Shown: positions 1 through 20,111 of the stretch, piece by piece
How the letters are laid out: every line of letters begins with the position of its first letter
Position numbering within the stretch: position 1 is the first letter of the stretch
Virus record (IMG/VR): IMGVR_UViG_3300037384_000074
Span: 1-20,111 of that record
Source: a virus
Taxonomy: Duplodnaviria; Heunggongvirae; Uroviricota; Caudoviricetes
Direction: 5' to 3' (one strand)
DNA: 20,111 nt
Notes under the pieces: generated by a model
What the model was told of the DNA's origin: nothing
Database searches by the model: none
What the model saw: the letters and a program-made list of their open reading frames with translations, nothing else
Translations under genes and position numbers: made by a program

Positions 1-61
1 ATATAGATTCTGATCAGTCTACTGACGTTTATTTGCTTACGTAAATTTACCGACATTATGC

Positions 62-137
62 CTGAGGTAAAAATCTCTACCTCAGACCTAAAACTAAAAA
101 AAAAAATTGAACCGAACGCAGTTCGCTACGTAGTAGC
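62..137. repeat. Cluster of short perfect inverted repeats in noncoding DNA upstream of gp55
   Basis: CTGAGGTA(62-69)/TACCTCAG(78-85); A11 run at 96-106; CGAAC-GCA-GTTCG (113-125); GCTAC-GTA-GTAGC (125-137). Confidence 0.7.
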
Positions 138-237
138 TTTCGATTGATCTCTTATAATGAATACCTGTATTCCGAGTATTGGACTCGATAATTTCAGTTT
201 GGATAGTTGATTTTACAATTTTTATTGTAATCAGTGG

Positions 238-265
238 TTGACCTTACCAATTATATCAGTATACT
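238..265 (+). promoter_or_regulatory. Sigma70-like promoter for gp55
   Basis: TTGACC (238-243), 16-nt spacer, TATACT (260-265), 25 nt upstream of the gp55 ATG. Confidence 0.6.
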
Positions 266-290
266 ACCTAGAGATAGGGAATAACATTCT

Positions 291-806
291 ATGGCTGCTG
301 TAAGAAGTAAAGACTACATTAACAATAAAGAATTCTTCAATGCAATATTAGATTGGTATGCAAGTGGTAAGGAAAATCCTCCTGACTTCTTAGTAAAAGC
401 AATCATACAAATTTGTGAAAGATTAGGCTCGAAGAATAATTTTCGAGGATATTCATGGTTAGATGATATGATCTCTGCAGCTAAAGAGGTCTGTTACATT
501 GCATTGAAAAATAAAAAGTTCAATCCAGAGAGAACGCAAAATCCATTTGCATATTTCTCCATGATCGCTCACAATGAGTTTGTCAAAACAATCAACACTG
601 AGAAGAAAGAGAGTTACCTCAAGCATAAAGCTCTCTCATTCCATGAATTGGAACTCGTTTTGAACAGTATTCCGTTTGAACCATCTGAAATGGATGGCTC
701 AGGTAGGATCGAATCATTGATAGAGAAGTTCGAAAGCAAGAAGACCAAAAAGATTACTCCAACTCAAGAGGAAGATAATGGACAATCTACACTTAGTCCC
801 AGTTAA
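291..806 (+). CDS. gp55: T4-like late-transcription sigma factor
   Basis: N-terminal DYINNKEFFNAI and the NFRGYSWLDDMIS...KFNPERTQNPFAYFSMIAHNEF signature typical of gp55; lies upstream of gp47/gp46 as in T4-like phages. Confidence 0.93.
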   Translation: MAAVRSKDYINNKEFFNAILDWYASGKENPPDFLVKAIIQICERLGSKNNFRGYSWLDDMISAAKEVCYIALKNKKFNPERTQNPFAYFSMIAHNEFVKTINTEKKESYLKHKALSFHELELVLNSIPFEPSEMDGSGRIESLIEKFESKKTKKITPTQEEDNGQSTLSPS

Positions 807-954
807 TATCGTGGACATTGGAAATTCAATTCAGCCTGAAAATAAGCTTCTGAACACTTCGCAGAAGTTGTATGCTGAAAGCCGAATTCTGGCAATCATT
901 GAATATTGCCAGATCGCATTGGCACGTTCCAAAACCACAAAGAGAGTCAAGTGA
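778..954 (+). CDS. Small hypothetical protein (58 aa, MDNLHLVPVNIVDIG...RILAIIEYCQIALARSKTTKRVK), absent from the ORF track
   Basis: GAGGAAG RBS then ATG at 778; its TGA overlaps the gp47 GTG start (GTGA); it fills the gp55-gp47 gap. It resembles the small gene commonly seen at this position in T4-like phages (recalled, not searched). Confidence 0.75.
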   Translation: MDNLHLVPVNIVDIGNSIQPENKLLNTSQKLYAESRILAIIEYCQIALARSKTTKRVK

Positions 955-1973
955 CAAAGATTTGTCTGTTATGTGATACTCATTGGGGAGAACAGCAGGA
1001 TTCGGAAAAGCTCCATCAAAACATGGAGCTTTTCTATACCAAAGCATTGTTCCCCTATTTGAAGAAGAATCGAATTAATAAAGTAATCCATTTAGGAGAT
1101 GTCTTTCATAATCGTAAAAAGATCGATATGCGAACAGCAGAAATTGCTCGTTATGCATTCTTCGAGCCTCTACGAGATAACTCCATTCAAATGGATATAA
1201 TTGCAGGCAACCACGATCTATACTATCGTGAGCGGTCTGATACTTCATCGTTGAATGAAATCGTAGATTTTTACGACAATATTCAAATCTTCACACGAGC
1301 TGGTCACGGCCGATTTGGATACTATATTCCGTGGATTAACAAAAGTAATCGGGAAGAAACTCTGGAAGAAATCTCCAGACAAGATGGTATTGATGCGTTT
1401 GGGCATCTCAATCTAGTTGGATTCCAGATGTATAGAGGATCGAAGGCATTGCATGGAGACGAGCCCGGAATATTCAGCAATTTTCACCATGTGTATACCG
1501 GACATTACCATCACAAAAATACTATTGGGAATGTGACGTATCTTGGAAGTACTGGCCAGTATACGTGGGCAGATGCGGGTGATGAACGTGGATTCCACAT
1601 TTACGACACTGATGATGCGTCAATTGAATTCGTTAAAAATCCGTTTAACTTCTACGAAGTCCTCACATATAGTGATTCAGCTAAAGCAACTGATTACGAT
1701 GTAGAAGGTAAGCACGTTCGCGTTTACTATGATGAGATCAAGAAGGCCAGCCATTTTGAATCGTTCATGCGCGACCTCGAGAAGATGGGGCCTGTGAAGG
1801 TTTCTTCAGCTCCAACAAAGAGCTCGACAAAACTAGTCGGCCGAGATGCTGTGCAGAACACTGTCCCTATCGAGGTTGAAACGACCCCTCAATTGATTCG
1901 ATCGGTGATCGAAGATGACAAGGTCTTTTCCCGAGTAATTGATCTTTATGATAAGGCTAATCGACTTAAATGA
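951..1973 (+). CDS. gp47: Recombination endonuclease subunit (Mre11/SbcD-like)
   Basis: Metallophosphoesterase motifs DTHWG, HLGDVFH, AGNHD, GHL, TGHYH. Start placed at GTG 951 (coupled to the upstream ORF) rather than TTG 906. Confidence 0.93.
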   Translation: MTKICLLCDTHWGEQQDSEKLHQNMELFYTKALFPYLKKNRINKVIHLGDVFHNRKKIDMRTAEIARYAFFEPLRDNSIQMDIIAGNHDLYYRERSDTSSLNEIVDFYDNIQIFTRAGHGRFGYYIPWINKSNREETLEEISRQDGIDAFGHLNLVGFQMYRGSKALHGDEPGIFSNFHHVYTGHYHHKNTIGNVTYLGSTGQYTWADAGDERGFHIYDTDDASIEFVKNPFNFYEVLTYSDSAKATDYDVEGKHVRVYYDEIKKASHFESFMRDLEKMGPVKVSSAPTKSSTKLVGRDAVQNTVPIEVETTPQLIRSVIEDDKVFSRVIDLYDKANRLK

Positions 1974-3703
1974 AGCTAGAATTTGACGGAATCAGGTTTC
2001 GAAACCTGCTATCAACAGGCGAAGCCTGGAATGTTATTCCTCTCAACAATGAGAATCTAACTATCATCGTAGGAAAGAATGGCTGTGGTAAGAGCACAAT
2101 CATTGACGCCATTGTATTTGGGTTATTTGGCAAACCTTTCCGAAAGGTTAAAAAGGGTCAGCTAGTCAACTCGATTAACCGCAAAAATTGTATGGTCGAG
2201 ATCGCATTTCGGCGTGGGTCTGATCGATACCTGATCAAGCGCGGCATTAAGCCAAACGTGTTCGAGATTTACAAGAATAAGGAACTGATTCCAGAAGACT
2301 CTCTTGTAGGTACATATCAGTCAATGCTCGAAAATGAGATTATTGGCTGTTCTTACAAGACTTTTTGTCAGATCAATATTCTAGGTAAGTCTGGATATAC
2401 TCCGTATATGCAGCTTGAACCTAAAGATCGACGAATTGTAGTTGATGAATTGCTCGAATCTGGAATCTACACCACTATGCGAGAGCTAGGTGCTGCGGAA
2501 TTGAAGGTTTTGAAGCGAGATTTGGATGAAATCAATGGATCAATCCAGGTTCTAAAAGAGAAAATCATAGGTCAAGAGCGTCTGATCAACCGCCAATCTT
2601 TGGATAAAGAGGAGCAGTTGACTGCTAAGAAGCAGACGATTTCAAATGCAGAACAGCGTTTGAAAGTTATGGAAGATGAACTGACTGAAGCTGAGACTCA
2701 ATACTCGACTGTTAAAAAGGAGCTCGATGATCTAGGTGTTGATGTCAACAAAGTGACGGATATGTACTATGACATCAAGAGCTCAATTTCCTCAGCTGAA
2801 AAGAGCATTAGTGACGCACGTGTTAAGATGAAGCGTGTATTGGCTGACGACTTCTGTCCTTCATGTCTTCAGAAAATCGATGAAAATCATAAAACCCATA
2901 TTGAACAGGATGGGAATAATGAAATTCAACGTAATGAGGTGGAGTGTAAGAAGCTAGAGAAGCGTCTTCAAAAGATTAGCAAGGTTCGAGACCAAATCTC
3001 TAGTGTCGAAGAAAATATTTCAGCGGCCAAGAATCGAGTCAATTCTCTGAAGATCAAGATTCGGACTCAGCAAGATACGATCGGCAATTATGAGGTCGAG
3101 CTACAGGATATGCTTGACCGTAAGGATGTGCAGAACACGGGTGATCTTGAAGAGCTCGAAAATCTTAACGTAGAGCTCGGTAAAATTGTAGATCAATATG
3201 ATTCTAAGGCTGATGAAGTCGACGTCACTAAGCGAGCTCTTGAACACTTAGGTGACGATGGTATTAAGGCTGCATTGATCCAGAAATATGTTCCTAGAAT
3301 CAACGAGTTAATCAACCAGTATTTGGATAACATGAACCTATTTGTTCAGTTTGAATTGGATACTGAATTCAATGAGACGATTAGGTCACGTTATCGTGAC
3401 GATTACACCTATGAGAGTTTTTCGGAAGGTGAAAAACTTCGTATTGATCTAGCAATTATGCTAACTTGGAGGCAGATCGCTCTCCAGCGAAACTCCTCTC
3501 CTACAAATCTACTAATCATGGACGAAATTTTCGATGGTTCCATGGATTACAGTGGCATTTATGACGTAGTTCAAGTGCTAAAGAGTATGAACGATACTAA
3601 AAACGTTTATATTATTACACATAGGTCAGTCGTCAGTGACGAATTGGCAGACAATGTGATCACAGCCGAAAAAATCGGCAACTACACTGAGTATTTAACA
3701 TGA
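1970..3703 (+). CDS. gp46: Recombination ATPase subunit (Rad50/SbcC-like)
   Basis: Walker A GKNGCGKST, coiled coil with CPSC zinc hook, signature FSEGE, Walker B LLIMDE, H-loop ITHR. Confidence 0.95.
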   Translation: MKLEFDGIRFRNLLSTGEAWNVIPLNNENLTIIVGKNGCGKSTIIDAIVFGLFGKPFRKVKKGQLVNSINRKNCMVEIAFRRGSDRYLIKRGIKPNVFEIYKNKELIPEDSLVGTYQSMLENEIIGCSYKTFCQINILGKSGYTPYMQLEPKDRRIVVDELLESGIYTTMRELGAAELKVLKRDLDEINGSIQVLKEKIIGQERLINRQSLDKEEQLTAKKQTISNAEQRLKVMEDELTEAETQYSTVKKELDDLGVDVNKVTDMYYDIKSSISSAEKSISDARVKMKRVLADDFCPSCLQKIDENHKTHIEQDGNNEIQRNEVECKKLEKRLQKISKVRDQISSVEENISAAKNRVNSLKIKIRTQQDTIGNYEVELQDMLDRKDVQNTGDLEELENLNVELGKIVDQYDSKADEVDVTKRALEHLGDDGIKAALIQKYVPRINELINQYLDNMNLFVQFELDTEFNETIRSRYRDDYTYESFSEGEKLRIDLAIMLTWRQIALQRNSSPTNLLIMDEIFDGSMDYSGIYDVVQVLKSMNDTKNVYIITHRSVVSDELADNVITAEKIGNYTEYLT

Positions 3704-4230
3704 CAGAAGAAGAAGCTAAATTTGCTGACCTGCAGAACCAATTCCTCGCTAATATGGAATTGGTTCACTTTGATCAGTTCAATTATGAGTGTGAAAAGGC
3801 AATATTTGATGATACTCAGGGAGCGTTCTCAAATGCCCTGAGTATCACGCGACACAACCTTAAGATTGGATCACTTGCCGCAAATCAGGTAGGATACGAT
3901 CGACGAGTAATCAGTATTGCTGGTATTGACGGTTGTCTTTTCAACCCAGTCTTAGTATATTCATCTGAGGATACTTCCGTTCTGGATGAGGTCAATGTCT
4001 CATATCCAGGACTTAAGGTTAAGATCAAGAGATCGAACACGATTCGTATCCGATATCAGACATTTAATGGTGAGCGAGTTGCTCAGACATATAATGGGCT
4101 TACAGCTCGAGCGATCCTACATGCAATAGATCAGTTGGATGGGGTCTGCTTTATCAATAGAGCAAATAGAATTCACCGCGAACGTGCATTACGTCAATGG
4201 AAAAGGTTTAATAAGCACAATGCAGCCTAA
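3700..4230 (+). CDS. Peptide deformylase homologue, predicted catalytically inactive
   Basis: PDF fold motifs LAANQVG, FNP, SYPG, KIKR, TARAIL..ID.LDG are recognisable. EGCLS reads EVNVS and HEXDH reads HAIDQ. Confidence 0.8.
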   Translation: MTEEEAKFADLQNQFLANMELVHFDQFNYECEKAIFDDTQGAFSNALSITRHNLKIGSLAANQVGYDRRVISIAGIDGCLFNPVLVYSSEDTSVLDEVNVSYPGLKVKIKRSNTIRIRYQTFNGERVAQTYNGLTARAILHAIDQLDGVCFINRANRIHRERALRQWKRFNKHNAA

Positions 4231-4873
4231 GTATAGATCTACCAAGCGATACGGCCATAATCAGGGTCTATCATCCACATTCCGTCAGTGGCGCGCTGAA
4301 GGAACACACTGTAAACTGATTCATGGATATGCACTATCTGTTGAACTAGAATTTGGCACCAATGAACTAGATGAGCGGAATTGGGTTCAAAATTTTGGAG
4401 GTCTCAAGGAAGTCAAGAACTATCTTACTTGGCTTCTTGACCACACTACTGTGGTTGCAGAAGACGATCCTGAAATCGATACTTTCTATGAACTTGATGA
4501 AAAGGGATTGATTGCTCTACGTGTGATCCCTGATGTTGGATGTGAGAAGTTTGCCGAACACATCTTCTATGCAACACTTGCGCTGCTTGATATGAATATT
4601 GTCTCAGATCGAGTTAAGTTGATGTCCGTTCGAGTATGGGAACATGAAGCTAATTCAGCGAGCTTTATCAATCCAATTCTAGACCTACCGGAAGCATCTA
4701 GAAACTGGATCGGTAGTCTTCACAACGCGTTTAAGCAGAATCGTGCACTATTCACTGCTCGAGATTATGAGGTTCTCGATCCTAAGCAATGGGAATCTGA
4801 TATTGAAGTTGCAATCGACCCAGTATCTGCACTAATCGTTGACTACGGTAGGATTGCAGGAGATCTTGACTGA
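4220..4873 (+). CDS. queD: 6-carboxy-5,6,7,8-tetrahydropterin synthase
   Basis: CKLIHGY (CxxxHGH variant), WVQNFGGLK, LDHT, GCEKFAE, VWEHEANSA. Start at ATG 4220, overlapping the PDF end. Confidence 0.88.
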   Translation: MQPKYRSTKRYGHNQGLSSTFRQWRAEGTHCKLIHGYALSVELEFGTNELDERNWVQNFGGLKEVKNYLTWLLDHTTVVAEDDPEIDTFYELDEKGLIALRVIPDVGCEKFAEHIFYATLALLDMNIVSDRVKLMSVRVWEHEANSASFINPILDLPEASRNWIGSLHNAFKQNRALFTARDYEVLDPKQWESDIEVAIDPVSALIVDYGRIAGDLD

Positions 4874-6276
4874 TGTTTGGTCTGAATACTATTGTCGGGA
4901 AATCATACTTTAAAGATGCCGGCGAAAAACTTTACGTAACTTCAATCTTTTATTCAATCCAAGGGGAAGGGCCTCTACGAGGACGTTCGGCAGTATTTGT
5001 TCGACTCGCAAAGTGCAATCTTGGATGCTCGTGGTGTTTCCATGGAAACACTTGGATAACGATGTCAAACGGTTCACGTAAGCGGATTAAGGACATCAAG
5101 ATTGGTGATGAGGTGGTGTCATGGAATGAAGATGCTAATCGATTCGAATCTAAAAAGGTAAGTTATGTTCATCCTACACGTCATGTGGATGAAATCATCC
5201 GACTTCGTACGGGCAAAAGCAACAATCCTAACGAATTAGTATATGTGACAAAGGAACATCCATTCCTTGTAAAAAATAAGGGTTGGGTCAAGGCTGGCGA
5301 TTTGCAGGAAGGTGATGTTCTTCTTCACTTCTCACCATCGGATCGAATGACAATATCCGAATTCATCCATAATGGTGATACCGTTACTAGTGTTGAAGTA
5401 ATTCAGAAGCCAACATCATTTAGTGGCTCCGACGGTAAGGCATGGATCAGACTTGCAGGCGGATCTAAGGATATCGAAGTATACAACTTTGAAACTGAAG
5501 ATAACCACACATATGTTGCAAATGGTAAAATTGTTCATAACTGTGATGCTTTCTTCGAAGATGGGGATTGGCTAACAATTCCTGAAATTATCGAACGAGC
5601 GGGTAAGGAAATCGACAAATATTTCGAGAATCTAGGCAGGGAGACTCCGGATTGGGCTAGTAATAGTGAAAACAGTTGCCGGGAAATTGCGTTCATCCTT
5701 ACTGGCGGCGAACCTACATTGCAGAAGATCAAAGATCTTCTCAATTGGGCATCACTAGAATATAAGTGGACTCAGATTGAATCGAACGGCATTCTCGAGC
5801 CATTAGTCCCTGACAGTACAATTGTAGTAGTATCTCCAAAGTGCATGGAAAAGGTTGACGTTTCCGAAGGGTTTAAGCGTTATATTCCAACTGGATATCT
5901 CAATCCGAACCCGAAGACTCTTGAACGCGCAAGTGTTCTCAAGTTTGTGATGGAAGATCAGCCAGATTTTGACTCTCCTTATCAGACTGTACCTGAGTGG
6001 GCTCATCAGTGGCGTCGAGATACTGGTCGAGATGTTTACGTTTCACCGATGAATATCTATAATCGTGAGCCTAAGAAAGCCCAAGAGATTCGTTCGGGCA
6101 AGAATAAAGCAAGTCTAGAAGAGCGGTCTCTCTATGATGAAGTTGTGTCATTTTGGGAGCCTGGATTGTTTGATATGGAAGCCAACCAACGGAACCATGA
6201 ACATGCTGGCAACTATGCTATCCAGCATGGATTCATATTCCAAATGCAGTTACATCTCTTCTGCTCGAAAGCGTAA
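4873..6276 (+). CDS. queE: 7-carboxy-7-deazaguanine synthase (radical SAM) containing an intein
   Basis: YSIQGEG...FVRLAKCNLGCSW|intein|CD, LTGGEP, IESNG, VVSPK and C-terminal QMQLH. The spliced product would be 298 aa. Confidence 0.9.
   Translation: MFGLNTIVGKSYFKDAGEKLYVTSIFYSIQGEGPLRGRSAVFVRLAKCNLGCSWCFHGNTWITMSNGSRKRIKDIKIGDEVVSWNEDANRFESKKVSYVHPTRHVDEIIRLRTGKSNNPNELVYVTKEHPFLVKNKGWVKAGDLQEGDVLLHFSPSDRMTISEFIHNGDTVTSVEVIQKPTSFSGSDGKAWIRLAGGSKDIEVYNFETEDNHTYVANGKIVHNCDAFFEDGDWLTIPEIIERAGKEIDKYFENLGRETPDWASNSENSCREIAFILTGGEPTLQKIKDLLNWASLEYKWTQIESNGILEPLVPDSTIVVVSPKCMEKVDVSEGFKRYIPTGYLNPNPKTLERASVLKFVMEDQPDFDSPYQTVPEWAHQWRRDTGRDVYVSPMNIYNREPKKAQEIRSGKNKASLEERSLYDEVVSFWEPGLFDMEANQRNHEHAGNYAIQHGFIFQMQLHLFCSKA
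5035..5541 (+). mobile_element. Mini-intein (169 aa, no endonuclease domain) in QueE
   Basis: Begins CFHGNTWITM (block A), TKEHPF (block B TxxH), VYNFETEDNHTYVAN (block F), ends IVHN followed by the +1 Cys. Removal restores CxxxCxxC. Confidence 0.95.
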
Positions 6277-6362
6277 AATAATACATGATGTCACAATACC
6301 CTGAAATGAACATTAACTTGAGGGATTGGTACATCCCTCCTCCGCCACCTAAGAAAGAACAA

Positions 6363-7082
6363 ATGTCAAACAACACATCAAACAATACTCCAAGTATTTC
6401 CGAGACAATCACTGAACGTATGGTCAATAAGGGCCATCGCTTCTGGGCAAGTGATAACGTATCAGACTTCATATACGATGATGAAGAGAAGCAGGCTCTA
6501 ATCGATGAAGCAACCGCTAAGTTCGAAGCTGTGTTGGATAGTCTATTGATTGATAGGCACAATGACCCGAACAGTAGAGATACTGGTCGTCGCATGGCGA
6601 AGATGTATATCAACGAGCTGTTCGAAGGGCGATTTACTCCTCCTCCAAAGATCACAGCATTTCCAAACGATGACGTTGAAACTCGTTTTGCTGGAATGTT
6701 GATTGCAACGGCTGAACTGAAGTCGATGTGTTCGCATCATCATGCCCCAGTAACAGGCAAGGCTTGGATCGGTATTCTTCCTTCAACGAAGGTTATTGGT
6801 CTCAGCAAGTATGCTCGTTTAGCTCAGTGGTATGCTCGCCGAGGAACTCTTCAGGAAGAGTTGACAAAACAGATCGCTGACGGTATTCAGAAGCATACTG
6901 GATCACAAGATCTCGCTGTCGTTGTTGTCGCTGAACATGGTTGCTGCACAAATCGTGGAATTATGGCAAACGATAGCTCAACATGGACGAGTGTATTGCG
7001 TGGCCAGTTCTTCAATCCATCCGTGAAACAGGAATTTTTTAACCTGATTCAGGGCGGCCTTAACAAGTTCCAGTGTAATTGA
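6363..7082 (+). CDS. folE: GTP cyclohydrolase I
   Basis: DPNSRDTGRRMAKMY, CSHH zinc ligands, GLSKYARL, LQEELT, EHGCCTNRG. The start is uncertain: the ORF is open from 6285, but ATG 6363 is preferred because the upstream part is a hairpin/poly-Pro tract. Confidence 0.92.
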   Translation: MSNNTSNNTPSISETITERMVNKGHRFWASDNVSDFIYDDEEKQALIDEATAKFEAVLDSLLIDRHNDPNSRDTGRRMAKMYINELFEGRFTPPPKITAFPNDDVETRFAGMLIATAELKSMCSHHHAPVTGKAWIGILPSTKVIGLSKYARLAQWYARRGTLQEELTKQIADGIQKHTGSQDLAVVVVAEHGCCTNRGIMANDSSTWTSVLRGQFFNPSVKQEFFNLIQGGLNKFQCN

Positions 7083-7089
7083 GGGAATT

Positions 7090-7437
7090 ATGAGATTCAT
7101 TTACGTTAAGTTTCAGCGCGAGGGGATTCACTGTTATCCCCTCGCTGGCACCGATCCTAAGTTGGCTGATGTGAGCTTTCTAGCTCATCCACATCGCCAT
7201 ATGTTCTGGTTCGAAGTATGTATTGAAGTGTTTCATCAAGATCGCGATCTGGAATTTATCCAATTTAAGCGTTGGCTTGAAAGACTTTATAGTCAGGATA
7301 TTCTCGAGCTTGATAATCAGTCTTGCGAGATGATTGCTGATTCCTTGATGGAAAAGATCCAGGAACGATATCCAAATCGTTGTATTCAGATTGACGTGTC
7401 TGAAGATGGCGAGAACGGAGCTATCGTTACAAACTAA
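7090..7437 (+). CDS. dpdL: QueD-paralogue T-fold protein, DpdL-like (putative CDG decarboxylase)
   Basis: FLAHPHRHMF matches LxxxHRHxF; RDLEFIQFK and SCEMIA...VSEDGENGA are QueD-like; sits directly after folE with its own GAGGG RBS. The motif assignment is recalled from the phage deazaguanine literature. Confidence 0.7.
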   Translation: MRFIYVKFQREGIHCYPLAGTDPKLADVSFLAHPHRHMFWFEVCIEVFHQDRDLEFIQFKRWLERLYSQDILELDNQSCEMIADSLMEKIQERYPNRCIQIDVSEDGENGAIVTN

Positions 7438-7443
7438 TAAATA
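7436..7443 (+). promoter_or_regulatory. T4-type late promoter (AATAAATA)
   Basis: One mismatch to TATAAATA, immediately before ATGATG at 7445; no RBS in between, so the mRNA is probably leaderless. Confidence 0.55.
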
Positions 7444-7444
7444 G

Positions 7445-8038
7445 ATGATGACTCCATTCGCTCAATTTATTACAGAAGATACTTACACTTCGTGGGTATT
7501 CAAATTAGATATGTCGTTCGAGAATCGTTTCTACACGTATCTTGAACGTAATCTGTGGGGATTTCGCGGAATATCTAGAGCGTTTACTTCGACTGGACCG
7601 GTCGCTCGTAAGAACGAGGGGATTGAGTCCTTTAGAGATAAACACTCTACGGGCAATTACGATTCAATCCAATTATATCTAAGCAAAAATTTGACTTTCT
7701 CGTTTGGAGTTTTACCTAACGGATTGATAGTTTGTTATGATTTGGTCGGAGATGGTGCTTGGATATCTCCGACCAAAATGACATTGAGACAGCTTGTTGC
7801 TGATCTACAAGAATTCGGATTCGGCAAGCCAAAAATGACTCGTGAAAAGGCTGATCCTAACCCGTTCAAAATTGGAAATTTGGTTCGGTTTAGAGAAGGT
7901 AATAAATCACATATCATATATAAGGTCACTAAACTTGAAGGTGATATTGTATATGGATACGACGTTACGAAAAGTCCGGACGTGAAATATTTCCCTGATG
8001 TCCTAATGGCGCATCATTCTCGTCTGATCAAGAGTTGA
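7445..8038 (+). CDS. Hypothetical protein with a capsid-targeting-like N-terminus and a C-terminal SH3/KOW-like segment
   Basis: 197-aa ORF beginning M(M)TPFAQFITE; C-terminal FKIGNLVRF...YKVTKLEGDIVY beta-rich pattern. Confidence 0.7.
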   Translation: MMTPFAQFITEDTYTSWVFKLDMSFENRFYTYLERNLWGFRGISRAFTSTGPVARKNEGIESFRDKHSTGNYDSIQLYLSKNLTFSFGVLPNGLIVCYDLVGDGAWISPTKMTLRQLVADLQEFGFGKPKMTREKADPNPFKIGNLVRFREGNKSHIIYKVTKLEGDIVYGYDVTKSPDVKYFPDVLMAHHSRLIKS

Positions 8039-8068
8039 CATCTATCGACGTTCATAGGATGATAAATA
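8035..8068 (+). promoter_or_regulatory. Overlapping sigma70-like (TTGACA-17-GATGAT) and late (GATAAATA) promoters
   Basis: TTGACA 8035-8040, GATGAT 8058-8063, GATAAATA 8061-8068, upstream of the GGAG RBS of the 8088 ORF. Confidence 0.5.
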
Positions 8069-8087
8069 TCATCAACTGGAGATCTAG

Positions 8088-8276
8088 ATGATGAAGTCCT
8101 ATGATGAATATCTCGTGGAGTCGAAGAACCGTCAAACTGAAATGCATGATTGGATTGCAAATCAGGTTGACAACACTGAGAAAGCTCACGACGAAATTAA
8201 GAAAGAATTCCTGAAGAAGTACGGAGCGAAAAACGCAAAGTTCTTCGATAAGGTAGTCAGCGAAATCGTTGACTGA
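8088..8276 (+). CDS. Small hypothetical protein with a capsid-targeting-like N-terminus
   Basis: 62 aa; GGAG RBS at 8078-8081; begins M(M)KSYDEYLVE; predicted helical and charged. Confidence 0.75.
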   Translation: MMKSYDEYLVESKNRQTEMHDWIANQVDNTEKAHDEIKKEFLKKYGAKNAKFFDKVVSEIVD

Positions 8277-8404
8277 AATATACGACCTGCCACGCCTCTG
8301 ACGCAAGCGCACCAGGTGGGTCCCTTATAAGTGAAATGACACGGCTAGCCCCTCTGCACTAAGGTGTACGGGCAAGTCTTCTATTTAAATATGAAAGACT
8401 AACA

Positions 8405-9289
8405 TTGCTAAACTTTTGCGCTATCTGCCCAACCCCTCATCTCGATCTGGTGAAGGGTCGGAAGGCCAATCTAACATTGGCACATCTGGTCGATACTGAC
8501 CCTGAATACCGTGAATGGTATAAGAACAATCCCACTGAAATCCACATCATGGATAATTCTGCATTTGAGTTGAATCAGCAGGGATTGCCGTTATTTGATG
8601 GCAATCGTCTTGACGATCTAGCTTTGTCGGTGGGTGCAAACTACGTTGTAATGACAGATGCTCCTGGCCAGTCATCTGATGTTACAGAAAACTTTGCTCG
8701 ATTTCAAGGTAAGAGACTCAAGAGTAAGGGACTAGGTACCTTCTTTGTGCCTCAGAGTTACCGCGGCAAGATCGGCGACTTGATCAATTCATTCATCTGG
8801 GGACTAACTAATCCCGACATCGACTATGTTGCTCTAAGCATCCTATCTGCTCCAAATGCATTCACTCGTTCAGACATTTCAGATAATGCTAAAATGATGA
8901 CAAGGTATCTTTCTCGATATCATTTCATGCGATTGCTTGAAAAGGAAATCAAGGAAGAGTTTGGAATTAGTGCGAGATCTCTGAAAGAAAAGCATAACAA
9001 GAAGATCCATTTTCTTGGGATGACCGAAGGTCCCAACGAAATTGAACTAATGTCACACGTTGACATCCCAATTGACACATGGGATAGTAGTGCTCCGATG
9101 TGGTATGGTCTTCGTGGTCGTAAACGATTTGACCCTAATTCGGTTACTGGTTTGCCAGACGGCAAGTATACTGAACATGTCGATTTTAACTATAGAACAA
9201 ATATCGAGGAGGCTAGAAATATAGCTCTCGACAACCTCGAATATATTGACAACTTAGTACAGGACTATAATGACAGAGTCAACCCTTGA
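8405..9289 (+). CDS. dpdA: TGT/DpdA-like TIM-barrel deazaguanine transferase (subfamily uncertain, DpdA3-like suspected)
   Basis: IMDNSAFE (TGT DSGGFQ-like), KIHFLG, DTWDSSAP (archaeal TGT DxFDS-like); located within the folE/queD/queE cluster. Confidence 0.72.
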   Translation: MLNFCAICPTPHLDLVKGRKANLTLAHLVDTDPEYREWYKNNPTEIHIMDNSAFELNQQGLPLFDGNRLDDLALSVGANYVVMTDAPGQSSDVTENFARFQGKRLKSKGLGTFFVPQSYRGKIGDLINSFIWGLTNPDIDYVALSILSAPNAFTRSDISDNAKMMTRYLSRYHFMRLLEKEIKEEFGISARSLKEKHNKKIHFLGMTEGPNEIELMSHVDIPIDTWDSSAPMWYGLRGRKRFDPNSVTGLPDGKYTEHVDFNYRTNIEEARNIALDNLEYIDNLVQDYNDRVNP

Positions 9290-10145
9290 TAAGGGTCTCG
9301 ATTGAGACCCAATCGGAATCTGTTAACCTCACTGAGCATGGAAATTCAGGTACCATTTTTCCAGTTCTTCGAAATATTTTCTGACGTATAGCTCCAGGAC
9401 TTACCTTTAGGTGTTTAGCCAAATCTGGAAACACTTTGAAAGATATAATACTTCTACTAGAAGTATTATATAGAATCAGGTTGTGATTAGAATTTTCACG
9501 TTTGAAAGTTCTCGACCATTCACTGAATAATTTACGTGATTCGAGAGTTTTCTTGTGGTCACTATTAATAGGATGAGGCTTTCCTAGCCGAGATAGACGA
9601 ATATTCTCTCGTCGTTCAGCAGAACAGGGTCCCCTAGGCTTTCGTAGTTTTGATTTTGATTCTTCCGATCGAAGTCTGCTAGTGTTTGGTTTGAAACCGT
9701 TCTCGATAAGAAAGCAAATTCGATCCAAATCATTAACATTACAATTTGTTAGTTTGTCGGAAACTTCATTATAGAATTTTATTCTCTTTTGACCCCTTGT
9801 GGGATGATTGATTGTGAAGTTTTCGCGATACATGCGTCTTGCAATATCATATGTTGTTGCATTACTATATCTCAACATTCCTGTTGAGGAACAATTCATC
9901 ATTGCTAAAGCTTTTACCATTTGGAAATATTCTCTAGTATTAGGAATTAGCATTTTAACTAGTAAACGATGGGCGATGTAATGTTCTTTTGCTGTAAACT
10001 TAACTAAGTTCGATAAATCGTTAGATCCACCCATCGATTTAGGAATAATATGATGTCGCTCATGGTAACGGCTTTCAGTGGTTTTAATTGATCTAGACGT
10101 ACAGAGATCAAAATAGAATTTAGTGTATTTGTTAGCTAAAAACAT
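9279..10145 (-). mobile_element. Free-standing HNH homing endonuclease with NUMOD3-like repeats (Mob-like)
   Basis: ERHHIIPKSMGGSNDLSNLVKFTAKEHYIAHRLL HNH motif; RSEESKSKL and SAERRENI NUMOD3-like segments; antisense to its neighbours and AT-rich. Confidence 0.88.
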
Positions 10146-10152
10146 ATAAATA
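10145..10152 (+). promoter_or_regulatory. T4 late promoter TATAAATA for the DUF3310 gene
   Basis: Exact consensus, followed by the AAGGAG RBS and the TTG start at 10172. Confidence 0.65.
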
Positions 10153-10171
10153 TACCTAAGGAGTTATTTGG

Positions 10172-10450
10172 TTGAATATTTATAAATTTAAAGAGGACGA
10201 AGTACTTAGAGAGGTAGCAGAATATCTTGAAAAGACTTATAAATCTCATTACGTAGACAATAATAATCGTCAATTGATGGAAGATATTGTTGATGAAGGC
10301 GATGCTATTCCATTTTGTAGATGGAATAGCATCAAGTACCTTAGGCGATATGGTAAAAAGAATGGATTCAATAGGGATGACCTTTTGAAATCCTTACACT
10401 ATTGTATTATTATGCTTGGTGTAACAAAAGATAATAAACCTCACAATTAA
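10172..10450 (+). CDS. DUF3310-family protein (T7 gp1.7-like putative dNMP kinase)
   Basis: YKFKE...HY...FCRWNSIKYLRRYGKKNG...DLLKSLHY matches the DUF3310 GNxxKYxxRxxxK...DLxKAxxY pattern; AAGGAG RBS. Confidence 0.75.
   Translation: MNIYKFKEDEVLREVAEYLEKTYKSHYVDNNNRQLMEDIVDEGDAIPFCRWNSIKYLRRYGKKNGFNRDDLLKSLHYCIIMLGVTKDNKPHN
10177..10184 (-). promoter_or_regulatory. T4 late promoter TATAAATA for the minus-strand HNH gene
   Basis: Plus strand reads TATTTATA inside DUF3310 codons 2-5; about 32 nt upstream of the HNH ATG at 10145. Confidence 0.65.
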
Positions 10451-10462
10451 GGCCTACAATTA

Positions 10463-10546
10463 ATGACAATGGTCAACATTGCATCTGACCAGTCTGGGTC
10501 AGTGCTTTCAAAATTCAAGTTTGAGGATGTACAGCCAAATGCATAA
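10463..10546 (+). pseudogene. Orphaned original 5' end of the dUTPase gene (MTMVNIASDQSGSVLSKFKFEDVQPNA*)
   Basis: 27-codon ORF ending in QPNA, the motif that precedes IDLRL in the downstream dUTPase; CAGCCAAATGC is duplicated at 10532-10542 and 11253-11263. Confidence 0.8.
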
Positions 10547-10569
10547 ATATCTCGAAGGAGAATTTATGT
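10541..10569 (+). promoter_or_regulatory. RBS-sequestering hairpin with an embedded late promoter (CATAAATA 10542-10549)
   Basis: GCATAAAT(A)TCTC-GAAG-GAGA-ATTTATGT forms a 12-bp stem with one bulge that covers the GGAG RBS and the start of the GTG codon. Confidence 0.75.
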
Positions 10570-11209
10570 GGCAAATTATCGAAAAATCTGGGAAGAAGCT
10601 AATGGGCCCATTCCGGTAGACGACAGTGGACGAAGTTTCGAGATCCATCATATAGATGGTGATAGAGAGAACAACGCAATAGATAATCTTCAATGCGTTA
10701 GTGTGTTCGACCACTTCTTTATTCATCATGAAAAGGGCGATGTTGCTGCTTGTCTTTTGATGATATATCGTCTTGAAATGGAAGATGACCCACTTTTCAA
10801 AATTTTGAAATCGGAGATATCGAGAGAGTCAAATCGTAGACGACTGGCTAATGGAACGCATAATTTTCTGAAACCTGAACATCATCACAAAGTTAAGGTC
10901 ACCCAGAAAAGATTGTATAGTGAAGGTAAACACCATTTTTGTAATGGGCAGACTGAAAGGGGTCAGAAGTCGGCTCAGTCACGTTTCAAAATGTGGAAGT
11001 CTGGAACAGATGATGAATTCTTTAGCCTCCTAGGAGGATATAAGTTATATCGTACATTTAGACTCAAAAATGGAAAAATGCATCAAGCCCCGAGTAGTAT
11101 AGTGATGCAGGCAATTAATTACCGGTTTGATGGCGAAGAAAGTAAAGTTGTCGCTGCGATTCAACGAATATACGGAACAGATGATTACACATATTCTATC
11201 GGAAAATAG
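10568..11209 (+). mobile_element. Free-standing HNH homing endonuclease, I-TevIII-like
   Basis: N-terminus NYRKIWEEANGPIPVDDSGRSFEIHHIDGDRENNAIDNL closely resembles I-TevIII as recalled; has NGTHNFL and EGKHHFC repeats; GTG start after a GAAGGAG RBS. Confidence 0.88.
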
Positions 11210-11699
11210 TACCAGTAAGATCCTCAAAGAGGAAATCAATCCTAAAGATTGCCAGCCAAATGCTATTGATCTGAGACTTGACCAGGTCTTTAGAGTTGAA
11301 CCTACGATGTTTGCTTTGACCGAGGACAACAAGGTTAATCGTGAACGAGTATTGATTGAGCCAAACGTGCTCGAGATCTATCATCTCCCGAAGGGTGTTT
11401 ACGAAATCACTTTCGATTCGGAAGTGGATATTGGTAGTGACGAAGCGGGACTGATTGTTCCGCGCAGCACACTTAACAGGAACGGCGTTTTCATCACTTC
11501 TGGTCTTTGGGATTCAGGGTATAATGGCGTTCTTGGTGCAGCATTGCACAATTATGGCGGCCCAATGCTTGTGAAGCGTGGAACTCGCCTAGCTCAGCTC
11601 GTCATTTGGAAGGCTGAATCACTATTCGATTACAAGGGACAGTATGGTCGCAATGAAGACGGAACTGCTAAAGAAGAAGAGAAGAGATATCATGTATAA
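11181..11699 (+). CDS. dut: Trimeric dUTPase / dCTP-deaminase-family protein
   Basis: QPNAIDLRL, PRSTLNRNG, WDSGYNG, GTRLAQL, YKGQYG. Start placed at ATG 11181 (MITHIL). The deaminase Glu appears absent (VLGAALHN), which favours dUTPase activity. Confidence 0.8.
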   Translation: MITHILSENSTSKILKEEINPKDCQPNAIDLRLDQVFRVEPTMFALTEDNKVNRERVLIEPNVLEIYHLPKGVYEITFDSEVDIGSDEAGLIVPRSTLNRNGVFITSGLWDSGYNGVLGAALHNYGGPMLVKRGTRLAQLVIWKAESLFDYKGQYGRNEDGTAKEEEKRYHV

Positions 11700-12297
11700 T
11701 TTTGAAATGCCACGGCTCAATGGTTGGGCCAATGAGATCTACTCAAATAACGTCAACGCGGGTTGGTGGAAGAAGGATATCGATGGCCTTGTCATCCCAC
11801 GTAATGTTGGTGAGCTTTTAGCTCTTGTTCACTCGGAAGTATCTGAAGCTCATTTTGGCCTAACAGGGCCAGGTGTAGTGTACGATGATCATCTTACTCA
11901 TCGTGAGATGTACGAAGTTGAAATGGCAGATGCAGTAATTCGCATTCTTGATATTACCGGCCATTACCGGATTGACGTCGACGCAGTCATCTCGGAATAT
12001 GAGACTCATTACGACGGTCGTTGGGTCATGTCGTCACTTACTGAGCAGATCGCTTACATCCACACTGAGATCTCTAATGCTCTTGAAGGAGCTCGTAAGA
12101 ATGCTCCAAGTAAGATCATTCCTTCTCGTACTGCTTTTGAAGTTTCACTTGCCGCAACTCTAGTACGTATCATCCACACTTGTGATGATCAGAATCTTGA
12201 CCTTATGGGGGCTCTTCAGGAGAAGTTCAACTATAACAAGAGTCGAGCTGATCACAAGTTGGAAAATCGTGCTGCCGCAGGTGGCAAGCAGTTTTGA
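11692..12297 (+). CDS. MazG-like nucleotide pyrophosphohydrolase with an internal tandem duplication
   Basis: Repeat 1: LALVHSEVSEA...EVEMADAVIRILD. Repeat 2: IAYIHTEISNA...EVSLAATLVRIIH. C-terminal EKFNYNKSR. Start at ATG 11692. Confidence 0.8.
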   Translation: MYNFEMPRLNGWANEIYSNNVNAGWWKKDIDGLVIPRNVGELLALVHSEVSEAHFGLTGPGVVYDDHLTHREMYEVEMADAVIRILDITGHYRIDVDAVISEYETHYDGRWVMSSLTEQIAYIHTEISNALEGARKNAPSKIIPSRTAFEVSLAATLVRIIHTCDDQNLDLMGALQEKFNYNKSRADHKLENRAAAGGKQF

Positions 12298-12306
12298 GGT
12301 AAGCCA

Positions 12307-13167
12307 ATGTCAGAACTTAACAAAGGCAAGCTCAAATTTGATGTAGATATCCCACGTCTACAGCAGACTGGCATTTTCGTAATGACACCAATGTATGGTG
12401 GACTCAATTACGGAGGATACTCCAAGAGTCTTATGTCTCTTGCAGTGATGTGTAACCAGTTTGGTATCCCTTTTCACGTATATTTCATGTATAATGAAAG
12501 CCTAATTCCACGGGCTCGTAATATGTGTTCGGATGCATTCATCCGTTCTGAGCAGAATATCGGCGTCTTTATTGACGCCGATATTGAATTTACTCCTCAG
12601 GATGTGTTAATCATGTCCGACATTATGCTCAAGAATGGTTATGACGTATTTTGCGGTGCATATCCTAAGAAGAATATCTCTTGGGAGAAGATCGTAGATG
12701 CAGTCAATGCGGGTGCTGGTGATGATAACCCTGAAAACCTTGAGAATTTCGTCGGCGATTATGTAGTCAATTGGTTACATGAAGGTAAAGTAGACCTATT
12801 AAAGCCTGTGGAAATTGCTGAAGGCGGCACTGGATTCATGTTCTTCCATAAGGATACGCTGATCAAGTATCGTGACGCATTTCCAGATCAGTCATATATC
12901 CCAGATCATCCTAGAACAAAGGATTTCGATGGCAGTCGAGAGATCCACGCATTTTTCGATTGTATTATCGACCCAGATACCAGACGATATCTATCAGAAG
13001 ATTATTTCTTTTGTAGAAGAGTCCGTCAGGCTGGCATGAAGGTATGGCTCGCACCTTGGGTATCACTTAAGCATACTGGCACATATACTTTTGGCGGCTC
13101 ATTGATTGCACTGTCCACCATTAATGCTAATGCAACTGCCGATCCAAAAAGGTTGAAGAAGAAGTGA
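12307..13167 (+). CDS. GT-A fold (GT2-like) glycosyltransferase
   Basis: TPMYGG, ESLIPRARN, FIDADI (DxD), GTGFM, YLSEDYFFC, HTG motifs. Confidence 0.8.
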   Translation: MSELNKGKLKFDVDIPRLQQTGIFVMTPMYGGLNYGGYSKSLMSLAVMCNQFGIPFHVYFMYNESLIPRARNMCSDAFIRSEQNIGVFIDADIEFTPQDVLIMSDIMLKNGYDVFCGAYPKKNISWEKIVDAVNAGAGDDNPENLENFVGDYVVNWLHEGKVDLLKPVEIAEGGTGFMFFHKDTLIKYRDAFPDQSYIPDHPRTKDFDGSREIHAFFDCIIDPDTRRYLSEDYFFCRRVRQAGMKVWLAPWVSLKHTGTYTFGGSLIALSTINANATADPKRLKKK

Positions 13168-13835
13168 AGCTGTCAAAATCAACAATTGAAGTGATCAATT
13201 GTATCAACCGTATTAATCCCGGAGCCGTGTTCAAGCGCGGCTCCGTTATCAAGGCTAAGCGACACAAAAGTAAAGCTCCGATCATCCGAGCTGATATTGA
13301 AGATGTATTTCCAAGAGATTTCGCAATCTTTGATCTCAAGAAATTTCTACTAATGTTCTCCTTGTTTAAGGATCCTGAGCTTGAATTTGGCGACGAATAC
13401 GTCACGTTTCGAGATGAAACGAGTGGTAAGAGCGCAAATATCAAGTACGCAGTTCCAGCAGTAATCGATCATTTTGACTATAGTATTGACGTTAAGATGC
13501 CATCAATCGACGCCGAACTGTCAATTTCCGAAGAAAATTTCAAGAGCATACAGAGCGCCTGTAGTGCATTCACTGCTCCTGAATTTGCTTTCATTGGTAA
13601 TGGTAAGAAAATCGTTCTGACAACGTATAACACTCAAAATAAGGGTGGGGATACGTTTGCAATTGACATTGGTAAGACTGATAAGAAGTTCACTATTATT
13701 CTATCCGCGGAATATCTAACTCAGTTTCTCGTTCGAGAATATGATGTTCTGATTTCGTTTAAGGGTATTTTACAATTCAATTCGAAGAACGTGACGTATT
13801 GGATTACGGCGTCCGAAAAAAGTAGGGTTAACTGA
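13164..13835 (+). CDS. gp45: DNA polymerase sliding clamp
   Basis: MKLSKSTIEVI..INP, EDVFPRDFAIFDLKKFL, DPELEF; precedes the clamp loader. Confidence 0.92.
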   Translation: MKLSKSTIEVINCINRINPGAVFKRGSVIKAKRHKSKAPIIRADIEDVFPRDFAIFDLKKFLLMFSLFKDPELEFGDEYVTFRDETSGKSANIKYAVPAVIDHFDYSIDVKMPSIDAELSISEENFKSIQSACSAFTAPEFAFIGNGKKIVLTTYNTQNKGGDTFAIDIGKTDKKFTIILSAEYLTQFLVREYDVLISFKGILQFNSKNVTYWITASEKSRVN

Positions 13836-14788
13836 TGTTTACACATAGAATGTGGGCAGAGAAATATCGCCCATCAACATTAAGCGAATGTTTCATTCCT
13901 GAAACAACTCGTACCGATCTTGAAGAGATCGTGAAGAATGACCAGCTACCATCAATGCTCTTTTCAGGCAGTCCTGGTATTGGTAAGACGACTGTAGCTA
14001 TTGCAATAGCTAATGATCTTGGGTACGATTTCATTAAGATCAACGGGTCAATGGATGGAAACATTGACATGCTACGAACTGACATTCTACAGTTCGCCTC
14101 AACAGTCTCATTCAACTCCAAGCCAAAGGTCGTTATTCTTGATGAGGCAGACAATCTCTCTGCTGCGATGCAGAAGGCTCTGCGTGGATTCATTGACGAA
14201 TTTTCAGCTAATTGCTCATTCATCCTAACAGCAAACTATCTCAACCGTCTAATTGAGCCTCTTCGCTCACGACTCGACCAAGAGATCACCTTTTCCTTTA
14301 GCTCTGAAGAGAAGGGGCAGCTTGCGAAGAATCTATATGTTCGGATGACAGAGATTTTCGAAGCTGAGAATGTTGAGTCTGACCCAAAGGCTCTTAAGCA
14401 GTTTATCGTTGAAAATCTCAGTAAAACGACTGATATTCGGGTTATTATCACGAAAGCTCAGAGTATTGTTCGTAAATCTCGAGGCAAATTCGACCTCAAG
14501 TCTCTAGATAACGATCTGGAGGAACGCTTTGTAGAGATGCAACAGGCTCTGCGCCGGCGAAGCTTCGAAGAAGTTCGAAAGTGGGTCGGTGAGAATAGCG
14601 ACATCGATCCTACAGACATCTTCCGACATATCTATGATCATTGTAAGGACATTGTGCCACCAAAGGCGATTCCGCAACTGATTCTAGTTGTCAACGAGTA
14701 CCAGTACAAGCACGCTTTCGTAGCTGATGCTGAAATGAATGTTGTAGCTTTAATGGTTGAAATTATGGCTGATTGTATTCCAAAATGA
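13835..14788 (+). CDS. gp44: Clamp loader large (AAA+) subunit
   Basis: WAEKYRP, GSPGIGKTT Walker A, ILDEAD Walker B, PLRSR, YQYKHAFVADAEMN. Confidence 0.95.
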   Translation: MFTHRMWAEKYRPSTLSECFIPETTRTDLEEIVKNDQLPSMLFSGSPGIGKTTVAIAIANDLGYDFIKINGSMDGNIDMLRTDILQFASTVSFNSKPKVVILDEADNLSAAMQKALRGFIDEFSANCSFILTANYLNRLIEPLRSRLDQEITFSFSSEEKGQLAKNLYVRMTEIFEAENVESDPKALKQFIVENLSKTTDIRVIITKAQSIVRKSRGKFDLKSLDNDLEERFVEMQQALRRRSFEEVRKWVGENSDIDPTDIFRHIYDHCKDIVPPKAIPQLILVVNEYQYKHAFVADAEMNVVALMVEIMADCIPK

Positions 14789-14964
14789 TCTTTAAGTGTT
14801 TCTGCTGCGAGAAGTGGCGATTTCAAAGTAAAAAGGATCGAGGGGCATTGATCGTGCGTGCTAATGATGGCACGCGCGAATTGCCTTTATGCAGTGATTG
14901 TGCCGATGGTATTGACACAAGGTATCTGACTAACAAGAAATTGAGTGAAATGGATGGCGAGTGA
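14785..14964 (+). CDS. Small putative zinc-ribbon protein (59 aa)
   Basis: ATGA overlap with the gp44 stop; CFCC...CSDC cysteine pairs. Confidence 0.55.
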   Translation: MIFKCFCCEKWRFQSKKDRGALIVRANDGTRELPLCSDCADGIDTRYLTNKKLSEMDGE

Positions 14965-15313
14965 AATATTTCAGTTTGCAAACGCGATCAATAATGGTAA
15001 ACCTATTGAAGTGGATGATAGTTACAACACGTTCTTGACGGGTAGACTATTTTCAAATCATTTAGATACTGTGTTGATCGCTAATGAAGTGAATAAATTT
15101 CCTTCGATTGAGCCGGAACAGCATTATGAATTCCTGGCTAATATGGTGAGACCTCGTAAGAGGTTTGGTAAATGGCACAAGCCATTAAACCACAAGTCTG
15201 TAGGGATTATAAGTAGGTATTATGACGTGCCAATGCGTCTAGCCTATATGTATGTCCAGTTCTTCACAGAAGATGAAATCCGGACCATAGAGGAACAACT
15301 GTCCGGAGAGTAA
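14954..15313 (+). CDS. gp62: Clamp loader small subunit
   Basis: YN.F...R.FS...DTVLIANEVN, QHYEFL, RPRKRFGKW; lies between gp44 and regA. Start placed at ATG 14954. Confidence 0.88.
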   Translation: MASEIFQFANAINNGKPIEVDDSYNTFLTGRLFSNHLDTVLIANEVNKFPSIEPEQHYEFLANMVRPRKRFGKWHKPLNHKSVGIISRYYDVPMRLAYMYVQFFTEDEIRTIEEQLSGE

Positions 15314-15314
15314 T

Positions 15315-15764
15315 TTGAACGACGAAAACGATGTTTTCAATGGTTATGGTATTCGCGTCAGGTTAAAGAGAGGCTTCACGAAAGTAACTGAGGCACTCTC
15401 AAGAATTGGTTATGCCAAACCTGGAGTGTCGGTATTATACCAATCTTGCCATTTGTTCCATAAACGTGGCGAATACGCCATAATGCATTTCAAAGAACTC
15501 CTTGAGTTCGACGGTAAAGATACTGACACCTCCGATAACGATATAGCTCGCCGTAATAGAATTGCTTCCCTTCTCGAAGAATGGGGATATGTCGAAATAA
15601 TCGACAAAGACGAATGCTATCATGGAGAAGATCCTATGATAAGCATGTCCAACATCAAAATTGTTTCACTCATTGACAAGCCATATTGGCGTTTTGAGCC
15701 AAAATATACGTTTAATAAGCGTAGTGATGTTGTAGAGCCTGTAAGGATCATCGATAATGAATAA
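15315..15764 (+). CDS. regA: Translational repressor RegA
   Basis: EALSRIG, LYQSCHLFHKRGEYAIMHFKELL..DG, RRNRIASLLEEWG. Confidence 0.93.
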   Translation: MNDENDVFNGYGIRVRLKRGFTKVTEALSRIGYAKPGVSVLYQSCHLFHKRGEYAIMHFKELLEFDGKDTDTSDNDIARRNRIASLLEEWGYVEIIDKDECYHGEDPMISMSNIKIVSLIDKPYWRFEPKYTFNKRSDVVEPVRIIDNE

Positions 15765-15876
15765 GATATGTGCAGCTATAATTGCAATAGTGATACTAAC
15801 AGTTAGTACAACTGCTGCCAATTCAAATAATGAAATTCAGTGGACAATTCATGAGTACAGTTATTCTAGACACTGA
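15757..15876 (+). CDS. Possible small exported or membrane peptide (39 aa, MNKICAAIIAIVILTVSTTAANSNN...)
   Basis: ATG overlaps the regA end and the ORF fills the gap to the HAD gene; has a basic N-terminus, a hydrophobic core and a TAA-like cleavage site. Absent from the ORF track. Confidence 0.4.
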   Translation: MNKICAAIIAIVILTVSTTAANSNNEIQWTIHEYSYSRH

Positions 15877-16438
15877 TGGTGTGTTGCTTGGTTATCGTGA
15901 CGCATTTAATCAGTGGTTGGTCGAAAAGGGGTTCGTCAAGAACCTAAATTCTTGGCCAGAAAATCAATATTATGTTGACGACTATTTAACAGTTGATAAG
16001 CGACACGCTAAAAGCCTGATAACAGCTTTCAACGAATCTCATCACGTAGCCAAATTACCCTCAATCTCACGAGCACAGAGTGCCATTCGTCGTTTACGTG
16101 AGAGAGGATACATCCTTCGTGTCGTAACTTCATTCTCGGATCATTATGAATCTATGAAGCTACGTGAGACCAATCTGACAAACGTATTTGGATTGGACGC
16201 TTTTCAGTCTATCACCAGTCTCCCTTTGGGACAACCAAAAACTAAATACCTTGCACAGTATGCGTCTGACGACACATATTATGTAGATGATCTGCCACGA
16301 CATATTACTGAAGCTTTAGAAGCAGGTCTGCCAGCAGATAACGTAATGTTGATGAGTCAACCTTACAATTTCAATTCAGATTACATTAATTATACTTGGC
16401 AGGAAGTGATTAGCAAGATTCTAGGAGAATATTATTGA
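15851..16438 (+). CDS. HAD-family 5'(3')-deoxyribonucleotidase-like phosphatase
   Basis: ILDTDGVL (DxDGV), VVTS, K, and YVDD motifs. Start placed at ATG 15851. Confidence 0.8.
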   Translation: MSTVILDTDGVLLGYRDAFNQWLVEKGFVKNLNSWPENQYYVDDYLTVDKRHAKSLITAFNESHHVAKLPSISRAQSAIRRLRERGYILRVVTSFSDHYESMKLRETNLTNVFGLDAFQSITSLPLGQPKTKYLAQYASDDTYYVDDLPRHITEALEAGLPADNVMLMSQPYNFNSDYINYTWQEVISKILGEYY

Positions 16439-17631
16439 GTAATCTAAATTATGAGGTTGTTAAGGCGGCCGTCGATCAGTATGGTAGCCAGCGGAAAGCT
16501 GCGGAAGCTCTAGAAGTAGCCCGTAGTACTGTTCAATATCACCTCAAAATGGGTGAAGTTTCGACGGATCCTGCCGAAAAAGTTCTGCATAGAAATTGTG
16601 TAGTGATTGGGGAAGATGTTAAGGATGTTCCATATTTTTGGTATAAAAATGAGGAAGTATCAGTCTTCATTGACCGACGTGAGAAGCCAAGAACATATGA
16701 AGATGTTCGGGATGAACTCATTGCAGCGATGTCTCAGCATGCTCCTGTATATGACAAGATCGAGTACAGCAACGATCGCGACCATCTGTTAGTTGTAGAT
16801 CCTGCCGATATTCACATTGGTAAACTCTCAAAGGTCTACGAAACTGATTCCGAATACAATATCGATATTGCAATTGAGCGTGTAGATCGAGGTATCTCGG
16901 ATGTAATTGCCAAGTCTTCAGCATTCAAGATCGAGAAGATCGTTTTTGTAATTGGTAACGATGTAATTCACATTGACAATATTCGTAGAACGACAACTGC
17001 AGGAACTCCTCAGGATACTACAGGTCAGTGGTGGGAGATGTTCTTTGAGGCGAAGGGTTGCTATGTTAGGGCAATCGAACGTTTGACTGAAATTGCTCCT
17101 GTTCACGTTGTTTTTTGTCCTTCTAACCACGATTTCCAGTCTGGTTGGATGCTTGCTGACACAATCTATTCTTGGTTTCGTAACAACCCGAATGTAGAAT
17201 TCGGCGAAGACCAGCGAAATCTTTCAATGAAGCACCGTAAATACGTTGAATATGGTGACAATTTGATTGGGTTCACTCATGGAGATACGACCAAGGAAAA
17301 GGATCTTGTCACGTTAATGCAGCATGAAGCTCGAGCTTCATGGGGTAGAACGAAGTATAGTTATCTATATGTTCACCATTATCATCATAAGATTCGCAAT
17401 ACGTTTGGTAAGGATTCTCAGAAACTCGAAAAGGATCACATCGGTTTTACTGTGATCAATACTGCCCGTCAGAGTTCTCCAGAAAATAATACGTATGTTG
17501 AGTACGTTAGATCACCATCAGCTCCTGATGGTTGGCACTCTAGACAGGGACATGTTGCACGTCAGGCTGTCGAAGCTTTTGTCCATCATCCTGACAATGG
17601 ACAGATTGCAAGATTCACGTCATTCTTTTGA
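16435..17631 (+). CDS. N-terminal HTH plus calcineurin-like metallophosphoesterase
   Basis: SQRKAAEALEVARSTVQYHL HTH; DIHIG, GNDVIH, SNHD, THGD, HHYHH motifs. Confidence 0.8.
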   Translation: MSNLNYEVVKAAVDQYGSQRKAAEALEVARSTVQYHLKMGEVSTDPAEKVLHRNCVVIGEDVKDVPYFWYKNEEVSVFIDRREKPRTYEDVRDELIAAMSQHAPVYDKIEYSNDRDHLLVVDPADIHIGKLSKVYETDSEYNIDIAIERVDRGISDVIAKSSAFKIEKIVFVIGNDVIHIDNIRRTTTAGTPQDTTGQWWEMFFEAKGCYVRAIERLTEIAPVHVVFCPSNHDFQSGWMLADTIYSWFRNNPNVEFGEDQRNLSMKHRKYVEYGDNLIGFTHGDTTKEKDLVTLMQHEARASWGRTKYSYLYVHHYHHKIRNTFGKDSQKLEKDHIGFTVINTARQSSPENNTYVEYVRSPSAPDGWHSRQGHVARQAVEAFVHHPDNGQIARFTSFF

Positions 17632-17637
17632 TAAATA
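17630..17637 (+). promoter_or_regulatory. Late promoter (GATAAATA)
   Basis: 19 nt upstream of the 17657 ATG, with an AAGGA RBS in between. Confidence 0.6.
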
Positions 17638-17656
17638 GGTCAAAAGGATACGTATA

Positions 17657-18313
17657 ATGGCTTTTGGCGATAAAAACAAGAAAAATCCGTTCGTCAAGAA
17701 GGATGCTGATGAGACAAAAAATGACGCCCCAGACAAGAAGGGCGGCTCATCAGATCAGCCTACTGAAGGTAAGTCAGATAATAAGTCTGACGATAAAGAA
17801 AAGAAATCCCCACCTCAGCCAGGTAAATCTGGGTCAAACAAGGGTGAGGGGATGGAGATCAAAGACAAGGTCAAAGTTGACCTAGAGCCAACTTACAAGT
17901 TGAAGGAAGATATCGAATTTATCTTTGATAATGACCTTTCGGATATCAGTGAACACGCTGATATTGTTGAGTGGTATGAGCGGGAAGCTCAGGAATTGGG
18001 TGAAGATATTTCATTCACGACCAGGCTCAAGCGTAAAGCTTTGATGAGACGTTTCAAGCAGCGTCTTAAGATCTCTCGTGAGAGATCGGTCAATCGTAGA
18101 GCTACAATCGATCGCATTGCGAATCGGGCTCGTAAAAGCGCCATTTCTACACTAAAAGCGAAGTTTTCAGGTGGTAAGAAGACATCAGATCTCTCGAATT
18201 CTGAAAAGAATCGTGTTGAGAGAATGGTTCATCAGCGCAAGAATTCAGTAATTCGTCTTACCAGAAAGCTGATCAGAAAGAAGCGTGAACTAGAGCGGGA
18301 TCGCCTAAAGTGA
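17657..18313 (+). CDS. Late hypothetical protein, possibly a prohead-core-like virion protein
   Basis: Low-complexity K/D/S/G N-terminus, acidic middle with (I/L)xE sites and a very basic helical C-terminus; late promoter upstream. Confidence 0.6.
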   Translation: MAFGDKNKKNPFVKKDADETKNDAPDKKGGSSDQPTEGKSDNKSDDKEKKSPPQPGKSGSNKGEGMEIKDKVKVDLEPTYKLKEDIEFIFDNDLSDISEHADIVEWYEREAQELGEDISFTTRLKRKALMRRFKQRLKISRERSVNRRATIDRIANRARKSAISTLKAKFSGGKKTSDLSNSEKNRVERMVHQRKNSVIRLTRKLIRKKRELERDRLK

Positions 18314-18798
18314 TTCCGTTTTCAGTATTTTCCGAGAACGTAAAGAAGAAATTCGTAGGGCTTTACTTTACAGAAGAAAGCACGGATGCTCTGCGAAATT
18401 GGGCATTGATGGCTGGTTTCGACTTGACAACTAAGTTTAACGGTAGTAAACAGTCAGTTCTAGAATTCGATTTCCATACTACAATATTCTTCACCAACAA
18501 TTATGTTGATATCGCAAATGGCGAATACAAAATTGAGCCATTCACACTCTCGTTGTCACATTTCGAATTACTTGGACATGAACGCAATATTCCAGTGTTG
18601 AAAATTAACAGTGATAATTGGACACTTCAGTCTCTACGTCAGGGATTCGAAGAAATGGGATTTAGAGATGAGTGGCCAGAGTATAAACCACACATTTCGC
18701 TATCATATAACTGGGATGGCAGACCTAGAATGCAGAATCTAGAAGTCCCGTTGATTCATGTAGTGGCAGACCGAATTAAGGTTGAGGACGCAGACTAA
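18310..18798 (+). CDS. acb1: 2H phosphoesterase, T4 gp57B/Acb1-like (anti-CBASS nuclease candidate)
   Basis: Two HxT/S motifs (FHTTIFF, YKPHISLSY); N-terminus resembles gp57B (F..FS...GLYF.EES.DAL); similar length. Confidence 0.7.
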   Translation: MIPFSVFSENVKKKFVGLYFTEESTDALRNWALMAGFDLTTKFNGSKQSVLEFDFHTTIFFTNNYVDIANGEYKIEPFTLSLSHFELLGHERNIPVLKINSDNWTLQSLRQGFEEMGFRDEWPEYKPHISLSYNWDGRPRMQNLEVPLIHVVADRIKVEDAD

Positions 18799-18974
18799 TG
18801 GAATATTCTGTCGTGATTGCACGCACAGATTCCCCTGATAGAACACAGAAAATGTTCACGTTGAAGGGAGTCAAAGATATGATGAACGATCTTTGGCGTC
18901 ATCCAAAAGTCAAGGGTGCTATCGCATACCATCTAGATCGAGAAATTGACAGATTCGTTAAAAAGTCAATATAA
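18798..18974 (+). CDS. Small hypothetical protein (58 aa, MEYSVVIARTDSPD...FVKKSI)
   Basis: TAATG coupling with the acb1-like stop; ends directly at the terminator. Absent from the ORF track. Confidence 0.65.
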   Translation: MEYSVVIARTDSPDRTQKMFTLKGVKDMMNDLWRHPKVKGAIAYHLDREIDRFVKKSI

Positions 18975-18997
18975 AAGGGGCCTTTCGGCCCCTTTTT
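18973..18997. terminator. Bidirectional intrinsic terminator
   Basis: AAAA-GGGGCC-TTTC-GGCCCC-TTTTT between convergent genes. Confidence 0.9.
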
Positions 18998-18998
18998 C

Positions 18999-19778
18999 TT
19001 ACACTACTTTACAATATTTGGTTGACGCTGGAAATGCGGAAGGTTTCAACTTCCTGGGATCTACAATGATACCTCTAGACTCGAGACCTTTACGGTCATC
19101 ATAATAGATTGCAAATGTTGTCAATGAAGTTGCGTCTGAATCGAAATAAACAGTTTTGACAGGAGCATGTTTAACTTCACCCATCTCAGTCCCTACATTA
19201 TTAATAGCGCCTCTAACAGGACTAGCGGAAGCAACTGCTTTCACATCTCCGGAGGAAAGTGAGAGACTAGAAATCCCATAACACATGGGATCATGGTATG
19301 GTGTACCAGTGCTAATCCCCCAATGAAGCGGCTCATATCTATGAGTCGGAACTGGAATCGAGTAGGAATCTCGAAGTAGTTTGTTCAAATCATATACTGG
19401 AACTTTTTCCGGAATATACATCACTCCAATGACGCCGATATTAGAAACGTCATTTCCAGTTCGACCTGCATATGATGAAGATCGTGATCCAAACTTAAAT
19501 ACTCGAACTTCGTCATCTGAAGTTCTCCACCCGTCAATATATAATGTGCCATATGCTGCAACAATATAACCTTTACTGTGCTCAGAGGCCGGTTCTCCAT
19601 CCATGACAGATAGACCGTCAACAGAAACAATAATTTCTGCGCGTCGAGGTCGATGGTTTATAACTCGGATTTTGTAGTTTGAGTTCGGCCGACCTTCTAC
19701 GTAAGTATCTCCTTCGTGAAGATAGGTAGTGATCGGTTTATCGTTGATAAGGATATCAACTGAATAAGCTTTAGACAT
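18999..19778 (-). CDS. Hypothetical protein with a beta-rich N-terminal domain, late-expressed
   Basis: 259 aa; AAGGAG RBS; YKIRV...VSVDG..V.DG...GY....IDGWR...F.F...SYA...G.IGV pattern, as seen in uncharacterised bacterial and phage proteins (recalled). Confidence 0.8.
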   Translation of the reverse strand: MSKAYSVDILINDKPITTYLHEGDTYVEGRPNSNYKIRVINHRPRRAEIIVSVDGLSVMDGEPASEHSKGYIVAAYGTLYIDGWRTSDDEVRVFKFGSRSSSYAGRTGNDVSNIGVIGVMYIPEKVPVYDLNKLLRDSYSIPVPTHRYEPLHWGISTGTPYHDPMCYGISSLSLSSGDVKAVASASPVRGAINNVGTEMGEVKHAPVKTVYFDSDATSLTTFAIYYDDRKGLESRGIIVDPRKLKPSAFPASTKYCKVV

Positions 19779-19847
19779 GATTTCTCCTTTTGGTCTTGTA
19801 GCTTAACTTGCTTTACTGCCAATACACAATTAACACTTGTGCAACAG

Positions 19848-19855
19848 TATTTATA
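19848..19855 (-). promoter_or_regulatory. Late promoter TATAAATA for the 19778 minus-strand gene
   Basis: Plus strand reads TATTTATA; exact consensus about 70 nt upstream of the ATG. Confidence 0.6.
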
Positions 19856-19880
19856 CATGTTAAAGCCACCTCCACAAATA

Positions 19881-19888
19881 CATAAATA
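19881..19888 (+). promoter_or_regulatory. Late promoter CATAAATA
   Basis: Upstream of the AGGAG RBS and the ATG at 19922. Confidence 0.65.
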
Positions 19889-19921
19889 CTCCAAAGACGA
19901 TTTACATATTAGGAGATACAT

Positions 19922-20111
19922 ATGGCTTGGGGTAAGACTGACACCGCCAATAGCGCACCAACTTATATCACAGAGATTAAAAATGGTGACACTGGCATTG
20001 AACAGTATGGTAATACTGTTTTTGCTGTAGATGCTGTCGAAGCTTCTGTAACAAATGGTCCAGCATCGCCCGGCTGGGTTCGAGTCGTCCCGAAGGGCAG
20101 TCGCAAGTTGT
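19922..20111 (+). CDS. N-terminus of a probable virion structural protein (truncated by the window end)
   Basis: MAWGKTD...VFAVDAVEA...SPGWV pattern resembles T4-like head/tail-associated proteins (recalled); late promoter plus AGGAG RBS; frame open to the end of the window. Confidence 0.6.
   Translation, partial: MAWGKTDTANSAPTYITEIKNGDTGIEQYGNTVFAVDAVEASVTNGPASPGWVRVVPKGSRKL

What the first reader, a model, noticed from the sequence alone, without database searches (positions are those of the whole stretch)
4220..9289. 7-deazaguanine DNA modification cluster with a DpdL-like paralogue and no QueC, predicting a dDG (or CDG) genome
Seen: queD, queE, folE, a second T-fold gene with LxxxHRHxF in place of CxxxHGH, and a TGT-like barrel, all co-oriented; no QueC, QueF or Gat-QueC motif in the window. 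Established: FolE-QueD-QueE make CDG from GTP. In the phage deazaguanine literature (Hutinet 2019, Cui 2023, as recalled), DpdL is proposed to decarboxylate CDG to 7-deazaguanine, and T4-like phages with divergent DpdA3 can replace G extensively. Inference: this phage carries dDG, possibly at all G positions, as an anti-restriction measure.
Basis: partly seen in the sequence, partly recalled or inferred. Interest (0 to 1): 0.8.

Follow-up and report, generated by a model that had tools for sequence, protein, structure and literature searches.

The report
Phage 7-deazaguanine DNA module, DpdA3 type
An uncultured T4-like phage carries the known gene set that swaps guanine in phage DNA for 7-deazaguanine; one enzyme gene is split by a self-splicing intein, and a dedicated kinase and nucleotide hydrolase alongside hint that the swap happens on free nucleotides rather than on finished DNA.

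Summary
QueD, QueE, FolE, a DpdL homologue and a TGT-fold protein lie co-oriented at 4220-9289. No QueC, QueF or Pfam-type TGT is found in the 136-kb contig, which is about 75% complete, or in the complete relatives that share the synteny.

The 115-aa gene is a clear DpdL: 57% identical to ACP17 DpdL, 34% to phiST DpdL, with the motif LAHPHRHMF. The 294-aa gene is a divergent DpdA3. After its orthologue, its closest viral fold match is phiST DpdA3 (TM 0.73/0.82), and the profile match scores 41 bits. As in phiST, where dDG was measured, the predicted product is dDG. This is a new member of a known kind (Cui et al. 2023).

- QueE is interrupted inside its CxxxCxxC iron-sulfur motif by a 169-aa mini-intein. 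An intein-less allele about 96% identical exists.
- The module extends to about 11.7 kb. A DUF3310 gene (the T7 gp1.7 kinase domain) is fused to DpdA3 in relatives, and a dCTP-deaminase/dUTPase-fold gene always follows.
- Homing-endonuclease genes and late head-protein genes interrupt the module.

Unrelated kinase types occupy the same position in other DpdA3 phages. That argues for nucleotide-level replacement. This scan noted the same hint earlier on other DNA (e1-5382264).

The parts
4220..4873 (+). QueD (6-carboxytetrahydropterin synthase), phage type with a CxxxHGY motif and a roughly 65-aa C-terminal extension
   Evidence: PF01242 E 1.3e-13 and phrog_2389 E 2e-35. It is 44% identical to phiST QueD, which has the same HGY variant. 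The start at 4220 matches the gene call in the near-identical relative L091.
4873..6276 (+). QueE precursor (radical-SAM CDG synthase), 467 aa. N-extein 4873-5034, intein 5035-5541, C-extein 5542-6276; the spliced product would be 298 aa.
   Evidence: phrog_2076 E 1.7e-41 and QueE NCBIfam models on both exteins. The extein-only sequence aligns end to end with the intein-less QueE of RHph_I1_18 at 68% and with the 298-aa allele P0270, 285 of 297 columns identical.
5035..5541 (+). Mini-intein of 169 aa with no endonuclease domain, inserted as CNLGCSW|C...VHN|CD. The third Cys of the CxxxCxxC cluster motif is the +1 residue.
   Evidence: PF14890 and PF07591; TIGR01445 at 28.6 bits and TIGR01443 at 27.6 bits, both above cut-off. 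C1, TKEH (block B) and HN+C are read. 53 of 54 intein-bearing QueE homologues have their insert at the same site.
6285..7082 (+). FolE (GTP cyclohydrolase I) with a low-complexity N-terminal extension
   Evidence: PF01227 E 2.2e-40, 138.5 bits; phrog_2197 E 2e-47. The zinc motifs CSHHH and HGCC are present.
7090..7437 (+). DpdL (QueD paralogue; proposed 7-carboxy-7-deazaguanine decarboxylase)
   Evidence: phrog_17812 E 1e-33. tblastn gives 61.6% to RHph_I1_18, 56.6% to ACP17 and 33.6% to phiST. BLASTP against phiST CGPG_00067 gives E 5e-17. H14, H35, H37, H49, E55, E80 and E105 are invariant in the alignment.
7445..8276 (+). Interruption that is not part of the pathway: two small ORFs (7445-8038 and 8088-8276) with T4 internal-protein-like N-termini
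Evidence: No Pfam, PHROG or NCBIfam match of note. The 197-aa ORF has no tblastn hit in any of the 83 related loci.
8405..9289 (+). DpdA3-like transglycosylase: TGT-fold TIM barrel of 294 aa, TTG start, no Cys among the invariant columns (so no TGT-type zinc site), acidic (pI 5.5)
   Evidence: AlphaFold pLDDT 93.8. The listed PDB matches are all TGT or ArcTGT. BFVD rank 2 is phiST DpdA3: E 2.3e-13, TM 0.73/0.82. The family HMM hits phiST DpdA3 at 41 bits, MA9V-3 at 45 and BSTP10 at 40. Invariant residues include D50-N-S, D85, P116-Q, H202xLGM and W226-D-S-S.
9279..10145 (-). HNH homing-endonuclease gene inserted between the DpdA3-like and DUF3310 genes
   Evidence: phrog_655 E 2e-32 and PF01844. 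In 76 of 76 related loci DUF3310 follows DpdA3-like directly, with a median gap of 32 nt.
10172..10450 (+). DUF3310 protein (92 aa), the domain of the T7 gp1.7 nucleotide kinase; candidate kinase for the modified nucleotide
   Evidence: PF11753 at 26.2 bits (cut-off 24). T7 gp1.7 has PF11753 as its only Pfam domain, 81.5 bits. It is fused to the C-terminus of DpdA3-like in RHph_I1_18, P0123, P0125, P0127 and P0135. It is absent genome-wide from the module-less backbone relatives DLP_6 and Cr30.
10568..11209 (+). Second HNH endonuclease gene, an insertion
   Evidence: PF13392 E 1.8e-12 and phrog_12324 E 6e-31. It has no counterpart in the related loci.
11127..11699 (+). dCTP-deaminase/dUTPase-fold protein; candidate dNTP pyrophosphatase of the module
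   Evidence: PF22769 at 66 bits and PF00692 at 42 bits. The best PDB match is a probable dUTPase, 9w59. It follows DUF3310 in 71 of 71 related loci. It is the only DCD-fold gene in the contig and in RHph_I1_18, and DLP_6 and Cr30 have none. Ahp1 has a second copy elsewhere.
11644..12297 (+). MazG-like pyrophosphatase, specific to this window; link to the module uncertain
   Evidence: phrog_5658 E 4e-57. No hit in any of the 83 related loci.

Best explanation
This is a phiST-type 7-deazaguanine (dDG) genome-modification module set in the replication region of an uncultured T4-like phage.

Pathway, inferred from established chemistry:
- FolE converts GTP to H2NTP.
- QueD makes CPH4.
- QueE makes 7-carboxy-7-deazaguanine (CDG). 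QueE can be active only after its intein splices out, because the intein separates the third cysteine of the iron-sulfur motif from the first two.

Inferred by homology only:
- DpdL removes the carboxyl group to give 7-deazaguanine.
- The DpdA3-like transglycosylase exchanges guanine for this base.
- Virion DNA therefore carries dDG in place of most or all dG, and this blocks restriction enzymes.

The module does not end at 9289. A DUF3310 protein (T7 gp1.7 kinase domain) and a dCTP-deaminase/dUTPase-fold protein belong to it.

The stage of the swap is open. My odds are about 45% for the nucleotide pool, 35% for finished DNA as published, and the rest for other or mixed routes. The nucleotide-pool route would run as follows: the NTPase makes dGMP, DpdA3 swaps the base, the kinase rephosphorylates, and the polymerase incorporates the product.
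For: Gene identities rest.

The same five-gene set without QueC is what phiST carries, and its DNA was measured as fully dDG (PMC10516641). QueC is absent from the contig. It is also absent from five complete DpdL-positive phages, including the syntenic RHph_I1_18.

The intein boundaries are shown by an intein-less allele of exactly the predicted 298 aa.

Evidence for the module's extent:
- Compared with the backbone relatives DLP_6 and Cr30 (PDF, then p1574, then gp45), the insert runs from QueD to the DCD-fold gene.
- Those two genomes lack DUF3310 and DCD-fold genes altogether.

Evidence for the nucleotide-level lean:
- A kinase of a different family sits beside DpdA3 in each lineage. These are DUF3310 here (sometimes fused), T4-gp1-type DNMK in Ahp1 and D479, and an AAA_18 P-loop kinase in phiST and MA9V-3.
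- Ahp1 keeps a second, canonical DNMK and a second DCD-fold gene elsewhere.
- An unrelated non-T4 contig again has DUF3310 by the module.
- Another contig has a dGTP-diphosphohydrolase-like gene by the module.
Against: No chemistry was done here. The phage is uncultured and the contig is about 75% complete, so a QueC or another tailoring gene could lie in the missing quarter.

DpdL and DpdA3 activities have never been reconstituted. phiST and ACP17 genes gave no dDG in E. coli.

The window protein is only about 18% identical to phiST DpdA3, so its substrate could differ.

Against the nucleotide-level lean:
- All characterised TGT/DpdA enzymes act on polynucleotides.
- The DCD-fold gene may simply be the phage's dUTPase; it is the only one in the contig.
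- Most of the synteny counts come from related T4-like contigs and are not independent.
- Three of six sampled diverse DpdA3 neighbourhoods showed no recognisable kinase or NTPase.
- An earlier unchecked note (e1-1717480) reports DUF3310 between gp45 and gp46 in a phage and mentions no Que genes.
Confidence: 0.7

Rival explanations
1. The published model applies unchanged. DpdA3-like is a DNA transglycosylase that replaces G after replication. The adjacent DUF3310 and DCD-fold genes are ordinary nucleotide-metabolism genes (such as a dUTPase) that sit nearby only because this is the replication and nucleotide region of a T4-like genome.
For: [quoted passage not shown] The fold is that of enzymes acting on polynucleotides. 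The DCD-fold gene is the only dUTPase-like gene in the contig and in RHph_I1_18. Its best solved match is a probable dUTPase.
Against: The kinase slot next to DpdA3 is filled by at least three unrelated kinase families in different lineages, and by gene fusion in several. Ahp1 has housekeeping copies of both DNMK and a DCD-fold gene elsewhere. Backbone relatives without the module lack both gene types. DpdA3 plus DpdL alone gave no dDG in E. coli.
Confidence: 0.35
2. The end product is not plain dDG. Either DpdL is not a decarboxylase and the DNA carries dCDG, or host QueC or an undetected phage gene in the missing 25% of the genome takes CDG on to preQ0- or ADG-type bases.
For: DpdL's function is only predicted. 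The contig is 75% complete. DpdA3-type genes also occur with QueC in other phages: BSTP10 has Gat-QueC, and contig L097 has QueC next to DpdA3. D479 has a partial QueC-family hit far from its module.
Against: phiST, with the same five genes, has dDG and no dCDG. The DpdA3 phages with QueC that were checked across the whole record (BSTP10) lack DpdL. The complete syntenic relative RHph_I1_18 has no QueC. The 10 kb upstream of QueE in a near-identical phage holds only T4 core genes.
Confidence: 0.15
3. The genes are an auxiliary metabolic set for host tRNA queuosine or folate metabolism and have nothing to do with phage DNA.
For: FolE, QueD and QueE are the first steps of queuosine synthesis (established pathway).
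Against: Without QueC the tRNA pathway stops at CDG. The TGT-fold protein is DpdA3-like, gives no match to the Pfam tRNA-TGT model and has no Cys among its invariant columns, so no TGT-type zinc site. DpdL occurs only in phage records, always beside these synthesis genes in the loci examined.
Confidence: 0.03

Closest known systems
dDG system of Cellulophaga phage phiST (FolE, QueD, QueE, DpdL, DpdA3; Cui, Hutinet et al., NAR 2023, PMC10516641)
   Same: It has the same five functions and no QueC. The DpdL signature LxxxHRHxF is shared, and so is the QueD variant CxxxHGY. DpdA3 is the nearest non-orthologous fold match. A kinase and an NTP pyrophosphatase lie inside the cluster.
   Different: The host phage is T4-like rather than a Cbastvirus. 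DpdA3 is about 18% identical and 35 aa longer. The kinase is DUF3310 (T7 gp1.7 type) rather than an AAA_18 P-loop kinase. The NTPase is dUTPase/DCD-fold rather than MazG. QueE carries an intein. Homing endonucleases and late genes interrupt the cluster.
Module of Rhizobium phage RHph_I1_18 (MN988519; annotated only as hypothetical or DUF3310 proteins)
   Same: It has the same backbone and gene order, from gp46 and PDF through QueD, QueE, FolE, DpdL, DpdA3-like, DUF3310 and the DCD-fold gene to p1574 and gp45. Identities are 40-69%.
   Different: DpdA3-like and DUF3310 are one fused 422-aa protein. QueE has no intein. Different inserts are present (an endonuclease VII gene and a macro-domain gene). 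It is a cultured phage, so it is the practical stand-in for chemistry.
Phage T4 hydroxymethylcytosine pathway (gp56 dCTPase, gp42 dCMP hydroxymethylase, gp1 dNMP kinase)
   Same: Working analogy for the nucleotide-level reading. An NTPase removes the canonical dNTP and supplies the dNMP, an enzyme alters the base on the dNMP, and a dedicated kinase returns it to the pool. In Ahp1 the kinase beside DpdA3-like is itself a second gp1-type DNMK.
   Different: It concerns a different base (C, not G). It modifies the existing base rather than exchanging the whole base. There is no homology between gp42 and DpdA3. The analogy has not been tested.
DpdA1/DpdA2/bDpdA preQ0-type DNA transglycosylases
   Same: They belong to the TGT superfamily and carry out base exchange of G for a 7-deazaguanine.
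   Different: Those enzymes go with QueC and insert preQ0-type bases at 0.1-30% of G in sequence motifs. No Pfam TGT match is found here. No Cys is invariant, so there is no TGT-type zinc site. The associated genes differ.

Membership tests
DpdL (Cui et al. 2023) | Small QueD-like T-fold paralogue homologous to phiST CGPG_00067 | tested here: met
   BLASTP against phiST CGPG_00067 gives 33% identity, E 5e-17, over the full length. It is 56.6% identical to ACP17 DpdL. phrog_17812 gives E 1e-33, with a faint QueD phrog_2389 hit.
DpdL (Cui et al. 2023) | LxxxHRHxF in place of QueD's CxxxHGH; conserved His and Glu ligands | tested here: met
   The motif reads L31AHPH35RH37MF39. H14, H35, H37, H49, E55, E80 and E105 are invariant in 10 sequences.
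DpdL (Cui et al. 2023) | Occurs with FolE, QueD, QueE and a DpdA but without QueC | tested here: met
   This holds in the 136-kb contig, which is only about 75% complete. It also holds in the complete relatives RHph_I1_18, Ahp1, Bakedbeans, MA9V-3 and phiST.
DpdL (Cui et al. 2023) | CDG decarboxylase activity | not testable with these tools
   The activity is unproven even for the type protein; heterologous expression gave no dDG.
DpdA3 subfamily of TGT/DpdA | TGT-type TIM-barrel fold | tested here: met
   The model has pLDDT 93.8. All 50 listed PDB matches are TGT or ArcTGT, E 4e-8 to 5e-7, TM about 0.55-0.63.
DpdA3 subfamily of TGT/DpdA | Closer to phiST CGPG_00065 than to other DpdA or TGT groups | tested here: met
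   In BFVD, phiST M4SLA5 ranks second after the orthologue, with E 2.3e-13 and TM 0.73/0.82; annotated phage TGTs follow at E 1e-7 or worse. The family HMM scores 41 bits on phiST DpdA3, 45 on MA9V-3 and 40 on BSTP10. Pairwise BLASTP alone is not significant. No tree against DpdA1, DpdA2 and DpdA4 was built.
DpdA3 subfamily of TGT/DpdA | Complete replacement of G in virion DNA; transglycosylase activity | not testable with these tools
   This needs LC-MS of virion DNA and enzyme assays. DpdA3 has not been reconstituted.
QueE (radical-SAM CDG synthase) | Contiguous CxxxCxxC cluster motif and a SAM-binding GGEP motif | tested here: inconclusive
   The motif CNLGCSW/C is split by the intein and becomes contiguous only after splicing. 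GGEP is present. The intein-less allele P0270 has the intact motif. Splicing itself was not tested.
Canonical class-1 intein | Cys1, block B TxxH, C-terminal HN followed by a +1 Cys/Ser/Thr; Hint-domain HMM matches | tested here: met
   C55, TKEH, and VHN223 followed by C224. TIGR01445 and TIGR01443 score above cut-off; PF14890 and PF07591 match. The empty-site allele has exactly the predicted length.
QueD (CPH4 synthase) | CxxxHGH zinc and catalytic motif | tested here: not met
   The motif is CKLIHGY: the catalytic Cys and the first His are kept, and the second His is Tyr. phiST QueD and most syntenic phage QueDs have the same variant, while BSTP10 has HGH. The protein is a member of the phage QueD-like family phrog_2389. 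Whether it is equivalent to bacterial QueD rests on phiST making dDG.
T7 gp1.7-type nucleotide kinase | DUF3310 (PF11753) domain | tested here: met
   It scores 26.2 bits against a cut-off of 24. T7 gp1.7 scores 81.5 bits on the same model.
T7 gp1.7-type nucleotide kinase | Full-length similarity to gp1.7 and kinase activity | tested here: inconclusive
   The protein has only 92 aa against 196 in gp1.7. BLASTP aligns 68 residues to the C-terminal part of gp1.7, E 0.003. Activity was not tested.

The most novel reading that the evidence does not exclude
DpdA3-type enzymes are not DNA transglycosylases but nucleotide-level base exchangers, converting dGMP plus 7-deazaguanine to dDGMP. Together with a dedicated dNTP pyrophosphatase (DCD/dUTPase fold or MazG) and a dedicated, interchangeable kinase (DUF3310, gp1-type DNMK or an AAA_18 kinase), they form a pre-replicative pathway for total replacement of G. 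This would be the purine counterpart of T4's gp56/gp42/gp1 route to hmC. It would contradict the published post-replicative model and explain why DpdA3 plus DpdL alone failed in E. coli. It would also give DUF3310 a defined role.
Probability: 0.45. Interest if true: 0.8.

Novelty: new member of a known kind. Interest (0 to 1): 0.55.

Why it matters
Total replacement of guanine by 7-deazaguanine has been measured in only a few phage isolates.

This window shows the same gene set fixed in a large lineage of T4-like phages. At least 479 IMG/VR contigs encode the DpdA3-like protein. The wider family has about 1,670 clusters at 50% identity and no Pfam model. G-less DNA may therefore be common in nature. 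That matters for restriction and CRISPR evasion and for biases in metagenome sequencing.

The gene context offers a concrete, testable alternative to the published mechanism: base exchange on nucleotides, followed by a dedicated kinase. The cultured Rhizobium phage RHph_I1_18 is a practical system for testing it.

The QueE intein sits in the iron-sulfur motif and has a natural empty-site allele. This is a clean case of intein mobility in a phage DNA-modification enzyme.

Tried and rejected
- **Nucleotide search.** Megablast of 4100-9300 against 50,697 phage records found nothing.
- **Direct sequence tests of the TGT-like gene.** Pfam, NCBIfam and PHROGs gave no hit for 8405-9289. A profile search of PDB sequences gave only chance hits. 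Pairwise BLASTP against phiST DpdA3 was not convincing. Fold and profile evidence were needed.
- **Complex prediction.** The DpdA3-like plus DUF3310 job returned no verdict (score 0.00). It counts neither for nor against binding.
- **Supplements.** The supplementary tables of Cui et al. are not held. I could not check whether RHph_I1_18 or this DpdA3-like clade is already in their list.
- **Glycosyltransferase-like gene 12307-13167 (phrog_1574).** I considered it as part of the module, prompted by earlier scan notes about sugar transferases travelling with DpdL, and rejected it for this window. It has homologues in 61 phage records against 4 for DpdA3-like. It sits next to gp45 in DLP_6 and Cr30, which lack the module.
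- **The 197-aa ORF at 7445-8038.** Rejected as a pathway enzyme: it has no family hits and is absent from all related loci.
- **RNA features.** Rfam, ARAGORN and folding of the 8270-8410 spacer found nothing.
- **Sequencing runs.** The search gave only the probable source run and small shares in one other study. It was not used for habitat.
- **Isoelectric point.** The family is acidic (median pI 5.5). This is too weak to argue about the substrate.
- **Literature.** Searches found no paper on QueE inteins, on DUF3310 function, or on a nucleotide-level DpdA3 route. The library is incomplete, so this does not prove absence.

Full report
**Setting.** The window is the first 20 kb of a linear 136,484-bp IMG/VR viral contig that CheckV rates about 75% complete. 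The genes are those of a T4-like replication region. In order they are:
- gp55 late sigma factor, gp47, gp46 and peptide deformylase;
- the cluster under study;
- a GT-A-like gene (phrog_1574), the gp45 clamp, the gp44/gp62 clamp loader and RegA.

Nucleotide search against 50,697 phage records finds nothing, so all comparisons are at protein level.

**Observation.**
- QueD, 4220-4873: PF01242 51 bits, phrog_2389 E 2e-35.
- QueE, 4873-6276: phrog_2076 E 1.7e-41.
- FolE, 6285-7082: PF01227 138 bits.
- A 115-aa protein, 7090-7437: phrog_17812 E 1e-33, no Pfam hit.
- A 294-aa protein, 8405-9289: no hit in Pfam, NCBIfam or PHROGs.

QueC, QueF and Pfam TGT models find nothing anywhere in the contig. 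The QueC search rang in all 14 control genomes, the TGT search in all 14 and the QueF search in 8.

The QueD motif is CKLIHGY, not CxxxHGH; phiST QueD and most syntenic phage QueDs share this variant. QueE is not a plain gene (see the intein section below).

**DpdL.** Cui, Hutinet et al. (PMC10516641) measured complete replacement of dG by dDG in Cellulophaga phage phiST. That phage has FolE, QueD and QueE but no QueC.
- They named CGPG_00067 DpdL, a proposed CDG decarboxylase in which LxxxHRHxF replaces QueD's CxxxHGH.
- They named CGPG_00065 DpdA3.
- Neither activity could be reconstituted in E. coli.

The window protein is 33% identical to phiST DpdL over its full length (E 5e-17). It is 56.6% identical to the ACP17 gene those authors also tested. 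It carries LAHPHRHMF and the invariant His and Glu set. I file it as DpdL.

**The TGT-like gene.** An alignment of 28 homologues gave an AlphaFold model with pLDDT 93.8.
- All 50 listed PDB matches are tRNA-guanine or archaeosine transglycosylases (E from 4e-8, TM about 0.6).
- Among viral models, the best match after the orthologue in Rhizobium phage RHph_I1_18 is phiST M4SLA5. This 259-aa protein is DpdA3 (E 2.3e-13, TM 0.73/0.82, 18% identity).
- A profile of the family scores 41 bits on phiST DpdA3, 45 on Chryseobacterium phage MA9V-3 DpdA3 and 40 on a Bacillus phage BSTP10 homologue.
- The same profile scores 282-355 bits on Vibrio phage D479, Aeromonas phage Ahp1 and Vibrio phage Bakedbeans.

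It is therefore a divergent clade within or beside DpdA3. It has no invariant cysteine, so it has no TGT-type zinc site. Its conserved motifs are IxDNSxFE, FFxPQ, HxLGM and WDSS.

The family is large and has no precomputed Pfam domain among the listed members:
- 1,208 relatives at 90% clustering;
- 1,670 clusters at 50% identity;
- at least 479 IMG/VR contigs.

**No QueC.** Because a quarter of the genome is missing, I checked relatives.
- Complete genomes with DpdL have no QueC match: RHph_I1_18 (same synteny), Ahp1, Bakedbeans, MA9V-3 and phiST.
- D479 has only a partial QueC-family hit 100 kb from its module.
- BSTP10 has Gat-QueC but no DpdL.
- A contig whose QueE is about 96% identical overall shows what lies upstream of the window's start: gp32, gp59, UvsY and UvsW, and no Que genes.

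**Intein.** QueE is a 467-aa precursor.
- Hint and intein models match residues 55-223. Both NCBIfam intein-end models score above their cut-offs.
- The junctions read CNLGCSW|CFHG...IVHN|CDAFF, with block B TKEH.
- The intein therefore splits the CxxxCxxC iron-sulfur motif, and the third cysteine is the +1 splice nucleophile. I infer that QueE works only after splicing.
- The boundaries are confirmed by nature. A 298-aa allele (P0270) from another metagenome matches the joined exteins in 285 of 297 columns and has exactly the predicted length. The joined exteins also align end to end with RHph_I1_18 QueE at 68%.
- Of the 120 best QueE homologues, 54 carry an insert and 53 of these have it at this same site. 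Both mini and endonuclease-bearing forms occur.
- I found no paper describing QueE inteins.

**Extent of the module.** In the T4-like relatives Stenotrophomonas phage DLP_6 and Caulobacter phage Cr30, peptide deformylase is followed almost directly by phrog_1574 and gp45. In this window and in RHph_I1_18, the stretch from QueD to a dCTP-deaminase/dUTPase-fold gene is inserted there.

Among 80 IMG/VR loci with enough flank:
- DpdL lies directly before the DpdA3-like gene in 73 of 75;
- a DUF3310 gene lies directly after it in 76 of 76, with a median gap of 32 nt;
- the DCD-fold gene comes next in 71 of 71.

These loci are related, so the counts are not independent. However, DLP_6 and Cr30 lack DUF3310 and DCD-fold genes genome-wide. 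In addition, DUF3310 is fused to the C-terminus of the DpdA3-like protein in RHph_I1_18 and in four further metagenomic proteins.

In this window the adjacency is broken by mobile DNA. An HNH endonuclease gene on the opposite strand (9279-10145) lies between DpdA3-like and DUF3310. A second HNH gene (10568-11209) lies before the DCD-fold gene. Two small ORFs with T4 internal-protein-like N-termini lie between dpdL and the DpdA3-like gene, and relatives lack the larger one (lead from e1-5441292). The near-identical relative has other selfish genes instead: a NUMOD3 gene and an endonuclease VII gene.

**What the extra genes suggest.** DUF3310 is the only Pfam domain of the T7 gp1.7 nucleotide kinase (81.5 bits). 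The window protein passes the same model at 26.2 bits.

In other lineages a different kinase sits in the same place:
- a T4 gp1-type dNMP kinase directly after the DpdA3-like gene in Ahp1 (64 bits) and D479 (36 bits);
- an AAA_18 P-loop kinase directly before DpdA3 in phiST and MA9V-3;
- a P-loop protein annotated as thymidylate kinase in BSTP10, which Pfam does not confirm.

Ahp1 also has a canonical full-length gp1 homologue and a second DCD-fold gene elsewhere, so the copies beside DpdA3 are extra.

An NTP pyrophosphatase is likewise always near: DCD fold here and in Ahp1, D479 and MA9V-3, and MazG in phiST.

I sampled six distant family members:
- a non-T4 contig again has DUF3310 by QueD, QueE, DpdL and DpdA3;
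- one has a dGTP-diphosphohydrolase-like gene;
- one has a DCD gene;
- three show no recognisable kinase or NTPase.

Non-orthologous replacement of a kinase at a fixed position is hard to explain if the base is exchanged only in finished DNA. It fits a route like T4's gp56/gp42/gp1. In that route the NTPase makes dGMP, DpdA3 swaps the base, the kinase returns the product to the pool, and the polymerase incorporates it. This is inference from context only. All characterised TGT/DpdA enzymes act on polynucleotides, and the DCD-fold gene could simply be the phage's dUTPase. This scan reached the same hint earlier on another genome (e1-5382264). My evidence comes from different loci but is of the same kind.

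**What is not part of it.** The GT-A-like gene at 12307-13167 has homologues in 61 phage records, mostly without DpdA3-like. It sits by gp45 in module-less relatives. The sugar-bearing-deazapurine idea raised elsewhere in this scan therefore finds no support in this window. ACP17 and PA5oct do have a weak GT-B-like gene directly before DpdL, and PA5oct also has a phosphoribosyltransferase nearby. The MazG-like gene at 11644-12297 is specific to this window.

**Verdict.** This is a new member of the phiST-type dDG system in a widespread T4-like lineage.
- The predicted base is dDG (about 70%).
- Whether all G positions are replaced, and whether replacement is pre- or post-replicative, remains open. 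I lean slightly to the nucleotide pool.
- The complex prediction for DpdA3-like with DUF3310 gave no verdict and is not used.

Noticed in passing
window 5035-5541; proteins P0270-P0389: The intein in the CxxxCxxC motif of QueE is common. 54 of the 120 best QueE homologues carry an insert, and 53 of them have it at this site, in both mini forms and forms with a homing endonuclease. An empty-site allele about 96% identical overall (98% over the C-extein) exists in another metagenome. I found no paper describing it.
   Followed up: partly
window 9279-10145 (-), 10568-11209 (+); L091 7617-8288 and 9456-10013: The module is a hot spot for selfish DNA. This phage has two HNH genes and an intein. Its near-identical relative instead has a NUMOD3 gene before PDF and an endonuclease VII gene between QueD and QueE. 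RHph_I1_18 has an endonuclease VII gene, and D479 has a homing endonuclease next to DpdL.
   Followed up: partly
window 7445-8038 and 8088-8276: Two small ORFs begin MMTPFAQFITE and MMKSYDEYLVE, which resemble T4 capsid-targeting sequences. ATAAATA-like late-promoter boxes lie just upstream. They sit inside the modification cluster, and relatives lack the larger one.
   Followed up: partly
window 12307-13167: This GT-A-like gene (phrog_1574, with weak Glycos_transf_2 hits) is conserved directly upstream of gp45 in many T4-like phages of alphaproteobacteria, cyanobacteria and Pelagibacter. It is present whether or not they have deazaguanine genes. Its function is unknown.
   Followed up: partly
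L002 (Aeromonas phage Ahp1) 8876-9978; record 210755-211375 and 85736-85918: Ahp1 has two gp1-type dNMP kinases and two DCD/dUTPase-fold genes. One of each lies directly after its DpdA3-like gene.
   Followed up: partly
L093 (Pseudomonas phage PA5oct) 4221-8606; L092 (ACP17) 4701-7000: In these DpdL-positive phages no DpdA3-like protein was detected. Only the two ORFs directly upstream of DpdL were scored with the family profile, and tblastn of the window protein hit neither record. DpdL is preceded by a large unknown protein and a weak GT-B-like glycosyltransferase. PA5oct also has a phosphoribosyltransferase and a truncated epimerase-like gene next to DpdL.
   Followed up: no
L085 (Bacillus phage BSTP10) 4899-5687 and its relatives BSTP5, BSTP8, BSTP12: A DpdA3-type gene is annotated variously as polynucleotide kinase, integrase/recombinase or NadR. 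It sits with Gat-QueC, QueD and FolE and next to a P-loop protein annotated as thymidylate kinase.
   Followed up: no
OZ195776.1 (Vibrio phage D479) 153872-154066: There is a partial QueC-family match (32.8 bits, C-terminal third of the model only) in a 278-aa ORF about 100 kb from the DpdL/DpdA3-like module. It may be a QueC-family protein with another role.
   Followed up: no
window 6285-6480: FolE has an N-terminal extension of about 65 aa with a PPPPP and Asn/Ser/Thr-rich low-complexity stretch. It is not covered by the FolE models.
   Followed up: no

Follow-up and report, generated by a model that had tools for sequence, protein, structure and literature searches.

The window analysed here is a stretch of 20,111 nucleotides from a 136 kb phage record (IMGVR_UViG_3300037384_000074). 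It contains two plus-strand open reading frames (termed here gene 1 and gene 2) whose neighbours are a DpdL-like T-fold gene on one side and a transglycosylase-like gene on the other. The interval between these neighbours is termed here the slot, and gene 1 and gene 2 both begin with a peptide resembling the capsid targeting sequence (CTS) of phage T4. Upstream of the slot are queD, an intein-bearing queE and folE (4139-7082, plus strand; PTPS 51 bits, GTP_cyclohydroI 138 bits, and Hint domains), the QueE protein matching the QueE-like family phrog_2076 at 143 bits. The upstream border of the slot is formed by the DpdL-like gene (7090-7437, plus strand), which encodes 115 aa (phrog_17812, E 1e-33) with a weak match to QueD and with an HPHRH motif instead of CxxxHGH. 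The downstream border (8405-9289, plus strand) encodes a 294-aa protein of the TGT fold that is a candidate for a DpdA-type DNA transglycosylase. This protein has no Pfam or NCBIfam match; its AF2 model reaches a pLDDT of 92.7, and Foldseek matches it best to archaeosine and bacterial TGTs (E 5e-8, probability 1.0, TMq 0.55-0.59). A tblastn search with it returned four phage records only, none among the phages named in PMC10516641. The FolE, QueD, QueE, DpdL-like and TGT-fold proteins together bear out an earlier note on this DNA, made from the sequence alone, in which the surrounding genes were taken to be a 7-deazaguanine cluster; no QueC was seen in the window.

Gene 1 (7448-8038, plus strand) encodes 196 aa from the ATG at 7448, and gene 2 (8091-8276, plus strand) encodes 61 aa from the ATG at 8091. 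Each has a second in-frame ATG, at 7445 and 8088, respectively, and the translations read M-MTPFAQFITE-DTYTSW... and M-MKSYDEYLVE-SKNRQT.... The capsid-targeting-like leaders are thus MTPFAQFITE (7448-7477, plus strand) and MKSYDEYLVE (8091-8120, plus strand), whose residues 8-10, I-T-E in gene 1 and L-V-E in gene 2, have the form [I/L]-x-E and constitute putative gp21 cleavage sites. The earlier note had compared these two N-termini with MKTYQEFIAE, the start of T4 ipII and ipIII, which is read in NC_000866 and quoted in PMC8442874; both N-termini are indeed read in the two ORFs, and their likeness to that peptide is far above chance.

The tag belongs to a genome-wide family. The pattern M-x2-[FYW]-x2-[FYW]-[ILVM]-x-E has nine matches in the six-frame translation of the phage genome, versus 0-1 in triplet shuffles. 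Eight of these matches have a stop no more than two codons upstream of them, and for the remaining one (at 95404) that distance is 37 codons. A position-specific scoring matrix (PSSM), trained only on the seven tagged genes of this genome that lie outside the window, assigns 24.7 bits to the gene 1 leader and just 12.8 bits to that of gene 2, the low score being due to its fourth and ninth residues, Tyr and Val. Among 121 Met positions in 16 kb of T4 sequence, the same matrix picks only ipI (17.7 bits), ipII and ipIII (20.3 bits). The proteins carrying the tag are otherwise mutually unrelated: family scans identify a T7 gp0.7-like kinase, DUF6934 paralogues, weakly PARP-like proteins and unknowns. 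A gene for a gp21-type prohead protease (PF03420 Peptidase_S77, 129 bits) lies on the minus strand at 120149-120598 of the phage record (G000:C1), and a gene about 1 kb away encodes a 334-aa protein with a related N-terminal peptide. The leaders and the protease agree with the comparison to T4 that the earlier note had drawn, but the tag is not special to the modification cluster, inasmuch as seven of the nine tagged genes are scattered elsewhere over the genome. The phage itself is very distant from T4, and the identity of its gp46 to that of any phage in the collection does not exceed 39%, the nearest being those of a Rhizobium phage, a Stenotrophomonas phage and cyanophages.

Most of the tagged genes share, in addition, an arrangement of upstream signals. 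A late-promoter-like box, AATAAATA (7436-7443, plus strand), overlaps the TAA that ends the dpdL-like gene, abuts gene 1 and ends 4 nt before the ATG at 7448; another, GATAAATA (8061-8068, plus strand), lies upstream of gene 2 and is followed by a ribosome-binding site, GGAG (8078-8081, plus strand), which is conserved in the nearest relative (termed L012), where CTAAATA occurs at a distance from the gene-2 homologue matching that of the box in the window. Both boxes are of the form NATAAATA, and spacing statistics over the genome favour a function of the box in the tagged family: of 40 ATAAATA sites, eight have an ORF-opening ATG exactly 4 nt downstream, where 0.7 are expected (P 4e-7). The full tag is present in seven of these eight ORFs and incomplete only in the one at 102791, where Glu is missing at position 10. 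The late promoters that the earlier note had placed before each gene are present as promoter-like boxes, with a non-random spacing across the family, although the ATAAATA box alone is at chance within the window (8 sites versus 5.2 +/- 2.2 expected). The start of gene 1 at 7448, also given there, fits the rule of box, 4 nt and ATG. An ordinary late leader for this gene does not, because the box abuts the start codon, which implies a leaderless transcript. No intrinsic terminator was found in 6900-8600, the intergenic region 8270-8410 folds no better than shuffled sequences (z -0.69), and an Rfam search of the window gave no match.

The two starts also share a 10-mer, TAGATGATGA, to which the earlier note had drawn attention. 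Two exact copies do occur in the window (7442-7451 and 8085-8094), where shuffles expect 0.11, and two copies are reached in 1 of 100 shuffles of the window; however, the repeat looks like a by-product of TAG followed by a doubled ATG, and L012 has TAGATTATGA in its place.

The slot was compared across 85 syntenic T4-like loci, 80 of which come from IMG/VR, where they rank highest among at least 527 relatives of the TGT-like enzyme. The surrounding gene order is common to all 80 IMG/VR loci, and in 80 of the 85 loci the TGT-like gene has a dpdL-like gene as its direct upstream neighbour. In about 60 loci--roughly three quarters--the gap between them is shorter than 100 nt, that is, effectively empty. 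All 20 loci with a gap of at least 228 nt contain plus-strand ORFs starting with tag-like peptides, mostly behind ordinary leaders without an abutting box in the other phages; these inserts vary in length and sequence, and family scans of their payloads detected no family in common and no known function. At a PSSM threshold of 12, ten of 72 Met positions inside the slot are selected versus four of 4913 outside it, an enrichment of about 200-fold (Fisher p 2e-16), and tagged ORFs are absent from the other junctions of the tgt-dcd-gt2-gp45-gp44 module in 547 kb of related loci. For the genome of the window, the chance of at least two tagged genes falling in the slot is 0.002. For Rhizobium phage RHph_I1_18, which has about nine tagged genes, two of them in the slot, the chance of at least two there is 0.004; the initial regular expression gave 0 matches in this phage, and the PSSM then gave the nine or so, the former having missed tags with His at position 7 or with an extra residue after Met. 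The co-occurrence with modification genes that the earlier note had suggested checking in relatives is thus positive, in that the slot repeatedly holds tag-bearing ORFs. As for its statement that the tagged genes travel with the deazaguanine cassette, some three quarters of related loci are empty, so that the deazaguanine genes can do without slot proteins.

Gene 2 consists of the leader followed by a conserved helical domain of about 45 aa, the predicted mature form being 51 aa long. Its family members--in L012, Vibrio phage D479, and two further loci (L083 and L088)--are all leader-bearing, retaining M-K-S-Y-x-x-Y-L-x-E, and are located directly upstream of a TGT-like gene; the TGT-like proteins of these other phages are just 38-44% identical to that of the window. 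The family is known solely from the dpdL-like/TGT-like slot: for its wider membership an IMG/VR scan gave no relatives, and a 'longer' search gave only a Rhizobium phage protein of 274 aa, likewise encoded in the slot, in which the domain forms the C-terminus and the leader is absent. This implies that the domain can function untagged. (GenBank names the Rhizobium protein an 'Appr-1-p processing enzyme', but a macro domain has no Pfam or NCBIfam support.) A complex prediction for gene 2 with the TGT-like protein, run without controls, scored 0.00 and says nothing either way.

Gene 1, by contrast with gene 2, is an orphan. Its predicted mature form, after loss of ten residues, has 186 aa and a pI of 9.3. 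No homologue was found by tblastn against phages, by a word-indexed search, among the IMG/VR loci or by an exhaustive phmmer search; across 5.8 billion clustered and 1.8 billion representative proteins the only match was short and repeat-like. It involves the C-terminal ~60 aa, which look like a small beta-barrel repeat of the NPFKIG type. Neighbours by features or structure are weak (KOW/NusG-like, TM 0.35 or less), and a single-sequence AF2 model is unusable (pLDDT 31). L012 has no gene 1 but, at its position, a DUF559 endonuclease gene on the opposite strand; for gene 1, travel with the cassette is not supported. Because it has no homologue, only the tag and the promoter context argue for gene 1 as a conserved gene.

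Taken together, these observations make it probable that both ORFs are internal-protein-type (ip-type) cargo genes of a distant T4-like phage, and the overall reading of the earlier note is partly supported. By analogy with T4, the first ten residues would serve as a capsid targeting sequence that recruits each protein to the scaffolding core of the prohead, where the gp21-type protease would cut after Glu10 of I-T-E or L-V-E; the basic 186-aa protein and the helical 51-aa protein would then be left in the head and would enter the host with the DNA. Both genes are probably late; gene 1 would be expressed from a leaderless transcript, and gene 2 by means of its box and a normal ribosome-binding site. 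The slot is polymorphic, with tagged ORFs of no detected common family in related phages, much as in T-even ip loci. For the payloads, early counter-defence or host takeover is the most likely role; one candidate function, suggested by the way T4 Ip1-3 act against GmrSD, is that they may inhibit nucleases recognising deazaguanine DNA. No nuclease dependent on 7-deazaguanine in DNA was met in the literature consulted.

Several other readings of the same features need to be weighed against that of ip-type cargo. The shared N-terminus might be a signal for the translation or stability of leaderless late mRNAs, or one of another kind, for sorting or degradation, as could be surmised from the fact that in seven or eight of the nine tagged genes the start codon is 4 nt from a box and has no ribosome-binding site. 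This is very improbable, however: the tag codons differ synonymously between genes, and the abutting box is absent from gene 2 and from most foreign slot ORFs, so that it is the peptide rather than the DNA that is conserved, and gene 2, its homologues and those ORFs keep it despite ordinary leaders; the T4 ip genes pair AGGA leaders with the same peptide, which in T4 directs packaging (PMC8442874); and a related peptide begins the 334-aa protein encoded near the prohead protease gene. Little credence, too, is given to the idea that gene 1 is non-functional, a recently acquired or decaying ORF behind a tag cassette. Its orphan status apart from the repeat-like match, its absence from the closest relative and the low confidence of its structure models would all be expected of such an ORF, but 196 codons remain open in a tightly packed region, the tag scores higher than that of gene 2, the box, spacing and ATG are exactly those of the family, and orphan payloads are typical of ip-type loci (PMC12373910). 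Gene 2 could instead be an accessory subunit or regulator of the TGT-fold enzyme or of the deazaguanine pathway, its leader being secondary or recruiting a partner to the head. In every known context the TGT-like gene is its immediate downstream neighbour, the gene-2 domain is joined to a larger protein of the same slot in the Rhizobium phage, and a five-sequence alignment of the family retains 12 invariant columns at identities down to 38%. Nevertheless, every free-standing copy keeps the leader, and the domain occurs in only two of the 80 IMG/VR loci (the best 80 of at least 527 relatives), indicating that the TGT-like enzyme is generally independent of it; such a role is accordingly considered improbable.

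A further reading concerns the location. The proteins may well be packaged and yet have targets unrelated to the modification, the slot being a recombination hotspot at which tagged cassettes are exchanged by way of the shared leader and the conserved flanks; this is a substantial possibility, somewhat short of an even chance. Pointing in that direction are the seven tagged genes elsewhere in the genome, slot payloads that share neither family nor known function, the emptiness of the slot in most related loci, and the local gene flux evident from the homing endonuclease gene at the gene 1 position in L012 and from the richness of the region in HNH, DUF559 and NUMOD3 endonuclease genes. Under such a scenario the payloads may act in the general takeover of the host, in the manner of the tagged kinase and the ART-like proteins encoded elsewhere in this genome. 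Against an incidental location, the other junctions of the tgt-dcd-gt2-gp45-gp44 module are untagged, and the gene-2 family holds its position across phages whose TGT-like enzymes have diverged to 38-44% identity. The opposite extreme, in which the slot would be a dedicated arsenal of injected inhibitors of undescribed 7-deazaguanine-DNA nucleases, with modification and protectors exchanged as one module, is held to be rather unlikely. Such a module would be the deazaguanine counterpart of glucosyl-hmC with Ip1-3 against GmrSD.

Injected internal proteins are established in T-even phages, and the T4 ip genes provide the closest comparison for ip-type cargo. The two systems are alike in their ten-residue leader of the same pattern (T4 ipI-III scoring 17.7-20.3 bits on a matrix derived from this genome), in an [I/L]-x-E leader end accompanied by a gp21-type protease gene, in payloads that have the leader alone in common, and in a locus whose content varies between related phages. 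They differ in that the present phage is uncultured and very distant from T4, in that its locus lies inside a 7-deazaguanine cluster and adjoins a transglycosylase-like gene, and in that most tagged genes here have a late box abutting the ATG where T4 has AGGA leaders. In T4, any protein fused to the CTS, MKTYQEFIAE, is packaged (PMC8442874, which cites Mullaney and Black 1996). Ip1, Ip2 and Ip3 have only the leader in common and each blocks a distinct GmrSD nuclease, all three having recently been shown to block type IV restriction of modified DNA (PMC12373910, through which a 1994 study is also cited). On this comparison we read the slot location of the tagged genes as new, and as a variant of the T-even ip locus.

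Two further systems invite comparison. T4 Alt and other head-packaged enzymes are likewise delivered with the DNA and act before phage gene expression; Alt is targeted differently from the short-leader internal proteins, and the proteins described here, unlike Alt, are small and without a recognised catalytic domain. The DpdL/DpdA3 clusters of the type found in Cellulophaga phage phiST (PMC10516641) resemble the window in having FolE, QueD and QueE, a putative second QueD-type protein that lacks CxxxHGH, and a distantly related protein of the TGT fold, no QueC having been found in the window; internal proteins find no mention in the text of PMC10516641.

The T4 address tag is thus now seen in a very distant T4-like lineage, inside predicted 7-deazaguanine DNA genes, a pattern of genes that suggests that injected proteins and modified DNA may evolve together. 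Even if the link is merely positional, it extends well beyond Tequatrovirus the ip-locus principle, namely a leader that is conserved, payloads that can be exchanged and a fixed place in the genome. Should the link be functional, the slot offers a ready list of candidate inhibitors, including several payload types without a detected common family. Some of these payloads occur in cultured phages and could therefore serve as probes for defences that sense deazaguanine DNA; the cultured carriers of slot genes are Rhizobium phage RHph_I1_18 (EVB91_071 and EVB91_072), Vibrio phage D479 (VPHD479_0065) and Aeromonas phage Ahp1_CNU-2021 (AHP1_641).

The two small genes at 7448-8038 (gene 1, 196 aa) and 8091-8276 (gene 2, 61 aa) of the window are best read as cargo genes of the T4 internal-protein (ip) type. 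The earlier note ascribed to them N-terminal peptides resembling the T4 capsid targeting sequence, preceded by late promoters, and both peptides (MTPFAQFITE at 7448 and MKSYDEYLVE at 8091) were found, each ORF having a doubled ATG. The shared 10-mer TAGATGATGA indeed has two copies in the window (0.11 expected), and T4-late-promoter-like boxes (i.e., ATAAATA-type elements) were confirmed at 7436-7443 (AATAAATA, before gene 1) and at 8061-8068 (GATAAATA, before gene 2), with GGAG downstream of the latter (8078-8081). By itself, the ATAAATA core is not enriched within the window (8 sites versus 5.2 +/- 2.2 expected).

The tag recurs across the source record, which spans 136.5 kb (estimated to be 75% complete, 44% G+C) and whose first 20.1 kb make up the window. 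When a six-frame translation of the whole record was searched with the pattern M-x2-[FYW]-x2-[FYW]-[ILVM]-x-E, with triplet shuffles as control, 9 matches were found versus 0-1 in the shuffles; eight begin no more than two codons after a stop and the ninth (95404) 37 codons past one. In eight of the nine tagged genes NATAAATA (once ACTAAATA) is followed by exactly 4 bases and then ATG--a rule that gene 1 fits, counted from the ATG at 7448, and that gene 2 (box, 9-nt spacer, GGAG, ATG) breaks. Genome-wide, an ORF-opening ATG stands at +4 for 8 of 40 ATAAATA sites (0.7 expected; P 4e-7). Because the tag codons differ synonymously among the nine genes, and because tagged genes with ordinary leaders still retain the peptide, conservation acts on the peptide rather than on its DNA. 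Family scans found the payloads outside the window to be mutually unrelated (a T7 gp0.7-like Ser/Thr kinase, two DUF6934 paralogues, weak PARP-like proteins and unknowns), and the genome carries a gene for a prohead protease of the gp21 type (PF03420, 129 bits). A tenth gene with box, 4 nt and ATG (102791-103321 of the record; start MLSFKEYTKL) has a tag without Glu at position 10 and a weak PARP-like H-G-T region. A 334-aa ORF (~121656, minus strand), some 1 kb away from the protease gene (120149-120598), starts MGKKFKQFQEE (18.9 bits on the matrix described next, skipping one residue after Met) and is a candidate scaffold or core protein with a common address.

A position scoring matrix trained solely on the seven tagged genes that lie elsewhere in the record gives gene 1 24.7 bits and gene 2 12.8 bits. 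Applied to 62-78 kb of T4 (NC_000866; 16 kb, 121 Met positions), it finds exactly ipI (17.7) and ipII and ipIII (20.3), all other Met positions scoring <8 bits; that ipII and ipIII begin MKTYQEFIAE, as the earlier note stated, was read from this record and agrees with PMC8442874. In T4 the leader is removed by one cut, and fusion to it packages any protein (PMC8442874). AGGA leaders precede the T4 ip genes, whereas in most tagged genes here the box abuts the ATG, an arrangement thus particular to this lineage. Since T4 late boxes sit roughly one helical turn ahead of the start site (PMC2988020) and the box here ends 4 nt before the ATG, this spacing implies that such transcripts would start at or beside the AUG. 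The late-type box of gene 2 is overlapped by a sigma-70-like TTGACA-17-GATGAT site (8035-8063; 10/12 matches), and this gene might therefore be expressed ahead of the late phase.

Pfam and PHROG scans place both genes within a T4-type replication module that extends across the window: gp55 late sigma, gp47 and gp46; peptide deformylase; QueD, an intein-interrupted QueE and FolE; a 115-aa T-fold protein (phrog_17812), followed by genes 1 and 2 and a 294-aa ORF; two HNH endonuclease genes; a dCTP-deaminase-like gene, a pyrophosphatase and a GT2-like protein; and gp45, gp44, gp62 and RegA. The proposed deazaguanine-cluster neighbourhood is borne out, FolE, QueD and QueE being clear and DpdL-like and TGT-fold (tRNA-guanine transglycosylase) proteins lying beside the two genes. 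The 115-aa protein has HPHRH in place of the QueD CxxxHGH, a feature that agrees with the description of DpdL in PMC10516641. The 294-aa protein matches no Pfam or NCBIfam HMM, and tblastn with it gave matches in only four phage records; a model from a 22-sequence alignment (pLDDT 92.7) has archaeosine and bacterial tRNA-guanine transglycosylases as best PDB matches (E 5e-8, probability 1.0, TMq 0.55-0.59).

The gap between the dpdL-like and TGT-like genes constitutes a slot, which was compared across 80 IMG/VR loci retrieved via the TGT-like protein (the best-scoring 80 of at least 527 relatives). Gene order is the same in all 80: (gp46-def-queD-folE)-dpdL-[slot]-tgt-dcd-gt2-gp45-gp44-gp62-regA, and the dpdL-like gene is immediately upstream of the TGT-like gene in 80 of 85 loci examined. 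The gap is <100 nt in ~60 of these 85 loci and at least 228 nt in 20; in 20/20 of the latter the inserted plus-strand ORFs open with tag-like peptides (e.g., MQPFKEYISE, MKTFKEISEE, MKSFKQLSEE, MLGFKEYISE, MKKYADFINE, MKTFKHFTTE and MDSFKNYIDE). The inserts encode 61 to 320 aa; beyond evident repeats (for example, groups of 86-91 aa and of 75-76 aa, and the gene 2 family) no common family was detected among them, and only one exceeds a Pfam threshold (DUF3363). With the independent matrix and a cut-off of >=12, 10/72 slot Met positions match versus 4/4913 elsewhere in 547 kb of related loci (Fisher p 2e-16). Of the four outside matches, one is an ORF immediately upstream of the TGT-like gene in a locus without dpdL, and two fall on an internal Met within the TGT-like gene (L072:4480 and L080:5622; MAPFKQYIDTWD, 17 bits), rejected as false positives within the conserved motif YIDTWDSS. 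Because most of the 80 loci are short contigs, genome-wide tag counts are limited to two phages; chance alone would put two of nine tagged genes into the slot with a probability of 0.002 in the window's partial genome and of 0.004 in that of Rhizobium phage RHph_I1_18, which is complete.

The suggestion that the two genes travel with the cluster holds for gene 2 homologues and for slot ORFs in relatives but not for gene 1, which has no homologue among phages, IMG/VR loci and clustered proteins, the only match being short, repeat-like and within its C-terminal ~60 aa. In L012, a 76-kb Logan contig and the closest relative, the gene 1 position is taken by an opposite-strand DUF559 endonuclease gene, and a gene 2 homologue, with a CTAAATA box, GGAG and ATG, occupies the same position as gene 2. 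Gene 2 homologues are 72-80% identical and retain M-K-S-Y-x-x-Y-L-x-E. In Vibrio phage D479 a 67-aa homologue (MKTFEQFSES) lies immediately upstream of the TGT-like gene; in Aeromonas phage Ahp1 a 70-aa ORF (MKTFDEYLAE) lies immediately upstream of folE. The closest phage in the collection, RHph_I1_18, is still distant (gp46 identity 38.6%), Stenotrophomonas phage DLP6 and cyanophages being next (~35%). In RHph_I1_18 the ~45-aa gene 2 domain forms the C-terminal end of a syntenic 274-aa protein (49% identity, E 9e-14), followed by two genes starting MAKTYKEFIAE and MKSFKEFMEA and then a TGT-like domain. The 274-aa protein (EVB91_070; L008:41144-41968), whose last 43 residues are the gene 2 domain, carries the annotation 'Appr-1-p processing enzyme family protein', yet Pfam and NCBIfam detect no macro domain in it. 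The cultured RHph_I1_18 (MN988519) also has a dispersed tag family, M-I-[ST]-F-K-Q-H-[IL]-x-E, with His at position 7 (1866, 9112(-), 13120(-), 81503(-), 81937(-), 96838 and 130236(-)), and in some members a box of the TATAAATA or CTAAATA type lies 5-6 nt ahead of the ATG; this phage would make a practical system for virion proteomics.

The slot thus behaves as the polymorphic T-even ip loci do but, unlike them, is embedded in a base-modification cluster. In T4, Ip1, Ip2 and Ip3 each neutralise their own GmrSD nuclease, an enzyme that attacks DNA carrying glucosyl-hmC (PMC12373910; PMC3012670). The literature searched yielded no paper that links deazaguanine clusters to the targeting sequence or to internal proteins. 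By analogy with T4, that genes 1 and 2 might encode injected protectors of modified DNA is a reasonable idea, to which co-localisation adds some support; it stays tentative because the slot is empty in three quarters of related loci, because most tagged genes lie outside it, and because no deazaguanine-DNA nuclease was found in the literature examined. The slot may, moreover, simply be a recombination hotspot, given the abundance of homing endonuclease genes in the region.

Two HNH homing-endonuclease genes (9279-10145, minus strand; 10559-11209, plus strand) and a small DUF3310 ORF (10172-10450, plus strand) lie between the TGT-like and dCTP-deaminase-like genes; late-promoter-like TATAAATA and CATAAATA boxes, then AGGAG, at 10145 and 10542 precede the DUF3310 ORF and the second HNH gene, respectively. 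The TGT-like and DUF3310 parts form one 422-aa protein in the Rhizobium phage and adjacent genes in L012. The QueE-like radical SAM gene (4873-6276; phrog_2076, 143 bits) has a Hint/intein domain at about residues 55-225; syntenic to it in L012 is an uninterrupted 298-aa gene without a Pfam match, with NUMOD3 endonuclease genes nearby. Finally, a 162-aa ORF at 18310-18798 matches the Acb1 anti-CBASS family (PF23474; 49.7 bits, cut-off 27).

Follow-up and report, generated by a model that had tools for sequence, protein, structure and literature searches.

A homing endonuclease gene is commonly considered to depend on an intron, an intein, or an intergenic site if the gene that it invades is to be spared. 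The locus described here raises the question of how a free-standing HNH endonuclease gene comes to lie within a conserved coding motif of a DCD/dUTPase-like gene (dcd) that is present at full length. The locus belongs to a 136-kb T4-like phage genome, of which the first 20 kb (20,111 nucleotides; hereafter the window) were analysed, and clamp-loader, RegA, and 7-deazaguanine genes are found in the same region of the window. The features of the locus are as follows:

10172-10450, + strand: DUF3310 gene, the native upstream flank (Pfam DUF3310, E=8e-6; 72% nucleotide identity to positions 5720-5971 of the related contig L001)
10463-10546, + strand: orphan ORF, the native first 27 codons of dcd plus a TAA stop; ends EDVQPNA and is contiguous with the native upstream flank
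10532-10542, + strand: left copy of the QPNA-coding motif CAGCCAAATGC; homology to the native gene stops at 10542
10542-10549, + strand: CATAAATA, a candidate T4-type late-promoter box; the TAA of the orphan (10544-10546) lies inside it
10554-10560, + strand: Shine-Dalgarno-like GAAGGAG for the HNH gene, read from the sequence, 7 nt before the GTG at 10568
10568-11209, + strand: free-standing HNH_3 homing endonuclease gene (Pfam HNH_3), 213 amino acids, GTG start
11181-11263, + strand: replacement 5' end of dcd, 28 codons ending CQPNA, foreign to the lineage
11253-11263, + strand: right copy of the QPNA-coding motif, within the functional gene; an exact repeat of the left copy
11264-11393, + strand: dcd codons 29-71, either a co-converted foreign tract or a hypervariable native segment; without blastn match to L001
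11394-11699, + strand: native dcd body, codons 72-172 plus stop (74% nucleotide and 83% amino acid identity to L001/P0002)

The full-length dcd ORF extends from the ATG at 11181 to 11699 and encodes 172 amino acids. The features that an initial annotation of this DNA had reported were confirmed, namely the 27-codon orphan ending in EDVQPNA and a TAA (10463-10546), the new ATG at 11181 that overlaps the final 29 nt of the HNH gene, the position of the orphan's stop codon inside the box CATAAATA, and an 11-nt direct repeat for which removal of one copy together with the intervening DNA leaves an in-frame gene. An additional ATG at 10566, near the GTG start of the HNH gene, is out of frame. Even when one mismatch was allowed, CAGCCAAATGC was found exactly twice in the window, at 10532-10542 and 11253-11263, and it forms the core of a 31-nt imperfect direct repeat with 71% identity and a spacing of 721 nt. 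The HNH ORF takes up all of these 721 nt except 25 nt and 54 nt. The CAG codons of both copies are in frame with their own ORFs (offsets of 69 and 72 nt), so that deletion of 10543-11263 yields an in-frame gene.

The same in-frame deletion would be expected if the 721 nt between the repeats were a self-splicing intron, or were otherwise removed from the RNA, with the orphan as exon 1, and phage group I introns often house HNH genes (PMC2988022). Rfam searches of the whole window at the gathering score and of positions 10300-11500 at E<=10 returned two chance sRNA matches only (E>3), with no intron family in 10300-11500 even at the permissive threshold and no conserved group I ribozyme core. 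Group I splicing calls for a U at the end of exon 1 and a G at the end of the intron. Any register placed within a direct repeat makes these two terminal bases identical, so this U/G rule cannot hold, and the outer registers of the repeat give A/C and C/C. Moreover, the DNA between the repeats includes a complete, homologue-like dcd start, and relatives share the HNH-dcd layout without any exon 1. Contigs from four sequencing runs, in which cover of the locus is patchy, contained no joint across 10542/11264, and hence neither an HNH-less nor a spliced form, and none of the runs listed for this DNA was an RNA run. The proposal of the initial annotation that the gene had been invaded without splicing is thus upheld by the lack of an intron family, the failure of the splice rules, and the relatives that have no upstream exon, and we consider an intron at this site extremely improbable.

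We then compared both dcd starts with those of relatives. The closest homologue of the resident protein is P0002, encoded on the 76-kb contig L001, which is gene-for-gene syntenic with the window and lacks both the HNH gene at 10568 and the second HNH gene of the window at 9279-10145. The initial annotation had pointed to the N-termini of HNH-less relatives as a check, and these proved to be of the orphan type: in L001, an uninterrupted dcd gene, whose product (P0002) starts MTMINVAS, begins 13 nt downstream of the DUF3310 gene, and the product of another HNH-less relative (L003/P0003) starts MIVNIAS. In the DNA alignment, the window and L001 match across DUF3310 and the orphan as far as the GC of the QPNA codons, beyond which they diverge. 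The orphan is 62% identical in nucleotides and 52% in amino acids to the L001/P0002 start, compared with 41% and 32%, respectively, to the resident start, and when it was used as a query among 111 homologue N-termini, P0002 ranked first with a score of 57. By these comparisons, the orphan is recognizable as the native gene start of dcd. The presence or absence of the HNH gene is accordingly polymorphic at the same site in syntenic genomes (L001 without it, the window with it), and a second pair of this kind is formed by L004-6, without the HNH gene, and L007-10, with it.

The resident gene combines two affinities. Its body (codons 72-172) is 83% identical to that of P0002, the best value among the 111 homologues, whereas its start scores only 4 against the P0002 start. 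The best matches of the resident start, MITHILSENSTSKIL, which ends in CQPNA, are starts of the MIHIL/MKHIL type from proteins whose bodies share only 52-55% identity with the resident one. It is also 43-45% identical to the HNH-linked dcd start of L007, which begins MMKHILSSNSETKL and likewise ends in CQPNA; the resident start is of the HNH-linked type, different from that of P0002, which agrees with the replacement N-terminus proposed in the initial annotation. This phylogenetic discordance marks the resident gene start as foreign and the body as native. The motif at which the two meet is highly conserved, the Q, N, and A of QPNA being invariant and the P at least 90% conserved among 37 homologues.

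The two ends of the foreign DNA differ in how closely they can be placed. The 11-nt repeat noted in the initial annotation marks the left side, where native homology stops at 10542, but on the right side it need not be a boundary. Codons 29-71 of dcd are 44% identical to P0002 at the amino acid level, compared to 83% downstream, and blastn similarity to L001 picks up again only at 11394, so that foreign DNA may continue beyond the right repeat. The same codons show 44-49% identity to native relatives and 23-42% identity to the others compared. Because they are hypervariable across the whole family and their third codon positions are saturated, the right-hand edge can be placed only as a range, somewhere between 11264 and about 11393.

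We further assessed the HNH gene and its association with dcd. The HNH protein matches Pfam HNH_3 (E=1.8e-12; 47.1 bits, cut-off 24.8) and the PHROG family 'intron-like DNA endonuclease' (E=6e-31), and it keeps all 33 invariant columns of a 13-member alignment, including residues H27, H28, D30, N35, N36, N40, H49, and H53, and its HNH catalytic motif is intact. Its full-length homologues are 37-51% identical to it. Genomic contexts of the HNH gene were available from eight other lineages (L007-10, L011/L095, L015-16, L012-13, L175, L176, L179, and L017). In seven of the eight, a complete dcd gene follows the HNH gene directly, its start overlapping the HNH 3' end, and in L017 the contig stops just inside the dcd gene. 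The location of this HNH family directly upstream of dcd, overlapping its start, in every locus with readable downstream sequence is a new observation of this study. In all loci, 676-688 nt separate the HNH NYRK codon from the QPNA codons; the upstream neighbour of the cassette varies by lineage and is DUF3310, a dGTP-diphosphohydrolase-like gene, or a gene of 205-226 amino acids after queC.

The dcd alleles of these loci show the start/body discordance that accompanies co-conversion of flanking sequence with an HNH gene. In the syntenic pair L004 (without HNH) and L007 (with HNH), the dcd bodies are 71% identical and the starts only 27%, with no orphan present; this discordance is that of L007 versus P0004. 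Where dcd is linked to an HNH gene, conservation is higher in the start than in the body (for example, 91% and 77% between L175 and L176), whereas in the native-type alleles compared the start is the more variable part (about 32% vs 70% between P0002 and P0003). The gene start therefore travels with the nuclease gene. The earlier proposal that the element carries a diverged 5' end of its target is thereby corroborated, as the HNH gene and the overlapping dcd start recur as a unit in other phages.

No HNH donor closer than about 50% identity was found, and the event can thus be neither dated nor traced. The GenBank phage collection, searched with both DNA and protein, contained no close relative, the best dcd match being 47% identical (Rhizobium phage RHph_I1_18). 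IMG/VR gave no match to the dcd protein and, when searched with the HNH alignment, one true family member, on the same contig as L011. The JGI metagenomes yielded three further members (L015-L017), and the remaining matches there share the nuclease domain only. A match in Aeromonas phage Ahp1 with two of the features was rejected as an ordinary 4-nt gene overlap.

With these contexts in hand, two other origins of the layout can be weighed. The 31-nt imperfect repeat common to both copies of the start could reflect a duplication of the gene start within the lineage, with the HNH gene landing later between the copies, in which case the start would not have been supplied by the element. However, the two starts have only 32% amino acid and 41% nucleotide identity outside the motif and affiliate with different clades, and the replacement start overlaps the HNH 3' end just as in seven other lineages that have no duplication. 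A close relative with near-identical tandem starts and no HNH gene is absent among the many relatives sampled, which further weakens this explanation, and we regard it as very unlikely. The assembly is of the metagenome type, and an 11-nt repeat could in principle mislead an assembler into joining two co-occurring phage strains. Usual assembly k-mers are longer than 11 nt, though, and the right-hand layout is the norm for the HNH-dcd family. The exact dcd protein is found on two contigs and the exact HNH protein on another. In addition, a 173-nt contig from a 2013 hydrocarbon metagenome, obtained in an independent study, spans the left junction from 10443 to 10615 (100 nt plus 73 nt) and argues against an assembly chimera, to which we assign almost no probability.

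Upstream of the HNH gene, the relatives share a further element. In L011, L015/16, L012/13, L175, L176, and L179, the HNH ORF is preceded by TTATAAATAT, 3 nt, and the sequence CA(A/G)CC(N)AA(C/T)G(C/T), a copy of the QPNA motif with its start exactly 31 nt upstream of the NYRK codon. A similar but weaker copy is present in L017, 42 nt upstream of the NYRK codon. L007 has no upstream copy, and the copy is thus not universal. The presence of a QPNA-motif copy beside a late-promoter box before the HNH gene in six of seven other lineages is the second new observation made here. The upstream copies are 10-11 nt long and match the resident QPNA motif of their own locus at 8-11 of 11 positions, and their agreement was compared with that of null windows:

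L012: 10/11 match to its own resident motif; 0 of 2401 null windows do as well
L175: 10/11 match to its own resident motif; 0 of 1104 null windows do as well
L179: 9/11 match to its own resident motif; 0 of 640 null windows do as well
L011: 8/11 match to its own resident motif; 25 of 1970 null windows do as well
L176: 8/11 match to its own resident motif; 44 of 724 null windows do as well
L017: 8/11 match to its own resident motif; 2 of 238 null windows do as well

Across the motif copies, including the left copy of the window, the variable positions are 3, 6, 9, and 11 and are mostly wobble-equivalent. The two copies of each genome gave no clear signal of concerted evolution (wobble agreement of 3/3, 3/3, 2/3, 2/3, 1/3, and 0/3). 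A conserved mini-ORF over the upstream copy was considered and dismissed, as it occurs in L012 and L176 (MQPNV) and is absent from L011, L175, and L179. An IMG/VR pattern search for the late-promoter box plus the motif produced 36 matches, of which 35 were unrelated coding sequence and one was the known L011 contig.

When the regions upstream of the HNH genes are aligned, the left repeat of the window falls on the motif copy of the relatives, and orphan codons take the place of the promoter box. The left repeat named in the initial annotation is thus present at the junction but is not unique to the event, since relatives carry the same copy upstream of HNH. On the simplest reading, the left joint of the window would have formed within this motif copy, so that the recipient's whole gene start was kept and the upstream promoter box of the donor was lost. 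The late-promoter box lies upstream of the motif copy in the relatives and downstream of it in the window. Within the genome, five of the 12 copies of CATAAATA lie at most 45 nt upstream of a Shine-Dalgarno sequence and an ORF of at least 60 amino acids, similar to the five of nine for TATAAATA; L007 likewise has CATAAATA upstream of its HNH gene. Use of the box at 10542-10549 as the late promoter of the HNH gene is plausible.

Taken as a whole, the evidence largely supports the interpretation given in the initial annotation. It is highly probable that an HNH cassette with a foreign dcd 5' end was copied into a native dcd gene at the QPNA-coding DNA and that the native start was left behind as the orphan. 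Besides the HNH gene, the cassette would contain at least 28 codons from the start of a foreign dcd allele, which overlap the HNH 3' end. The nuclease would cleave dcd alleles that lack the HNH gene, in or close to the QPNA codons, and repair would draw on an HNH-carrying phage, with the right-hand crossover falling in the dcd body between 11264 and about 11394 and the left-hand joint forming at the short QPNA-motif copy of the cassette rather than in the upstream gene, which would preserve the recipient's gene start. With the foreign first codons overlapping the HNH 3' end, dcd is of full length and would be translated from its own ATG at 11181, and no splicing would be needed. The native target would now be split, its left half remaining with the orphan and its right half being joined to a foreign left half; because of this physical separation the resident allele should be protected from cutting, and its immunity is plausible from the arrangement. 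The 11-nt recombination arm is very short, which counts against this mechanism.

The state of the orphan itself bears on whether it is a dead remnant. The independent contig across the left junction differs from the window at 10522, 10525, and 10531, and all three differences are third-position synonymous transitions in the orphan frame (roughly p=0.04 by estimate). They could mean that the orphan is under selection, which counts against reading it simply as dead, and it might be kept, for example, as a small peptide or as a leader ORF that feeds ribosomes to the HNH start 21 nt downstream. In line with this alternative, the orphan ORF is intact in its native upstream context and shares a single reading frame with the HNH gene, with one TAA between them; it is also no more diverged from native starts, to which it is 50-55% identical, than these are from each other, at 32-36% identity. 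However, there are just three changes, confined to a 10-nt patch 11-20 nt from the junction, and exchange with HNH-less relatives by recombination, or two independent invasions into native alleles that differed slightly, would also account for them. A 27-codon ORF would be open by chance about one-quarter of the time, and in six other lineages the orphan has been lost save for the motif. We thus consider maintenance of the orphan by selection unlikely, although distinctly less so than an intron, a duplication, or a chimera, and retain the replacement of the dcd start by the HNH cassette as the preferred explanation.

The closest published analogue found for this replacement is the mORF gene hybrids of fungal mitochondria, in atp6 of Allomyces macrogynus and in atp6, atp9, cox2, and nad3 of Glomus (PMC3630166). 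In these hybrids, the foreign gene end that arrives with the endonuclease ORF is C-terminal, and the native one is left downstream (PMC3630166). As in the window, the endonuclease ORF sits in a conserved coding region, the foreign end is in frame, the native end is a remnant, and the inserted and native ends cluster with different relatives. The window shows this arrangement as a mirror image, with the 5' end replaced and the remnant upstream, in contrast to the 3' end and downstream remnant of the hybrids. Replacement of the N-terminus means that the cassette must also provide a translation start, which is placed inside the HNH 3' end. The two systems further differ in that the window involves a phage and an HNH_3 nuclease, rather than mitochondria and a LAGLIDADG or GIY-YIG enzyme, and in that its cassette also has a second short copy of the target motif beside the promoter.

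Intronless homing in T4 provides a second comparison, exemplified by MobE and by SegF, which lies between soc and gene 56 and targets gene 56 (PMC2988022). SegF and MobE share with the window a free-standing endonuclease beside its presumed target, a presence/absence polymorphism, and co-converted flanks; in contrast, both crossovers in T4 fall in flanking homology, and a duplicated gene end or orphan is not mentioned (PMC2988022). Genes split by endonucleases are known as Aeh1 nrdA/mobE, T4 genes 39/60 with mobA, and phage 25 gene 43 (PMC2988022). In these cases, too, a conserved coding region harbours a gene of the HNH or Seg type and neither an intron nor an intein is involved, but the split genes give two polypeptides that reassemble, whereas the downstream ORF of the window is complete alone and the upstream piece is redundant. 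Our search of the open-access literature found no example from a phage in which a gene start next to a homing endonuclease had been replaced.

By analogy, the upstream motif copy may be an operator of the I-TevI type. The autorepression operator of I-TevI is a homing-site look-alike that overlaps the late promoter of the endonuclease gene (PMC2988022). In six relatives of the window (L011, L012, L175, L176, L179, and L017), a copy of the presumed target that matches at 8-10 of 11 positions lies 3 nt after TATAAATAT and 31-42 nt before the HNH coding start, which may correspond to this arrangement. The known operators belong to intron-encoded GIY-YIG or HNH enzymes and show similarity over 15/20 nt, compared to 10-11 nt and a free-standing nuclease at the HNH-dcd loci. 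In the window itself, unlike in the I-TevI operator and the relatives, the promoter box upstream of the motif is replaced by orphan codons. The motif copy might serve as an operator, a recombination arm, or both, or be merely a scar. A bolder version holds that it is both an autorepression site mimicking the homing site and a built-in left recombination arm, such that a cassette bracketed by direct repeats of its own target enters any dcd gene and leaves each time a full orphan, which is later trimmed to the motif. We advance this version tentatively and lean against it. If it were true, the cassette could enter any dcd gene whatever its upstream neighbour, and a full orphan, as in the window, would later be cut back to the motif, as in L011, L012, L175, L176, and L179. 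Homing-site-mimic autorepression, shown so far for the intron-encoded I-TevI, may extend to free-standing HNH enzymes.

The locus points to a further route of invasion in phage, caught at an early stage: an element equipped with a spare gene start is able to occupy a conserved coding motif. Its particular value lies in the combination of an intact full-length orphan, matched relatives with and without the HNH gene, and a conserved motif copy at the nuclease promoter, and the loci without HNH, with a full orphan, and with an 11-nt remnant would represent a natural time course of this route. In annotation and phylogeny, this means that a stretch of 28 to 71 codons at the start of such genes can have a history of its own, and that a short orphan ORF next to a nuclease gene can be a gene end and not noise.

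The resident dcd protein was also examined in its own right. Despite its chimeric make-up, its structural model is confident (mean pLDDT 95.4), including residues 1-28 (93-96), in keeping with the preferred explanation. The protein matches the superfamily profiles Pfam DCD (E=5e-18; 66.1 bits, cut-off 27) and Pfam dUTPase (E=6.6e-11; 42.5 bits, cut-off 22), and it scores 99.5 bits against the dUTPase equivalog NCBIfam PRK02253, below the cut-off of 130. 'dUTPase' is accordingly used as a working name only for the predicted product of the resident gene, whose best solved relative is 9w59, a 'probable dUTPase' (E=1e-11).

The window contains a second homing endonuclease gene, placed between a 294-aa gene and the DUF3310 gene and oriented opposite to them:

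9279-10145, minus strand, second homing endonuclease gene (Pfam HNH, E=2e-5; PHROG 'homing endonuclease', E=3e-32)

No counterpart of this gene is present at the syntenic locus of L001, a relative contig with an uninterrupted dcd (DCD/dUTPase-like) gene, where the DUF3310 gene lies only 11 nt from the 294-aa gene. L001, which lacks both HNH genes of the window, has additional genes of its own at other sites, namely 1839-2465, 3610-4398, and 8650-9357; two of them code for a NUMOD3 protein and a DUF559/Vsr-like protein, and one is a minus-strand gene of 235 aa. All three sites coincide with gaps in the alignment to the window, and thus the endonuclease content is mosaic between L001 and the window phages. 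In L011, another lineage with an HNH_3 gene directly upstream of dcd, a second HNH_3 gene (5190-5840) directly follows dcd, which is therefore flanked by an endonuclease gene on either side.

The HNH gene upstream of dcd in a further lineage, L007, is not preceded by a copy of the QPNA-coding motif (region 3960-4003). Its place is taken by CATAAATA and then by a hairpin with a 9-bp stem that ends 1 nt upstream of the ATG of the HNH gene; by analogy, this hairpin is reminiscent of the T4 hairpins that repress translation of endonuclease genes in early transcripts.

In the window, the 27-codon orphan ORF (the native dcd start) and the HNH ORF share one reading frame across 10463-10620, with a single TAA between them, and the order is QPNA, stop, ISRRRIYV, and then ANYRKIW. 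The shared frame is probably due to chance (one in three), and read-through or termination-reinitiation coupling between the two ORFs is conceivable. An exact 12-nt direct repeat, GGAACAGATGAT, occurs at 11003-11014, within the HNH gene, and at 11174-11185, where it includes the dcd start codon; this repeat is possibly a chance occurrence.

Downstream, dcd is followed by a pyrophosphatase gene:

11644-12297, plus strand, MazG-like pyrophosphatase, listed as a 217-aa ORF (PHROG 5658, E=4e-57)

Translation of this gene probably begins at an internal ATG, at 11692; the resulting 8-nt overlap with the dcd stop equals that in L001 (201 aa).

Near-identical pieces of the window phage, with 1 to 4 differences in each 170-230 nt, were present in run X2, a 2013 hydrocarbon metagenome. 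The piece covering the left joint of the HNH gene at 10542 (window 10443-10615) has three listed differences, all within 10 nt of one another and just left of this junction.
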